From contig JBGSOV010000020.1 in NCBI GenBank assembly GCA_041738935.1, positions 57,467-121,466 on the forward strand: a DNA stretch of 64,000 nucleotides. The letters are read 5' to 3'. Below are positions 1 through 64,000 of the stretch, piece after piece (position 1 is the stretch's first letter; each line of letters opens with the position of its first letter). The translations under genes and the position numbers were made by a program. The notes beneath the pieces are model-generated. The model saw only the letters and a program-made list of their open reading frames with translations, made no database searches and had not been told where the DNA came from. Source of the DNA: Candidatus Altimarinota bacterium (GTDB lineage: Bacteria > Patescibacteriota > Gracilibacteria > CAIRYL01 > GCA-016699755).

Positions 1-128
1 CAGAAAAAAAATGCCGCTCTCCAGTGTCTTTTTTCATTTGAACCCCCTCAGTCCCCCTTGTCAGGGGGAAGGAATCACACGATGATTGTTTTCTTCTTGC
101 TTCTTGCATCCTAAATCTTGAATCCGAC

Positions 129-1703
129 TTAGTGCGCAATTGCTTCGGCGCGCATTTCGCGGAAGACCACAACCTTAATTTCGCCCGGATATGTGAGCTC
201 TTCTTGCAAGCGATTGGCGATATCGTCCGCCATTTTTTTCGCCTCCAAATCGTTAACATCTTCGGGATTAACAAAGACCCACATGTCACGACCAGCGCTC
301 ATCATGTAGCATTTTTGTACGCCTTTAAATTCTTTCACAAGTTCTTCTTGCTGCTTGAGACGCTTGATATACATCTCAGTCGCATCTCGGCGAGCACCTG
401 GGCGACTTGCCGAAATCGCATCTGCCGCTTGTACAAGATAGGCTTCGACACAGAGTTTTTCGATGTCTTCGTGATGGGCTTCCATTGCATTAATCACCAT
501 TGGATCAAGACCAAATTTGCGTCCGATTTCGCCAGAGATAATGGCATGTTTGCCACCCACTTCGTGGCTGACCGATTTACCCAAGTCGTGAAAAAGTCCT
601 GCCATTTTGGCGCGCATAGGATCAGCGCCGATTTGATTGGCGAGTTCTTCGCACAAAAAGCCAACTTCGATTGAATGCTGCAAAACGTTTTGACCGTGAC
701 TTGTGCGAAAGCGGAGGCGTCCCAAAATCTTCACAATCTCTGGCGCAACACCAGTGATTCCCATTTCGTCGAGGGCTTTTTCGCCGAAGTCTTTGATCAT
801 TTTGTCGACTTCTTCTGTGCTCTTGGTAACAACTTCTTCAATACGAGCGGGGTGAATACGTCCGTCTTCGAGGAGTTTTTCCATCGATTTTTTGGCAATG
901 AAACGGCGGAGCAAATCATAGCCAGTAATAATAATGACTCCTGGTGTGTCATCGACAATTACGTCTACACCCGTCAAACGTTCAAAAGCATTGATGTTGC
1001 GTCCTTCGCGTCCGATGATGCGTCCTTTCATGTCATCGCTTTCAAGTTGAACTGTGGTTTGTGTCGCTTCGCTTGTGACTTCGGAAGCAAATTTTTGAAT
1101 TGCCTGAGCGATAATATCGCGTGCTTTTTCGTCGACGGTTTCTTTGATGCGCAAATCAGCGCGCTTCAAGCGGGCGAGCATTTCTTTTTCTTTTTTCTTT
1201 TCGACGATTTCGTACAAACGCGTTTCTGCTTCTTCTTGATTCAATTTTGCAATCTGTTCGAGCTTGATTGCTTCTTCGTCAATCTTGGTTTGCAGTTCTG
1301 CTTTCTTTTCAATCAAAATGGTTTCTTTATCGATCAGTCCTTGGCGCTGATTTTCAATTTCTTTCACTTTTCCATCGAGATCTAACTCGCGCTGCTCGAG
1401 ACGTGCAGCTTGTTTTTCGACTTCTTGAAGCATGCGATTGGCTTTCTCTTTGGCATCGGCAATGACATCTTTCGAATTGGATTCGGCAGTGAGCTCGACC
1501 TCGCGGGCTTTTTTCTCAGCAATATGAACTTGAGTCTCGGCATCACGAATTTTTTTGACGTTTTCGGCGTCAAATTCGAGTTGTTTTTTGCGCAAATCTT
1601 CACGCTTAAAAAAGTAGCCAGCAGCGAGACCAAGCATCAGTGCAGAGGCACCGAATAAGAGCAAATGTACGAGAGTAAAAACGGATTCTGAATCGGGGGA
1701 CAT
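129..1703 (-). CDS. rny: Ribonuclease Y
   Basis: N-terminal TM helix, coiled coil, KH domain (MKGRIIGREGRNI), HD domain (HSIEV...FHDLGK), ADAISASRPGAR. Confidence 0.97.
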   Translation of the reverse strand: MSPDSESVFTLVHLLLFGASALMLGLAAGYFFKREDLRKKQLEFDAENVKKIRDAETQVHIAEKKAREVELTAESNSKDVIADAKEKANRMLQEVEKQAARLEQRELDLDGKVKEIENQRQGLIDKETILIEKKAELQTKIDEEAIKLEQIAKLNQEEAETRLYEIVEKKKEKEMLARLKRADLRIKETVDEKARDIIAQAIQKFASEVTSEATQTTVQLESDDMKGRIIGREGRNINAFERLTGVDVIVDDTPGVIIITGYDLLRRFIAKKSMEKLLEDGRIHPARIEEVVTKSTEEVDKMIKDFGEKALDEMGITGVAPEIVKILGRLRFRTSHGQNVLQHSIEVGFLCEELANQIGADPMRAKMAGLFHDLGKSVSHEVGGKHAIISGEIGRKFGLDPMVINAMEAHHEDIEKLCVEAYLVQAADAISASRPGARRDATEMYIKRLKQQEELVKEFKGVQKCYMMSAGRDMWVFVNPEDVNDLEAKKMADDIANRLQEELTYPGEIKVVVFREMRAEAIAH

Positions 1704-1718
1704 AAGGGGAGGGAGACA

Positions 1719-1885
1719 GGAAAAACTGCTCCCAGTACGAAAATCAAATCGGCTGTAGAAGGATTGTTCGTGAACGAGCGCCTTGCGATTGTGCTGATTG
1801 TAGAGGCATTTGCGAGAAAGTCAGGGATGAAATAAAACAAATATCTTCTCCTTTTTTGTACTGGGTAACAAGTGGAATAACTTCC
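1719..1885 (-). ncRNA. Candidate 6S-like rod-shaped RNA or structured rny leader
   Basis: Ends pair: GGAAG/UUUCC, UGUUACCCAGUAC/GUACUGGGAGCA, AGAAG..UUGUU/AACAA..CUUCU; starts just downstream of a sigma70-like promoter. Confidence 0.5.
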
Positions 1886-1892
1886 GAAAAAC

Positions 1893-1921
1893 AGTATCCC
1901 AGTTTTCTGTAAAAATCGCAA
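1893..1921 (-). promoter_or_regulatory. Sigma70-like promoter
   Basis: TTGCGA-17bp-GATACT with extended TGn on the minus strand. Confidence 0.5.
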
Positions 1922-1962
1922 TCAGAAAATTTTGTCATTTTACTTTTTATTCCGCATTTTTT

Positions 1963-4900
1963 TTATTTTAGACCAAGAATTCCATGATCCTCTTTTGGAT
2001 AACCTTCAATATAAGTACTTAAATCCCCTGTAGTGCTGTATGTATAGGTGTTGAGGTAGTCGTCCGGCTTTTGACTAGGATGATCTTTTTGATATTCACC
2101 TACCGCAGCGTCAAGAATCTCATCTAACTTATTTGGATTCTTTATCATGATTTCGTTTGCAATGGCACCAATTTTTTTTCCAAAATCGACAGAACCCTCA
2201 GGAAGAAGGCTTGGATCGGTAAAGCCATGGGCAGCTGTTAGGTGTGCTCGAACTTTCTGGATCGTTTCTGGTGTGATTACTCTCTCGCCTTCGTCAATAA
2301 TTCTAAAAAGTTCCGGGTCAAGCACTTTAATAATATCATTGTTCGACTTCATAAACTCATTGGTCGTCTTGGGTTTGGCACAATAGATTGCTTTTTCTCG
2401 CGGTTCGGCCCGTCTTTCAGTCGCGCTCCCTTCGTATGTATCACGGATTGAAGTATTTCCGTATTCTTTTGGATGGCTAAAACGACCATTATAGATTGCC
2501 CCGAAGGCAAATGTATATTCGATGTGAGCTGCGACTTGTTCTCTGAGCAATTCTCTATTTTGAATATGACCCGCTTTGGATTCACGCGCCATGGTAGTTA
2601 TACGAAATAATTGACCAGCAATCACATTTGGAATACCGGTAATCGGCAGACGCCCATTGGTACCCACATTGGTGGCGAGCAACATTTGTGCGATACCAGC
2701 ATTTCCTACTGAACCGGCAACAAAAGCCCAGTCATGGTCGAGTTTAGTATCTGAACATGATTTGCGCATCCGTTCTTGCACCTGCATATTACCAATGACC
2801 TCGGTTTGAAACCAGTCCTTAAAATTTGCTGGCATGTCACCATCTTCCTTAGGTTTAAACATATTGCCGATTTGTCGAAGTTGATCAGCAGTCGGCTTGA
2901 CACTCAAAAACCAGTTGGTCATGGGATATTGGTTTTGGTATTTTGTATCAAACTGCGTGACTCGTTCCATATTGAGCAGACCCAAATTGACCCCCTGCAA
3001 TATAAACCAGAACACCTTGATCGGATTACTCTTGTTTAAGTTAATCGCCGCATCGATATACATTTCAAAACGATGCGGTGAGACTTTCTTTTGTCCGCCT
3101 CGCTTGTCAATAATCATTTGGGTAATGATATCATCCATGTGATCCATATTTTGCGAAGATTCTTCTTTATACTCCTGTTTAGTGCTTTCGAAAGAGCTAG
3201 CGTTTTTGCGGTCGATATCGCGGAAAAAGTCATTATCATAAAGGATTCCGCACGCTCGCTGGAATTTGGAACGGAGAAACTCGCCATTGTCCGCATCCGA
3301 CTCAAAGAAACGAATGTGATTCTGGTAACGCTCGAATGCTCGCCACAGTCGACGATCATTCCAGTCGATCGCACCTCGTTCGGAGAGGAGATAAAGACAC
3401 GCTTTTAATTCATCTGTATTGGCGCTGCTGTCAACACGCTCCATAATCTGCCAGCTATCTTTGTTACTGAGTTGTTCTTTATAACTATTAACCGCGTCGG
3501 TCTCGCTTTTTTCGCGGACATTGTCAAATTCGTTGCCAAGTGGAGGGATAAGATTTTCGAACAGTGCTTTTCCCACTAATCCAGCTCGTCGTTTAGAATT
3601 GCGCTCGTGGCGGCGTTCGATAAATTCTTTGGTAGTCGAAAAGAGCGTTTTAAAATCTCCCAGTGCCAAAAAAGTAGTATTGTCCCACAAATCAGTAAGA
3701 GGATTGACTTCTTCCGAATGATTAAAAGCTATGTGGGCAAGCACCTTATCGATTTCTTTTTCTGCTTCTTTCAGCATTGCCATCATTTGCGTAAAGGCAT
3801 CGTCCCTATTCTCCTTTGGAATACTATCGAATCTTGAAAGGGTATCGGATACAACCCCTATTGTTCCTTCTGCATTACTAATAAGTTGCTCTCGAAAATC
3901 ATCTGGCATAGCTTTAAACTTCCTTATTGTCTGGAGCTTTTTCAAAATACGGCGGCGGCGTTGATTATACTGAAATCGAAATGTTTTTGGCGTTGCTTCT
4001 GATAGTTCATCATCTACAAGCGCGTCTTCGTCTATTGTCATGTAGGCGAGTCTCTCGCCTGCATTCCACCAACCTGCACGCACGCTGTTGTCAGCAAAAT
4101 GCTGTGCTGCCTGTACGAGATTTGAAGTCAGGAATTGATTAAGCAGAGTTTGATTTTGTGATTTGAAAGCTGCCAATTCGTTCGCCTCACCCTGATCATT
4201 GGGGTCAATCAGCGAATCAGAAAAAACATACGCAAGAAACTCCTTTTTGCGATCTCTATGCGGCAAACGCTTGTTCCCATTCATTCGGCGATAACGCTCG
4301 AGAAATTTATTGTAAAATTCTTGAAAACCAGGCTGGTTTTTGAGCTCTTCATAGAGTGCCTCGGACGGACGATATTTCGAAGCTTGGTCGATGGCATGCA
4401 AGCCTTCGTGACGCAAGACTTTGGCGAGAAACTCCTGATTTCCTTCCCAGACTGAACGCTTTACCCGAATAACAAAGCCAGTCTCGGTGACCTCAAAATG
4501 TGCATTTTCGTTATTTGGTAAGTGATCGACGATTTCCAGAATCGGCTTGTGATCAAGCCCCCTAAGATTTTGTAAATACTCCTTATCAACATCTCGATGA
4601 GAACTTACCCACTCCGCGAATGTTCCCAATTGCGAAAGTTGCTCTTTCACCTCTGTTTTCTCCTGATCGGTTTTCTGCGTGAGTTGTTTTTGAAAAACTG
4701 CCTGATTGATCTCTTCATAAGCGCCAGCTTCTTTGAGCTCTGATGCGCTTTTTCGCCATTCACTTGCTTTGACGCGCACTTTGCCTTCCGCAGTCGCTTG
4801 AACATTTGTTTTCGAATTATTCCATTCGGCATCTTCTACGACTTCGATAACGCCTTTCTTCGCAAGAGATTGTTTTCGCTCTTCGGTAAGTCCAATCCTT

Positions 4901-7452
4901 TCTGCACCATAGGCAGAACCATATTTTTCAACTTCTTCCAAAACCTGCGTAGGCGTTGGAAACGCATTGGGTGTTTGCTGTTTTTTTACCTGCAATTCTG
5001 CAAGGCGATTTGCACGCGCATCAAGTATCGATTGAATATCTGCGCGATCCACATCACCAAAAGTATCAGCTTTGCGATCATCAAGCGCACCAAGAATATC
5101 GTCGCACGAAGCGTCGAGATTAAGAATATATGCCGAAAGTTCTTCCTCCTTTTTTAATTGCTCTTTTTCGTCGTTCGTCAGCGCGTCCTCCGAATTTTGT
5201 GAAGCCGCCTTGCGTGCCAGCTCGGATTGTTGACTTCGATGCATTTCTGCCAGCTTTTCAGAAATATGTTTCGCATCACAAAATTTGTCATACCACTTTT
5301 CGACATCTGTCTTTTCTATTTCGTACAGATCAAGATATCCTTGCCTAATTTCTTCAAACCGATTATGTATTTCGTTATTCTCAATCGTCTTTCCTTCGAT
5401 GATTTTTGCCATATCAGCAGAATTGCTGGTAGTCATCTGTTTTACTTGCTCGGAAACATGTTCAACAGCAGCGGCTTTGACACTTTTGAGGCGAACAAAA
5501 TCTTGGTAAAACATGTTTTGCTGAACAGCACCAGCATATTGCTCAATGCTTTTACTTTCCGTCTCCTGTTCAATCGCCTTGCGAAGAAAAGAATTTGTTT
5601 TTATCAAATTCCCCTGATTGAGACCTTCGGCTAGTGCAGTGCATGGCTGAGCCAAAACGCGCTCAGCTGCAAATGATCTTTGCCCATCACCCGGAATTTC
5701 GTACCCCCATTTTTCCGCGAATAAAAGATAATCTTGCAGAGGATTTTTGAGGGCATCTTCTTGAGCTGCCTGTGCATGAAAGAGAATGGCGGAAATGACT
5801 TGCGTGACTTCCTGTGGAATCGCTTCATTTTCGATGTCGTTCTTTGGTACATCAGTTCGCTTTTGCTCAAGGTCGGAATATTGCACGAAAACGGTGTTGT
5901 CTTCGAGTTGGCGCAATGTTTCAAGTGTTTGTAAATCATCGTGATTAGAATTCGCTAGCTTGAGCGCAGCATCTTGATACCTGGCTCGTTGGGCAAGTGC
6001 CCGCATGCCAGAACTGTCATCTGGATTTTCTGAAGGATCATCTTGATACGCCAAGAGCGCATCCTTATTTAGACCGTGTACGGCAAATTGTTGTTGCAAT
6101 CGAGCATCAATTTCTTCGGATTGGATGCGTATGGTTTCTTCGGATTTTTGACGAACGACACCTGCCAAAAACTCATCGACCTGTTGCAAGAGTTCGACCA
6201 TAATCTTGTTCTGCGTTTTTACATCTTCACTATCCTGAATTTCTTCAAATAATTCATTACGCTTTTGATGCATGAGCTGAAGATCGTTCGGAGATGAAAT
6301 ATTTTTGGCGATTTCCCCGAGCTCTTCATACAAAGTGTTTGCTTCGAACACATTAAAAAGCGGCTTGTCTTTATCAATCTCTGGATGAGCAGTATAATAC
6401 TGCTCCTTTGCAAGATGCCAAGCATTGTATAAATCTTCACCAAAACTTCGAGCGTCATCGAGATTTTTTTCGAATGATTTTTGCAAATGGGTGTAGCCCG
6501 ATTCGATCCCAACTTGCGTCAGTCCCATGATTTCGGCGAATGCTTTTTTGTCCGCGATCTTGTCGTTGAGTTTGTTGATATTCTCGCGTGTCAGGTGGCG
6601 GCGCAAATACGCATCGCGCATTTGGACAAGCCGAGTGTTTTTGTACGGCAGTTTCGCAAGCGCAGTAAAAAAATCCTGCAGGAATTCCAGCGAAGATTCG
6701 TCAGAGGAAAAAACTTCGATAATTCTAGAAAGTGGCACTTGGAATAAGCGCATATATTCGGCGACTTCGAGCTTGTCTTTTTTTGACTTAAAAATATCGA
6801 TGATATCCGAATATCCATCCAGCTCTTCCGAAGCAGAAAGGAGGTGGTAGATTTCATCCGCTTCTGCTGTCGGCAAAAACAATGCCGCTTCCGTGAGAAT
6901 TTCTTGCTCTTCTGTGTCCATTAAAGACATTGCATGTTTCGCGGAAGCGTACTCTGCTGCATAATATCCGCGAGCTTTTTCCAAAAACGCCCGATAGATG
7001 TCTGCCCGCAAAGAATAGTGCTCGTGAGCGGCTTCGTACAAAATCTGGATGTCACTCGGATCAGTAACTCTTTTTTCATGCAAGAGCTGGACAGCGATTT
7101 TTGCGAGTGCGCGTCGGCGCAGGTCGTAACTCATAATCGTAGAGGCGAGCTGCTCTTTTAGAAAGTCCTGTTCAGGGAAGGCAATCTCTTCCGCTGCAGC
7201 AAGGATCGCTTTTACTTTTGTGAGATTTTCTAACTGTTGCTTGGTGTGCACTGTGGTTATATCGGGCGCTCGTTCGGTTGTGATTCCGGGAGCTAGTATA
7301 TCGATTTTTGCTCGTGTCCAGTCTTCAATCAAATTTGGATTATCCTGACTTCTTTTCTGCTCCTTTGCATCCTCATCCAAAAACACCATCCTCTTCTCCA
7401 AAAAGTAGTGTTTGCGTTCGTGCCAAGCCGAATTATATGGAATGTGAAGCAT
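1963..7452 (-). CDS. Very large (1829 aa) helical hypothetical protein with a zincin-like HEXXH motif
   Basis: Long ORF, coiled-coil-rich; LRHEGLHAID followed downstream by KEFLAY. Confidence 0.8.
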   Translation of the reverse strand: MLHIPYNSAWHERKHYFLEKRMVFLDEDAKEQKRSQDNPNLIEDWTRAKIDILAPGITTERAPDITTVHTKQQLENLTKVKAILAAAEEIAFPEQDFLKEQLASTIMSYDLRRRALAKIAVQLLHEKRVTDPSDIQILYEAAHEHYSLRADIYRAFLEKARGYYAAEYASAKHAMSLMDTEEQEILTEAALFLPTAEADEIYHLLSASEELDGYSDIIDIFKSKKDKLEVAEYMRLFQVPLSRIIEVFSSDESSLEFLQDFFTALAKLPYKNTRLVQMRDAYLRRHLTRENINKLNDKIADKKAFAEIMGLTQVGIESGYTHLQKSFEKNLDDARSFGEDLYNAWHLAKEQYYTAHPEIDKDKPLFNVFEANTLYEELGEIAKNISSPNDLQLMHQKRNELFEEIQDSEDVKTQNKIMVELLQQVDEFLAGVVRQKSEETIRIQSEEIDARLQQQFAVHGLNKDALLAYQDDPSENPDDSSGMRALAQRARYQDAALKLANSNHDDLQTLETLRQLEDNTVFVQYSDLEQKRTDVPKNDIENEAIPQEVTQVISAILFHAQAAQEDALKNPLQDYLLFAEKWGYEIPGDGQRSFAAERVLAQPCTALAEGLNQGNLIKTNSFLRKAIEQETESKSIEQYAGAVQQNMFYQDFVRLKSVKAAAVEHVSEQVKQMTTSNSADMAKIIEGKTIENNEIHNRFEEIRQGYLDLYEIEKTDVEKWYDKFCDAKHISEKLAEMHRSQQSELARKAASQNSEDALTNDEKEQLKKEEELSAYILNLDASCDDILGALDDRKADTFGDVDRADIQSILDARANRLAELQVKKQQTPNAFPTPTQVLEEVEKYGSAYGAERIGLTEERKQSLAKKGVIEVVEDAEWNNSKTNVQATAEGKVRVKASEWRKSASELKEAGAYEEINQAVFQKQLTQKTDQEKTEVKEQLSQLGTFAEWVSSHRDVDKEYLQNLRGLDHKPILEIVDHLPNNENAHFEVTETGFVIRVKRSVWEGNQEFLAKVLRHEGLHAIDQASKYRPSEALYEELKNQPGFQEFYNKFLERYRRMNGNKRLPHRDRKKEFLAYVFSDSLIDPNDQGEANELAAFKSQNQTLLNQFLTSNLVQAAQHFADNSVRAGWWNAGERLAYMTIDEDALVDDELSEATPKTFRFQYNQRRRRILKKLQTIRKFKAMPDDFREQLISNAEGTIGVVSDTLSRFDSIPKENRDDAFTQMMAMLKEAEKEIDKVLAHIAFNHSEEVNPLTDLWDNTTFLALGDFKTLFSTTKEFIERRHERNSKRRAGLVGKALFENLIPPLGNEFDNVREKSETDAVNSYKEQLSNKDSWQIMERVDSSANTDELKACLYLLSERGAIDWNDRRLWRAFERYQNHIRFFESDADNGEFLRSKFQRACGILYDNDFFRDIDRKNASSFESTKQEYKEESSQNMDHMDDIITQMIIDKRGGQKKVSPHRFEMYIDAAINLNKSNPIKVFWFILQGVNLGLLNMERVTQFDTKYQNQYPMTNWFLSVKPTADQLRQIGNMFKPKEDGDMPANFKDWFQTEVIGNMQVQERMRKSCSDTKLDHDWAFVAGSVGNAGIAQMLLATNVGTNGRLPITGIPNVIAGQLFRITTMARESKAGHIQNRELLREQVAAHIEYTFAFGAIYNGRFSHPKEYGNTSIRDTYEGSATERRAEPREKAIYCAKPKTTNEFMKSNNDIIKVLDPELFRIIDEGERVITPETIQKVRAHLTAAHGFTDPSLLPEGSVDFGKKIGAIANEIMIKNPNKLDEILDAAVGEYQKDHPSQKPDDYLNTYTYSTTGDLSTYIEGYPKEDHGILGLK

Positions 7453-7661
7453 GTATTAAAATCGCTTAGAAAAGAGCTTTGCGTATAATTTGTTTTTGTT
7501 CGTTAAGATATTCCTAGTATTTTAGCATAACTAAATGGTTTTAACAACAAATGCAAGCGATTTTCTTGCTCATTAGGAAGCCACTCGCTTGCAGAAGAAT
7601 GACTTTTGTTTTTGACAAAAAATCACTATAATACAGAGATAAAACCTTCACGACGTCGCCC

Positions 7662-9251
7662 ATGAAAGTTCCTGGATTTGTCCTCTCGCACACAAACATC
7701 AAAGATGCCAAAATTTGGCATTTTTACCTGCTTATGACTGGTTGGGCTTGTGTATATACCACGATGAATGTCGCAGTGATTTTGTTTTTGCAAGATGCAC
7801 TCGGCAGTATTTTTATGGCGGGATTGGCGCTCGCGCTTGGTTCGGTTTGCGCGCTCCTCTTTGATGGCGTGTTTTCGTCATTACAAAAAGTTTTCAGCGC
7901 ACGCAGCTTGTTTTTGACTTCCATCATGGGAATGATTTTGGCGGTTTTTTTGTTTGTGATTTCTTTTCATCCGGTCTTTGTTTTTTTGGCAGTGATTTTA
8001 TTCCGTATTGCCTACGATTTGTGCGATATAACTGCAGTTTCGTATATCTTGGCAGAAAGCTTGCCGGCAGAATATGGACAAAATCTTTCTTACAAGCAAC
8101 TCTCGCAAGGCATTGGAATGATTGGCGGATTTTTGGTATCGGCGATTGTGTTGTCGACGGCATATTTTGTCGGCGATATCTCGGAAGCGGTGATGGACAA
8201 AACAAGCCAACTTTTTGATGCGCAGTTGCAAACAGCATTTGTTTCGGCACTCTTTTTTGTAAAAGCCTTTCTGCTCATTTTATTAATCGCATTATGGGGA
8301 GCAGCATATTTGCTGTTCGATCAAGAAGAGTTCGAACTTTCGCGCGCCAAAATCGTCAGTTCGTTTCAAGAACTCGAAGCTGAAACGGTCAAAGAACTTA
8401 AGAAAAAAACAGCAAAAATCGTGCGCAATATCCCTGGTTTGCAATTGCAACAAGCAACCGGACAAGAGATACGCCTTGTTTCTACCGACATCAAACATCA
8501 ATTTGATTTTCGTGCAACCTTCTCCGAACTTGGCTCTGCCATGAAAGATATTTTTCTCGTAATTCGCAAACGCCCAAGCAATATCCCACTTGTTTGGTCG
8601 CTATCCGTCTTGTGTATTTTTTCATATTGGGACACATTTTTGGGCACGTTTATGCCCATCTTTTTTACCGAAATCCTCCGCGAGCAAAGCGGCTGGCTTC
8701 ATGCTGTCCCGGGGAGTATTTTGATGTTTTTGTTTATCGTGCCAGTGCTCGGATTATTACCGTTGGCCGCCAAATGGGGAGACAAACATGGACGGCATTA
8801 TCTCATTATGACGGGGCTTGTTTTGACGACTATTGCCTCTTTTGCTGTGGGGCTGATGGATCCGAAACAATTCTTCCTGTTTTTGCTTGCTGGCTTTGGT
8901 ATTTCATTTGGATATTTGTTTGTGATGAGCGCGGTGCGCGCCAATACCGCTGCCAAGTTGAATGAATTTTTGGCAATGGAACGTGGTGACGACAAAATCG
9001 ACAGTAATGCTTTTGCAGGATCGATGATGCTGACCGACAATTTGGGGAATATTGTCGGCACACTCCTGGGCGGCGCGTTGATTACTTTTTTCAGTTTTCA
9101 AGGTTTTTTCGTCATTTTTGGTGTGTTACTTCTTGTCATTATTGCCATTACGATTCGAAAATACTCACAAATCACCGGATATGCCTATGTTTTGCAATCT
9201 CCTGTTGTGCAGATTAAAGTAGCCGAAACACCCTTAGCCAGCAGTGAGTAA
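7662..9251 (+). CDS. MFS transporter
   Basis: Two bundles of TM helices separated by a long cytoplasmic loop; motif-A-like KWGDKHGRH. Confidence 0.8.
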   Translation: MKVPGFVLSHTNIKDAKIWHFYLLMTGWACVYTTMNVAVILFLQDALGSIFMAGLALALGSVCALLFDGVFSSLQKVFSARSLFLTSIMGMILAVFLFVISFHPVFVFLAVILFRIAYDLCDITAVSYILAESLPAEYGQNLSYKQLSQGIGMIGGFLVSAIVLSTAYFVGDISEAVMDKTSQLFDAQLQTAFVSALFFVKAFLLILLIALWGAAYLLFDQEEFELSRAKIVSSFQELEAETVKELKKKTAKIVRNIPGLQLQQATGQEIRLVSTDIKHQFDFRATFSELGSAMKDIFLVIRKRPSNIPLVWSLSVLCIFSYWDTFLGTFMPIFFTEILREQSGWLHAVPGSILMFLFIVPVLGLLPLAAKWGDKHGRHYLIMTGLVLTTIASFAVGLMDPKQFFLFLLAGFGISFGYLFVMSAVRANTAAKLNEFLAMERGDDKIDSNAFAGSMMLTDNLGNIVGTLLGGALITFFSFQGFFVIFGVLLLVIIAITIRKYSQITGYAYVLQSPVVQIKVAETPLASSE

Positions 9252-9752
9252 CTGCCAAAATGCCAGCGCGGTTTCTTCGGTAGCACTCGGTCCTTTACCC
9301 GTGCACAAATTGCCATCGACAACCGTTTGCTCATCGAGAAAGATGGCACCATTTTTGGCGCACAGCGCAGCGAACTTCCCGTCATCATTGTAGCCAGTGC
9401 ATTTTTTAGCAGTCAAAAGTCTCCATTTGGTAAAATTCTGCGTCGCTGCACAAATGGCGCCAAATACTTTGTTTGCCGCTACAAACTGCTCTGTCAGATG
9501 TTTTGCAGTTTCGTTTTCTTGAAAAATCAGGCTGCCACCGCCACCCACGAAAAAAATCGCATCAAAATTATTTGAATCTCCTTCCGATAAAATGTATTCG
9601 TGTTGCACTTTGTAGCCAAAACGCCCGATTGATTCGTGTGTTAATGAAGTCGTTTTTACAGACGCGCCCAGCTGCTCCCAAAAAGCGCGTGGCACGATAT
9701 ATTCGCTGTCGCGAAAGTTGTCTGGTGCAAGTACCATCAGAATTTTTTTCAT
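9234..9752 (-). CDS. DJ-1/PfpI family protein
   Basis: FRDSEY, FFVGGGG, nucleophile elbow GAICAA, VVDGNLCTGKGP. Confidence 0.9.
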   Translation of the reverse strand: MKKILMVLAPDNFRDSEYIVPRAFWEQLGASVKTTSLTHESIGRFGYKVQHEYILSEGDSNNFDAIFFVGGGGSLIFQENETAKHLTEQFVAANKVFGAICAATQNFTKWRLLTAKKCTGYNDDGKFAALCAKNGAIFLDEQTVVDGNLCTGKGPSATEETALAFWQLLTAG

Positions 9753-9858
9753 ACGCATTGAAAAAGAACCATCTGTATTTTAGGCTTGTGACTAAGCAAT
9801 GCAAGATTTTTTTGATGAATGAAAGAATGCAGCTGTTTGTTTCGAGGAGGAGGAGAAT

Positions 9859-12093
9859 TTATTCTTTGCCGCCAAAGATTTGCACTATGGTGAGCTGCCC
9901 TGCTGTTTTGCGTTCCCAACAAAACCCAAAACCGACAGTGTCAAAATCGGGTGAGATGATGAGTTCGCGATGAACTGGCGAACGCATCAGACTTTCGTGT
10001 GCACTTTGAATGCTGCTGCTCTCGGCAAGATTTTCGCCGATACTGACATCAATATTATATGTCTCCATCAAATCTCCCGCTGTTTTGCCATCTGGCGTTA
10101 CGTGTCCAAAATATTTGCGCTCGCACATGTCGTCTGCCCGCGCTTTTGCCAAATTGGCGACACGTGAATCAATTTTAAACAGATTTAACTTGCGTGTCGC
10201 GCGCTCGCGGTTGATATAGCGCAGCATTTCTTCAGATAATTTGGCATTGTCCAACTCTGCTTCGGTAAGCTGGTCGGACAAACGGAGGTCAAAATAATCC
10301 GGGATAATGGGCAAACTTCCTTTCGAAACCGTGCCTCCGACGAAGAGACTGAGCATGTCTTTGCGATTGATTTCGACCAAGTAGGTTCCGGCTTGTTCCG
10401 CCACAAAACTGGCAGCAAAGTCTTTACCATCCACTTGTAATGGCACATTAATAATCTGCTCGTCAGGTGCAATCAGCACCATTTCACTTGCGAGAGATTC
10501 GTCGCTGGTGCCAAAAATACCAACGATCTCGCCCGGAACAAATTCTTCCGCGAGATGAACATCGGTCAAATTGTTATCACGACGCGAAATATGTTCTGCA
10601 GCCACAAAAGTTTCTTTTCCACCAAAAGCCCAATCCGTCTGGCGATCAAGCGCATTTGCGCCGGCACTCGCTCCCCAAAGGCTAATGGTAAATTCGCCGA
10701 CAGTGAAATCCAAAAAATCGCTGAGCGGCATCATCATTTTTGATTCTCCAAAAACATAATATTCTTTGCGGAGTTCTTTTTGTTCAAAAACAATCCGAAA
10801 CAAATCATTATCATTTTTTTCCCACACGATACTCGGCATTCCATCATTGATTTCGGAATGCAAATTGCTGGGCGCATTTGTTTCGACGCCAAAAGTTGGC
10901 TCGCATTCTGGTCTGACCACGGTGATTTCGGCGACTTTGGCGCTCCCTGATGTACCAGGATAAACGGAAAGAGAATAGCTTCCTGCTTCGGAGAAGAGGA
11001 CAGGAATGCGAAAAACACCGTCTTGCACATCGCCAACAAAAGACTGCAAGTTACTCGGATCAGATTTTGGCGAAAAGAATACCATCGCCTTTTTGGGTAA
11101 GGGTTTTTTTTGAATAACACCAGTAATCAGAGAGATTTCTCCGGCGAGAAACTGCTTTGGCAGCGGCTTACCAAGAGTAACATTTGCATAAAAATCTTTG
11201 GGATATGTTCCGGTATCGATGGCGAACTTGCATGTGGCGTCTTCGGCTATCGACTGCGACAGATTGGGAATTTCTGTAGTCGAGTTTTGGAGTGCTAGGA
11301 CTAATTGCTCCCAGTATTCAGGGTCAAAATCAGCAGATTTTTCGAGCGCGCTTTTTGCCTGATCAACGCCGTAGGCAAACATTTTTCCGCTGGAATCGAG
11401 ATCTTGCACTTTGGCGAATAACTTTTGGGCTTCTGGCAACTGATTACTTTTGAGAAGCACTGCAGCGCGTTCGGCAAGCATCTTGGCATATTGCTCATCT
11501 TCACTGGGTGCCTCAGCAGGAGGAGTTGGCGTAATTGTCGGCGCAGGCGAATTGTTGACCTTTGGAGCGAGTGAAGCTTTTGCTTTTGGTGTTGGCTTCG
11601 TGTTTTTGAGCGGCGGATGTTTTTCGTCATTTTGAGTGGGAGGTGGCAACGCGATCTCTGGAAGCAGCGGAGGCGCTTCGGGCGTTTCGCCAGCTTCGAT
11701 GATTTGTAGATATTTTTGCGCTTTGGCATTACCAGCATTCAGCTCCACAGCTTTGCGCAGCAGTTTTTGTGCTGCTACAATGTCATTTTCACGCAACTTG
11801 CCTTCGGCGTATCCGACCAATAGTGAAGCGTAGACTGGATCAGCAGCAGGTTCTTTGTTGCTTTCGTCATCATCAGGCAGCGCAGTGTACGTTGGAGAAG
11901 TCGCGAGCGGTTCTTCTGCCGTGTTGTCTGGTTGAGGATCAACGGTCTGCTCTGTTGCAAGTGGAAGAACAATCGGTTCGGGTTGTTGCCAAAAAAGCAG
12001 CGCGTCAAATCCTCGCGTAAAACTAACAAAACCAATACCAAGCACGGTTACGCAGCACAAGAACGAAATGGAATAGAGATATTTTTTTTTCAT
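9859..12093 (-). CDS. Exported CAP (SCP)-domain protein with Pro-rich linker, TPR-like helices and beta-rich middle domains
   Basis: N-terminal signal/TM segment; C-terminal INRER...YFGH...GENLA...LMRSPVHRELI...VGFG. Confidence 0.85.
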   Translation of the reverse strand: MKKKYLYSISFLCCVTVLGIGFVSFTRGFDALLFWQQPEPIVLPLATEQTVDPQPDNTAEEPLATSPTYTALPDDDESNKEPAADPVYASLLVGYAEGKLRENDIVAAQKLLRKAVELNAGNAKAQKYLQIIEAGETPEAPPLLPEIALPPPTQNDEKHPPLKNTKPTPKAKASLAPKVNNSPAPTITPTPPAEAPSEDEQYAKMLAERAAVLLKSNQLPEAQKLFAKVQDLDSSGKMFAYGVDQAKSALEKSADFDPEYWEQLVLALQNSTTEIPNLSQSIAEDATCKFAIDTGTYPKDFYANVTLGKPLPKQFLAGEISLITGVIQKKPLPKKAMVFFSPKSDPSNLQSFVGDVQDGVFRIPVLFSEAGSYSLSVYPGTSGSAKVAEITVVRPECEPTFGVETNAPSNLHSEINDGMPSIVWEKNDNDLFRIVFEQKELRKEYYVFGESKMMMPLSDFLDFTVGEFTISLWGASAGANALDRQTDWAFGGKETFVAAEHISRRDNNLTDVHLAEEFVPGEIVGIFGTSDESLASEMVLIAPDEQIINVPLQVDGKDFAASFVAEQAGTYLVEINRKDMLSLFVGGTVSKGSLPIIPDYFDLRLSDQLTEAELDNAKLSEEMLRYINRERATRKLNLFKIDSRVANLAKARADDMCERKYFGHVTPDGKTAGDLMETYNIDVSIGENLAESSSIQSAHESLMRSPVHRELIISPDFDTVGFGFCWERKTAGQLTIVQIFGGKE

Positions 12094-12270
12094 GCCAAAG
12101 CGAAGGAGTTTGCGTAATTATATTATTATACATTTTTGTATGTAATAGTCAATGTTTTGCGACATCTTGTATATATCAACGCAACAAAAAAAGCAGTTTC
12201 GTTTTTCGGAACAAATACGTACAATCAGCAGCAAAATCACCCTGCAAAAGTCGCACCTCTTGCCTCGCTT

Positions 12271-14604
12271 ATGCCAGATAAAAAACCCGATCCACTCGAA
12301 AAACTGCGCAAAAAGTCTGCCACGCTTCCCACAGAGCCTGGCATTTACCGTTTTTTTGATGATACGGGAAAACTGCTCTATGTCGGCAAAGCCAAGCAAC
12401 TGCGAAATCGGGTAAAAAGTTATTTTCACAAAAGTGCAGATCATGCTTCCAAAACCATTCGCATGTTGCAAAAAATCCACTCGCTCGACTGGGTCACTAC
12501 TCGCAGCGAGATCGAAGCGCTCGTACTCGAAGCAAATCTGATTCACGAACATCGTCCGCAATACAACGTGCTTCTGCGCGATGACAAGCATTTTTTGTAC
12601 CTAAAAATTAGTAAAGAACCTTTTCCTATCGTCAGTTTTGTGCGCCAAATCGACAAAGACAAAGCCACTTATTTTGGACCATATGCAAAGGCAAGCGAAG
12701 TGCGCAAAACCGTCGATTTTTTGCGCGAAGTCTTACGCTTTCGCAATTGTCGCGTCGAAATTTCTGCCGAAGGAAAGACAATTCGCAATCCCGAAAATCG
12801 CAAAATCCCCTGCCTCGATTATCAGATCAATCGCTGCACAGCGCCTTGTGATGGCAGAATTAGTCAAGAAGAGTATGCCGAAGACATTCGACAGCTGACG
12901 CAATTTTTGCGAGGAGATACCATTCCAGTTAAAAAAAAGTTGCAGCAAGAAATGATGCTTGCCGCCGAAAAAAGAGAATTTGAGCGCGCGGCACGCTTTC
13001 GTGATTTGCTCAAATCAATCGAATGGGTTGACGCAAAGCAATCTGCCAGCATTCCAGAAGATTTTTCGGCAGATGTTATCGGCATGGCTTTTGGTGAAGC
13101 CAAAAGTTTTTTCCATGTACTTTTTGTGCGCCACGGCAAAGTCTTGCGCTCGGAGAATTTTTCGCTCCCGAGTGCAGCGACAGCCGAAGAAACGTTTTTA
13201 GCTTTCTTGCGTGATCACTTTGCATTTTTCCCCGATGTTCCGCAGATTACGCTCGTGTCCGATATTTTTCCGGAAGACGATCAAAATCTCTGGGAAGAAT
13301 TCGCCACCCATATCACGAGTAAACAAACCGAGATTCGGATTCCCAAGCGCGGTATCAAGCGCGAACTGCTCGAGCTCGCCGAAAAAAATGCCAAATTGCA
13401 GGCTGCCAATTCGAAAGCAAGTTTTGAAGAAGATGTACTGGGTCGTCTGCAAAAAGCGCTCGACTTGCCCCGACGACCAGAGCGAATCGAATGCTATGAT
13501 ATTTCGCATTTGTCCGGAACGCATCCCGTGGGATCGCGCGTGGTTTTTACCGATGGCAAGCCGGATAAAAACGAATACCGCAAATATAAAATGAAAACAT
13601 TACCACCAGGAAAGATTGATGATTTTGCCGCGATGCGAGAACTACTCGGCAGGCGTCTCAAACGCCTAGAACGTGGCTCGGAGATTTTGCAAACCGAAAT
13701 AGTCACTGACGAAAATGCGCTTGCGGAAATCGAAGCACTGCTCGATAAAGAGGGTTTGCTCACTGGATTACCCTTCGAACAACAATTTGCCTTTCGTGAA
13801 ACTATTACTGGAGAAATAGTTGGTTATGCGCGCACCAGACGCTGGGGACGCGCTATCGAAATCGGTGGCGTGTTGGTATTACCCGAGTTTCAAGCAAGTG
13901 GTATGGGCACCGAAATCGTTAAGTCTCTCGTACTTGCTTCCACCGAAAAATGCGTACGTTTGCTGGCAAGGCGCAAAAAAATCCGTTGGGTCATCGCTCT
14001 CAAATCGATTGGTTTTGTCGAAGAAAAAAAGCCACCCAAAGCATTTCGCGAATTGTGTGAGCAAAAAATGCAAGAAGGTGGCATCGAGCGTTTTACACTG
14101 AAAATCAGTCCGAACAGTCTGCGGCAAGCGGTGAATAAAGTGCCAGACCTGCTCGTGATTGATGGTGGCAAAGGTCAACTTTCGGCAGTCGTCGCAGTAT
14201 TGAGAAAAATGAATCTTTTTCGTAAAATTCCGGTTTGCTCTTTGGCAAAAAAAGAAGAGCAGATTTTTATTCCTGGTAATCCTGAGCCGCTGCCAATTGC
14301 CAAAAATTCGTCCGAAAACGAACTTCTTCAACAGATTCGTGACGATGCCCATCGCTTTGCGATTTCATTTAACAAAAGCTTACGCAAAAAAGCCGAAATC
14401 ACTTCGATTTTGGATGAAGTCAAAGGACTTGGTAAAGAAAACAAAAAAGTGCTTCTCAGCGAATTTGGAAGTGCGAGTGGTATTTTTGCAGCAAGTGATC
14501 GCCATCTCTTGCAACATGTCTCACCAACAGTCTTGCGCAACTTACGCATCGTCGCGCATCAACAAAAGCAAGTGGATGAAAACGAAACGAATATCAACCA
14601 GTAA
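12271..14604 (+). CDS. uvrC: Excinuclease ABC subunit C with an inserted GNAT-like domain
   Basis: GIY-YIG (PGIYRF, LYVGKAKQLRNRV), Cys-rich region, UVR (FERAARFRD), RNase H-like (IECYDISH, DDFAAM, PDLLVIDGGKGQL, IRDDAHRFA), HhH; ATG 12271 chosen as start. Confidence 0.95.
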   Translation: MPDKKPDPLEKLRKKSATLPTEPGIYRFFDDTGKLLYVGKAKQLRNRVKSYFHKSADHASKTIRMLQKIHSLDWVTTRSEIEALVLEANLIHEHRPQYNVLLRDDKHFLYLKISKEPFPIVSFVRQIDKDKATYFGPYAKASEVRKTVDFLREVLRFRNCRVEISAEGKTIRNPENRKIPCLDYQINRCTAPCDGRISQEEYAEDIRQLTQFLRGDTIPVKKKLQQEMMLAAEKREFERAARFRDLLKSIEWVDAKQSASIPEDFSADVIGMAFGEAKSFFHVLFVRHGKVLRSENFSLPSAATAEETFLAFLRDHFAFFPDVPQITLVSDIFPEDDQNLWEEFATHITSKQTEIRIPKRGIKRELLELAEKNAKLQAANSKASFEEDVLGRLQKALDLPRRPERIECYDISHLSGTHPVGSRVVFTDGKPDKNEYRKYKMKTLPPGKIDDFAAMRELLGRRLKRLERGSEILQTEIVTDENALAEIEALLDKEGLLTGLPFEQQFAFRETITGEIVGYARTRRWGRAIEIGGVLVLPEFQASGMGTEIVKSLVLASTEKCVRLLARRKKIRWVIALKSIGFVEEKKPPKAFRELCEQKMQEGGIERFTLKISPNSLRQAVNKVPDLLVIDGGKGQLSAVVAVLRKMNLFRKIPVCSLAKKEEQIFIPGNPEPLPIAKNSSENELLQQIRDDAHRFAISFNKSLRKKAEITSILDEVKGLGKENKKVLLSEFGSASGIFAASDRHLLQHVSPTVLRNLRIVAHQQKQVDENETNINQ

Positions 14605-15502
14605 GCCAGCGCAAAGTGTCAACAAATGGAATCACGATAGCGAGACAAACCGAACTCGCGAAGATAGCAAACGCTGGTGGATCGATGTGCGTATCACCCC
14701 GATTATAAAACAGGCGCGCGCCTAATTCGCCGAATAAAGCGCCAATGACACCAAATATCACACCAAAAATTAGCGAATCACCGATTCCTGCTGCGAGACT
14801 CGCAGGAAGTACAATATGGTGCATCACCGGAACATGATTGCCAAATTGCAAAAAGAGCAAAGAAAAAGCGGCAATACCAAACATTAAATATGGCATTTCG
14901 GTAATAATTGCGACTTGCGATGAAATGAGTCCCAAAATCGCTCCTAAAAAAGTAATGCTCAGCCAATCTGATTCCCACGGCAGCCAAATGCCGAGCTTTT
15001 TGTCACCTTGAGCGGCTTTGGTAAATTGAGTTTTAGTATTGACGACCGCTCGGTCAGAAAAAAGAATTCGCGCAACGACGCCAGAAAAAAAGACAGTGGC
15101 AGCGATAGTATCGATTTGTGGTATCGAAAGTGGAATTAAGGAGATGAAGATTTGATTAAGGCAAAAGCCAAAAACTCCAAATAATCCACCAATGAGTAGT
15201 GGTTCGGTGTTTTTTTCAAAAATCAGTGGCGTAATAATATCGCGTCCATTTGAAGAGTGAAGTTTTTTACGCGCGGCAAAAGCACTTGCGGCAACGCCGC
15301 CAGCAAAGGCAACATGCGGACCGAAGATATTACCAAAGGCAAGTTGGGTAAGAATCACGTCGCTTCCCGTTGCGACGGCGACAATGCTTCCAATGACAAC
15401 TAAGATGCCAAACAGGATAAAAGCAGGCAGCGCACCAAAAGCAGCGCCAAAAGCTCCTCCACAAAATGCCAATCCGATCAAGCTGATGTATTCGTTTCCC
15501 AT
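14594..15502 (-). CDS. Gly-rich polytopic membrane protein, putative permease
   Basis: About 9-10 hydrophobic segments; FGPHVAFAGGVAA, PVMHHIVLPA and THIDPPA motifs; ATG 15502 chosen as start. Confidence 0.7.
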   Translation of the reverse strand: MGNEYISLIGLAFCGGAFGAAFGALPAFILFGILVVIGSIVAVATGSDVILTQLAFGNIFGPHVAFAGGVAASAFAARKKLHSSNGRDIITPLIFEKNTEPLLIGGLFGVFGFCLNQIFISLIPLSIPQIDTIAATVFFSGVVARILFSDRAVVNTKTQFTKAAQGDKKLGIWLPWESDWLSITFLGAILGLISSQVAIITEMPYLMFGIAAFSLLFLQFGNHVPVMHHIVLPASLAAGIGDSLIFGVIFGVIGALFGELGARLFYNRGDTHIDPPAFAIFASSVCLAIVIPFVDTLRWLTG

Positions 15503-15638
15503 AGTTTTTTGTTTTAATCTTCTTATATTATACAATTTATTATGGCAGTAAAGCAAGTCTTTGGATTGACTTTGAGAAGCCAAAAAGCTAAAATTGAACT
15601 GTCAAAAAGTCAAATAAATTTATCTCTGTCCCCCCCGC

Positions 15639-17891
15639 ATGAAAAAAACACAACCTCATTTTGCGAGCGGCATCTGGCAAACCGAAATCGATGTCCGCGA
15701 TTTTATTCAGAAGAATTATACACCGTATGAAGAGAACGGTGATTTTTTGGCAAGTACGACCAAGCGCACCACAACTGTCTGGAAAAAACTAAGTGAGACG
15801 ATTCACAAAGAACATGCCGCTGGCGGCGTACTCGACGTCGACACCAAAACCCCATCGACCATTACGAGCCATGCTCCCGGATATATCGATCAGAAGAACG
15901 AACTAATCGTAGGAATCCAAACCGACAAGCCGCTCAAGCGGGCAATCAAACCCAAGGGCGGCGTGCGACTTGTCGAATATGCCTGCGAAGCCTACGGTTA
16001 CAAACTCGACCCCAAAGTCACAGAGATTTTTACTAAGTATCGCAAAACCCATAATGACGGCGTTTTTGATATATACAAAGATTGGGAAGATTTTCGCACA
16101 CCAGACGGTAAACTGCTACGCAAAGTAGGAATTATCACTGGACTACCGGATAATTATGGTCGCGGTAGAATCATTGGTGATTATCGTCGCGTCGCGCTCT
16201 ATGGCATCGATCGCTTGATCAAAGATCGTCAGGAATATATGAACACCTATCTGACGGAAATGACTGGCGAGCAAATTGCCATTCGCGAAGAAGTTGCTGA
16301 GCAAATCCGGTCGCTTAAGGAAATACAACAGATGGCGAGCAGTTATGGGAGTGATATTTCCCGTCCTGCAGAAAGTTTTCGCGAGGCGGTACAATGGACA
16401 TATTTTGCCTATCTTGCCGCGGTAAAAAGTCAGGACGGCGCCGCAATGAGTTTTGGGAGAATTGATGCCTTTTTGGACATTTATGCCGAGCGAGATCTAA
16501 AAAATGGCACGCTGGACGAAAGCGGAGTGCAGGAGATCATCGATGATTTTGTGATGAAACTGCGCATTGTGCGGCATTTGCGCCCGACGGAATATAATGA
16601 GCTGTTCGCCGGCGATCCGACCTGGGTCACGTGCCTCATCGGTGGACAAGGCGTAGATGGCAGAACACTCGTGACGAAAACGACGTTTCGTCTGCTCCAT
16701 ACCCTCAAGAACCTCGGACCTGCACCAGAACCGAATATCACGGTCGCATGGTCAACGGCATTGCCGAAAAATTTTAAGAAATATGCTTCGCAAATGGCGA
16801 TCGACACCTGCGCGATCCAGTTTGAAAACGATGACCTGATGCGTCCGCGCTACGGTGATGATTACGCGATCGCTTGCTGCGTCTCGGCGATGACGGTCGG
16901 CAAACAGATGCAGTTTTTCGGCGCACGATGCAACATGCCAAAACTGCTTTTGATGACGATCAACGAAGGAAAAGACGAATTCGATGGCAAGCCGATCGCC
17001 GCCGATGTGCCAAAACTCAAGCACAATACGACTCTCGATTATGACGAAGTCAAAGCGAATTTCTTCAAGCAGATGGATTGGCTCGCCAAGCGCTATGTCG
17101 GCACGATGAACACGATTCATTTTATGCACGACAAGTATAATTACGAAGACAGCCAAATGGCACTCCATGATGTCGATGTCGAGCGCGTAATGGCATTTGG
17201 TATCGCCGGAATCTCGGTCGTCGCAGATAGCTTGTCCGCCATCAAATATGGCAAGGTCAAAGCGATTCGAGATAAAGACGGCGTCGCGAGGAAATTTGAA
17301 ATCTCTGGAGATTTTCCGAAGTTCGGCAATGATGATGACCGCGTAGATAGCATTGCGATTGAAGTCGTGAAGGAATTTATTACTGCACTCAAAAAGCACA
17401 AGACCTATCGCAATGCCAAGCACACCCTCAGCCTCCTCACGATTACTGCCAATGTCGTCTACGGCGACCACACCGGCGCCACGCCCGATGGACGCAAAGC
17501 GCACGAAGCATTTGCTCCAGGAGCGAATCCGATGCACAATCGCGACAGTCACGGAGCGATCTCTTCACTCAATTCGGTCGCAAAAATCCCGTATGAGTAC
17601 TGCCAAGACGGCATTTCGAACACCTTCTCGATCGTGCCGAAAGGACTCGGCAAAACCGATCCGCAGCGCATCGACAATCTCAAAGCGCTCCTCGATGGCT
17701 ATTTTGCCAAAGGCGGCTTCCACTTGAATGTCAATGTGCTCAATCGCGAAACACTGCAAGACGCCATGAAGCATCCGGAAAAATATCCGCAATTGACAAT
17801 CCGCGTTTCCGGCTATGCGGTGCACTTTATCAACCTCAGCAAAAAGCAGCAGGAAGAAGTCATCGCCCGCACCTTCCATGAACGATTTTAG
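15639..17891 (+). CDS. pflB: Pyruvate formate-lyase
   Basis: Catalytic IACCVS, glycyl-radical loop [23 protein letters not shown]. Confidence 0.98.
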
Positions 17892-17894
17892 GGG

Positions 17895-17935
17895 GTCATT
17901 CCGGCTTCCACCACGGCGGACAAGTGAACGGAATC
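17895..17935. repeat. GTCATTCC...GGAATC REP-like palindromic element
   Basis: Same ends as GTCATTCCGGCTTGACCGGAATC at 47004-47026. Confidence 0.6.
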
Positions 17936-17994
17936 GGTAGGCTGAGAGGGTTTGTGCGATTCCTTCCCCCTGAGGGTGTTTGCGACAAAAAATC

Positions 17995-18092
17995 GATTTA
18001 CGATTCAAGATTCATGATTTAAGATTTTACGTAGAATCACCTGAGGTTAAAGTAGGATTCCTAAATCTTGCTTCTTAAATCCTGAATCCTTC
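17995..18092. repeat. Two inverted runs of degenerate heptamer tandem repeats
   Basis: GATTTAC GATTCAA GATTCAT GATTTAA..., then TTCCTAA ATCTTGC TTCTTAA ATCCTGA. Confidence 0.65.
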
Positions 18093-18122
18093 ATTAGAAA
18101 TCTTCCAACAAAATAGCGAACC

Positions 18123-18875
18123 ATGAGCAAAAATCAACAAAAGACACTCGGCAACATCCACTCTTTCGAATCCTTCGGGACGCTCGATGGTCCCGGAATT
18201 CGCTTTGTGGTCTTTCTCGCCGGTTGCCCACTCCGCTGTAAATATTGTCACAATATCGATGTCGTCTACGCAAAGAACGCGCCACAGATAACCGCGGAAG
18301 AACTCGTGCAAAAGATCCTCGTCAACAAACCATATTTTGATGCAAGTGGTGGAGGCGTCACAGTCAGCGGCGGCGATCCCGTCAGTCAGCCAGAGTTTCT
18401 GGTGGAATTTTTGCGGCTCTGCCAAGAACATAATCTTCATACTGCCGTCGATACTTCGCTGTGCGCACCGTCGCATGTCATCGAGCAGATCGCGGAATAT
18501 ACCGATTTGTTCCTCATCAGTCTCAAACATATGGATGACAAAATCCATCAATACTTGACCGGCGCCAGCAATCGACTGATTTTCCGAAATATCGAACAGC
18601 TCAGCAAAATGCAAAAACGCATCTGGTTCCGTCTCATCATTTTACCGGGATATACGGATACCAAGCAGAATCTGACAGAACTTACCGAGTACCTCAAAAC
18701 GGTGGATTTTGAACTGATCGAGCTGCTCCCCTATCACGAAATGGGCATCTACAAATGGAAAGAATTGGGTCTCGGGTATGACCTCAAAGATGTCTCGCCA
18801 CCGACTCCCAAGCAAATCGCGAAAGTAAAAAACTATTTGAGTGACGCTGGCTTTACCGTTGTGGTGAATGAGTAG
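18123..18875 (+). CDS. pflA: Pyruvate formate-lyase activating enzyme (radical SAM)
   Basis: ESFGTLDGPGIRFVVF, CPLRCKYCHN, GGVTVSGG, ELLPYH; lies next to pflB. Confidence 0.97.
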   Translation: MSKNQQKTLGNIHSFESFGTLDGPGIRFVVFLAGCPLRCKYCHNIDVVYAKNAPQITAEELVQKILVNKPYFDASGGGVTVSGGDPVSQPEFLVEFLRLCQEHNLHTAVDTSLCAPSHVIEQIAEYTDLFLISLKHMDDKIHQYLTGASNRLIFRNIEQLSKMQKRIWFRLIILPGYTDTKQNLTELTEYLKTVDFELIELLPYHEMGIYKWKELGLGYDLKDVSPPTPKQIAKVKNYLSDAGFTVVVNE

Positions 18876-18944
18876 CAGATTCTCGCTTAGTAATAGGGAG
18901 TTCAGATAAAATCGTGGTGGGTCGTTGAGTTATAGTAGCTACTT

Positions 18945-19442
18945 TTAAGAAACTTCTAATTTACTCAGCACTTCATTATCTCGCAAGAAATCTTGTATAT
19001 TCGCATCCATATCCCGAAGATCAGTTGCAAACTGATCCGACACCTTCCCGATTACCTTTCCTGTTTCATCTATTTGAGCAAGAGGCACAAGGAGAGTTTC
19101 AATATATTGCGAGATTTGACGTAGCCTAGGAGTTTTCGTATCGACCATTGCCATCATATAGAGATTGTAAAGTTTAGAGACCCAAAACCTATGAATGCAA
19201 TGAGTAGTTGCTGCAATTCGCATTGGCGCATCGGAATCACAATATCCATCTGGGTCGATAGCATCTTGAGCACCTTTGAGTAAGCGCTCCAAACGCTCAG
19301 CCAGATCGAGTTGAATCTCGTGGAGATCCTCATCTCTTCCTTCGGTTTTATTCGAATCTCTCCCTGTTGTAAATTTGTAAAGTTCTTCTGCCGTGAGACT
19401 CACAGTTTCATCAGCAATAACTTCTTTTACATTTTCAGACAT
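18945..19442 (-). CDS. Hypothetical protein (orphan)
   Basis: 165-aa ORF with its own TTGACA-16-TAAAAT promoter. Confidence 0.7.
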   Translation of the reverse strand: MSENVKEVIADETVSLTAEELYKFTTGRDSNKTEGRDEDLHEIQLDLAERLERLLKGAQDAIDPDGYCDSDAPMRIAATTHCIHRFWVSKLYNLYMMAMVDTKTPRLRQISQYIETLLVPLAQIDETGKVIGKVSDQFATDLRDMDANIQDFLRDNEVLSKLEVS

Positions 19443-19465
19443 AGTAATGTAATAAATATATTTTT

Positions 19466-19493
19466 ATTTTAAATTTAATATTATTTTTGTCAA
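19466..19493 (-). promoter_or_regulatory. Sigma70 promoter
   Basis: TTGACA-16bp-TAAAAT upstream of the ATG at 19442. Confidence 0.6.
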
Positions 19494-19575
19494 CTCCATT
19501 TCCAAAAAGCTGTTGCATTTTTTGCACCGAGGCATATTTTTGAAGTGGTTCTCCATTTCTTTTTCCCAAAATATT

Positions 19576-20151
19576 ATGAAAACCGCTACTCTCGACCCGC
19601 GCGAAAAAACCCAATCGCGTGAGGAACACGATGACAAAAAAGAACAAGAGCGACGACAGCAAAAAGAAGTTGAAGAAAAAAACCAGCAACAAGATGAAGA
19701 CAAGAAGTCGAGCGAAGAATCGAAGACGATTGATGCACTAAAGATCTTGCTCGGAAGCAGTTATGTCCTGCTTGTCAAAACGCATGGCTTCCATTGGAAT
19801 GTGACCGGCGAAATGTTTCAGCCGCTGCATGCACTCTTCGAAGAACAATACAACGACCTGTTTGAGGCGGTGGACACCATTGCCGAACAGATACGTGCAT
19901 TACAAGAGTTTGCTCCGGGGACGATTAAACAATTCACCGAAAAATCACTGATCAAAGATGCCAAAGATATTCCCGATGCCAAAGACATGATCAAAGAGTT
20001 GCTCCAAGACCACGAGACCTTGTCGGGAGCTTATCGCAAGGCGATCAGCATCGCGCAAGAAGAAGGAGACGAAGTCACTGCCGACCTTTTTATCGCCCGT
20101 TGCACCGTGCACGAAAAAACCGCTTGGATGCTGCGCAGTTTTGTAGCGTAA
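19576..20151 (+). CDS. dps: Dps DNA-protection/ferritin-like protein with a charged N-terminal tail
   Basis: HGFHWNVTG, LHALFEEQY, DTIAEQIRAL, HEKTAWMLRS. Confidence 0.95.
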   Translation: MKTATLDPREKTQSREEHDDKKEQERRQQKEVEEKNQQQDEDKKSSEESKTIDALKILLGSSYVLLVKTHGFHWNVTGEMFQPLHALFEEQYNDLFEAVDTIAEQIRALQEFAPGTIKQFTEKSLIKDAKDIPDAKDMIKELLQDHETLSGAYRKAISIAQEEGDEVTADLFIARCTVHEKTAWMLRSFVA

Positions 20152-20159
20152 AATTACTC

Positions 20160-20213
20160 TCCCCCTGTGAGATAGGAGCCTGTCCCGAGTTCTCGGGAGG
20201 AGCTTGAGGGGGT
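20160..20213. repeat. Composite TCCCCCT...GAGGGGGT repeat with a nested CCTGTCCCGA-TCGGGA hairpin
   Basis: Same architecture as 62363-62413. Confidence 0.75.
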
Positions 20214-20222
20214 CGAATTGAG

Positions 20223-20255
20223 AAAAAAGCAGCTCATTTCTGAGCTGCTTTTTTT
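20223..20255. terminator. Bidirectional intrinsic terminator
   Basis: AAAAAAGCAGCTCA-tttc-TGAGCTGCTTTTTT between convergent genes. Confidence 0.85.
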
Positions 20256-20276
20256 ATCTAACTATGATTTTAGAAC

Positions 20277-20510
20277 TTAAGCAGCTACCGCAGCATCAGA
20301 ACTTGGCGGATTGGATGCTTCAATTATTCCTGCAGGAATTTGACTTGTAGCAGCATCGGAAATCTCAATTATTTCAGCGCTTACTAGATGTGCAGGCTGT
20401 TGTGCCTCGAATTTTGGAGGAGTAAACGCTGGCGACAATTCGCGATCGCCTGAAAACAGATTTTTGAGATCATCCTTATGAAAAGGATTTTCACCAGCAC
20501 GATATCGCAT
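20277..20510 (-). CDS. Small hypothetical protein
   Basis: ORF ends at the bidirectional terminator. Confidence 0.5.
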   Translation of the reverse strand: MRYRAGENPFHKDDLKNLFSGDRELSPAFTPPKFEAQQPAHLVSAEIIEISDAATSQIPAGIIEASNPPSSDAAVAA

Positions 20511-20942
20511 ATTATTCAAAAAAAGAATGATGCAAGCATTCGCTCAAACGAAAATATTAGCAAGTATTTTGCGAAAAAAGCGCCAAATATGGCATACCAA
20601 AGAAAGGCGTTAATAAGCCACACAAAAATCGGATACTGGCTAGTGGCTCCCAAAGCCACGACTTTTGATTGTGTTTTTTATAAATTATGTTGTGGAGAAA
20701 TCTGCTAAGCATATCGAATAAGAAAGTTCCCCCGGACCAAGGGGAAGGAGCGGTGGAAGGAGCAACTATCCGTATTGCTCCACTTGTTTAATGAATGCAA
20801 AAACCGACTTTCGCTAGAAGGCTGTGATGTTTGTATCTGGAAATGGTCGTGATTACAAACTCTGAATAGTCGATTCTTTTGGCGTGCTATTGGATTCTCT
20901 TTTAACAAACATGGAGAGCAACTCGGGAGAGTTGCTCCACTA

Positions 20943-21440
20943 TTAGGCAGCTATTTCCAAATCCTGATCTGACTTTTGTTTTGCAAAATACCCCTCTATA
21001 TCTTCGACTTCTCTTGGAATATCGAGCCAAGAATATGCTGCTAACAGTTTTTCAGTAGTTTCTTGAATAAAAATTTCAACTTCTCGTTGTGATTGCCCAC
21101 CTGTACTATCATTTATTTCAATGACTCTATCATAAAATTCCTCTATTTTTCCGACTCCCCCACTTTCTAGTTCTCTGTTTTCTAATTCTTCGACACACTT
21201 TCCAACTGCGTTTGTTATTAGCATGAGTGGACTGCGCTGTTTAAAAACTCCAGGATTCACTTGGATAATTTCCGCAATAATATGCATCTGTATTATATTT
21301 CGAAAAGCCCCAAAAGCTTCTGCTTGCTTCTTTTCCCTAAGTGCCTGATCCGCACTCAATAATGCCTCTTTAGCGGCATTTCCCGAATCCAAGTATTTTT
21401 CATACCTGCCTTCTGCGCCCTGGCATCCTCCATCTGGCAT
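20943..21440 (-). CDS. Hypothetical protein (AT-rich orphan)
   Basis: 165-aa acidic helical ORF followed by a hairpin at 20916-20941. Confidence 0.7.
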   Translation of the reverse strand: MPDGGCQGAEGRYEKYLDSGNAAKEALLSADQALREKKQAEAFGAFRNIIQMHIIAEIIQVNPGVFKQRSPLMLITNAVGKCVEELENRELESGGVGKIEEFYDRVIEINDSTGGQSQREVEIFIQETTEKLLAAYSWLDIPREVEDIEGYFAKQKSDQDLEIAA

Positions 21441-21610
21441 AGTTCTTTAGAAACTGTTTTACCTTTTACCCACAAAATTTTTACTTGTCACGTAAATGCT
21501 GCTGACCACCCTGTGTCAACACCGACAAGCACTTTCAAATCCGTTTACTGGATTTGGTATGCGCAAATCACAAAATCCGACAAAAAAAATTTATGGCAAT
21601 ATGCGCAAAT

Positions 21611-21740
21611 CCCCTCAGCCCCCTTTAACAAGGGGATGAAAATACGATTCCTCGCTCAACTTTTTTATGACGAGAGGTATATCAGGTTTGATGGAGCTTG
21701 CGATTCCTCTCCCCCTGAGTCAGGGGGAGTTGGAGGGGGT
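21611..21740. repeat. Two oppositely oriented CCCCCT/AGGGGG dispersed repeats
   Basis: CCCCTCAGCCCCCTTTAACAAGGGG (21611-21635) and TCCCCCTGAGTCAGGGGGAGTTGGAGGGGGT (21710-21740). Confidence 0.75.
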
Positions 21741-21849
21741 CGATTGAAAAAATTACCACTCTTCACAATATAAAATTTTTGCTCCACGTTTATCTGTAGC
21801 ATTTGGATTTATGAAAGTCCTCTTATTCTTTTCAACGAGAGCGTTTTTG

Positions 21850-22491
21850 TTATTTTTTATACAACTTCAGCGGCACATCTTTGAGTTGCTCCGGCATTTC
21901 GTCTGGCAAATACGCCGGCGCGTGCAGCATGCTCATCGCATAGATCTCCCCTGCCGGTTGTTCGGCAAAAGTGTGCCCTCGGTGAACGCCGTAAAGCACC
22001 GAATATCCGCTGATACCGAGTGTGTCTTTTGCATCTGCAATTGCAGTGTTCAGTTGGTCGAGCGAAGTCGCATTGTTACAGACGTCTTCAATAAAGAGGA
22101 GGTGTTTGCCCTTGAGCTTGGCGGCTTGCTCGTCAAAAATTCCCAAAATGCCGTTGCGTTTTTCGGCATACGCATATTCGATACCGCGAGTCTCGAACAA
22201 TTTGAGTTGGATAACTTTTGGCAAAAACAGCGATCCCATCGCCACGCCGACGATGATCAGGTTGTCCTTGTCGCCAAACCACTCCTCGATCGCCCGTTCG
22301 TAAAACGGCACGAGCTGTTGCTCTTGAGCAGTGCTGAGGACTCGAAAATTGATGAAGTATTCGCCATGATAATGCCGTCCGTCCGGAGCGGTCTTTTTGT
22401 ATTCGAAATGCCCTTTTTGCACGATGCCAAATTGCTCAAGCAGGGTGACAAATTCCGTCTGTTCGGAAAATACGGTGAGATTTTTTGACAT
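21850..22491 (-). CDS. Type I phosphoribosyltransferase, orotate PRT-like
   Basis: GHF..., YAYAEK, PRPP-loop-like LLFIEDVCNNATS. Confidence 0.7.
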   Translation of the reverse strand: MSKNLTVFSEQTEFVTLLEQFGIVQKGHFEYKKTAPDGRHYHGEYFINFRVLSTAQEQQLVPFYERAIEEWFGDKDNLIIVGVAMGSLFLPKVIQLKLFETRGIEYAYAEKRNGILGIFDEQAAKLKGKHLLFIEDVCNNATSLDQLNTAIADAKDTLGISGYSVLYGVHRGHTFAEQPAGEIYAMSMLHAPAYLPDEMPEQLKDVPLKLYKK

Positions 22492-22610
22492 AACTGAGGA
22501 AGAAATCTGAACACTTCCACTCTAGCAAAAAACCATGTTCGACCATGCGAGTTTGCATTGCGAAAAATCACATATTATTTTATAATGAAGAGAATAAACA
22601 CCAAAACCCT

Positions 22611-24413
22611 ATGCCCGACGAACAACCGCTCACACCACCACAAACAGCGTCACCACCTCTAACGGCAAGTCCCGAAGACCGCTTGCCAATTCCGCGTGCT
22701 GTCGATCAAAATGAAATCGCCTCACAGCTGCGTACTGTCGGCAAAGCAAGTAATACAGAGGCATTTACTATCGGTGTTGGCGAAATCAATCAGCAATTCA
22801 AAGAGCGCGAAATTTCCGAAAAAGCGAAACAACTTGGCGTTCCCTATGTCAATTTGCTCGAACTTCCAATCAATCCGGACGTGTTTGGGATTATTGATCG
22901 CGAGCAATCGTTCGCTGCGAATTTGGTGCCTTTTTATAGTATCGGCAAACGTCTGCGTGTTGCCGTTACCGATCACACCAATCCCGCCAGTTTGGCACTC
23001 ATCAATCAGCTAAGAGAAAAATTTGAAATCGATGTCAATATCTGTTCGGCAGAATCACTCAAACACGCACAAAAGAATTATGACAAACGCTTTTACAGTA
23101 ACGAAAAAGAAGTTATTGCCTTCTTCGATCCAAATCGCGAAATCAATCTGCAAGACGAACTCGCGATTGCGAAAAAACTGCCGGAGAAAATGGCAGACCA
23201 AAAAAGCGATATTATTTTGAATCTTCTCCATGAAATTGTCTTGCGCTTGCGCGTTTCGGATATTCATATTCAGCCAGAAGAAACAGAAGTGGTCATTCGC
23301 GCTCGGGTCGACGGCGTTCTGACAGAAATCTGCCGCATTAGCTTTAAGATCAATAATCTCCTCGTGCAGCAGATCAAGCACGATGCTTCGCTCAAATACA
23401 ATATTACGAATATGCCGCAAGACGGCAAATATACTTTTATCGCGAGCGATCGCAATGTTGATGTTCGTGTCTCGACCTTGCCGACCAATTTTGGCGAAAG
23501 CGTGGTATTGCGTTTTTTGGACGCTAAGAAAGGGATTGTCGAACTCGAAAAACTTGGCTACCCAAAGCGTATTATTGGCGCTTTTGAAGAAGCAATTTTT
23601 AGTACCATGGGAATGATTCTTGTGACGGGTCCGACCGGCTCGGGAAAAACCACCACGCTTTATTCCGCCATCTCTCGCGTTAATACGCCAGATAAAAAAA
23701 TCGTCACGCTCGAGGATCCGATTGAGTTTCGCCTCAAAGGAGTTTTGCAATCGGGAGTCAACCACAGTGTCGGATTTGATTTTTCCAAAGGCTTGCGTTC
23801 GATTTTGCGCCAAGATCCGGATGTCGTACTCGTGGGAGAAATCCGCGACCAAGAAACCGCCGAAACCGCAGTGCAAGCAGCGCTTACCGGACATATTGTG
23901 TTTTCGACTTTACATACCAATTCTGCTGCTGATGCAATTCCGCGTTTGATGAACATGGGTGTCGCGGCGTTTGTGCTTGCGCCAGCGCTTCGTATGATTA
24001 CTGCGCAACGTCTAATCCGCAAGATTTGCGACAAATGTAAGTTTCAAAGACCGATTACTCCCGAAGAGCAAAAAGAACTTGCCGAAGTGGTCGAGACCGC
24101 CGAGCAAATCGGCTACCAATTGCAAATGCCGCCAATGGTGTCAGAAGGAAAAGGCTGCAATCATTGCGGCGGAATCAAGTTTCGCGGTGAAATTGCCGTC
24201 ACAGAAGTATTACGCGTAGACGACAAAATTCAAAAACTGATCTTCACCGACTTCTCTTCGCAAAATATCTCTCGTGTCGCGCGCGAAAACGGCATGCTCA
24301 CCATGTGGGAAGAAGGCATGGTAAAGGTCATCGAAGGGATTACAACGGTAGAAGAAGTAAAACGCAAGATTCAAAAAACCCCATCGCTCAAAACGCTGCA
24401 ACAAATCGCATGA
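22611..24413 (+). CDS. pilB: GspE/PilB-family pilus assembly ATPase
   Basis: SDIHIQP, PQDG, Walker A GPTGSGKTT, EDPIE, LRQDPDVVLVGEIRD, TGH..STLHTN, two CxxC pairs. Confidence 0.93.
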   Translation: MPDEQPLTPPQTASPPLTASPEDRLPIPRAVDQNEIASQLRTVGKASNTEAFTIGVGEINQQFKEREISEKAKQLGVPYVNLLELPINPDVFGIIDREQSFAANLVPFYSIGKRLRVAVTDHTNPASLALINQLREKFEIDVNICSAESLKHAQKNYDKRFYSNEKEVIAFFDPNREINLQDELAIAKKLPEKMADQKSDIILNLLHEIVLRLRVSDIHIQPEETEVVIRARVDGVLTEICRISFKINNLLVQQIKHDASLKYNITNMPQDGKYTFIASDRNVDVRVSTLPTNFGESVVLRFLDAKKGIVELEKLGYPKRIIGAFEEAIFSTMGMILVTGPTGSGKTTTLYSAISRVNTPDKKIVTLEDPIEFRLKGVLQSGVNHSVGFDFSKGLRSILRQDPDVVLVGEIRDQETAETAVQAALTGHIVFSTLHTNSAADAIPRLMNMGVAAFVLAPALRMITAQRLIRKICDKCKFQRPITPEEQKELAEVVETAEQIGYQLQMPPMVSEGKGCNHCGGIKFRGEIAVTEVLRVDDKIQKLIFTDFSSQNISRVARENGMLTMWEEGMVKVIEGITTVEEVKRKIQKTPSLKTLQQIA

Positions 24414-24444
24414 TAATAAAGCTGTGTTTTCTTTTTAATGCAAA

Positions 24445-25395
24445 ATGATTGCCAAAAATATCGACAATTCTGACCGCATAAACCCTGTTTCTGAAGATAA
24501 GGATAATTTTGGAGGTGATTTTCAAAAATTGAATATCAAACTCGATTCCATTGAGCGTGACCGTGAAATCACTCTTTGCATCGCGAACTTGTTAGCACAA
24601 GGTCTTCAAACACTTATTACCAAATTTGGAGCAGATGTTGTGCTTGAGACAATTACAAACCTATCCAGAGAAAAAGAAGGGAAGTCACTCACAATGAAGG
24701 ACGTATTGATACGACTGGAACCAGACAGTGAGAAAAGGAAACAACTTCTTCGAGAAATCCAAGATGATGCTAAGAGTCAAGCAAGAGAGATCGATTCTGC
24801 TACCACAGATGGAAGCAAAGATGACTACAAATATTTCCAAGCGGTATGGGGAATAGCAAAAAACTATGTTACAAGGATGGAACAGAATCTAGCTCATTTG
24901 AATGGGGGAAGTAGATGGTTTGTGAATGAAAAAGACAGTCTCATGGCTAATCACTGGCTTGAACAATTTGCATCGCTCGCGTTACAAGATGATGAAGAAA
25001 GGCAAAAAATTGGAAATCAGCTCGGAGTCGAAAAGAATAATATTTTTCAATTATTAGAGCAGAGAGATGCTATCAGCACAGAAGAGATGAATCAGTTACA
25101 AATAGAATGTAAAGCACTTCTTGAAAAGGTAACTACAATCATCGACAAGATTCGTGACGAACATACACAAGCCTTTGAAGAGTGGCGTCAAAATGTACTT
25201 GGCGATTTTAAATCAGTCAATCAAGTTGATGCTCAAAGCGAAGAAATACAAAGGGCTTTACGAGAAGTTTTGCAAACAGCAGAGCTTGGCATTTTGCAAA
25301 AAAATGAGATTACAAAAACAAAAATTGAAGAAGACTCAAAACCATTACGAGAATTATTGGGCATGATAGAAAGTGTTTTAGGTCGAGCTCGCTGA
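24445..25395 (+). CDS. Hypothetical coiled-coil protein (AT-rich orphan)
   Basis: 316-aa ORF with helical composition. Confidence 0.75.
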   Translation: MIAKNIDNSDRINPVSEDKDNFGGDFQKLNIKLDSIERDREITLCIANLLAQGLQTLITKFGADVVLETITNLSREKEGKSLTMKDVLIRLEPDSEKRKQLLREIQDDAKSQAREIDSATTDGSKDDYKYFQAVWGIAKNYVTRMEQNLAHLNGGSRWFVNEKDSLMANHWLEQFASLALQDDEERQKIGNQLGVEKNNIFQLLEQRDAISTEEMNQLQIECKALLEKVTTIIDKIRDEHTQAFEEWRQNVLGDFKSVNQVDAQSEEIQRALREVLQTAELGILQKNEITKTKIEEDSKPLRELLGMIESVLGRAR

Positions 25396-25536
25396 ATCTT
25401 AAATGTCGTTCGCGCAGTTCGTACAATAAGATTTTAAGTGGTAAAATCGTTAAATTTTGTTTTTTTAATCTGCGTTTTACGCTCTTGACAAAAGCACTAT
25501 AAAGTATGAATATATTTTTGCAAGTTTAATATTCGT

Positions 25537-25677
25537 ATGGCAAAAGGAATTGAGGGAAGCGGCTGGACTCGGGATGTAAGAGAAGGTGCGGAGAATCTCG
25601 CCATCGGGGCAACTATTGTCGGGATAACAGGCTACATAGGATGGCAGATTTTACAAGCAGGCATTCTGGTTGCTTAG
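25537..25677 (+). CDS. Small (46 aa) single-TM protein, below the ORF-track cutoff
   Basis: MAKGIEGSGWTRDVREGAENLAIGATIVGITGYIGWQILQAGILVA; AT-rich upstream region with TTGACA at 25485. Confidence 0.5.
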   Translation: MAKGIEGSGWTRDVREGAENLAIGATIVGITGYIGWQILQAGILVA

Positions 25678-25694
25678 ATTTATAGGAAAGAACT

Positions 25695-26273
25695 TTATGA
25701 TTCTTCCATTATCCGCTCGATCTCTTCCACGGATAGTTCGGGCTGGTTATTGATGGTCTGGATCTGATAATCGCAGTTTTTACCGCGTTCAATTTCCATA
25801 TCCATACTTTTGAGTCGCTCTTCAAGCTCGTCATCGGTTATCGGAGCACGCTTACGAATTCGCTCAATTAAGACCTCACGCGATGGTGGCAGAAGAAAAA
25901 ATGAAATGACTTCATCCCGAGATAATTGTTCTTCGATAGCTTCACACCCCTGAATATCAATATCACGGACGACAATCTTACCAGCTGCCAAATATGGCAG
26001 TACAGAAGATTTTTGTAGTCCATATCGCTCTTTACTGTGTACCCATGCCCATTCGAGAAATTCGTTATCGTGGATTTTTTTGTCAAATTCGTCCGAAGTA
26101 AAAAAATAATAATCTTTCTCGTTTTGTTCGTTCGGGCGTGGAAGACGCGTCGTTGATGAGACCGGAAAAATCCAATCTGGATGTCGCTCCTTGAGGATTT
26201 TAACAACTGTTCCCTTTCCGACGCCGGATGGTCCGACGATGAGGAGAAGCCGTCCATGAGAATTACTTGACAT
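25695..26273 (-). CDS. gmk: Guanylate kinase
   Basis: GPSGVGKGT, SSTTRLPR, DYYF, FLEWA, YG, DIDIQG, LLPPS. Confidence 0.96.
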   Translation of the reverse strand: MSSNSHGRLLLIVGPSGVGKGTVVKILKERHPDWIFPVSSTTRLPRPNEQNEKDYYFFTSDEFDKKIHDNEFLEWAWVHSKERYGLQKSSVLPYLAAGKIVVRDIDIQGCEAIEEQLSRDEVISFFLLPPSREVLIERIRKRAPITDDELEERLKSMDMEIERGKNCDYQIQTINNQPELSVEEIERIMEES

Positions 26274-26290
26274 AGTATTATATATGTTCT

Positions 26291-26959
26291 ATTATGCAAT
26301 GAATACCTGAGTCGTATTTCTGCATAAAGGACGTGACAAAAGGATAGAGGGAAACACTTGATTTTTCAACCCGCATCCGATAGAATGTCCTGAATACGAG
26401 CACAAAGCAAAAGTATTCGCCCTCAAAACCAAGAACCTTAAAACATCCGGCTTCCTACCAAAAAATCCGAAAAGTGGGGACAACGAGTCCTTGCGAGGAG
26501 AACATGCCAACATCAAGGTTTCGTTCTCCCTACTTTTCGATGGCCAACGACTAAGGCCGACCACCGAAAAGATCCCTCTATCTATTTGGGATCAAAACAA
26601 ACACAAAACAAACACAAAAAGTCTCGAAACGTACATTCACGTAGTTTCGAACACATCTCGTGTAAAAAAAACAAACACATACACGATGACCGTTGGAACC
26701 CCGGTCCAAAAAACAGGAGTTCCAAAGAACGGTAGGGAGCCTTGTGATAATCCGGAGTCGTCGGATATTCACATCAACTGCTCGTCAGTCACGCATTTCC
26801 TGGGTAGAACCTCTAAATTCCCCACACGGAAAGTGACTCATGAGCGAGAGAGTTATGACCCGAATGGAGCACCTCTGTACAGCGATATTTACCGCCTGAC
26901 ACGTGATCAAGTCTCCATTCGGGTTATTTCATTATTCAACCTGTTGTAAAAGAACAAAA
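26291..26959 (-). ncRNA. Candidate large structured noncoding RNA of unknown class
   Basis: More than 12 consecutive helices, a perfect 12-bp stem, long-range pairing, G-U wobbles that favour the minus strand, an upstream promoter, and no convincing ORF. Confidence 0.7.
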
Positions 26960-26965
26960 GAATAT

Positions 26966-26994
26966 AATTTAGAGTAAATTTATATTATTGTCAA
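26966..26994 (-). promoter_or_regulatory. Sigma70 promoter driving the structured RNA and possibly gmk
   Basis: TTGACA-17bp-TAAATT on the minus strand. Confidence 0.65.
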
Positions 26995-27025
26995 GTAGAT
27001 TTTCATTCGGGAATTTAAGATGTGC

Positions 27026-27352
27026 TTATGCAGCAGATTTTTTCGTTGGTGCTTCTGCTTTTACGGGAGCGCTTTTTTGCTGAGCATCTCCGGTAAACTT
27101 ATTCAGCAATCGGGCAATGCGAGATTTTTTGTGAGCAGCATTATTTTTGTGAATCAAATTCTTTTTGGCGCACGTATCAATGGATTTCTGTGCTTCATCA
27201 AAAAACTGACTGACTTTTTCGCCTTCACCAGCATCGCTCCATTTGACAAGGTTTTTGTAAAGTGAGCGCATCTTAGAAAGCTGAGCGTGGTTACGCACGC
27301 GAGTTTTGTCATTTTGACGCATTCTTTTTTTGGCGGAAGCAATAATCGGCAT
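27026..27352 (-). CDS. rpsT: 30S ribosomal protein S20
   Basis: MPIIASAKKRMRQN...IHKNNAAHKKSRIA. Confidence 0.95.
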   Translation of the reverse strand: MPIIASAKKRMRQNDKTRVRNHAQLSKMRSLYKNLVKWSDAGEGEKVSQFFDEAQKSIDTCAKKNLIHKNNAAHKKSRIARLLNKFTGDAQQKSAPVKAEAPTKKSAA

Positions 27353-27486
27353 GAGTGATGAAGAAAACAAAAAAATCGTGCGGTTATTCTGCCGATACTT
27401 TGTTGTAGAAGTCAAGGGCATTGCGACTACGGCTTGTTGCGTATAATTTTTTGTGCGATACTGGCGAAGATTTTTCCTCAACTTTC

Positions 27487-28785
27487 GTGGATCCCAAAGT
27501 AACTCGACTCTTCCGACTTTCGCTGATTTTATTTGTTGTGTGGCTTGTCCTCACATGGATTGCCCCCTCCAACAATCAAAAACAAGATGAGGTATCAACC
27601 GGCGTAACGGTCAAAGCGACCAAGAGTGAATATGCGCGTGGGCAATTGGTACAATTTAATGTCATCAATAATACTACCGAATCACAAGAAATCACTCTCG
27701 AACTCGAAAAACGTACAGATGGACAGTGGCAGCCGGTCGATGTTCCTGAACAAAAGTTTGTACTAGAGCCGCGCGAAAAGCATGCGGTCTCTTTTGAAAA
27801 TGAAAATATCGCTGTTTTTGGAGCAGCAGGCAAGTTCCGAGTACAGCTGAATGATGCCGCAACAAATGAATTTATTACCGAAACCGAATTTGGTGTCGAA
27901 GAACCAGGATTTTTACGAGCTCTCTGGCGCGGCATTTTCTACAAGCCACTCGAAAACGCATTGATATTTCTACTCGCTATCAGTGGTAAACACCTGTGGA
28001 TAGCGATTATTCTTCTGACACTTATCATCAAATTGCTGCTTTTGATTCCGAGTAAAAAAGGTATTATCGCGCAACAGAAAATGCAAAAAGTTCAACCCGA
28101 GTTGGAGCGAGTCCGCAAAAAATATGCGCATGACCCCCAACAACAAGCGCAAGAAATGATGGCACTTTGGAAAAAACACAAAGTTCATCCTGGCTCTGCT
28201 CTGTGGCCGACGCTGATTCAGTTTCCGATTCTGATCTCACTCTTTTTTGTGGTAAGAGAAGGACTCAAAGCTCATAACGAATATTTGCTCTACCCGATTC
28301 CGCTCTTGCAGAGTTTTGATTTTTCACAGATCAACTTTGATTTTTTGTGGCTGACACTTGATAAGCCGGATCCTTTTATTATCTTGCCGCTCACCATTGG
28401 ACTCTTGCAATTTGCTCAGCTCAAGACGATGAATGTTCGCCAAAAGCGCAAAAATATTGGCAAAGATAAGCCAGCACCAACCCAACAAGAATCAATGATG
28501 AAGATGATGACCTATATGCTTCCCGGCATCGTGGTCTTTTTCTCGGCAAGCCTGCCTGCTGCTGTGGGATTGTATTGGGGCGTTTCGACTTTGTTTAGCA
28601 TCACGCAACAAGAGCTTATCCATCGCAAAGGACAAGCTCACACGAAACATGAAGCTGGCGATGAGATTGTGATTGAGGCAAAAGATATCGAAACTGCTCC
28701 AAATGCAAAGAGTAACGGCAAAAAATCTGTGCAGCAAAAGAAATCTCCTTCCAAAAAAAAGCCGCCGGAGAAGAAATTCAAATAA
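27487..28785 (+). CDS. yidC: Membrane protein insertase YidC
   Basis: AIILLTLIIKLLL, MQKVQPEL, LIQFPILI, PAAVGLYW; GTG 27487 chosen as start. Confidence 0.92.
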   Translation: MDPKVTRLFRLSLILFVVWLVLTWIAPSNNQKQDEVSTGVTVKATKSEYARGQLVQFNVINNTTESQEITLELEKRTDGQWQPVDVPEQKFVLEPREKHAVSFENENIAVFGAAGKFRVQLNDAATNEFITETEFGVEEPGFLRALWRGIFYKPLENALIFLLAISGKHLWIAIILLTLIIKLLLLIPSKKGIIAQQKMQKVQPELERVRKKYAHDPQQQAQEMMALWKKHKVHPGSALWPTLIQFPILISLFFVVREGLKAHNEYLLYPIPLLQSFDFSQINFDFLWLTLDKPDPFIILPLTIGLLQFAQLKTMNVRQKRKNIGKDKPAPTQQESMMKMMTYMLPGIVVFFSASLPAAVGLYWGVSTLFSITQQELIHRKGQAHTKHEAGDEIVIEAKDIETAPNAKSNGKKSVQQKKSPSKKKPPEKKFK

Positions 28786-28815
28786 GCAAATACCTGCTCT
28801 TGTTTGATAGAAACC

Positions 28816-30540
28816 ATGAAACGCATTTGCGCCAAATCCGGCAAGGAGTTTGAGGTTTCGGAAAGCGATTTGGAATATTACAAAAAAATCTCGCCACAAA
28901 TCGGCAACGAGATTTATGAAGTGCCTCCACCATCGCTCTGCTTGGAAGAACGCGAAATGCGCCGGATGGCTTGGCGCAACGAACGCACACTCTACAAGCG
29001 CACTTGCGATGCGACCGGAAAAGAGATCATCAGCGAATATCCACCAGACTCCCCTTTTCAAGTCGTTGATGTGCGTTATTATTATGAACGGAATTGGCAA
29101 GTGCCTGAGTGCGAATTTGATTTTGAACGCCCGTTTTTCGAGCAATTTCGCGCATTACTTCTTACAACTCCGCGACCAGCGCGGCTGACGGATATTACTT
29201 CTGAAGAAAATAATAGTATTTATCAGAATTGTTCGGCGATGAACAAAAATTGTTATTTGATGTTTGCTTCTGGCGGTTGCGAAGGTTGCTCATACGCACA
29301 AACGGTGGAATTTTGCAAAGATACTCTCGATGGACTTGTCGTGTTGCATTCCGAACTCTGCTACGAATGCATTGATTGTTTGCGCTGTTATCAGCTGATT
29401 TTTTCGCAGGAATGCACGGCTTGTACTGAGGGCGCGTTTTTGTATGATTGCCGTAATTCTCATCATTGCTTTGGCTGCATCGGGCTACGGAATCAAAAGT
29501 ATTGTCTGTTTAATCAGCAACTCTCCGAGCAAGAATACAAAACACAAGTGGTGGAATTGTATCAAAAACTCAAAACGACTTCTGGCGTACGAGAACTACA
29601 AACCAAAATGCAGCAAATGCTTGCACATACTCCTCACCGACATGCGCATATCGAAGATTCGGAAGATTGCACGGGTGACTTTATCTACAATTCCAAAAAT
29701 GTCACCGACAGTTTTATGGTCTACGATAGTCAGGATTGTCGCTACTGCATCAAGCTCTACAACGGCAAGGACTGTATCGATGTCAGCGATTTTGGCAGAC
29801 CTGGTGAGCTGATGCGCGAGTGCATCACCACCGGACAAAATGCCTACAAAACCTTCTTCTGCAATAACTGTTGGCCCAATTGCACCGACCTGTTGTACTG
29901 CGAATCCTGTAAAGTCTGTAGAAACTGCTTTGGCTGCACAGGACTCAAAAATGCCGAATATTGTATTTTGAACAAACAGTATTCAAAAGAAGAATATGAA
30001 GCGCTCGTGCCGAAGATTATCGAACACATGAAGAAAACCCCCCTTAATCCCCCCTTATCAGGGGGGAAAAATACATGTGAATGGGGCGAGTTTTTCCCTG
30101 CGGAGCACTCCCCTTTTGCCTACAACGAAACCTGGAGTTTTGAATATTATCCGCTCAGCAAAGCAGAAGTTCAGCGCCGAGGTTGGCGCTGGCGTGATGA
30201 AGAAATTGAAATCCCAAAAGTCACAAAGATTATTCCGGCAAATCGCCTCCCAGACAGCATCGACGACATTCCCGATGATATTCTCAATTGGGCGATCGAA
30301 TGCGAAGAGACCGGCAAGCCGTACAAGATTCAAACATCGGAACTGGAATACTACCGCAAACTCGGTATTCCGATTCCGCATTTTCATCCGAATGTGCGGC
30401 ATACTCACCGCATGCAAAAAAGGAATGGTCGCACCCTACGAAATGTTAGTTGTGACAATTGCGGTAGTGCTATACAAACCACTCGTTCTCAGCAAAATGC
30501 AAAAGTGCTCTGTGAAGCGTGTTACGCAAAGCAGATTTAG
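28816..30540 (+). CDS. Cys-rich repeat protein of the CPR type (RNERxLY...WGEFFP)
   Basis: RRMAWRNERTLY, many CxxC/CxxCxxC repeats, CFGCxGL twice, YCILNKQYSKEEY, WGEFFP, C-terminal CxxC...CxxC. Confidence 0.85.
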   Translation: MKRICAKSGKEFEVSESDLEYYKKISPQIGNEIYEVPPPSLCLEEREMRRMAWRNERTLYKRTCDATGKEIISEYPPDSPFQVVDVRYYYERNWQVPECEFDFERPFFEQFRALLLTTPRPARLTDITSEENNSIYQNCSAMNKNCYLMFASGGCEGCSYAQTVEFCKDTLDGLVVLHSELCYECIDCLRCYQLIFSQECTACTEGAFLYDCRNSHHCFGCIGLRNQKYCLFNQQLSEQEYKTQVVELYQKLKTTSGVRELQTKMQQMLAHTPHRHAHIEDSEDCTGDFIYNSKNVTDSFMVYDSQDCRYCIKLYNGKDCIDVSDFGRPGELMRECITTGQNAYKTFFCNNCWPNCTDLLYCESCKVCRNCFGCTGLKNAEYCILNKQYSKEEYEALVPKIIEHMKKTPLNPPLSGGKNTCEWGEFFPAEHSPFAYNETWSFEYYPLSKAEVQRRGWRWRDEEIEIPKVTKIIPANRLPDSIDDIPDDILNWAIECEETGKPYKIQTSELEYYRKLGIPIPHFHPNVRHTHRMQKRNGRTLRNVSCDNCGSAIQTTRSQQNAKVLCEACYAKQI

Positions 30541-30627
30541 GAGTGAATTCAATTATTCTGTGAAGAGTGCTATGCCAAGCAAATCTCGGAGTGATTCAAA
30601 GAAAAAGTCGGGGAAGAAAAATATTTT

Positions 30628-30795
30628 CTACTTTTCTCGAGTAAGTATAAATGTTTGCATGAGAATAAGGGCAAGAGCCATAACAATCACCAATCGGTAA
30701 GCACCGCCCTCAAGGATATCACCAAGCACTACGACGGCAATTCCAATTGAATAAAAGCGAATGAGCCACAAGCTGGTAGATTTTTTTATCTTCAT
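30628..30795 (-). CDS. Small two-TM membrane protein
   Basis: MKIKKSTSLWLIRFYSIGIAVVVLGD...; two hydrophobic segments; lies between the direct repeats. Confidence 0.5.
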   Translation of the reverse strand: MKIKKSTSLWLIRFYSIGIAVVVLGDILEGGAYRLVIVMALALILMQTFILTREK

Positions 30796-31041
30796 GATAC
30801 CAATGGTAGCAGATTTTTTCAAAGACTAATAGCTTTGTGTATAATCGAAAAAAACCTCATGCAAAAAAGGCTAGCGGCACAAATAATTGTGTTCTTATTT
30901 TTCGCTTATATCTGGCAACTTATTTGTTTACCGGCGGAGTCTCCTGAAAGGGACTCCGCCGTTTATCGTGACCGGATTTCTTACTACTTATTATTTAGCG
31001 TCGGAGTCCTCTACGAGAGACTCCCACGGTAAACAAATCGC

Positions 31042-31179
31042 ATGGCAAAACGCAACGGTCGGACATTACGAGAGAGTACTTGCAGCAATTGCCAAGCCGC
31101 GATTAAAACGACGCGCTCTGCGGAAAACGCCAAACAGATCCTGTGTGAAGCGTGTTGCGCAAAGCAGATTTCGGAGTGA
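31042..31179 (+). pseudogene. Orphan copy of the C-terminal Zn-ribbon of the 28816-30540 protein
   Basis: MAKRNGRTLRESTCSNCQAAIKTTRSAENAKQILCEACCAKQISE aligns to MQKRNGRTLRNVSCDNCGSAIQTTRSQQNAKVLCEACYAKQI. Confidence 0.85.
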
Positions 31180-31355
31180 ATTCAATTATTCTGTGAAGAG
31201 TGCTAAGCCAAGCAAATTTTCTAACAACCGGAATCATTAGACTTCACCATTGCCAGAGGAGAAAAGCTCCAACGGTGTCATCCCTGTCACGAGAGATCCC
31301 AGTGGTAAAATAAAAACCAAAGTTACAAATGGTGTAAGCTGAACCTTTTTTTATG

Positions 31356-32372
31356 TTAGTCAGTTTTTCTAAGCAAAAGCCGTGATATTGGTCGAAAAAT
31401 ATAATTATTTGTTTTCTCTTTTACAAAATTGGTAGCTAGCAAGAAGGCAGATACAGTTGAGATAATAGCCGTAACAACGACAAAAAGGAGTAAATTGTAG
31501 TCTTGGATTATTACCATAATCCCTGTTTGAGCTAATATTTTAACGATAAAACCGTGCCACAAAAATACATAAATAGTATTCTCCCCAAATCTTGTTACTA
31601 TTGTTTTACTTTTGCTCATAAGTCCGAGCATATAAAAACAGAGTGAAAAAGACACGATGTAAAAAGCTGTCCGAATCAAGATTGCTGACCAGTCGCTATA
31701 TCCAAGCTCGAAGTAAGAATAATTCCCCAGTAGCCACTTGTGATTGATTTCGCTAAATTGTAGAAACACCAAGAAAATCCCAAATAAAAGAGCTGAATAC
31801 ACAAGAATATGATTCCTAAACTTTAGTTTGCTTATCATGTCGCTTGTGATGAAGTGTCCAATAAAGAAGAAAGGAAAAAATACGAAGGTTTTAGAAATGC
31901 TTAAAAAATTACCATCAAATTCTGAGAATCCGAAAAGAAGTGGTAATAAAAAAACCAATATTATTGCGAATGTTCGATTGAAAGTATTATAAATAGTGAA
32001 CATTATTTTCCAGCAAAATAAGCTAAGTAAGAACCATAAAATCCAGTATGCTTGGAAATTTATTGAAAAATTACTAAGCTCACCTGTCATCAAAAAATTA
32101 AAAAGTTCATAAAGAAATTGAAAGCAAAGGAATGGTATTAATAATGTCTCCGCATATTTTCTGATTTCTTTGTATGTAATCTCTGTCTTTGCAAACATGC
32201 CTGAAATTAGTGCAAAAAGCGGCATATGAAATGCGTAGATCATAAGATACATCGCCTTAATAAAATCGTTGTCAGCGATAAACGGTCTCAGTATGTGCCC
32301 AAAAATTACAAGAATAACTAAAAAGAACTTTAAATTATCTAGTAGATAAAATCTCTTTGTATTCGGCAGCAT
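31356..32372 (-). CDS. Acyltransferase family 3 (membrane O-acetyltransferase)
   Basis: LDNLKFFLVILVIFGH, IYAFHMPLFALISG, LWFL; visibly AT-rich. Confidence 0.9.
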   Translation of the reverse strand: MLPNTKRFYLLDNLKFFLVILVIFGHILRPFIADNDFIKAMYLMIYAFHMPLFALISGMFAKTEITYKEIRKYAETLLIPFLCFQFLYELFNFLMTGELSNFSINFQAYWILWFLLSLFCWKIMFTIYNTFNRTFAIILVFLLPLLFGFSEFDGNFLSISKTFVFFPFFFIGHFITSDMISKLKFRNHILVYSALLFGIFLVFLQFSEINHKWLLGNYSYFELGYSDWSAILIRTAFYIVSFSLCFYMLGLMSKSKTIVTRFGENTIYVFLWHGFIVKILAQTGIMVIIQDYNLLLFVVVTAIISTVSAFLLATNFVKEKTNNYIFRPISRLLLRKTD

Positions 32373-32549
32373 TTTTTGTTCGATAAATATTTTCTTTCTT
32401 GGTGGAGACTCCGATTAGTGTCTCCGCCGTTTGTTTCTTGAATCTTATTTCTTAGAACTTAGATTTGGCGACTTCATTAAGATTCCTGTTTCATCACAAA
32501 AGCTGCACCTACAACAAGAATGACGAAAAAGGGCAACTGTCGACTTGCC

Positions 32550-33245
32550 CTACGACACCTCTTTGATCTCTTTGCTGAGTATCTTCGGCGTGTCGCCGTC
32601 AAAATCAAGTTTGTAAATGATCGGCGCGCCAGTCGGAATCTCGAGTCCGGTAATGATGTCATCAGGAATATCTTCCAAGAATTTTGTCACCGCACGCAGC
32701 GAGTTCCCATGTGCAGCGACCAAAACCGTTTCGCCTTTCTGCAGACGCGGAATGATCTCTTGTTGAAAATACGGCACGGCGCGTTCGAGCGTGTTTTTGA
32801 GACTTTCGCCATTCGGTGGCGGTGTATCGTAGCCGCGGCGCCATTTGACAAATTGTTCTTCGCCGACTTCGGCTTCGATCTCGTGTTTGTATTTGCCTTG
32901 CAAGTTACCATAATGCCTTTCGGCAAGTGCGACTTCGTAGACAAATACCGGAAATTCTTCTGGTTTTAACTCATATTGTTGCCGCGGAACTGTCCCTTCT
33001 GCCGGGAGAAAAATCGGCGTTTTGCCACTTTCATTTTTGCGCAGAATCACATGCAAAGTAATAATTGCGCGTTGAAGGTGCGAAGTATAAGCAGCATCAA
33101 ATGTGAAGTTTTTGAGAAGCTCGCCGGCTTTTTCGGCCTCTGTCCAACCTTCGGGCGCGAGTGGCACATCGATCCAACCGGTAAAACGATTTTCCTTGTT
33201 CCAAAGCGATTTGCCATGACGGACGAGAATGAGGGTTCCGGACAT
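32550..33245 (-). CDS. gpmA: 2,3-bisphosphoglycerate-dependent phosphoglycerate mutase
   Basis: LVRHGKSLWN, RFTGWIDV, ERHYGNLQG, AAHGNSLR, EIPTG. Confidence 0.95.
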   Translation of the reverse strand: MSGTLILVRHGKSLWNKENRFTGWIDVPLAPEGWTEAEKAGELLKNFTFDAAYTSHLQRAIITLHVILRKNESGKTPIFLPAEGTVPRQQYELKPEEFPVFVYEVALAERHYGNLQGKYKHEIEAEVGEEQFVKWRRGYDTPPPNGESLKNTLERAVPYFQQEIIPRLQKGETVLVAAHGNSLRAVTKFLEDIPDDIITGLEIPTGAPIIYKLDFDGDTPKILSKEIKEVS

Positions 33246-33383
33246 TTTGTTTCGATAAAGTCACGGATAAGTATAGCATGACAGCGATTGAAATCGCAAT
33301 GTGAAAGCCGACTTCTGCCATGATTCAGAATGATTTGTGTAAAAAATACAATCGTGTACCATACTTGATATATAATTACATTT

Positions 33384-34820
33384 ATGCCGACAGATTCAAC
33401 TCCTTTTGCAGAAATACTGGATGAAGAGAAGATTTTTGATTTGCTCAAAAATAGCACCGCACCGAATGACACCGAAGTCGATCAGATTTTAGAGAAAGCA
33501 AAAAAGCTCAAAGGACTTCGTCCAGAAGATGCCGCGCAGCTGCTTCAAATCAAAGATTCAAAACAATTACAAAAACTCTATGCGACTGCTCTTCAAGTCA
33601 AAGAAGCGATTTATGGCAATCGACTCGTCTTTTTTGCTCCGCTCTATGTTTCCAACTATTGCACGAACAATTGCTTGTATTGCGGTTTTCGCCGTGATAA
33701 TACCAAGCTTGAACGCGTTTGTCTGGAGCCGGAAGAACTCAAACAAGAAGTGCTGGCGCTCCTCAGACAAGGTCACAAGCGCGTTTTGATGCTGATGGGC
33801 GAACATCCGACCAAATGTAGTTTTGATTATTTTTTGGAAGCCATCAAAACGGTCTACAGTGTCAAAGACGAAAAAGGCAATTCAATCCGCCGCATCAATG
33901 TCGAGATCGCGCCACTCAAACCGGAAGAATTTGAGAAACTGGGCAAGGCGGAGATCGGCACCTATGCGGTATTTCAGGAGTCATACCACAAGCAGACGTA
34001 TGAAAAAATGCACCCAGGTGGCAAAAAGTCGGACTTCAACTGGCGCCTCAATGTGATGGATCGCGCACTTACCAGCGGTATGCACGATGTTGGCATCGGT
34101 GTACTTTTTGGGCTGTATGATTACAAATTTGAAGTCCTTGCGCTCTTGATGCATGCCGAACATTTGGACACATCATATAGTGTTGGCCCACATACGATTT
34201 CGGTTCCGCGGATTGAACCGGCAGAAGGTGCGCCGATTAGCACCAATATTCCCTATCCGGTCGCGGATGAAGATTTTAAAAAACTGATCGCGATTCTGCG
34301 CTGCGCTGTACCATATACCGGTATTATTCTTTCAACGCGCGAATCGGCGGAACTGCGCAAAGAAGTCTTCAAAATTGGGATTTCGCAAATCAGCGCAGGA
34401 TCAAAGACCGATCCGGGCGGCTACCACGAAGATACAGGTGTCGTGAAAAAATTGCCCAATGCCAAGCGTGCGCACGGACAGTTTGCGGTCAGTGACAACC
34501 GCACCACGCGCGAAGTCTTGAGCGATGTCATCAAAGACGGCTTCGCGCCGTCATTTTGTACCGCTTGCTATCGCAGCGGACGCGTCGGCAAGGATTTTAT
34601 GGAAATGGCAAAACCCGGTCTGATCCAGCAAAATTGTCTGCCGAATTCACTCTTGACGCTAAAAGAATTTTTACTCGATTACGCGGACGAAGAAACGAAG
34701 ATTACCGGCGAAGCGATGATCAAGCAAGAACTCGAGAAGATTCCGAATGCGAAGCGCAAAGAGCAAACGATTGCATTTTTAAAACGGATGGAAGCCGGCG
34801 AACGCGATCTTTTTTGCTGA
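33384..34820 (+). CDS. hydG: [FeFe]-hydrogenase H-cluster maturase HydG
   Basis: CTNNCLYC, GPHTISVPR, C-terminal FCTACYR-x-C auxiliary-cluster motif, G-ERDLF terminus. Confidence 0.95.
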   Translation: MPTDSTPFAEILDEEKIFDLLKNSTAPNDTEVDQILEKAKKLKGLRPEDAAQLLQIKDSKQLQKLYATALQVKEAIYGNRLVFFAPLYVSNYCTNNCLYCGFRRDNTKLERVCLEPEELKQEVLALLRQGHKRVLMLMGEHPTKCSFDYFLEAIKTVYSVKDEKGNSIRRINVEIAPLKPEEFEKLGKAEIGTYAVFQESYHKQTYEKMHPGGKKSDFNWRLNVMDRALTSGMHDVGIGVLFGLYDYKFEVLALLMHAEHLDTSYSVGPHTISVPRIEPAEGAPISTNIPYPVADEDFKKLIAILRCAVPYTGIILSTRESAELRKEVFKIGISQISAGSKTDPGGYHEDTGVVKKLPNAKRAHGQFAVSDNRTTREVLSDVIKDGFAPSFCTACYRSGRVGKDFMEMAKPGLIQQNCLPNSLLTLKEFLLDYADEETKITGEAMIKQELEKIPNAKRKEQTIAFLKRMEAGERDLFC

Positions 34821-34824
34821 TTGA

Positions 34825-35922
34825 ATGTCGATTCAGAATATTCTTCAAAAGCGAGAATTTGACAAAGCAGATATTATCGCGCTTTTGCATGCCAAAACTG
34901 CGGAAGACAAACTGACGCTGCAACAAGTCGCGCACGAGACACTTCTTAGGGAACGCGGCAACAAAGTGTTTTATCGTGGACTCATCGAATTCTCGAATAT
35001 GTGTGCCTGCGACTGCTACTATTGTGGTATTCGCAAAAGCAATTCACTTGTACAGCGTTTTTTATTGAGCAAAGACGAAATCGTCGAAACCGCGCTCTGG
35101 TGCGCGGAAAATGACTACGGCTCAATTGTCTTGCAATCCGGTGAACGCCGCGATCGAGCCTTTATCGATTTTTTGTGTGATGTTGTCAAAACCATTCAAA
35201 GGGAATCGATTTCGGAAAAATTACCGCACGGACTCGGCATTACGCTGTCTGTCGGCGAACAAAGTCTTGCCGATTATCAAAAGCTGTTTGATGCCGGCGC
35301 GCATCGGTATTTGTTACGCATTGAAACGACTTCGCCCACACTCTTTGCCTCGCTGCATCCGCCATCACAAACACTCGAGAATCGCAAAGCCTGCTTGCAA
35401 AATTTGAAGAAAATCGGCTACCGGGTCGGAACAGGTGTGATGATTGGACTTCCCGGGCAGACGATTGAAGATCTTGCGAATGATATTGTGTTCTTTCGTG
35501 ACGAAGGCATCGACATGATTGGTATGGGTCCATATATCGTACACAAAGACACACCGCTAAATATTCATCGCGAGAGCATTGCATTGCAAAAAAAACAAAT
35601 CTTCGAGCTCGCGCTCAAGATGATTGCGGTCACACGGCTAGTACTGCCGAATATCAATATTGCAGCAACAACGGCATTGCAAGCGATTCATCCGATTGGC
35701 AGAGAAAAAGGACTCGAGCATGGCGCCAATGTCGTGATGCCGCTGTGTACTCCGGCAAGCGTGCGCAAACAATACCTGCTCTACGACAACAAACCCTGCC
35801 TCGAAGACAAGGCAAGCGAGTGTCGTGATTGTCTCAAAGCACGCATCCATCGCATCGGACACTCAGTCGGCACGAATCAGTGGGGCGATGCTCGCCCATT
35901 TTTCTCTTCTCCAAATTCATGA
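34825..35922 (+). CDS. hydE: [FeFe]-hydrogenase maturase HydE
   Basis: RGLIEFSNMCACDCYYCGIR, LQSGE, TLSVGE, YLLRIET, ATTAL, GANVVMP, YDNKPC-x7-CxxC. Confidence 0.93.
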   Translation: MSIQNILQKREFDKADIIALLHAKTAEDKLTLQQVAHETLLRERGNKVFYRGLIEFSNMCACDCYYCGIRKSNSLVQRFLLSKDEIVETALWCAENDYGSIVLQSGERRDRAFIDFLCDVVKTIQRESISEKLPHGLGITLSVGEQSLADYQKLFDAGAHRYLLRIETTSPTLFASLHPPSQTLENRKACLQNLKKIGYRVGTGVMIGLPGQTIEDLANDIVFFRDEGIDMIGMGPYIVHKDTPLNIHRESIALQKKQIFELALKMIAVTRLVLPNINIAATTALQAIHPIGREKGLEHGANVVMPLCTPASVRKQYLLYDNKPCLEDKASECRDCLKARIHRIGHSVGTNQWGDARPFFSSPNS

Positions 35923-37142
35923 TTTCAACTGATTCTCTCCCCATTGTCAAAATCGGGGTTTTTGGACGCAAGAACATCGGCAAGTCGAGTTTTATCAATA
36001 TGATCTTCGGCGAAGAAGTGTTGCCGGTCGATGCGGCGGCAGGAACGACCAAATTTCCTGTCGAAAAGACAATCAATCTGTCGCTCCTTGGGAATGCGCA
36101 GTTTTTGGATACGGTCGGCATCGATGACAAACTGGGGGTCGAACAATTACTCGATGGTGCATTTACCAAACTCGTTGATCAAATCGATATCATGGTGATT
36201 CTCACGCGAAATGAGCAATGGGCAGAATATGAAGAGGTAATGCTTCACGAAGCCAAAAAACGTAATACACCATGCCTCATTGTCGTCAATCAAATCGATA
36301 TCGCGCCGCCAAGTGAAGACTTTTTGCAGTCGATTGAAAAACGCGCAAATGCCGTTATACTCTGCTCGTGTGCGGACAAAGCTACTTTTGAGCAGCAAGT
36401 CTCTGACTTTAAAAAGCAGCTCATCAGACTCTGTCCACACGAATATTTCGAACTTCCTTCAGTACTCGAAGGTGTAATCGAAAGAGGCGGACTGGTAATC
36501 TTGGTAACTGATGACACGCTTGACACTGGTCGTAACTCTCTTATGGATGCGCATATTCATACTCTGCGTGACGCTATGGAACAACATGCGGTGACGCTCG
36601 TGACGAAAAAAAGTGACTATCCCGATGCTATCGGCAAACTCTGCACGATCCCAAGCCTGGTTGTGTGTGACTCGGTGGTCTTGCCGGATATCGCTGATGC
36701 GACTCCGTCCAATGTTCCGCTCTCGACTTTTTCGATCCTGCTCGCGCGCAGCAAAGGCAATTTTGCGGTCTTTGCCGAAGGTGCAGCCGCAGTTACAAAT
36801 CTCAAATCGGGTGATAAAGTCCTGCTCGCAGAAACCTGCGGCGAGCATTTTCCGGGCGCACATATCGGTCGCGAGCAGATTCCCAAATGGATCAGTGAAC
36901 ATGTGGCTCAGGGAGTGCAATTTGATATTTTTGCTGAACAAGGTCTCCCGAAAAATATCGCGGAATATAAGCTCATCATTCAATGCTCTGGTTGTGTGAT
37001 TTCGCGCCGCGACATGCTCTATCGTATTCAGTGTGCGCACGAAGCCGGCGTGCCAATAACCAGTTACGGGTTTTGCATCGCGGCGATCTTTGGCAAATTA
37101 GAACGAGTGTTAACTCTCTTTACAGAAAAAACAAAGGCTTAA
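35919..37142 (+). CDS. hydF: HydF-like GTPase with divergent motifs
   Basis: GRKNIGKSS, GTT, DTVG, LSTFSILLAR, C-terminal C...CxxC; ATGA overlap with the hydE stop. Confidence 0.85.
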   Translation: MISTDSLPIVKIGVFGRKNIGKSSFINMIFGEEVLPVDAAAGTTKFPVEKTINLSLLGNAQFLDTVGIDDKLGVEQLLDGAFTKLVDQIDIMVILTRNEQWAEYEEVMLHEAKKRNTPCLIVVNQIDIAPPSEDFLQSIEKRANAVILCSCADKATFEQQVSDFKKQLIRLCPHEYFELPSVLEGVIERGGLVILVTDDTLDTGRNSLMDAHIHTLRDAMEQHAVTLVTKKSDYPDAIGKLCTIPSLVVCDSVVLPDIADATPSNVPLSTFSILLARSKGNFAVFAEGAAAVTNLKSGDKVLLAETCGEHFPGAHIGREQIPKWISEHVAQGVQFDIFAEQGLPKNIAEYKLIIQCSGCVISRRDMLYRIQCAHEAGVPITSYGFCIAAIFGKLERVLTLFTEKTKA

Positions 37143-37155
37143 CAGGATTCGAATG

Positions 37156-38328
37156 CTATTTGCTCGCAAGGAGGACTTTTTGAAAAATGTCTAAAAAAAG
37201 ATCGATTTCGGATTTTGACGCAATAAGTGGTGGCAAGATTCGTAGTACGTTTGACCCTGCGGTGCCGCAAAGCACCTTGTGTCGGCGCAATTCTACCCAA
37301 ACATTTTTGGCAGCATTCTCTGGGACAAATTCCACCCCAATCAAAAAGCCGATGCCACGGATATCACAAATTTTTTCCGGATACTGAGCAGCAATTTTTT
37401 GTAACTCTTCAAAAAAATATTCTGCATGACGCGCAACTTGGTGGAGAAAAGTTTCTTCTGCAATCACACCGAGGACAGCATTAACTACAGTACAAATCAA
37501 AGGACTTCCAGCAAAAGTACTTCCATGAGTACCGGGTGTAAAGACTTCGGCAACACAGGTTTTTGCCAGCATAACGCCCACCGGCACGCCGCCGCCAAGA
37601 CCTTTTGCCAAGGTAATGATATCGGGCACGACACCAAAATGTTCAAAAGAAAAAAATGTGCCGGTGCGACCACAACCGGTTTGTACTTCATCGGCGATTA
37701 CCAGCGCCCCAACGCTTTTTGCTTGAGTGAACAGGGCATCAATCCACTTCTGTCGAGCGACATTAACGCCACCCTCACCCTGCACAAACTCTACAATTAC
37801 GGCAGCAGTCTCGTTGTCGATTCGAGCAATGGCTTCGTCGTCGTTAAAAGCTGCATACTCGCAATCTGGCACAAGCGGAGCAAATCCATTATGAATTTCT
37901 GGCTTGGCGGTCATGCTGAGCGCCCCATATGTTCGACCATGAAATCCACCAAAAAATGAGATAACTTTGCTGCGACCGGTGTACTTACGGACGATTTTGA
38001 GTGCTGCTTCATTTGCCTCCGCGCCAGAATTTCCAAAAACAGCGCGATATTCATCATTTTGGACTGAGGTAGTTTTTGCCAGCTTACAAAGTGTTGCTGC
38101 TGCTTGTTCTTGCCCAGGGATCTCGTAATAGTTAGAAACATGAATCGGCATTTTTGCAGCGACAAGAAGCGCGTTTGTTAATGCGGGATGTGCATGTCCG
38201 AGACTATTTACGGCGACACCACTGAGAAAATCAAGATATCTTTCGCCACTTTCGCTTGTTAAAAAACATCCTTCACCTTCGACAAAAGTAAGTGGAATAC
38301 GCGCATAATTAGACATCAAAGCGGTCAT
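37156..38328 (-). CDS. argD: Acetylornithine aminotransferase
   Basis: NSGAEANE, FHGRT, VQGEGG, DEVQTG, TLAKGLGGG, HGSTF; within the arg cluster. Confidence 0.92.
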   Translation of the reverse strand: MTALMSNYARIPLTFVEGEGCFLTSESGERYLDFLSGVAVNSLGHAHPALTNALLVAAKMPIHVSNYYEIPGQEQAAATLCKLAKTTSVQNDEYRAVFGNSGAEANEAALKIVRKYTGRSKVISFFGGFHGRTYGALSMTAKPEIHNGFAPLVPDCEYAAFNDDEAIARIDNETAAVIVEFVQGEGGVNVARQKWIDALFTQAKSVGALVIADEVQTGCGRTGTFFSFEHFGVVPDIITLAKGLGGGVPVGVMLAKTCVAEVFTPGTHGSTFAGSPLICTVVNAVLGVIAEETFLHQVARHAEYFFEELQKIAAQYPEKICDIRGIGFLIGVEFVPENAAKNVWVELRRHKVLCGTAGSNVLRILPPLIASKSEIDLFLDIFQKVLLASK

Positions 38329-39170
38329 TTTTCATCAGGCAAAATGGAATTTGCAATCATGGTGCCAGTACCATGATGAGTAAATATTTCTTTTAAAAGT
38401 GCCCCGTTGAGAAGCCCCGAGACGATGTGCGCTTTTGGCACACCGGCGCGAACAACTGCTGCAGCCGCAAGCGCTTTTGGTATCATGCCACCAGAAATCT
38501 TACCATTTTGAATATAAAATTCGACTTCATCTGGTGTCGCAGAAGAAAGCAACTCAGAAACGCTTCTGTCGACTTCTTGCAGAAACACACCTTTTGCTCC
38601 CGTCAAAAAAACAACCTTCTCTACTTGCAATACTTTTGCGAGGGCGAGCGAAACATCATCGGCATTACAGTTGTATCCGTCTATCAGCGAAAAACAGACA
38701 GGTATTTTTGGCGAATCGAGAAGAGTTTGAATGGCTGCGCTTTCAGCACCAGTAACAGAGCCGGTCAAATGTTCTGTGGGAAAGTCTACTTCTGAAAATT
38801 GTTCTGCGTGAAGTAATGCACTAATATTAACAATTTCTATATTATCACCGTCAAACATCCGAGTGATGTGCGCTAATTGCTTGTCGAGAATTTGCGTAAG
38901 AATTTTGACCATGGGCGGCGTTGTGACCCTTCGACCATTAATTTTTGTGTACGAAATTTTTTCTTGTTCAAGAGTTCGATCAAATTGTGGACCAGAACCA
39001 AGTACAAGAACGAAGCGTATCCCAAGAAGACGCAAAGTCACCAAATCATGAACAAGCTGCTCAAAATCCATGTCTTCGAATACTTTTCCGCCTGTTTTGA
39101 TGAGGAAAGTTTTTCCGCTGTATTCTTGCAGATATGGAAGCGCCTCACGCAGGAGAAGTGGAAATTGCAT
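38325..39170 (-). CDS. argB: Acetylglutamate kinase
   Basis: IKTGG, GSGPQ, GRRVTT, NCNAD, GGMIPK, GTGT. Confidence 0.9.
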   Translation of the reverse strand: MQFPLLLREALPYLQEYSGKTFLIKTGGKVFEDMDFEQLVHDLVTLRLLGIRFVLVLGSGPQFDRTLEQEKISYTKINGRRVTTPPMVKILTQILDKQLAHITRMFDGDNIEIVNISALLHAEQFSEVDFPTEHLTGSVTGAESAAIQTLLDSPKIPVCFSLIDGYNCNADDVSLALAKVLQVEKVVFLTGAKGVFLQEVDRSVSELLSSATPDEVEFYIQNGKISGGMIPKALAAAAVVRAGVPKAHIVSGLLNGALLKEIFTHHGTGTMIANSILPDEK

Positions 39171-39264
39171 GTATCAACAAATAAAAGAGTTTTTACTCGG
39201 GAAAAGTAGGGATACTATAGCACAAATCTGTAATATTAATGCAACGGCTAAAAAGTCGAAACAG

Positions 39265-40245
39265 TTATATTTTGGTGATGATTTCTGTCCGCATCGAATC
39301 AATCTGTGGGAGTCCAAACATGAGATGGAGATTTTGTAATGCCTGACTCGCAGCACCTTTTCGCAGATTATCGAGCACCGCACTAATAACAAGACGACCA
39401 TTTTTGTCTACCTCAAAACCGCCAAGCATGATTTGGTTCGAATGCTGGACTTCGGCGATTTCAGGAATTTTTGGACAAATTTCGACACAAGCATAATCAG
39501 CATACACTTTTTGAAAGAGCGCAAAAAAATCGAGAGACTGGAATTGTGGCTTGATTTTAAGGTGCGCAGTCACTTCCATGCCACGAAAAAATGGCAATAA
39601 ATGTGGAGTGAAAAATATTGGAGCTTCAACAAACTGCTGAATCTCTGCTTCGTGTCGGTGATTGGTAATTTTGTAAGCATACGAATTGTTTTGGAGTTTT
39701 TGTTGCAGCATCAAAGCATTATCGGCACCAGCACCAGAATATCCAGATTTTCCATCAAAAACAGCCCACTCTGCATATTCGGCAACGGGCAGCAAAGCGG
39801 TCAGTGCACCTGTCACATAACACCCAGGATTCGCAACAAGCGCAGCCGTTTTTATCTCGGGAGCAAACCATTCGACCAAACCATACACTGGTTTAATCGG
39901 CGGATTTTGATAAGGAATACCATATGTTGCGGAAAAAACCTGCGGGTCGCGAAAGCGAAAATCAGCAGATAGATCGACAACTTTAATATCGTGCTGTAAA
40001 AATTGTGGCGCCATTTTCATCGCAACACCATGCGGCGTACAGAAGAAAATACAATCTGGTTGGCGCGCAATCATTGCCTCAATATCGAGATCTTCGTATG
40101 GGATTTGTGATTCTCTGTTAATCTTTCCCGCAAAGCTGCGTGACGATAAAAAGACGATTTCCACATACTCATCCAGCTTCAAGAGACCGGCAAGCTCTCT
40201 GCCAGTAAAGCCGGATGCGCCGATAATTCCGATTTTTTTCTTCAT
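39265..40245 (-). CDS. argC: N-acetyl-gamma-glutamyl-phosphate reductase
   Basis: GASGFTG, DLSADFR, ANPGCY, SGYSGAG, HRH, DNLRKGAA. Confidence 0.95.
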   Translation of the reverse strand: MKKKIGIIGASGFTGRELAGLLKLDEYVEIVFLSSRSFAGKINRESQIPYEDLDIEAMIARQPDCIFFCTPHGVAMKMAPQFLQHDIKVVDLSADFRFRDPQVFSATYGIPYQNPPIKPVYGLVEWFAPEIKTAALVANPGCYVTGALTALLPVAEYAEWAVFDGKSGYSGAGADNALMLQQKLQNNSYAYKITNHRHEAEIQQFVEAPIFFTPHLLPFFRGMEVTAHLKIKPQFQSLDFFALFQKVYADYACVEICPKIPEIAEVQHSNQIMLGGFEVDKNGRLVISAVLDNLRKGAASQALQNLHLMFGLPQIDSMRTEIITKI

Positions 40246-40287
40246 GTTGTGAATGAGGTTGAAAATAAGAATATATAAAAAAGCCGA

Positions 40288-41445
40288 TCAAGTGGAATAT
40301 TCTGCATTGATTTCGACATACCTTTTGGTGAGATCACAACCCCAAGCCTTCGCGGAAGAATCACCGAAATGAAAGTCAATTTCCACATTCACTTGTTCTT
40401 GAGTAAACATGCGTGTCTTATCGGGATTTGCAACTGGTTCACCTTGCAAAAAAACCGCCTCACTATCCAAAAAAACATCGACTTTTGCTGGATCAAAAGG
40501 GATTCCAAGTGAACCAATAGCACTCAAGATGCGTCCCCAATTGGGATCGCGTCCGGCAACAGCAGCTTTGAATAAATCGGAAGTAACGACTGCTTTGGCA
40601 AACGCGCGCGCGTTTTGCTGCGAGTCAGCATTGCGCACCGATACTTCGATCAGATGCGAAGCACCTTCACCATCGGCAGCAATCTTTTTTGCCAAGCCTG
40701 CGGCGATTTCTTTTAAAGCGATAAAAAATTCTTGCTGATCAACTCCTTTTTTATTACTGCAAATTGTAAGTGCCATATCACTGGTCGATTGACAATTATC
40801 GACGGAAATTTGATGAAATGTCTCGTCACAAATATGTTTCCACTCAGTATCAAGAAGTGATTTCTCAAGTTTTGCATCAGTCATAACAAAGGCGAGCATT
40901 GTAGCCATATCGGGAGCAATCATTCCAGAACCTTTGGCAATACCGAGCAATTTGACGCCATTTTTGAGGACGCGGAATTCGGTCTTCGGTGCAAGGTCAG
41001 TCGTCAAAATCGCTTTGGCAGCGCGCGGAATATCACCTTGCTTTTGCGCTATAATCCGCGGTAATCCAGCAAAAAACTTGTTGAGTGGCAATTGTGGACC
41101 GATCTTTCCGGTGCTCGCGAGGAGCACTTGGTCGGGGGGAATTTGAAGCTGATGAGCCACAAATTCGGCAATCTGCCGAGCGTTATCAAGTCCGACATTC
41201 CCTGTGCCAGCATTGGCGAATACAGTATTAATGAGAATAGCGCGCACGAAACCGTTAGATTTATCGAGTTGCTGCTTGTTCCACAAGATCGGTGCCCCGC
41301 AAAACACATTGCGCGCAAATACTCCACTTAGCATCGACATATCGTCACACACTATCAAAAGGCAGTCATCGTTGTCGTTTTCTCTGAGCCGCAGCGAGCC
41401 ACAGAACAAATGGAATCCGTCAGGAAGCTGCATCTCTAAAGGCAT
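40288..41445 (-). CDS. argJ: Ornithine acetyltransferase / N-acetylglutamate synthase
   Basis: ANAGTG, ASTG, KGSGMIAPDMATML autocleavage site, DGEGA, DPNWGR, GCDLT..YVEINAEY. Confidence 0.96.
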   Translation of the reverse strand: MPLEMQLPDGFHLFCGSLRLRENDNDDCLLIVCDDMSMLSGVFARNVFCGAPILWNKQQLDKSNGFVRAILINTVFANAGTGNVGLDNARQIAEFVAHQLQIPPDQVLLASTGKIGPQLPLNKFFAGLPRIIAQKQGDIPRAAKAILTTDLAPKTEFRVLKNGVKLLGIAKGSGMIAPDMATMLAFVMTDAKLEKSLLDTEWKHICDETFHQISVDNCQSTSDMALTICSNKKGVDQQEFFIALKEIAAGLAKKIAADGEGASHLIEVSVRNADSQQNARAFAKAVVTSDLFKAAVAGRDPNWGRILSAIGSLGIPFDPAKVDVFLDSEAVFLQGEPVANPDKTRMFTQEQVNVEIDFHFGDSSAKAWGCDLTKRYVEINAEYST

Positions 41446-41611
41446 TCTTGGTAAAAATTATTTTCTGTAGTCTACGAGAAAACACTCGTAAAAACAAAAC
41501 TTTCTTAGAAATATTTCGCTGGTGTATTGCAAAAGACTTGAATTTTTTTGTTAAACGTGCAATAATAAGTACGAAAAACAAATTTTCATTTTCAAATTTT
41601 CTAAAAACCAA

Positions 41612-42016
41612 ATGAAAAACCTGATCAGAAAACTGCCTTTTGAGGCGTATTCGATGCTTTTTATTCTCGGCGTTTTTGCCGTGATGCTCTTTTTGGGACA
41701 CGCTGGCGGCGCTCATGCTGTCGAAACGACTCTCCTTACCCCAAATGATGCACCTGATGAAGTTCCGTCTGATACGGGCTTCCGTGAAGCTATCGTCAAT
41801 TTTCTTAACTTTTTGTTGACCTTTCTGGGATTGATTGCCATTGCGTTTATCATCTATGCAGGTTTCCTCTTTATCGTTGCCGGTGGTGACGAAGAGCAAG
41901 TTGGAAAAGCCAAAAAGATTATTATTTATGCCGGTATTGGTATTATCGTAATCTTGCTTTCGTATGCAATCGTCGAGTTCTTCGTCAGCGTTGGACTTGG
42001 TGCTGGTGGTGCGTAG
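41612..42016 (+). CDS. VirB2/TrbC-like CPR pilin
   Basis: Signal peptide followed by IIYAGFLFIVAGGDEEQVGKAKKIIIYAGIGIIVILLSYAIV. Confidence 0.85.
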   Translation: MKNLIRKLPFEAYSMLFILGVFAVMLFLGHAGGAHAVETTLLTPNDAPDEVPSDTGFREAIVNFLNFLLTFLGLIAIAFIIYAGFLFIVAGGDEEQVGKAKKIIIYAGIGIIVILLSYAIVEFFVSVGLGAGGA

Positions 42017-42041
42017 GCAGAGTAAAAAAGATAGAAAAATC

Positions 42042-42079
42042 ATACCCCGCTCTTTCCAAAGGAAAAGCGGGGTATTTTT
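42042..42079. terminator. Intrinsic terminator
   Basis: ATACCCCGCT.TTTCC-aaa-GGAAAAGCGGGGTAT followed by TTTT. Confidence 0.85.
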
Positions 42080-42093
42080 GTAAGAAGCGACTT

Positions 42094-42843
42094 TTACAAA
42101 TAACTTTCGCTGCTCTGCGGATACTCGCCGCTTTGCACCGCTTGCACAAAATCTGTTATTGCAGCTTGCTCAGAATCATGAGCATTTCCAAAACGCCGTA
42201 AAAAGCGCGGCGAAAATGCGCCTGCTGTCCTGCCGATAATATCCGCATACACCAGCACTTGCCCGCTGACTTGCGTCCCTGCACCAATACCGATTACCGG
42301 AATCGACAAACTTTGAGTGACTGCGGCTGCAAATGCAGCAGGAACGCATTCTAAAACGAGATTACTGATTCCCAAGTTTTGTAAATTGTGTGCTTCGGCA
42401 AGGAGTGCTTTCTGTGCAGATTGAGAAGTTGCCGCCAGAGCAAACAAATCTGTCGTTTGTGGGAGCATACCAAGGTGCCCGGTGATTTTAATTCCTTCCG
42501 CTATAAGCGCCTCGACTTGCGTAAAAATCTCCGCGCCACCTTCGAGCTTGAGGTGAGTAATACCGATCTCGCGAAATCTGCGCGCATTTTGCAAAGCTAG
42601 CTGAGGAGTCGAGTAAGTGTCGATAGGAAGATCAGCCACGACAGCAGGAATATTGTCAGGAATTGCGCGACGAACAGCCGCCGCATGCGCAAGCATCATC
42701 TCAATTGTGACATGATGTGTCGAATCAAAGCCGTAGACCGTCATGCCAAGCGAATCTCCGACAAGCACAGTATCGACGCCAGCTGCCGCACAAATCTGCG
42801 CCGAAAGAAAATCATGCACCGATACCCACACCAATTTTTTCAT
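42094..42843 (-). CDS. panB: 3-methyl-2-oxobutanoate hydroxymethyltransferase
   Basis: LVGDSLGM, VVADLP, KLEGG, GHLGMLPQ, IGIGAG, GQVLV. Confidence 0.95.
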   Translation of the reverse strand: MKKLVWVSVHDFLSAQICAAAGVDTVLVGDSLGMTVYGFDSTHHVTIEMMLAHAAAVRRAIPDNIPAVVADLPIDTYSTPQLALQNARRFREIGITHLKLEGGAEIFTQVEALIAEGIKITGHLGMLPQTTDLFALAATSQSAQKALLAEAHNLQNLGISNLVLECVPAAFAAAVTQSLSIPVIGIGAGTQVSGQVLVYADIIGRTAGAFSPRFLRRFGNAHDSEQAAITDFVQAVQSGEYPQSSESYL

Positions 42844-42961
42844 ACACTTGCTTGCAAAGGTAATTTTGAAACACACGCTTCTTCCCACAGTTTTTTCTAA
42901 AACTCACTTGCAAAGCAAGCAATTTTTGGGCAGACTGCTCTGGCAAAAAACCTCGGAAACG

Positions 42962-43001
42962 AGTGGGAGACCGCGGCACAACCAAAGTCACTTGCACCAC
43001 T
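42962..43001 (+). promoter_or_regulatory. Putative L1-binding autoregulatory leader
   Basis: GUGG-GA-GAC...GUC-ACUUGCA-CCAC, resembling the 23S rRNA L1 site (GUGGGAG...ACCAC), about 20 nt before rplA. Confidence 0.7.
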
Positions 43002-43020
43002 TTTCTTTCTTCAAACTATA

Positions 43021-43716
43021 ATGCCCAAACATGGGAAAAAATACCGCGCTCTCGCGGAACTCATCGAGCCAGAGAAGCTCTATGCTTTTGCTGAAGGCGT
43101 TGCCTTGGCAAAAAAGACGTCGCCCGTCAAGTTTGATGCCAGTGTCGAAATCCACATCGCCACTAATGCTGATCCGCGCCACGCTGACCAGATTTTGCGT
43201 TCGACCATTACTTTGCCAGCAGGAACTGGTAAAAGCCAAAAAATCGCGGTTTTTGCCGAAGGCCCTCAAGCCGAAGCTGCCAAAAAAGCTGGCGCTGATA
43301 TTGTCGGAGGCGAAGATTTGATCGAAAAAGTTGCCGGCGGCGCTCTTGATTTTGAAGTCGCCATCGCGACTCCAGATATGATGAAATCGCTTGCCAAAGT
43401 GGCACGTGTTCTTGGGCCAAAAGGATTGATGCCTTCACCCAAGTCTGGCACCGTCACTGCGGATGTCGCCAAAGCGATTGAAGAGCTCAAAAAAGGAAAA
43501 ATCGAATTCCGCACAGATAAAGCAGGTATTATTCACTCAATTTTGGGAAAGGTCTCTTTTAGTGAGAAAAATCTTCTCGATAATCTCCTCGCCTTTTTGA
43601 AGGCAGTCAATGACAATAAGCCAACTGGCGTCAAAGGCTCTCTCATCAAAAGCATTACCCTGACCACCTCGATGGGTCCAGGTGTTCATCTCGATACCAC
43701 CGAAAGCGCAAAATAA
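43021..43716 (+). CDS. rplA: 50S ribosomal protein L1
   Basis: KFDASVE, LPAGTGK, LGPKGLMPSPKSGTV, EFRTDK, TSMGPG. Confidence 0.98.
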   Translation: MPKHGKKYRALAELIEPEKLYAFAEGVALAKKTSPVKFDASVEIHIATNADPRHADQILRSTITLPAGTGKSQKIAVFAEGPQAEAAKKAGADIVGGEDLIEKVAGGALDFEVAIATPDMMKSLAKVARVLGPKGLMPSPKSGTVTADVAKAIEELKKGKIEFRTDKAGIIHSILGKVSFSEKNLLDNLLAFLKAVNDNKPTGVKGSLIKSITLTTSMGPGVHLDTTESAK

Positions 43717-43730
43717 GCACGATTAATATG

Positions 43731-43771
43731 AAGTGGATGTACGCGAGAAAAGTCTCGGCATCCACTTTTTT
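43731..43771 (+). terminator. Intrinsic terminator after rplA
   Basis: AAGTGGATG..CGAGA-aaag-TCTCG..CATCCACTT followed by a T run. Confidence 0.8.
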
Positions 43772-43907
43772 AATGAGTAAGGATGGAGAACCCAAAAGAA
43801 GACAATTACTCAAATTGTTTTAATAAATTCTTCCCAAAACACGAAACCTGGACATTTATCACAAAAAGAAGGATACTGGGCGCACTTCCGTTCTTTTTGC
43901 TTGGTAT

Positions 43908-45242
43908 ATGAGTATTCAACAAAAAACCCCCGGTCCGTTCCGCGCTTCAGGACCCACGACTTTTCTGGCGTTTGTACTGCTTCCGATTCTAGCATTTTCA
44001 ATCGGCTGGCAAGCCTCTCAGACTCGTTCCGAAGGACAAAAAAAATCACAAACCGAATTTGTCGATGACAGCAATGTCGCCATCACCGAATCATCGGTGC
44101 AGAATATTGATATTTCTTTACTCCGTGATGCTATTGATATTATTCGCGAGAAGTATATCGAACCTGATCAAATCGACCCCGATGCCATTAAATACGGTCT
44201 CGTGCGTGGAGTAGTTTGGTCGCTTGAAGATCCGTATTCACAATTTATGAGTCCAGAAGAAAGTTCTGAATTTGAAGACGAACTCGGTGGAGATTTGCAA
44301 GGAATCGGCGCAGAACTTACTGTAAAAGAAGGGGTGATTGTCGTGATTTCGCCGCTCAAGGATTCGCCTGCCAAAAAAGCTGGCTTGCTCCCCGAAGATA
44401 TTATTTTGGAAGTCGATGGCGAATTGGCAGATGGAGGCGATTTTTTGAATGTCGTCAAGCGCATCCGTGGCGAAAAAGGCAGCACGGTCAACATTACCGT
44501 TTATCGTCCCGAAAGCGGGGAAAAACTTGACCTCGCCATTGTTCGTGATGAAATCCGGATTGAAACAGTTACGCTCACGATGAATGAAGAAATCGCCATC
44601 ATCGAAGTCAGTCAGTTTGGCACCAATACCGAGCAAGAATTTGGTAAAGCGCTTTCAGAAGCACTCGTACAAAATCCCAAAGGTATTATTTTGGATCTCC
44701 GCTACAATTCGGGCGGATTTTTGGACACCGCTGTCGAGATGGTGTCCGCTTTTGTCAAAAGCGGTAAAGTCGTGATTCAGAAAGGACGTCCACCAGAAAC
44801 CGAAAGCAAATTTGCCTCTGGCAATGTCAAAACCGATTTGCCGCTTGTCGTTTTGCAAAATGGCGGTTCTGCCTCAGCAAGTGAAATCGTCAGTGGCGCG
44901 TTACAAGACATGGAACGCGCAATCGTAATTGGCGAAAAAAGCTTTGGTAAAGGAACAGTCCAAGAACTCATTCCCATGCAAAATGGCGCCCATTTGCGAT
45001 TGACCATTGCCAAATGGCTGACTCCTGGCGGACGTGATATTGGCAAGGTTGGTATCGAACCTGATATCACCGTCCCGCGCACGAGCGAAGATATTGCTGC
45101 CGACAAAGATCCGCAGCTCGATGTAGCGCTTCGCTATTTACGCGGCGAGTCGCTCGAAACACTCCATGAAGAATATGATTCTTTCGCGGAAAAACTGAAA
45201 AATGGCGAACTCGAAGAAAAGCCGGAAGAAAAAGAAGAATAG
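43908..45242 (+). CDS. S41 family C-terminal processing protease
   Basis: DPYS, PDZ (GIGAEL, SPAKKAGL), LDLRYNSGG, SASASEI, SFGKG. Confidence 0.95.
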   Translation: MSIQQKTPGPFRASGPTTFLAFVLLPILAFSIGWQASQTRSEGQKKSQTEFVDDSNVAITESSVQNIDISLLRDAIDIIREKYIEPDQIDPDAIKYGLVRGVVWSLEDPYSQFMSPEESSEFEDELGGDLQGIGAELTVKEGVIVVISPLKDSPAKKAGLLPEDIILEVDGELADGGDFLNVVKRIRGEKGSTVNITVYRPESGEKLDLAIVRDEIRIETVTLTMNEEIAIIEVSQFGTNTEQEFGKALSEALVQNPKGIILDLRYNSGGFLDTAVEMVSAFVKSGKVVIQKGRPPETESKFASGNVKTDLPLVVLQNGGSASASEIVSGALQDMERAIVIGEKSFGKGTVQELIPMQNGAHLRLTIAKWLTPGGRDIGKVGIEPDITVPRTSEDIAADKDPQLDVALRYLRGESLETLHEEYDSFAEKLKNGELEEKPEEKEE

Positions 45243-45368
45243 GCAGTGGGCATCTTCAGCACTTTGTCATGATGTAAAAAAAAAGAGGAATGTGACGCTT
45301 TCACACGAGTGTCTCATTTCTCTTTCGGGAATAATATTTTTGCATAAGCAGATTTCCTGCTCCGATTG

Positions 45369-45968
45369 TTACGCTCCCAAGATTGAAAGCACAATGGCAG
45401 CAACAACAGGAATAATCAGATTGTCATCGACATGCCAACCAAATATTACCCAGCGTGGCATTTCTAAAATTAAGGCAACAGAACTGGCGGCAAGCGCCAT
45501 CCAAAAGGGTACAAAAAGACTCGCAACAATCGTCGAGATAATGATTGCCGCGAGCGGTCCCTCAATCGTCTTTTTGGGATGGAGCGGTGTAATAATCTTG
45601 CCAAAATGATATCCAATCAAACAGCTCAGCGAATCGCCAAACGCCAAGATCAAAATACTTGCCACAGCAATATTTACGGGAAAAAAAAGCGCGACTAAAC
45701 TGCTCCCCAAGAAAAAATAGATAGCAGATTTACCGGGTGATTTTTTCCGAAATTGTTCACGCTCGAGCAAATGGAGTAGCCAATGCATAAACTGCCAACG
45801 CATGCGTTCGCCCTTGAAAAGGAGTGAGATTCCCATTAACAAAAAAGTTGCTCCCATCAGTAAAAATCCATCAATCACGCCCACCCACAAAAGCGCAGCG
45901 ATTACCGTACCAGAGACGAGATGAAAGGTCTTCCGCCGAAACTCGAGAACTTCTTCGTGTGCTTGCAT
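45369..45968 (-). CDS. Polyprenol/phytol kinase (CTP-dependent) family membrane protein
   Basis: RRKTFH, GDSLSCLIG, KKTIEG, DDNLIIP. Confidence 0.85.
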   Translation of the reverse strand: MQAHEEVLEFRRKTFHLVSGTVIAALLWVGVIDGFLLMGATFLLMGISLLFKGERMRWQFMHWLLHLLEREQFRKKSPGKSAIYFFLGSSLVALFFPVNIAVASILILAFGDSLSCLIGYHFGKIITPLHPKKTIEGPLAAIIISTIVASLFVPFWMALAASSVALILEMPRWVIFGWHVDDNLIIPVVAAIVLSILGA

Positions 45969-46009
45969 AACGGCGCTATTTTTTCACCTTTGCAGTCCGA
46001 ATGCAAACA

Positions 46010-46789
46010 CTACTTTTGAAAGCGCATTCGCTTATAATGCTTGAGATCCGCAACGATAATAATACTGATAATAACGAGGAGAAACCACGAACTGATCTTG
46101 GCAAAACCGACAATCTGCCATGCTTCCGCCTGATCCGGATACTGCCATGCACCCAAGAATGTTGCGATGTTTTCGGCGATCCAAATAAAGAATCCGATAA
46201 GGAAAAAGGCGAGTACGAGCGGCATTTTGCGGCGCTTGTCGGTAACGGTAAAATGCACGGATGTTCGTGCAAAAACAATCAGTACCAAAATTCCCAATAT
46301 CCAACGAAAGTCAGGAAGAAAATGATGCGTAAAAAAATTGAGATAAATCGCCGCAGAGAGCGGAACACTGAGGAAATACGGCGGATAAGCGCGGAATTCG
46401 AGCCGCATAATCCGCCACGATTGCGAGATATAACTGGCAACCGCCGCATACATAAAACCGCTATAGAGCGGCACATTCATGACTTTGAGAAACCCATCCT
46501 CCGGATAACTCCACGAGCCGATTTCCGGCGACGTCTTGAAGATTTCGAGCGCCAATCCGATGAGATGAAAGAGAAAAATGACTCTGACCTCGTCCTTCGT
46601 CTCGATGCCAGTAACATACAGCACGATCTGAATCGCCACCGCCGCGAGAAAAAGGAAGTCATAACGCGGTAGATCGCCGAGCGGCAGATAATTGGAAACG
46701 AACAAAAGCACAAAGAACGAACCGGCGAAGACGCACGCACGCCCTTGCTTGATGCCGAAGATGACAAATTCGTAAAGGGCGGACTTCAC
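46010..46789 (-). CDS. DUF817-like membrane protein
   Basis: FGIKQGRACVF, PRYD, EIFKT, SWSYP, VPLYSGFMYAAV, IWIAENIAT; GTG 46789 chosen as start. Confidence 0.85.
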   Translation of the reverse strand: MKSALYEFVIFGIKQGRACVFAGSFFVLLFVSNYLPLGDLPRYDFLFLAAVAIQIVLYVTGIETKDEVRVIFLFHLIGLALEIFKTSPEIGSWSYPEDGFLKVMNVPLYSGFMYAAVASYISQSWRIMRLEFRAYPPYFLSVPLSAAIYLNFFTHHFLPDFRWILGILVLIVFARTSVHFTVTDKRRKMPLVLAFFLIGFFIWIAENIATFLGAWQYPDQAEAWQIVGFAKISSWFLLVIISIIIVADLKHYKRMRFQK

Positions 46790-46856
46790 TAAAAAGAAGG
46801 ATATTGCAACAATGGACTTTGACGGAATTTTTGAGAAGGGGCAACTTTCTCCACTT

Positions 46857-47026
46857 GTCATTCTGAACTTGATTCAGGATCTGTGTTTTTCCGAGACGAA
46901 GTCATCCCGAGCACTCGGGATGTCGTTGCGAAGGAGTGATTCCGTTCCGCCATCGGCGAGACGGGAGAGCGACCGAAGCAATCCAGACAAAAATGAATGG
47001 GGAGTCATTCCGGCTTGACCGGAATC
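46857..47026. repeat. Cluster of four GTC-initiated REP-like palindromes
   Basis: GTCATTCTGAACTTGATTCAGGATCT; GTCATCCCGAGCACTCGGGATG; GTCGTTGCGA...CGAAGCAATC; GTCATTCCGGCTTGACCGGAATC. Confidence 0.75.
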
Positions 47027-47048
47027 GGGAGGTCTCCGGCGAAAGTTT

Positions 47049-47636
47049 CTATCTTTTTTGCATGAGAATCTTCTCTAAACAATCTCTTACTTGTATCGCT
47101 TCTTTCCTTGTAATTTCTCCATCAACACTTATGCGACCTGGGTGAATTTTATCTCGTATATTTTTTATAAAAATCATTGGTTCAGACTTATCAACCAATT
47201 GCCCCAAGGTTTTCTTTTCAAGCTTCTTATTTAGAATCCCCTCAAGGGCAGTGCCAAAATTACTGACCGCATTATTGTAAAGCCCGTTATCCAGTGAAAA
47301 TTGTCCCCTGATATAGTGTTTCGAAATAATTGTGTTTGTCTTGTCATTGTCAGCGTAAGTTGAATCGACAACAAAATCCAACGCCCTATCTTCATCTGGT
47401 TTCATATAAAAATAATCGATTTCACAAACGATTGAATAGCTCTTTTCCAATGAAAAATCACCTTCCCATTTGATCAAAAAACCATCAATTTCAAAGTCTA
47501 CACCTTCTTCACAAGCCATTCCATTAACAATCAACACAATACTATGAATATAATAGCAGCGCACAAATGGTGTGAATATTTCTTGTTTTATTTCACTAAT
47601 GCAATCGGATTGAATTTTGAATACAGCTTTATACAT
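47049..47636 (-). CDS. Hypothetical protein (AT-rich)
   Basis: 195-aa ORF; C-terminal IRDKIHP is HEPN-like (RxxxH). Confidence 0.65.
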   Translation of the reverse strand: MYKAVFKIQSDCISEIKQEIFTPFVRCYYIHSIVLIVNGMACEEGVDFEIDGFLIKWEGDFSLEKSYSIVCEIDYFYMKPDEDRALDFVVDSTYADNDKTNTIISKHYIRGQFSLDNGLYNNAVSNFGTALEGILNKKLEKKTLGQLVDKSEPMIFIKNIRDKIHPGRISVDGEITRKEAIQVRDCLEKILMQKR

Positions 47637-47673
47637 GTATTTAGAAAAAGTAATTGTCGATCAATTCAATATT

Positions 47674-50304
47674 TTATCCCACCACCAACTCCTCTCCCTT
47701 CATATCCACTTTCGCCGTATCGCCTTCTTGCAAATCCCCTTCTACGATTTTGAGCGAAAGCGGATTGAGCAGTTCGCGTTGCAAGACACGCTTGAGCGGA
47801 CGCGCGCCATAGAGCGGATCAAAGCCGCGTTCGGCAAGAAAATCTTTAGCGGCATCAGAAATATCGAGCGAGATCTTTTGCTCAGCAAGGCGAGTAGTAA
47901 TGGTCTGCAGATTGATATCGAGGATCTCGCGAACCTGGCTTTTGGTGAGCGGATCGAAAATTACCGTTTCATCAATACGATTGAGGAATTCGGGACGGAA
48001 TGCTTGTTGCAAAATGGAAAATATCTGCTTGTCGCGTTCGGCTTTCGCTGTTTGGAAGGCTTTTTTCTTCTCTACCCCCTCTAGCTCCCCCTGTCCAGGG
48101 GGGAGATTCGCCCATTTTTCAGAAAACTTCTGGAGAATATCCGAGCCAAGGTTGCTGGTAAGAATCACAACCGTGTTTTTGAAATTGACGGTGCGCCCTT
48201 TGGCATCGGTCAGGCGACCGTCATCGAGCAGTTGTAGCAGAATGTTAAAAACTTCCGGATGTGCCTTTTCGATCTCGTCAAAAAGCACTACGGAATATGG
48301 TTTGCGGCGCACGGCTTCGGTAAGTTGTCCGCCTTCGTCATACCCGACATAACCGGGCGGCGAGCCGATCAGCTTGGCGACGGAATGCTGTTCCATGTAT
48401 TCGCTCATATCGAGGCGGATGAGTGCCTGTTCGTCAGAAAAGAGGAATGACGAAAGCGCTTTACTCAGCTCTGTCTTGCCGACTCCGGTCGGACCAAGGA
48501 AGAGAAAACTGGCGAGCGGACGCCCGGGTTCACTGAGTCCGGCGCGAGCGCGGCGTACCGCGTTCGCTACGGCGGATACCGCATCGTCTTGTCCGATTAC
48601 GCGCTGATGGAGATGTTCTTCGAGGAGGGCGAGTTTTTGCGATTCGGCAAGCAGCATCTTCATCACAGGAATCCCCGTCCATCGCGCCACGACTTCGGCG
48701 ATCTCCGCTTCGGTGACTTCTTCTTTCATCATTTTTTGCTCGCTATTGCGTTCGGCGGATTTGAGTTCGAGTTCTTGCAATTCTTTTTCGAGCTTGGGAA
48801 TCTCACCATAACGGATTTCAGCAACCCGCTCAAGATTGGCATTGCGTTCTTCACGCTCCATCTCGATCTTGAGCGCATCAAGCCGCTCTTTGCTGGCGCG
48901 GATTTTGAGGATGATCTCGCGCTCGGCATTCCAACGCGACCGCAGCGACGCCTCTTTTTCCGCCGTATCGGCGATTTCTTTTTCCAAAATTTTGAGGCGC
49001 TCTTTGGCATCTTTGGAAGTTTCTTTTTTGAGTCCTTCGCGTTCGATTTTGAGTCGCTGAATCTGGCGTGTGAGTTTTTCGAGTTCGACTGGTTCGCTGT
49101 CAATCTGCATTTTGAGTCCGGCGGTCGCTTCGTCCATCAGGTCGATCGCCTTGTCGGGATTTTTGCGATCGGGCAGATAACGCGTGGAAAATTCGGCAGC
49201 CGCGACCAAGGCGTCATCGGTAATGCGTACGCCGTGATGGACTTCGTATTTTTCCTTGATACCGCGCAAAATCGCAATCGTGTCTTCGATATTCGGTTCA
49301 TCGACATTCACCGGCTGAAAGCGCCGTTCGAGTGCCGCGTCTTTTTCGATATATTTACGATATTCCGCAAGTGTCGTTGCGCCAATCACGCGCACTTGTC
49401 CGCGCGCTAATGCCGGCTTGAGCAGATTCCCCGCATCCATTGCGCCATCGGTCGCGCCTGCGCCCACAATGGTGTGGAGCTCGTCGATGAAGAGAATGAT
49501 GCCGCCGTCAGATTTTTCGAGTTCTTGCAAAACCGCTTTCAGCCGATCTTCGAATTCTCCACGGAATTTAGTTCCGGCGATCAGCGCTCCCATGTCGAGT
49601 GAAAGCACGGATTTGTTTTTGAGCGTATTCGGCACATCACCGGCGATAATGCGCTGCGCAAGCCCTTCGATAATTGCGGTCTTGCCGACGCCTGGATCGC
49701 CGACAAGCACCGGATTGTTTTTGGTTCGGCGTGAGAGAATCTGCATTGTCCGGCGAATCTCGTCATCTCGACCGATAATTGGGTCGAGCTTGCCGGAGCG
49801 CGCAAGCGCAGTGACATCTTGTGCGTATTTTTTGAGCGCATCGCGCTTCCCTTCGGGGTTTTGATCGGTAATCGGCTCGCTACCACGCAGTGCTGCGAGT
49901 TTTTCTCGTACTGTTTTTACATCAATCTTTTCTAAGAGTTTACTTGCGCTGTTTTTCGTTTGTAATAAGCCGAGAAACAAATGCTCAACCGAAAGATATT
50001 CGTCTTGCATCTGGCGACGTTCTTTATCCGCACTATCGAGCACAGCCTGCATTTCCCCGGCAATACTCATCTGTCCACCACTGACTTGCGGCGCGCGCTT
50101 TAATTCGCTTTGGACTTGGGTAAAAAGCTCTTCTATTTTAAAATCCAAACTCGACAAAAGTGGCGAGATAATCGTATCTTCTTGTTTTAGCAAAACCGCC
50201 AAGAAATGCAGTGCGTTGACTTCGGCATGCGAGAGTTGCTGCGCGAGTGATTGCGCGCCCTGGAATACTTCTGCAGTTTTTTCGGTAAATTGTTGTGGAT
50301 TCAT
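47674..50304 (-). CDS. clpB: ATP-dependent chaperone ClpB
   Basis: Two AAA+ modules ([16 protein letters not shown]), coiled-coil M domain, GYVGY pore loop. Confidence 0.98.
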
Positions 50305-50317
50305 AGTATTTGAAAAG

Positions 50318-50344
50318 TTAGCACTCTAAAGTTTAGAGTGCCAG
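50318..50344. promoter_or_regulatory. CIRCE element (HrcA operator)
   Basis: TTAGCACTC-N9-GAGTGCCAG, 13 bp upstream of the clpB start. Confidence 0.9.
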
Positions 50345-50418
50345 AATAAAAAAATCAAGTATTTCTGAAAATTACGTACAGGAAAAATGATGGATTTAAT
50401 AAAAATTATTGTGCGGTA

Positions 50419-51408
50419 TTAGCTTTTGATAAAAATCATTTGTGGAATATAAGTTTCGTATACTTGAAGACGAAACCCAATCTCATCCATGAAAGAAATA
50501 AAATTCTCTCCTCCAAACTGCTTGTTGCTTTCCAAGTGACTAGCGAATTGTTCGGTGTAGTCACATGATTCGGAAACCACTAATACACCACCGTGCACTA
50601 ATTTATTATAAAAAGACTGAAGTAATTTTTGTGGTTCCAACACATGTTCTATAACTTCCGTTGAGACAATACAGTCAAAATCGATATTTTTAAAATGAGT
50701 TGAGTGTAGGTCGTTCATTACATTCCCCTGTAATTCGTAAGTAGGAATATACAGGTTTCTCTTCTTAAACCTCCATTTAGCAAAGTCAGAAGTTTTTCCA
50801 GAGAGATCTGCATAAGTAACGTCGTATCCTAATTGATGGAGAAGTATGCAGATTGTGCCTACACCTGCCCCATAATCAAGTACATTTTGGACGCCAAGCT
50901 TTTGCATGCGTTCTGCCATCACACCAAAGGTGTATAAGGTTTGTATAATGTGGTTTGCCGCCATTAGTTCATACACATATGCGTCAGATTCTTGGTAAAA
51001 TCTTATGAGGTCATTATTACTCTTCGGGTCAATATCCATAGTATGCCAATCCGCTTCAACAGCAACTTCTACGCGCATTTTATCTACATATTGCTTGGGA
51101 AGAGCCTGAAGGAACAAGCCTAATTCTTCTAAGGCACACATTTTTGGACTTTTTGATTCCACACCCGCAACAACGTGGCTAAACAATCTCGTTTTAACCC
51201 AGAGTGCAAGCACGATCATTTCAATATAATCGTCGTTGCTTTTGTCTATTCTTAGCAACCGTAATGCCTCTCGGCACTTTTGACCACGTATCAAATCCTC
51301 AGCCTGCACGACAATTGATGGGACAATGTGTTTGCAATCATTCAAATCAGTCAAATCCTCAATATCATACATGTGCTGATAATAGTCTTTTGGTACTTTG
51401 CTCGTCAT
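50419..51408 (-). CDS. Class I SAM-dependent methyltransferase
   Basis: VLDYGAGVG, YADLS, FDCIVSTEVIEHV, GGVLVV; AT-rich. Confidence 0.85.
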   Translation of the reverse strand: MTSKVPKDYYQHMYDIEDLTDLNDCKHIVPSIVVQAEDLIRGQKCREALRLLRIDKSNDDYIEMIVLALWVKTRLFSHVVAGVESKSPKMCALEELGLFLQALPKQYVDKMRVEVAVEADWHTMDIDPKSNNDLIRFYQESDAYVYELMAANHIIQTLYTFGVMAERMQKLGVQNVLDYGAGVGTICILLHQLGYDVTYADLSGKTSDFAKWRFKKRNLYIPTYELQGNVMNDLHSTHFKNIDFDCIVSTEVIEHVLEPQKLLQSFYNKLVHGGVLVVSESCDYTEQFASHLESNKQFGGENFISFMDEIGFRLQVYETYIPQMIFIKS

Positions 51409-51523
51409 AAATTTTTATATAGAAAGCAATCTCTAGCTTTGTATTTTTAAAGTCATAAATCAAGAGTCGCCTAAAGAATTCGTCCGAAAAGCAAAATTGC
51501 CTTCCTGCTCGGTTTCCGCCACA

Positions 51524-53284
51524 ATGACACAAGTTAAATATATTCAGACTTTGGCAAAAAAATCAGTCACTAAACGGAAGAAGCAGCAGCGAAATCCTCA
51601 GCCAGAAGCACATTCGGCTTTGCGGCGATTTTGGGAAAAACACAAATCGCTATCAATAGGATTCTTTTTGACTTTTGCAACGTGGGGATGGTTTTTTGCG
51701 TGGTATTGGCCCCGCATGTTGTACTTTAAAAATGGTGCGCTCATGACGCAGGGCAAATATGTTTGGGCGGATTGGTCAGCGCATCTCGCCTATGCGGGGC
51801 ATTTTGCTTGGCGCCCTGTTGGCGATTGGTTCGAGAGTCATCCGCTCTTTTTTGGCGTAGATTTTACCTACCCGTTTGCGATGGATGCGCTGTCAGGAAT
51901 TCTTATCAAATGGGGAATAAACGAAGCATCGGCATTTGTGGTTCCTTCGATTGTCATCACGGCTTGGCTCCTTGTCATTTTGGTACTCTTTTATCATTCA
52001 TTTTTGCATTCGGGAATCTGGTCGTTTGCTGCTGTGACGCTCTTTTTAGCCGGCGGGAGTACGATTTTTCTGTGGTATTATTTCCCAAATTTTGTTGCCG
52101 AAAGCGCAGTTCTGCCAAAAAATTATCTCGATCTGATTGGCTGGAAAAATATCGTCGTGAGCGAAATTATTCCGCAGCGTGCGTTTTTGCTCGGCATGCC
52201 AATGATGCTGACGATTATCTATTTTTTGCTCCGAATAGGGAAAAACTCACGCATCTGGCAACTCGTTTTGCTTGGTGTCTTTTCTGCATTGATGCTTTTT
52301 GTGCACGTGCATTCGTATATTGCCTTGGTGATTTTTGGTGCGGTGCTGTTTTTGTCTCGATTACAAGATTGGAAACCACTTGTAATATATGGAATTTCGG
52401 CAGCAATCTGCTCGTTTCCGATTTTTGCATGGATGTTTTATGGCACGGTCGAAGAAAGTTTTTTTCGCATTCAGATTGGATGGATGGCAGATTCTGTATC
52501 ACTTAATCACAATCTATTCTGGTTTTGGTTGATGAATTGGAGCATATTTTTGCCGCTTGCGATTATTGGTACGCATCAAACCAAACTCTGGAAAAATCCG
52601 GTTGTTATCAGCGGGTTTGTAATTTTTGTAATCTGCAACATTGTCATTTTTCAGCCGTGGGATTGGGATAATGAAAAAATCCTGACGTGGTCGTATTTGT
52701 TTTTGACTGTTCCAATTATCAAATGGTTTCAGCTTCTCTGGCAACAATATCATATGGCAGTTGTTGCAATTGTGACGCTGATTTTGTTTCCACTACTAAC
52801 TCTTGGCGGTTTTGTGGAAATTGGCATCCATACTGGGCACGCCGAAGAACAACGACTGGATAAAAACGCGCCCCCGCCAAAAGATATGGAAAATTTTATT
52901 GTGCGCGAAAGTACGATTTTTTCGCGGAAAGATTTTGAACTTGCTGCTGCTTTTCGTAAAATTAGTAATCCCACCGACGTCGTTTTGACGGCAGATCGCG
53001 TGGCGAATTGGGCAGTTGCTCTTGCTGGGAGGAATATTTTGCTCGGCTATCGCGGCTGGATGTGGACGTACGGAATCGATGACAGCAAGCGCTACAACGA
53101 CATGCAAAAAATGTTTGCTGGAGGTGAGCAATCCAAAGCGTTACTCGATGGATACAATGTGAATTTTGTCGTCATTGGCTATCCCGAAATCACAGATTAT
53201 CACGCCAACGAAGATTTTTTTCGCGAAAATTATTCGCTCGTGCTCGAAACGAGCGAAGCACGTATTTATCAGATTGGGGAATAA
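51524..53284 (+). CDS. Polytopic membrane protein, GT-C glycosyltransferase-like
   Basis: More than 10 TM segments, ADWSAH in the first loop, YPF, PQRAF, C-terminal soluble domain. Confidence 0.65.
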   Translation: MTQVKYIQTLAKKSVTKRKKQQRNPQPEAHSALRRFWEKHKSLSIGFFLTFATWGWFFAWYWPRMLYFKNGALMTQGKYVWADWSAHLAYAGHFAWRPVGDWFESHPLFFGVDFTYPFAMDALSGILIKWGINEASAFVVPSIVITAWLLVILVLFYHSFLHSGIWSFAAVTLFLAGGSTIFLWYYFPNFVAESAVLPKNYLDLIGWKNIVVSEIIPQRAFLLGMPMMLTIIYFLLRIGKNSRIWQLVLLGVFSALMLFVHVHSYIALVIFGAVLFLSRLQDWKPLVIYGISAAICSFPIFAWMFYGTVEESFFRIQIGWMADSVSLNHNLFWFWLMNWSIFLPLAIIGTHQTKLWKNPVVISGFVIFVICNIVIFQPWDWDNEKILTWSYLFLTVPIIKWFQLLWQQYHMAVVAIVTLILFPLLTLGGFVEIGIHTGHAEEQRLDKNAPPPKDMENFIVRESTIFSRKDFELAAAFRKISNPTDVVLTADRVANWAVALAGRNILLGYRGWMWTYGIDDSKRYNDMQKMFAGGEQSKALLDGYNVNFVVIGYPEITDYHANEDFFRENYSLVLETSEARIYQIGE

Positions 53285-53287
53285 AAA

Positions 53288-53584
53288 TTATTCGTCGATA
53301 CTCTTCCACGGAAGAGAGATTCGACGCGGACGAGCTTGTAGAGTGAGAGAAAGGGCCACTACAAATAAGAGAAAATATCCCCAGTGGTTTTGCTGATTAT
53401 TAGAACGAGAATCAGCATTTGGAAGAGAATCTGTAAAAATATTCGCCTGCGCAAAACTTGCCGAAGCTTCGGTGGCGATTTGGCTTGTCTGTAAAACCGG
53501 CTCATCAAAAAATGCCTGCGTAAAAAAAAGCGGCGAAAAGCCGTAAAAGAAAGCTAAGCAAAGAGAGATTATTTTGTATTTCAT
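53288..53584 (-). CDS. Small exported/membrane hypothetical protein
   Basis: Signal-like N-terminus and C-terminal TM segment. Confidence 0.5.
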   Translation of the reverse strand: MKYKIISLCLAFFYGFSPLFFTQAFFDEPVLQTSQIATEASASFAQANIFTDSLPNADSRSNNQQNHWGYFLLFVVALSLTLQARPRRISLPWKSIDE

Positions 53585-53898
53585 TTGTTCCTGATTTCAA
53601 AATTTGATTCGGGGATGACACATGCTACCAGTTACCATCCAGCGCTTCAAAATATAATACAGATGTTTTGCGAAAAATGCAAATTTTTTTTGGACTGAAT
53701 GAGTCTGGATGCGTGTCAGTTTACTTAGATATCGGAGTCCTCTTTGGAAGACTGGTTCTCAAACTTTGTGTCTTTGGAGTGTGTTTCCGAAAAGAAAGTT
53801 TCCAACGGGTTTCTTCTAAGAATTCTATTTTTCAACACACAACTGCGCTTATTCTACAAAAATATATTTGATAAAAGTAAATAAGTTCGTATATTTGA

Positions 53899-54606
53899 GT
53901 TAGGCGAAATGTTCATCAAATTTTTATGGAAGACATGCAAAAAATATTAGAAACAATTAAATCTTATCCTCAAAAGGCAGCTACGAAATTGGTTGCAATT
54001 GATGGTTTTGGCGGTTCTGGAAAAAGTACTTTTGCAGAAAAGCTTGTTAAGCTTGATTCATCTATCCAAATTGTTGGTTTAGATAAATTTCCATATCTTC
54101 CCAATGAACATCCGTACCACTCAAGTGGTGCGCAAACACGTGTAAATATTGAACGTTTGAAAAATGAAGTACTGGTTCCACTAGCTGCTGGTAAAGAAGC
54201 CCGATTTCAAAATACATTTTGGTGGCCGACTGATCAGAAAGCAGAATGGTTTACCGTGCAGCCAAGTGGAATAGTTCTGATAGAGGGTTGCTATTCTTTT
54301 CACAAAGATATTCGTGATTTGTATGATTTGAGTATATGGGTTGATTGCGCACCGAGCGAAGCAATGGAAAGAGCGGTCGCACGTGATGGGGATGCTGCTC
54401 GTGCCCATTGGGAAGAAGCACATGCTCCAAATGAGCAAAAGTACGTTGCTGCCCAAGAACCACAAAAGAATGTTGATTTAATTGTTTCTAATCTCGCAGG
54501 AAAAGGTTTTGCTATCGATGCTGAACACATCACCTAACAGCCGATATGAGGCTCGTTGCTTCGCACTCGCCCAAATTTATAAAGCAACTTCTCATATCAG
54601 CGGATG
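53899..54606 (+). mobile_element. Solitary integron-type gene cassette
   Basis: GTTAGGC core 27 bp before the ATG; ACCTAAC inverse core overlapping the stop; attC-like hairpin at 54532-54606. Confidence 0.65.
53926..54537 (+). CDS. Uridine-kinase-like P-loop kinase
   Basis: IDGFGGSGKST, VLIEG, DLSIWV, RAVARDG. Confidence 0.8.
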   Translation: MEDMQKILETIKSYPQKAATKLVAIDGFGGSGKSTFAEKLVKLDSSIQIVGLDKFPYLPNEHPYHSSGAQTRVNIERLKNEVLVPLAAGKEARFQNTFWWPTDQKAEWFTVQPSGIVLIEGCYSFHKDIRDLYDLSIWVDCAPSEAMERAVARDGDAARAHWEEAHAPNEQKYVAAQEPQKNVDLIVSNLAGKGFAIDAEHIT

Positions 54607-54661
54607 CACTCAAATAGATAGTTTCAATTCTTCGTAAGCATCGCGCAGCGAATATCATGTT

Positions 54662-56209
54662 CTACACTCCCCTGCCCGATTTGTCGTTGAAAGCGGTTTG
54701 CAAAAAGCATTTGTTGATAGCATCCAAATACGCATGCACGCTTGCCACGACAACATCGGTGTCACCTGCACGTCCGAAGAATTTTTTGCCTTCTGGCGTG
54801 CGCAAAGTGAGCGAAACCACGGCCTGAGCATCGAGTCCTTCGGTTACTGCATCCATGCGAAATTCGACAAGTGTCCCAAGTTCGCCAGTGATTTTTTCAA
54901 TCGCTTTAAATGCTGCATCTACCGGACCCGTTCCTGTTGCATTGGCGGTGAGTTTTTCACCAGATTCGTTTTCGATAGTAACGGTTGCTGTTGGTATTGT
55001 TTGCGTTCCAGCATGTACATCCAAATCCGCAAAACGATATGTGAGTTTGTGATGCCCCAGTTCGCCAAGCATCAAGGTATCGAGGTCGGCGTCTTCGATC
55101 AGTTTTTTCTTGTCGGCGAGTTCTTTGAAGCGGATAAAAATCTCGTTCAAGCGTTCTTCATCGAATTCGTAGCCCAATTCTGCCAAGCGATTTTTGAGCG
55201 CGGCACGCCCACTGTGTTTGCCAAGAATAATTTCGGATTGCGCCAAACCGATGTCTTCCGGATGCATAATTTCGTAGGTTTCGCGATTGGCGAGAAAACC
55301 GTGTTGGTGAATACCAGATTCGTGCGCAAAGGCATTGCGCCCCACAATCGCTTTGTTTGGCTGGATTGGCTGTCCAGTGATTTTTTTGAGCAGTGTGCTG
55401 CTGCGCATAATTTCGCGAGAATCAATGTTGGTTGAGAGATTGTAAAAATCAGGACGAGTTTTGATTGCCATCACAATTTCTTCGAGCGCGGCATTGCCGG
55501 CGCGTTCGCCGATGCCGTTGATTGTGCATTCGACTTGGCGGGCTCCCGCGCGCACACCGGCGAGCGAATTGGCGACACCAAAGCCCAAATCGTCATGACA
55601 ATGCGTGGAGAAGATAACGTCTTTGCCGCCTCTACAATTGGCGATCAAAAATACAATCAGATCATGGAATTCTTCCGGCTGCAAATAGCCGACCGTGTCA
55701 GGAATATTGATGATATCCGCTCCGGCAGCGATTGCGGTTTCGACGACAATTTTGAGAAAATCGCGGTCACTTCTGCCAGCGTCTTCCGGGGAAAAATCCA
55801 CGCGATTGCACAAACTCTTCGCATGTCGCACCGCTTTATCTGCCATCGCAATCACTTCTGCGGGAGTTTTTTTGAGCTTAAACTCCATATGCACCGGACT
55901 GGTGGCGATAAAAGTATGAATGCGCGGTTTTTTGGCATCCTTGATTGCTTCCCAGGTTGTGTTGATATCGGATTCCATCGCACGCGCGAGTCCGCAGATT
56001 TCGGGTTTTTTGAGCTTGCGCGCAATTGCCTGCACCGCAGCAAAATCGTCTGGGCTAGCAGCAGGAAATCCTGCTTCAATAACATCGACATTGAGTTTTT
56101 CGAGTTGGACGGCAAAACGGATTTTTTCTTCGGTCGTCATCGAGTACCCAGGCGATTGCTCGCCATCGCGCAACGAAGTGTCAAATATGCGCACAATATC
56201 GTTTTTCAT
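54662..56209 (-). CDS. leuA: 2-isopropylmalate synthase
   Basis: FDTSLRDGEQSPG, HCHDDLG, GERAGNA, HESGIHQ, GKHSGR, regulatory GTGPVDA. Confidence 0.96.
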   Translation of the reverse strand: MKNDIVRIFDTSLRDGEQSPGYSMTTEEKIRFAVQLEKLNVDVIEAGFPAASPDDFAAVQAIARKLKKPEICGLARAMESDINTTWEAIKDAKKPRIHTFIATSPVHMEFKLKKTPAEVIAMADKAVRHAKSLCNRVDFSPEDAGRSDRDFLKIVVETAIAAGADIINIPDTVGYLQPEEFHDLIVFLIANCRGGKDVIFSTHCHDDLGFGVANSLAGVRAGARQVECTINGIGERAGNAALEEIVMAIKTRPDFYNLSTNIDSREIMRSSTLLKKITGQPIQPNKAIVGRNAFAHESGIHQHGFLANRETYEIMHPEDIGLAQSEIILGKHSGRAALKNRLAELGYEFDEERLNEIFIRFKELADKKKLIEDADLDTLMLGELGHHKLTYRFADLDVHAGTQTIPTATVTIENESGEKLTANATGTGPVDAAFKAIEKITGELGTLVEFRMDAVTEGLDAQAVVSLTLRTPEGKKFFGRAGDTDVVVASVHAYLDAINKCFLQTAFNDKSGRGV

Positions 56210-56354
56210 AATTATGATTTAGCAAAAGAAGCCAGTGGCGATTTTCCCACGGTAATCTGAAAAATGCAAACTTTGTGCTTGTCATCCCAAGCTTGCCCAA
56301 ACATTTACGATTGTCTTTTTTCTTAAATCCTAAATCATAATTCTTGAATCTTAT

Positions 56355-56735
56355 TTAGAGTTGTTCCAATTCTGCCAATAGATTTTCAGCTTCTTCTTTT
56401 TCTGCAGAAGCGACTACGGACTCTTTCGCTTTCATCGCTGCGCGCCGCGCGGTGCGTTGCCGCTCAACTTCTTCCGGATCGATTTCGACTTCTTCTTCAG
56501 TGGTGGAATTTTGTGCTTTTTTGTCTTGTTCGGATTTGAGGATATCTCTGAGTTCCGAAACCTGATCTGGTGACATAATCGGCAACACCGAAAACCAATA
56601 ATTGCGTTCGTCGTCATCCATCGAAGGACTTTCCAAAATTTGTGGAATCAGTTCGGGAAAATTCTCTCGAACTGCATCCGGAATCTTGATATTGTCGCCT
56701 ACCGTTCCCTGCGTTGCTGCATTTGCGTCATCCAT
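56355..56735 (-). CDS. Acidic hypothetical protein
   Basis: ILESPSMDDDERNYWFSVLPIM core followed by a coiled-coil tail. Confidence 0.75.
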   Translation of the reverse strand: MDDANAATQGTVGDNIKIPDAVRENFPELIPQILESPSMDDDERNYWFSVLPIMSPDQVSELRDILKSEQDKKAQNSTTEEEVEIDPEEVERQRTARRAAMKAKESVVASAEKEEAENLLAELEQL

Positions 56736-56782
56736 GATTTTTTTTGCGGAAAAGCTTCGTACAACAATAACATATTTGGACG

Positions 56783-57688
56783 CTATTTTTCAATCGATTC
56801 GCTTGTCCGTATTGGCACCGGAGTCATGATGTTTACATTGTCACGAATCATAAATTGCTTACTTAAAAACAGAGATCCGAGCAGTAAAATCGGTACAACA
56901 AACGGCGTCAGTGTTTGCCCGAAGATTTCGAATCCAATCAAAATATTGAAGAGCGCATGGAAGAGCGTGGCAAGTACGAGCGCTTCACGCACAAGATCAG
57001 CTTTTTCGTGCCCATGCAGTGACGGCTTGTCTTTAAGAATATGACGAAAAATAATATGAAGTCGGGCGCGGTCAAATCCCTGATGAAAAAAATTGGAGAC
57101 CGAATAGCTGTGCCGCGGTGTCACGCTTGATGACAAAAACGCATGTCCCCAAAACAGTCCAAATATGCCAGAAAAAAGCGCATGCCCGAGTGTTGTGCCA
57201 AAACCGCGAAAGGCGATAATTGTCCAGAGAGTCGTGTCCGAAAGGTTGTAAAATTGAAGAAGTGTGTAAAAATAAAAGAGATTTTCGGCAAAAGCAAAAC
57301 CAAGTGCTGCAGAGATAGAATAGACGACACCATCTACAATTTGCGTAAACTCGATGCGAAGCTTTTTTCCAAGTCGCAAAGTCGCGAAGTGCTTGAGCGA
57401 TTCTTCAAGAACAGCGAAAAGTATGCCGCCCACCACGAGCGCCACAATCGGCAGCATTTTGCTAAAACTGGTAATCGACGCCATCAAATTAGGCGAATAT
57501 TGCAATTGCCAGCGGATGGCGAGAAGCGGCAACACAGCGAGCATTCCAAAGACAAACGCCATCGCAATCATACGCTTTGGCTCTGGCTCACTCTTGTCTT
57601 TGCGATACCAAAAAACGAGCCAGCCAAATGATGGCACAAAAGCGAAGAGAATACTGAGCGCAATAGTGAGTGACAGCGGCATGTTCAT
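56783..57688 (-). CDS. PrsW family intramembrane protease
   Basis: EPEP, EESLK, GFAFAEN, HALFS, HALFN. Confidence 0.9.
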   Translation of the reverse strand: MNMPLSLTIALSILFAFVPSFGWLVFWYRKDKSEPEPKRMIAMAFVFGMLAVLPLLAIRWQLQYSPNLMASITSFSKMLPIVALVVGGILFAVLEESLKHFATLRLGKKLRIEFTQIVDGVVYSISAALGFAFAENLFYFYTLLQFYNLSDTTLWTIIAFRGFGTTLGHALFSGIFGLFWGHAFLSSSVTPRHSYSVSNFFHQGFDRARLHIIFRHILKDKPSLHGHEKADLVREALVLATLFHALFNILIGFEIFGQTLTPFVVPILLLGSLFLSKQFMIRDNVNIMTPVPIRTSESIEK

Positions 57689-57852
57689 ACAAAAACTTTA
57701 CAGGATTTGAGCATTTGTCGAAACACCTTTGATAATGAAGTCTGATTTAAGATGTACGATTTAAGAGATTTTTCAATCGTCATTTGAAATTTCTTACCTG
57801 ACAAACCGCTAACTGCTGCTGTATACTTATTGTACAAAATTTCCCTTCAAAA

Positions 57853-58740
57853 ATGACTCCTTCGGTACTTGTAGTTGGCTCGATTGCCTTCGATATTATT
57901 TTTTCGATTGAACACGATTTTCGGCAGTCGATTCCGGTCGAAAACGGCGAAATCCGCAATTTTAATGCGGTTTTCATGGCAAACGAAAAAACCGAATTCC
58001 CCGGTGGAACAGCAGGAAATATCGCCTATTGGCTTGGACAAAAATATGTGCGCAGCAGCATTTTTTCGGCAGTCGGAAAAGACTTTGATGATAAAGGATA
58101 TCGAACGCGACTGCAAAATTTTGGTGCCGAAGTGCGCGGCACAATCGGAAGTTTTTCTGCCCATGCCTACATGATTTCCGATCCGCTCCATCAACAGATT
58201 ATCATCTGGCAACCAAATGCGTATATCGAGAACAAAGCGCAACAACTCGCCGATTTTTATTCTCCTGTGGAACTCGGCGCTTTTGAAATTGCGATTTTTG
58301 CCGCTGGCACGCCCGATTCGATTGAAGCCCACATGCGCGAATTTAAAAAGGCAAATCCACAGGCGAAAATTATCTTTGATCCGGGGCAAATTACGCATAC
58401 TTTCGAAAAAGCTGGGTTTCAAAAATGCTGTGATTTGTCAGACATTATTGTCGGCAATGATATTGAATTTAGTTTTTTCCGCAAAATGGGTTTGCCAAAA
58501 GATATTACAACCATCGAGACTTTTGGCGCCAAAGGCGTCACCATTACTGAAAATAATATCGAAACCAAAGTCACAGCAGTAAAGGCGGAAAAAGTGGTAG
58601 AAACAACTGGTGCTGGCGATGCCTTTCGCGCGGGGCTGATTAGCGGTTTACTCCATGGATTATCACTCCCCGAAGCAGCAGCAATCGGCGCAGAGCTCGG
58701 AGCAGAATGTGTCGCATTGCCAAGTGGTCAAGGCGAATAG
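57853..58740 (+). CDS. PfkB family kinase, adenosine-kinase-like
   Basis: GSIAFD, GGTAGNIAY, FDPGQ, TTGAGDAFRAG. Confidence 0.9.
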   Translation: MTPSVLVVGSIAFDIIFSIEHDFRQSIPVENGEIRNFNAVFMANEKTEFPGGTAGNIAYWLGQKYVRSSIFSAVGKDFDDKGYRTRLQNFGAEVRGTIGSFSAHAYMISDPLHQQIIIWQPNAYIENKAQQLADFYSPVELGAFEIAIFAAGTPDSIEAHMREFKKANPQAKIIFDPGQITHTFEKAGFQKCCDLSDIIVGNDIEFSFFRKMGLPKDITTIETFGAKGVTITENNIETKVTAVKAEKVVETTGAGDAFRAGLISGLLHGLSLPEAAAIGAELGAECVALPSGQGE

Positions 58741-58743
58741 CTC

Positions 58744-58771
58744 TTGACATATAATTATTTAGTTATACAAT
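58744..58771 (+). promoter_or_regulatory. Sigma70 promoter
   Basis: TTGACA-16bp-TACAAT. Confidence 0.65.
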
Positions 58772-58792
58772 GGAATCGTATTTTAAGGAAAT

Positions 58793-58981
58793 ATGGAAAA
58801 TCAACCAAGAACAACGCCAGCTCCAATAGATGTTAGAGAGATAGGACAAAGAAACATTGAAGCAATTTGGAGAGAGGCTGACATGGAAAATAATTTGATA
58901 GCTTCGGTAAGAGGTGGCGTAGAAATCACTTTAGACAAAATGCCTGCCGGACAAGCAAAACTCATCGGTTCCGATAACTAA
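58793..58981 (+). CDS. Small hypothetical protein (62 aa)
   Basis: Own promoter and AAGGA upstream of the ATG. Confidence 0.6.
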   Translation: MENQPRTTPAPIDVREIGQRNIEAIWREADMENNLIASVRGGVEITLDKMPAGQAKLIGSDN

Positions 58982-59049
58982 AAAATACTCAGCTAACAGA
59001 AAACTCGTACAAAAAATGGAGGCGCACTAATCGTGTTCATAAATAAGCA

Positions 59050-59133
59050 TTAGTCACACTGATTCTGTTCCTGACAAATCATTTCGTCCGTCTCAGGAAG
59101 ATAGGCTTGGTAGCGTTGCAGAACATCAAACAT
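59050..59133 (-). CDS. Candidate 27-aa peptide
   Basis: MFDVLQRYQAYLPETDEMICQEQNQCD, downstream of TTGAAA-17-TACAAT (59161-59189). Confidence 0.4.
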   Translation of the reverse strand: MFDVLQRYQAYLPETDEMICQEQNQCD

Positions 59134-59237
59134 GTTTTTTTGTTTCAAATTTCTTGCAAAATTGTACAGGAGATTGCACAAGATTTCAATATTTTAGTGA
59201 TATTCGTGCACCTCTTGGCAAATCTGACCAATTCAAA

Positions 59238-60845
59238 CTAGGAATGCATTTCTTTACGTGCAAGTTCTTCAAGAACCATTGTTAATAATCGTGTCCCATT
59301 TTCGATATCATCAGGGTAAGAATATTCATCTGGATCGTGGCTCAGACCTCTTTCGGAATGAATAAATATCAAACCGTTCTTTTTGAATTTCATAACATCG
59401 TGTCCAGCTCCAGAAACAAGTGTTTGAAACGGAAAATCATTTCTTTCTGCTACCTCTTTTATCAAATCGGAGGTTACTTTATTTAATGTCGCTGGATTCG
59501 ATATGCCTTTGTCCTCTCGAACAATTGATACATTCAGTTTTTGTGCGATTTTCTCACATTCATCGATGATTTTCCTAAATCCTTCTTGCATGTACTCCGT
59601 ATCGGTACCTCGAATATCAAGACGCACAGTTTTGGTTTCGCCCAGCAGCTTTGGGGTACGTCCAAATTCGTTTCTCAAATACAAATATAATGAAGAAGTG
59701 ATATAGAGCGCATCGAGATTATTTTGTTCGCGCGTTTCCATGGGACATGTTCCGGTATGAAACTGAGTTTCGCACTCGATAACAAGCGTATCATTTTGCC
59801 AACTGTGAGATGCTTTAGGAAAATATTCATTCAGATAATTTTGCACTTGATCTTGAATTTTCTCTTTCTCCGAATTTGAGCAGTCAAACACCTTTTCAAA
59901 ATCAAGTTTTTCCTTTGCAGAACCAACATTAAATGCTTCGGTTCCTCGATTGAGTGTTGCACGAAAAATCTCCAAATCTCGATTCGTGTTTTCGTTTTGT
60001 GCGTAATGATCAGCATCGAGAGCAATTTTGCGTATTGACACAACAGATTGGTGAAATGCTTCTTCTGCATTTTCTCCTTCAAATTTGAGCACGCTGCGTA
60101 TTGATCCGGCAATTGCGGTTGTCGCAATTCCAATCTCTCCCCTTTGTACATTCGGTCCCTGCTCAATATGCATCTCGACAATATCGCAATTTTGTAAATA
60201 TTGGAGACATACTGGAGTATCATCTTGTGCCAAACCAGCGCTACGCAATCGTTGTAATTGATCCAGCAGATTAAATGATTGACCGTTTGAGCTCATAGCC
60301 AATTTTTGAGAATTATTTTCTTGCAAACTCCCTGTTGCAAGTGACGACCCAAGACACGATCTTCCCCATAACGAGGATTCTTCTCCTCGCCAACAGACAA
60401 TAACTATCGGTCTTTTTAAATCCAAATTCTTTCCATTATTTTCTTGTTCTTTGATGGCACGCACGGCATCTAAAGCTGCTGCCACACCCAAAACACCATC
60501 GTAGCCACCGCCGCCGACTGTTTTGTCAATCGTGCCCACACTATCGAGATGAGAACCACTCATGACAGCATTAGCATTTGGATTACAATCTTGCGGATAA
60601 TACGTTCCAAACAAATTACCAAACTTGTCTGTGCTGATGTCTAGTCCAAGAGACTCCATCTCGGCTCGCGCTATCGCAAAAGCCCTGTCTTCTGACTCGG
60701 TATATGCCATAACATGTCGACCTTTTTCCGAAAAAAATTCGCCTTCCTCCCCTTTTGTCAGTCGCAAAAAAGTCTGGAATACGGCAAGATGTGGAAACTT
60801 CGCTTTGTCTTTATTAAGCCGACTAATAATATGTTCGGCAGACAT
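59238..60845 (-). CDS. M20 family amidohydrolase (allantoate / N-carbamoyl-amino-acid hydrolase-like), enlarged
   Basis: SGSHLDSV, YDGVLGV, GEES, EMHIEQG, SGAGHD, LSHDPDE. Confidence 0.85.
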   Translation of the reverse strand: MSAEHIISRLNKDKAKFPHLAVFQTFLRLTKGEEGEFFSEKGRHVMAYTESEDRAFAIARAEMESLGLDISTDKFGNLFGTYYPQDCNPNANAVMSGSHLDSVGTIDKTVGGGGYDGVLGVAAALDAVRAIKEQENNGKNLDLKRPIVIVCWRGEESSLWGRSCLGSSLATGSLQENNSQKLAMSSNGQSFNLLDQLQRLRSAGLAQDDTPVCLQYLQNCDIVEMHIEQGPNVQRGEIGIATTAIAGSIRSVLKFEGENAEEAFHQSVVSIRKIALDADHYAQNENTNRDLEIFRATLNRGTEAFNVGSAKEKLDFEKVFDCSNSEKEKIQDQVQNYLNEYFPKASHSWQNDTLVIECETQFHTGTCPMETREQNNLDALYITSSLYLYLRNEFGRTPKLLGETKTVRLDIRGTDTEYMQEGFRKIIDECEKIAQKLNVSIVREDKGISNPATLNKVTSDLIKEVAERNDFPFQTLVSGAGHDVMKFKKNGLIFIHSERGLSHDPDEYSYPDDIENGTRLLTMVLEELARKEMHS

Positions 60846-61019
60846 AGAATCTTAAAAAAACAAATCCGCAGCAACAATAGCACATCTTTATACAACTTTT
60901 TATCTACCATGTTTTTCTCGAAGATTTTTTTACAAAATTTAGAATTCAATTTTCTTCACCGATTCCGCATTCCCAAAGAAGTAAAAGTCGATTACAATGC
61001 ATAAAGCTTTTCCAGACGC

Positions 61020-62309
61020 ATGACACACAATTACAAAGTAAAAGACCTTTCGCTTGCCGATTTTGGCAGAAAGGAAATCACCTTGGCAGAAAAAGAAATG
61101 CCCGGACTGATGGCACTCCGCACGGAATTTGGAAAATCGAAACCACTTACGGGCGCACGCATCGCCGGCTGCATCCACATGACGATCCAAACCGCTGTAC
61201 TTATCGAAACGCTGATCGAACTTGGCGCGGAAGTCCGTTGGAGTTCGTGCAATATCTTTAGCACGCAAGACCACGCGGCGGCGGCAATCGCTGCTACGGA
61301 AATTCCGGTGTTCGCTTGGAAAGGCATGAGTGAAGCGGAATACGACTGGTGCATCGAGCAGACAATCGTCGGCAAAGACGGCTGGCGACCGAACTTGCTG
61401 CTTGATGATGGCGGTGATTTGACCGCAATCGTACATGAACAATTTTCTGAATTACTCAATGATATTCGCGGCGTTTCGGAAGAAACGACCACCGGTGTGC
61501 ATCGCCTCCATCAGATGATGGATCAGGGCAAGCTGAAGATACCAGCGATCGATGTCAATGACGCAGTCACCAAGTCAAAATTCGACAATCTCTATGGCTG
61601 CCGCGAAAGCCTTGTCGATAGTATCCGCCGCGCGACCGATGTAATGCTGAGCGGCAAAGTCGCCGTGGTCGCCGGTTTTGGCGATGTCGGCAAAGGCTCG
61701 GCACAAAGCCTTCGCAATAATGGCTGTCGCGTGCTCGTGACCGAAATCGATCCGATTTGCGCGTTGCAAGCAGCAATGGAGGGTTTTGAAGTCACGACGA
61801 TGGAAGCAGCGGCGCAAGAGGCGGATATTTTTGTAACGGCGACTGGCTGCAACAAAGTGATTACGCGAGCACATTTGGAAGCGATGAAAAACGGCGCAAT
61901 CGTCTGCAATATCGGACACTTCGATCACGAAATCGATGTCGCTTCCATTCGGAACGAGAAATGGACAGAGATTAAGCCGCAAGTGCACGAAATCGAATTT
62001 AACAACGGAAAAAGTATCATCCTGCTCGCGGAAGGGCGACTCGTCAATCTTGGCTGCGCCATGGGGCATCCGAGTTTTGTGATGAGCACTTCCTTTACCA
62101 ATCAGACCTTGGCGCAAATCGAACTGTGGACGAAGTCGGAAAGCTATCCGATCGGCGTACATCGTTTGCCCAAGGCAATTGATGAAAAGGTCGCCGCCCT
62201 GCATCTGAGCAAAGTCGGTGCAAAATTGACGAAACTCACGGCTGAACAAGCGGAGTATTTGGGAATTCCGCAAGAAGGTCCATTTAAAGCGGAATGGTAT
62301 CGATACTGA
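61020..62309 (+). CDS. ahcY: Adenosylhomocysteinase
   Basis: [51 protein letters not shown] terminus. Confidence 0.98.
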
Positions 62310-62362
62310 GCAAGTCGCCAGTTGTAAGGAATAAGGTGTAAGACATCAGGGTGCGATTCCTC

Positions 62363-62413
62363 TCCCCCTGGACAGGCGCCTGTCCCGAGAAGTCGGGAGG
62401 AGCTGGAGGGGGT
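62363..62413. repeat. Composite TCCCCCT...GAGGGGGT repeat
   Basis: TCCCCCTGGACAGG-CGCCTGTCCCGAGAAGTCGGGA-GGAGCTGGAGGGGGT. Confidence 0.75.
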
Positions 62414-62499
62414 AGAAATTGGTTTATTCTCGAGGCTCGAGCAGTTTTGCAGACTGCTTGTAAAAGTCCCTGTTCTGCAAAAATGAAGCATAGAATCAA

Positions 62500-62555
62500 T
62501 TGCTCACAAAGCAATATCCTCTCTCTGTTGCTCACAAAGCAATATCCTCTCTCTG
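62500..62555. repeat. Exact 28-bp tandem duplication
   Basis: TTGCTCACAAAGCAATATCCTCTCTCTG twice. Confidence 0.9.
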
Positions 62556-62665
62556 CCTTTTTGTGCGTCATTCAATTATTCTCTGATTAGGGACTATATT
62601 TGGAGCAATCTACAAGATTGCTCCAGCGAAAGAGTTGCAAATCGAAATCATCGAAGGTCGCTCGT

Positions 62666-63034
62666 TTAATCAATTATATACTTTTTCTCCCCCTTAAGTT
62701 CTCGAATCGTCTTTACCAATCCGTTAATTGTTTCATCCAAATCTTTTAATTGTTTCTCAAGATCAGCAATAGTATTTTTGGAGTCTTGAAGTCCGGGAAT
62801 TTCAGCATCATCAAATATGCCAACGAATTCAGCATTTCTTCGAGTTTCAGCTATTTCGTGATGAATCTGTCCAATACTGTCAGACAATCGATTTCTTTCT
62901 TCCCTTTTACTTTCTAATTCCGCAGTTAGTGAAATAACCCTCTCGTTAGTTTCAACAGCTTCATCGTAAGCTGTCTCATCTTCTGGTGATTTGTTTGAGG
63001 ACATTAGTACTGTTTCATTGTCTAATTCTGTCAT
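62666..63034 (-). CDS. Coiled-coil hypothetical protein (AT-rich orphan)
   Basis: 122-aa ORF with a heptad pattern. Confidence 0.7.
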   Translation of the reverse strand: MTELDNETVLMSSNKSPEDETAYDEAVETNERVISLTAELESKREERNRLSDSIGQIHHEIAETRRNAEFVGIFDDAEIPGLQDSKNTIADLEKQLKDLDETINGLVKTIRELKGEKKYIID

Positions 63035-63267
63035 GGTAAAATATAAAAGTAAGTTTACTCTATATTATATTTTTGAATATGCAAGTATTTTTTTTCGACC
63101 TTCCAATCTCCAGTTTGAAAATTTTAAGGAGCAACTTCGCCGGAATGGGTTTGTAACCCATTCCAATGTTTTGTTTCTGGAAGAGCGGATTTTAAATCCG
63201 CGGAATTACAGAATAATTGGTTCGAGATACAACCTCAAACCGGCGGGAAGTTTGGAATGGTGAATTT

Positions 63268-64000
63268 TTATTTCCCACTAAACTTGTATTTGCGTCCGCG
63301 CATCGCAAACGCCTGTTCAGTACCCTCTAGCACATCGAGTACATGACGGTTCATGATCGGGTTTTCGAGTGAGCCGGAAACGACTTCGACCTGATGGTCT
63401 TTGTCTTTGTGGATGCGTACGCGGATGATCTGCTCAGCATCGGCGAGCACCGCGAGATTGGGATTGTGCGTTACCATAATCACTTGCCTGCGCCCTTTGG
63501 CGCGACGCAAAAACGGCACGAGAATTTTGGAAATACTTTGATTGTCGAGGTTGTCTTCCGGCTGATCGAGAATCAGCGGCGTCTCGTCCTTGTCAATCAT
63601 GAGATAAAAAACAAGGAGCAGCGAGCCGCGTTCACCTGGCGAAAGTTCGCTCAGTGGTTTGCCATCGAGGCGCAAATCATATTCGGGCACAAGATATTCG
63701 AGCCCAAAAAGATAATTGTAGAGTTCTAAAATTTTGCCTTTTTTGACCTGAGTATGGATAAATTTTTTGATGGCTTTTTTTTGGCGACGATCAAATTGCA
63801 AAGTGTCGATTATTTTTTCGAGCATGGTGGTGATTGCTGTTGGCTCTTCGGGTTCGACTTCGGCAAGCAGCTTACTGATGGCAAGGAGTGGATTTTCTGC
63901 AAAAGCACCAGAGGATTCAGTATTGATAAAAGCAGCAAAATTTTTCTCAAAATCTAACATGCGGAGCGAAACTTCTAACGAAATATTATATTCTTTAATC
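63268..64000 (-). CDS. C-terminal part of an SMC/ABC-type ATPase (TrlF/PHP-ATPase-like), truncated by the window edge
   Basis: Signature LSPGERG, Walker B/D-loop LILDQPEDNLDN, H-loop VTHNPNL, LEG..AF..R; the frame stays open to 64000. Confidence 0.85.
   Translation of the reverse strand, partial: IKEYNISLEVSLRMLDFEKNFAAFINTESSGAFAENPLLAISKLLAEVEPEEPTAITTMLEKIIDTLQFDRRQKKAIKKFIHTQVKKGKILELYNYLFGLEYLVPEYDLRLDGKPLSELSPGERGSLLLVFYLMIDKDETPLILDQPEDNLDNQSISKILVPFLRRAKGRRQVIMVTHNPNLAVLADAEQIIRVRIHKDKDHQVEVVSGSLENPIMNRHVLDVLEGTEQAFAMRGRKYKFSGK

Follow-up and report, generated by a model that had tools for sequence, protein, structure and literature searches.

A conserved, intricately folded RNA of Peregrinibacteria-like bacteria outside the catalogued RNA families, usually encoded upstream of gmk

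Besides rRNA, RNase P RNA, tmRNA, the group I and group II introns and the enigmatic OLE, GOLLD, ROOL, HEARO and raiA RNAs, few large, intricately folded RNAs are known from bacteria, and every such new class has opened a line of research. OLE, GOLLD and ROOL each span several hundred nucleotides, contain numerous covarying helices along with highly conserved single-stranded stretches, and are restricted to one lineage. In riboswitches and other leader RNAs, the 3' strand of the closing helix P1 can swap its partner, and in the lysine riboswitch and the T-box leaders loop-loop (kissing) interactions act as tertiary locks. The proteobacterial 6S RNA is co-transcribed with the downstream gene ygfA, a gene order that is kept over large distances.

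The window analyzed here, a stretch of genomic DNA of 64,000 nucleotides, contains between rpsT and gmk an interval that encodes a conserved, intricately folded RNA of ~650-700 nt lying outside the catalogued RNA families. A first-pass annotation had proposed a large structured non-coding RNA that is read from a promoter of its own on the minus strand and that might belong to an undescribed class or be a giant gmk leader; homologs, covariation, negative Rfam searches and the lack of a conserved ORF support this proposal, and all the features it described were recovered where it had placed them. At the gathering score, no Rfam 15 model matches anywhere in the 64-kb window. A permissive scan of positions 26000-27300 yielded only eight matches, which are miRNA and snoRNA noise (E 0.72-8.2) far below gathering, and 15 related loci gave only tRNAs and one snoRNA match (E 0.01). 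The families tested, among them RNase P, tmRNA, SRP, 6S, OLE, GOLLD, ROOL, raiA, HEARO, T-box and the group I/II introns, did not reach threshold, and the novelty that a strong Rfam hit would have removed thus stands for the window and the 15 related loci. The suggestion that the RNA might be derived from an intron finds no support, the RNA being single-copy with a conserved gene neighborhood and without a match to the intron models. In the literature searched, including the main text of PMC4736985, the RNA is not described.

With OLE, GOLLD and ROOL the new RNA shares size, covarying helices, conserved single strands, lineage restriction and a function that is not evident from the sequence, and loop-loop contacts are important in those RNAs as well (the comparison draws in part on PMC12286853). 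However, their Rfam models match it in neither sequence nor structure, and it is a single-copy, chromosomal, gmk-linked RNA rather than one tied to phage, tRNA islands or oap genes. Like riboswitches and leader RNAs, it has a core closed by P1, a mutually exclusive partner for the 3' strand of P1 and, usually, a position directly upstream of one gene; unlike them, it would combine a ~430-nt sensor with a conserved 3' domain, lacks a switch-linked terminator or start-site sequestration, and persists without a downstream gene. Its hairpins flanking the closing helix pair via 6-8 covarying loop nucleotides, in the manner of the locks of the lysine riboswitch and T-box leaders, but Rfam reveals no homology to these, and context and size differ. 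The 6S-ygfA arrangement shows that a stable RNA acting in trans can form the promoter-proximal part of a transcript running into a protein gene, although the new RNA does not match the 6S model, is much larger and comprises several domains. Exceeding 400 nt, with several covariation-backed domains and conserved unpaired stretches, it resembles the large ornate non-coding RNAs. It is single-copy and apparently of a housekeeping nature, is retained in many families within an uncultured lineage of reduced genome size, and is linked to a single gene from the metabolism of guanine nucleotides. Two unusual and directly testable traits, a richly covarying loop-loop lock and a pair of maintained, mutually exclusive helices, distinguish it. 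For structural work the RNA provides a well-delimited target, and for the lineage it can serve as a marker.

Domains, covariation and the loop-loop contact

The RNA and the genes flanking it lie on the minus strand, to which all features below belong. As the first-pass annotation had it, a sigma-70-type promoter, TTGACA-17-TAAATT, is found at 26994-26966 (10/12 consensus matches), from which the RNA would be transcribed, with its start some 7 nt beyond 26966 and a full-length transcript of 26959-26274. An equivalent promoter is present in 8/8 of the loci of one family (f1) that were examined first and, at strict consensus, in 11 of 33 loci, 207-270 nt 5' of the core. In the source genome (G000), ~430 nt separate the transcription start from the end of the P1-closed core, and ~690 nt the promoter from gmk. 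The minus strand folds with -230.8 kcal/mol as against -189.9 +/- 6.2 for shuffled sequences (z -6.64), and none of 20 shuffles is as good; the folding energy is thus far beyond chance. Since the z-score of the plus strand is even stronger (-9.61), this statistic alone does not fix the strand. The strand call had been made from irregular pairs that are G-U on the minus but A-C on the plus strand, and it is upheld in an alignment of 28 sequences, where G-U/U-G pairs occupy 75 of 714 helix cells as opposed to 23 for A-C/C-A. Likewise, the forward scores of a covariance model (131 and 86 bits) exceed its reverse scores at the same loci (23.5 and 27 bits). RNA expression is weakly hinted at by a single assembled metatranscriptome contig, from an RNA library possibly containing DNA, which spans 26730-26877 and leaves uncovered the rest of the 1701 nt compared; such contigs give no strand, ends or level. 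Two other sequencing runs, both of DNA (X2 and X3), reach only the rpsT side of the stretch, and the parts they leave uncovered are uninformative.

Taken from its 5' end, the RNA consists of a 5' domain, a multi-helix core closed by P1 with two conserved U/G-rich linkers, and a 3' domain with conserved motifs of its own. Just past the predicted transcription start lies a small hairpin (26942-26957), seen in the fold and the alignment, its counterparts in relatives having been recognized by eye. The 5' domain P2 (26858-26924) is closed by a perfect 12-bp helix of ACCCGAAUGGAG (26924-26913) with CUCCAUUCGGGU (26869-26858), as had been described, and encloses a small hairpin and a conserved motif, CAC(R)UG ... 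ACAGAGGUG (26900-26907 and 26870-26878), which can also be written CAC...AGAGGUG. In 19 of 23 loci this closing helix retains at least seven contiguous pairs, its strands occurring in 21 distinct sequences, whereas strands combined across loci reach seven in 21% of 506 cases. P3, the long irregular hairpin reported earlier, follows at 26845-26780, closed by GCUC/GAGC and with a conserved GAGC(G/A)G.

The 8-bp long-range helix P1 pairs CUCCCUAC (26739-26732; region 1) with GUAGGGAG (26533-26526; region 2), and it is present together with the five hairpins that it had been said to enclose. Its two strands show compensatory changes in loci L054, L053, L043 and L049. Within P1, the hairpin P4 (26690-26731) carries a near-invariant CGUUCUUUGG, and in its helices 2 and 3 seven of eight pairs are changed on both sides. 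It is followed by a segment (26624-26686) that comprises the U/G-rich L1 (26664-26679), which in the source genome sits as a loop on a UCGUGUA/UACACGA stem, and a variable hairpin, P5 (26624-26650). The second U/G-rich linker, L2 (UUUGUnUUUGUUUU, 26593-26621), is conserved and single-stranded, with columns invariant among 27-28 sequences, and P6 (GAUCCC/GGGAUC, 26571-26593) has a conserved GGAGG on its 3' strand. Across the core 89.6% of the helix cells are paired, compared with 83.6 +/- 0.7 in shuffles and 39-53% in slid controls, and 18 pairs are changed on both sides compared with 7.8 in shuffles; neither value is reached by any of 500 shuffles, the counts resting on a model-fitted alignment and on genomes that are related, not independent. 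The covariation among homologs that the first-pass annotation had called for is therefore seen in both the core and P2.

Two hairpins associated with P1 have complementary loops. K1 (26744-26772; loop ACGACU, 26756-26761) is located just outside P1, and K2 (CUUUUCGGUGG ... CCAUCGAAAAG, 26534-26570; loop AGUCGU, 26547-26552) is stacked on it, with six of ten pairs in the K2 helix (helix 4) changed on both sides. The complementarity of the loops is kept through at least nine sequence pairs, namely ACGACU/AGUCGU, UCGACUC/GAGUCGA, UCGAUUC/GAAUCGA, CCAACC/GGUUGG, CCAACA/UGUUGG, CCGGCUU/AAGCCGG, CCGAUA/UAUCGG, GCCGACUA/UAGUCGGC and GACUUA/UAAGUC. With the loops taken from alignment columns, those of the same locus form at least six Watson-Crick pairs in 11 of 12 representatives, while only 29 of 132 cross-locus combinations do so. 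An all-against-all statistic (own mean 6.04, cross mean 5.33) is noisy because relatives share loops. At the level of sequence comparison, these data establish a loop-loop contact of K1 with K2.

The 3' domain (26274-26443) likewise has conserved motifs. It contains a UUAAGGUUC motif (26433-26443), a covarying hairpin (26392-26419), a UAUCGGA motif (26374-26384), a UUGAAAAAUCAAG hairpin (26357-26369), the terminal UUAUGCA/UGCAUAA hairpin and an AU-rich box (26274-26296). The terminal hairpin (26327-26292) ends 18 nt 5' of the gmk ATG at 26273, in agreement with the earlier description. A loose pattern, UAAAGnnC-like, recurs past region 3 (see below) in 26 of 33 loci, weakly in two, and four of the 26 have no gmk downstream.

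A second partner for the 3' strand of P1

Downstream of the core, the span 26467-26526 comprises the variable hairpin P7 (26500-26526) and region 3 (GUCCCCACUUUUCGG, 26467-26481), which is complementary to the 3' strand of P1 and K2. Region 2, together with the CGAAAAG preceding it, constitutes the switching strand. In the minimum free energy fold of the source genome, region 2 is paired with region 3, and the duplex of the two has z <= -2 in 22 of 33 loci. Compensatory changes are found on either side of the choice, P1 being supported in the four loci named above and the alternative helix in L042, L045, L056 and L059. Pairing probabilities, which leave out tertiary contacts, predict P1 at >0.5 in 30 of 33 cores folded alone, as against 3 of 33 when 260 nt of downstream sequence is added; in the latter case region 2 pairs downstream at >0.5 in 24 of 33. 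The 3' strand of P1/K2 therefore has a second conserved partner, so that two mutually exclusive folds are possible, and the compensatory changes in both helices demonstrate that the two predicted folds are maintained. The compact P1 fold would form first, during transcription, and might then be kept or released depending on the strength of a lock, which could be the K1-K2 contact, a ligand or a protein.

In a subset of genomes, a further segment, region 4 (UGGUAGGAAGCC, 26449-26460), is complementary to region 1. The pairing of the two shows a compensatory change between the source genome (GGCU...AGCC) and G001 (GACU...AGUC). We considered a classical four-segment attenuator on this basis and rejected it as a general arrangement, region 4 attaining z <= -2 in only 8 of 33 loci, mainly those of genus g1 and G005.

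Neighboring genes and alternative explanations

The gene that follows the RNA is gmk (guanylate kinase, 25695-26273). In 27 of 33 loci, and in 4/4 further ones that only a second search model detected, it comes immediately after the RNA in the same orientation. The upstream neighbor rpsT (27026-27352) is confined to close relatives (4/8 loci), and was not found beside the RNA in distant loci. At one locus out of 33, a terminator-like hairpin separates the RNA from gmk. Given this position and the near-absence of terminators, the RNA in most genomes formally constitutes the 5' portion of the gmk transcript. The next gene is convergent in G009, G127, G118 and G085 (gmk being divergent in G127), and in these four loci the RNA, scoring 129, 65, 40 and 52 bits respectively, stands alone, usually with region 3 kept.

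The reading that we favor, with moderate confidence in it as a whole, is that of an uncatalogued class of large structured RNA that heads an RNA-gmk(-tRNA-Gln) unit, probably acts in trans and has a built-in switch. Counting against it are the usual position of the RNA in front of gmk, which would also suit a purely cis role, and the strict-consensus promoter, which is seen in only 11 of the 33 loci. Its main rival is a giant riboswitch-like cis leader of gmk, which we regard as possible though the less probable of the two: a ~430-nt sensor would be closed by P1, and once P1 is unlocked region 3 would capture the P1/K2 3' strand, thereby changing the expression of gmk and tRNA-Gln. Such a leader would account for the usual presence of gmk across many families whose other neighbors differ, for the near-lack of a terminator before it, and for the covarying, mutually exclusive downstream partner of the P1 3' strand, an arrangement classically seen in switching sequences. 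However, the output module expected of it did not emerge from the analysis. Terminator-like hairpins are limited to the one locus mentioned, and the predicted accessibility of the gmk start is alike in both states (mean 0.46 vs 0.44, with a difference >0.15 in only 1 of 27 loci, the start codons being approximate in about six of these). Moreover, the RNA persists in the four loci where the next gene is convergent, although there is nothing for a leader to regulate there, and to our knowledge a ~430-nt sensor with a conserved 3' domain far exceeds any riboswitch. It is because of this persistence at loci without a following gene that we favor a role in trans, and action as a stable processed RNA or RNP appears most likely, rather than as a gmk leader alone. 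The choice between a stand-alone non-coding RNA and a gmk leader is thereby narrowed.

Housekeeping RNAs and coding potential offer explanations of another kind. A highly diverged SRP RNA, 6S RNA, RNase P RNA or tmRNA that the models miss is very improbable and largely refuted, even though the SRP (RF00169, RF01854) and 6S (RF00013) slots look empty, their models having no match anywhere in the source genome. The first-pass annotation saw no RNase P, tmRNA or SRP signature, and we agree: apart from the negative Rfam results, RNase P RNA (C2:201214-201572, 188.9 bits) and tmRNA (C39:5152-5617, 120.3 bits) are encoded elsewhere in the source genome, which is why we rejected these two identities for the RNA, and the 15 related loci showed no weak but recurrent Rfam match at its position. 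The size and architecture are also unlike those of 6S RNA. As for SRP RNA, its models match neither the source genome nor its relatives, and the proteins are equally elusive. The Ffh M domain (PF02978) is over cut-off in 0/1 source genome, 0/5 relatives and 0/151 genomes of the class, TIGR00959 gives only an 18-bit match in the source genome, PF00448 is over cut-off in none of five genomes (four of them single-contig), and a six-frame motif scan of the source genome recovered no SRP-type GTPase. With neither Ffh nor FtsY found in these searches, an SRP RNA is not expected, and we rejected this identity on both grounds. According to PMC8080830, many CPR bacteria lack two SRP subunits, so that this absence is not new. 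Scarcely tenable, and likewise largely refuted, is the view that the interval codes for protein or yields a plus-strand transcript from a promoter-like site (TTGACA-17-TATTAT, 11/12 matches, 26267-26295) overlapping the gmk start. Open frames of 152 aa on the plus strand and 90 aa on the minus strand do exist, contrary to the wording of the earlier statement that there is no credible ORF; its substance holds, as neither frame is intact in relatives or has a Pfam match. The relatives' open frames are short and in differing frames, the antisense frame of the source genome is split in the same-genus G001 and G002, and similarity between loci in all frames of both strands is as expected of nucleotide conservation. 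Conservation of the 152-aa ORF as a protein, which would have spoken against an RNA, is thus not observed. While the plus-strand fold has the stronger z-score, the G-U versus A-C counts and the forward versus reverse model scores favor the minus strand.

Going beyond the trans-acting RNA with a built-in switch that we prefer, one can conceive of the RNA subunit of a lineage-specific machine, either a ribozyme or a particle that assembles itself or uses RNA as its scaffold, with the P1/region-3 switch and the lock between K1 and K2 gating its activity. Through a transcript shared with gmk and tRNA-Gln, its expression would then be coupled to the supply of guanine nucleotides, and the machine might offset a function lost from these reduced genomes. 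We consider this scenario speculative and rather unlikely.

Occurrence across genomes

Judging from model searches, the RNA is found across a class of tiny, uncultured Peregrinibacteria-like bacteria. The core covariance model detects one copy per genome, with matches in 13 of 20 genomes from the order and in 31 of a class sample of 151. With a second model (R2), a sequence-only search built from a MAFFT block with no base pairs, the latter figure rises to 56 of 151, or ~41 when counted more strictly (near-full-length matches with E <0.001). Families f5, f20 and f24 of the class gave no match. In the sample of the phylum there was no real match beyond the source genome; a match outside the class in G184 (29.4 bits, E 0.009) falls within a U-rich ORF for a membrane protein and lacks a gmk in its vicinity, and was treated as chance. 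Scans with exact patterns recovered eight loci in genome contigs and two in metagenome contigs, one of the latter being identical to a genome locus.

A structured RNA on the gmk strand

The stretch between rpsT and gmk (about 26291-26994, minus strand) contains each of the features that a first-pass annotation had read from it, namely a TTGACA-17-TAAATT promoter (26994-26966), a perfect 12-bp helix (26924-26913 with 26869-26858), a long irregular hairpin (26845-26780), the 8-bp long-range helix CUCCCUAC/GUAGGGAG with five hairpins inside (26739-26732 with 26533-26526) and a terminal hairpin (26327-26292) whose end lies 18 nt from the gmk ATG. The folding check proposed with it also came out in favor of structure, with the 692-nt minus-strand stretch beating dinucleotide shuffles (z -6.64, 0/20 shuffles as good). 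Since the plus strand likewise folds far better than its shuffles (z -9.61, 0/20 as good), the z-score is evidence of structure and not of strand. The G-U argument for strand holds when 28 core sequences are aligned, with 75 G-U/U-G versus 23 A-C/C-A combinations among 714 annotated-pair cells; at two loci a covariance model gives 131 and 86 bits in the forward direction versus 23.5 and 27 bits in reverse. The RNA is encoded on the gmk (minus) strand. A promoter-like TTGACA-17-TATTAT on the plus strand (26267-26295, 11/12 consensus) lies across the gmk start codon, directed antisense into the RNA gene; its TTGACA derives from the gmk ATG-TCA-A start, common to many relatives.

The claim that the stretch lacks a credible ORF stands only in part: ORFs of 152 aa (plus strand) and 90 aa (minus strand) are present, neither matching Pfam, and the frames are short and shift in relatives. 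Similarity between loci appears in every frame of both strands. No Rfam 15 family reaches its gathering score in any part of the 64-kb window, permissive scanning of the RNA region returned noise only, and among 15 diverse homologous loci only tRNAs were found, besides one snoRNA match at E 0.01. Identity with RNase P RNA or tmRNA was rejected, both being encoded elsewhere in the source genome. The 6S RNA model RF00013 does not match this genome (assembly 89.9% complete). Neither SRP RNA model matches there, nor in the relatives searched. The Ffh M domain exceeds the cut-off in 0/151 genomes of the class sample and 0/151 of the phylum sample, no SRP54-type GTPase was found in five genomes, four of them single-contig, and a scan of the source genome for SRP-type GTPase motifs was negative. 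With the SRP proteins missing, an SRP RNA is not expected in this genome. The lack of the system was already known, as the passage on CPR bacteria in PMC8080830 describes SRP subunits as absent from many of them.

We consider it almost certain that the RNA exists. It is a single-copy, strand-specific, multi-domain structured RNA of a family outside Rfam 15, and the earlier suggestion of an undescribed class is very probably correct. We found no description of it in the main texts of openly accessible papers, and an earlier mention elsewhere is possible; in a word look-up, the searchable text of the first complete Peribacteria genomes paper (PMC4736985) contained none of the words non-coding (or noncoding), intergenic and guanylate. 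A run recorded as metatranscriptomic yielded a 151-nt contig (95-99% identical) that maps to 26730-26877, inside the RNA, and leaves the rest of the 1701 nt compared uncovered; as an assembled contig without strand or ends, whose library may contain DNA, it is a weak hint of expression only.

Architecture, covariation and competing helices

From 5' to 3' on the minus strand, the RNA comprises a small 5' hairpin; P2, in which a closing helix encloses a conserved CAC(R)UG ... ACAGAGGUG motif; P3, a long hairpin with GCUC/GAGC closure; hairpin K1; the 5' strand of P1, the long-range helix that closes the core; P4, which holds the almost invariant CGUUCUUUGG; two U/G-rich stretches separated by a variable hairpin, the second stretch being a linker with invariant columns; P6; hairpin K2, which stacks directly on the 3' strand of P1; and a 3' domain. 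Almost every lineage has its own sequence in the P2 closing helix, yet pairing is kept, at least 7 contiguous pairs forming in 19/23 loci versus 21% of 506 cross-locus pairings. In the core alignment (28 sequences), standard pairs fill 89.6% of cells versus 83.6 +/- 0.7 in shuffles and two-sided changes affect 18/30 pairs versus 7.8, each value being reached in 0/500 shuffles, and sliding the partner by 1-3 columns lowers pairing to 39-53%; these figures lean towards structure because the alignment is model-fitted and the genomes are related. Between the P1 3' strand and gmk, where the variable hairpin P7 lies, two loci have large lineage-specific insertions: about 200 nt, AT-rich, in L002 (G001), and a 716-nt purine-rich spacer in L038 (G015). 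In L027, a metagenome contig, the nearest consensus promoter is separated from the RNA by three tandem AT-rich repeats of ~115 nt each, and a long insertion of AT-rich sequence behind the P1 3' strand places gmk 485 nt from the core.

The loops of K1 and K2 make a contact that covaries: all lineages examined have complementary loops, but the sequences vary, with ACGACU/AGUCGU in the source genus, UCGACUC/GAGUCGA in most members of its family, and further UCGAUUC/GAAUCGA, CCAACC/GGUUGG, CCAACA/UGUUGG, CCGGCUU/AAGCCGG, CCGAUA/UAUCGG, GCCGACUA/UAGUCGGC and GACUUA/UAAGUC. A locus's own loops form at least 6 Watson-Crick pairs in 11/12 representatives; cross-locus combinations reach at least 6 in 29/132, many of these between relatives with common loops. 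The covariation fits a contact within one molecule or between two equally.

Two mutually exclusive helices are maintained in the family. The strand CGAAAAGUAGGGAG(G), region 2, is the 3' side of both the K2 base and P1, and is also complementary to region 3 (26467-26481; consensus CCUCCCnnCUUUUCG), 25-230 nt downstream; this alternative duplex scores z -2 or lower against shuffles in 22/33 loci. Compensatory changes support P1 with its 5' strand, region 1, in L054 (CUCUCUAC/GUAGAGAG), L053, L043 and L049, and region 3, not region 1, tracks the change in L042 and L045 (GUAAGGAGU with ACUCCUCAC) and in L056 and L059 (GCAG with CUGC). In partition functions of the core alone P1 exceeds 0.5 in 30/33 loci; with 260 nt of downstream sequence it does so in 3/33, and region 2 pairs downstream above 0.5 in 24/33. 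These folds, like the MFE folds, omit the K1-K2 contact, which would favor the P1 state. In the MFE fold of the whole source-genome stretch, region 2 takes region 3 as its partner and region 1 takes a fourth segment (26449-26460), which reaches z -2 or lower in only 8/33 loci. The P1 fold would form first in transcription and could be displaced later, unless something locks it.

Distribution

Many families of one class share this conserved RNA. An exact 28-nt-class pattern occurs in 8 stretches from Candidatus Peregrinibacteria, Peribacteria and Gracilibacteria MAGs and in two more from metagenomes, one identical to a genome locus. BLAST-type DNA searches matched 7/7 genomes of the same family and 1/12 of a sister family. 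Model R1, a covariance model of the core (216 positions, 30 pairs), gave a single match apiece in 13/20 genomes of the order and a single full-length match apiece in 31/151 of the class; in the phylum it found the source genome and one chance match inside an ORF. Model R2, sequence-only and built on the 3' block of 27 diverse sequences, matched 56/151 genomes of the class at E up to 0.01, or about 41 on a stricter count of near-full-length matches with E < 0.001; the partial, U-rich matches are probably noise. All these sets are samples and the E-values rough (shortened calibration). Gmk lies downstream in 4/4 R2-only loci checked, and families f5, f20 and f24 are without a match in the class sample.

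Relationship to gmk

The RNA is usually followed by gmk without a terminator between: gmk is the next same-strand gene in 27/33 loci, starting 146-716 nt past the core, and a terminator-like hairpin intervenes in 1/33. Transcription of the RNA probably starts at a promoter of its own, with a strict consensus at a fixed distance in 11/33 loci, and the RNA appears to be co-transcribed with gmk. A tRNA-Gln(CUG) directly follows gmk in 8/13 loci scanned (L030, L032, L034, L039, L040, L041, L043, L046), which span different families, giving a conserved order RNA-gmk-tRNA-Gln; the 64-kb window holds no tRNA. RpsT is the upstream neighbor in close relatives only.

This arrangement is what a pure gmk leader would show, a reading that we nonetheless regard as rather unlikely. 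The RNA is maintained where a leader role is impossible: the next gene is convergent in G009, G118 and G085 (129, 40 and 52 bits), and G127 has a divergent gmk and a convergent ssb downstream (65 bits). Unrelated genes follow in G012 and G036, where the RNA is likewise well preserved (131 and 58 bits). Five of these six loci keep region 3, and four matched loci without downstream gmk also have the 3'-domain motifs UAAAGnnC, AUUnUAUC and an A-rich stretch. Neither the terminator search (33 loci) nor predicted gmk start accessibility (27 loci) revealed a conventional expression platform; the accessibility is alike in the two states (means 0.46 vs 0.44) and shifts by > 0.15 in only 1/27, about six start codons being approximate. 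In our estimate there is an even chance that the RNA acts chiefly in trans, as a stable RNA or RNP with a compact state gated by the switch.

Relative to the RNA, G127 has its gmk-tRNA pair in inverted orientation. Neither gmk nor rpsT shows a Shine-Dalgarno sequence. An AU-rich box (CAUAAUAnAACAUAUAUAAUA-like; 26274-26296), conserved in relatives, lies just 5' of the gmk ATG; since G009 has a similar box with no gmk behind it, the box may belong to the RNA 3' end rather than to gmk.
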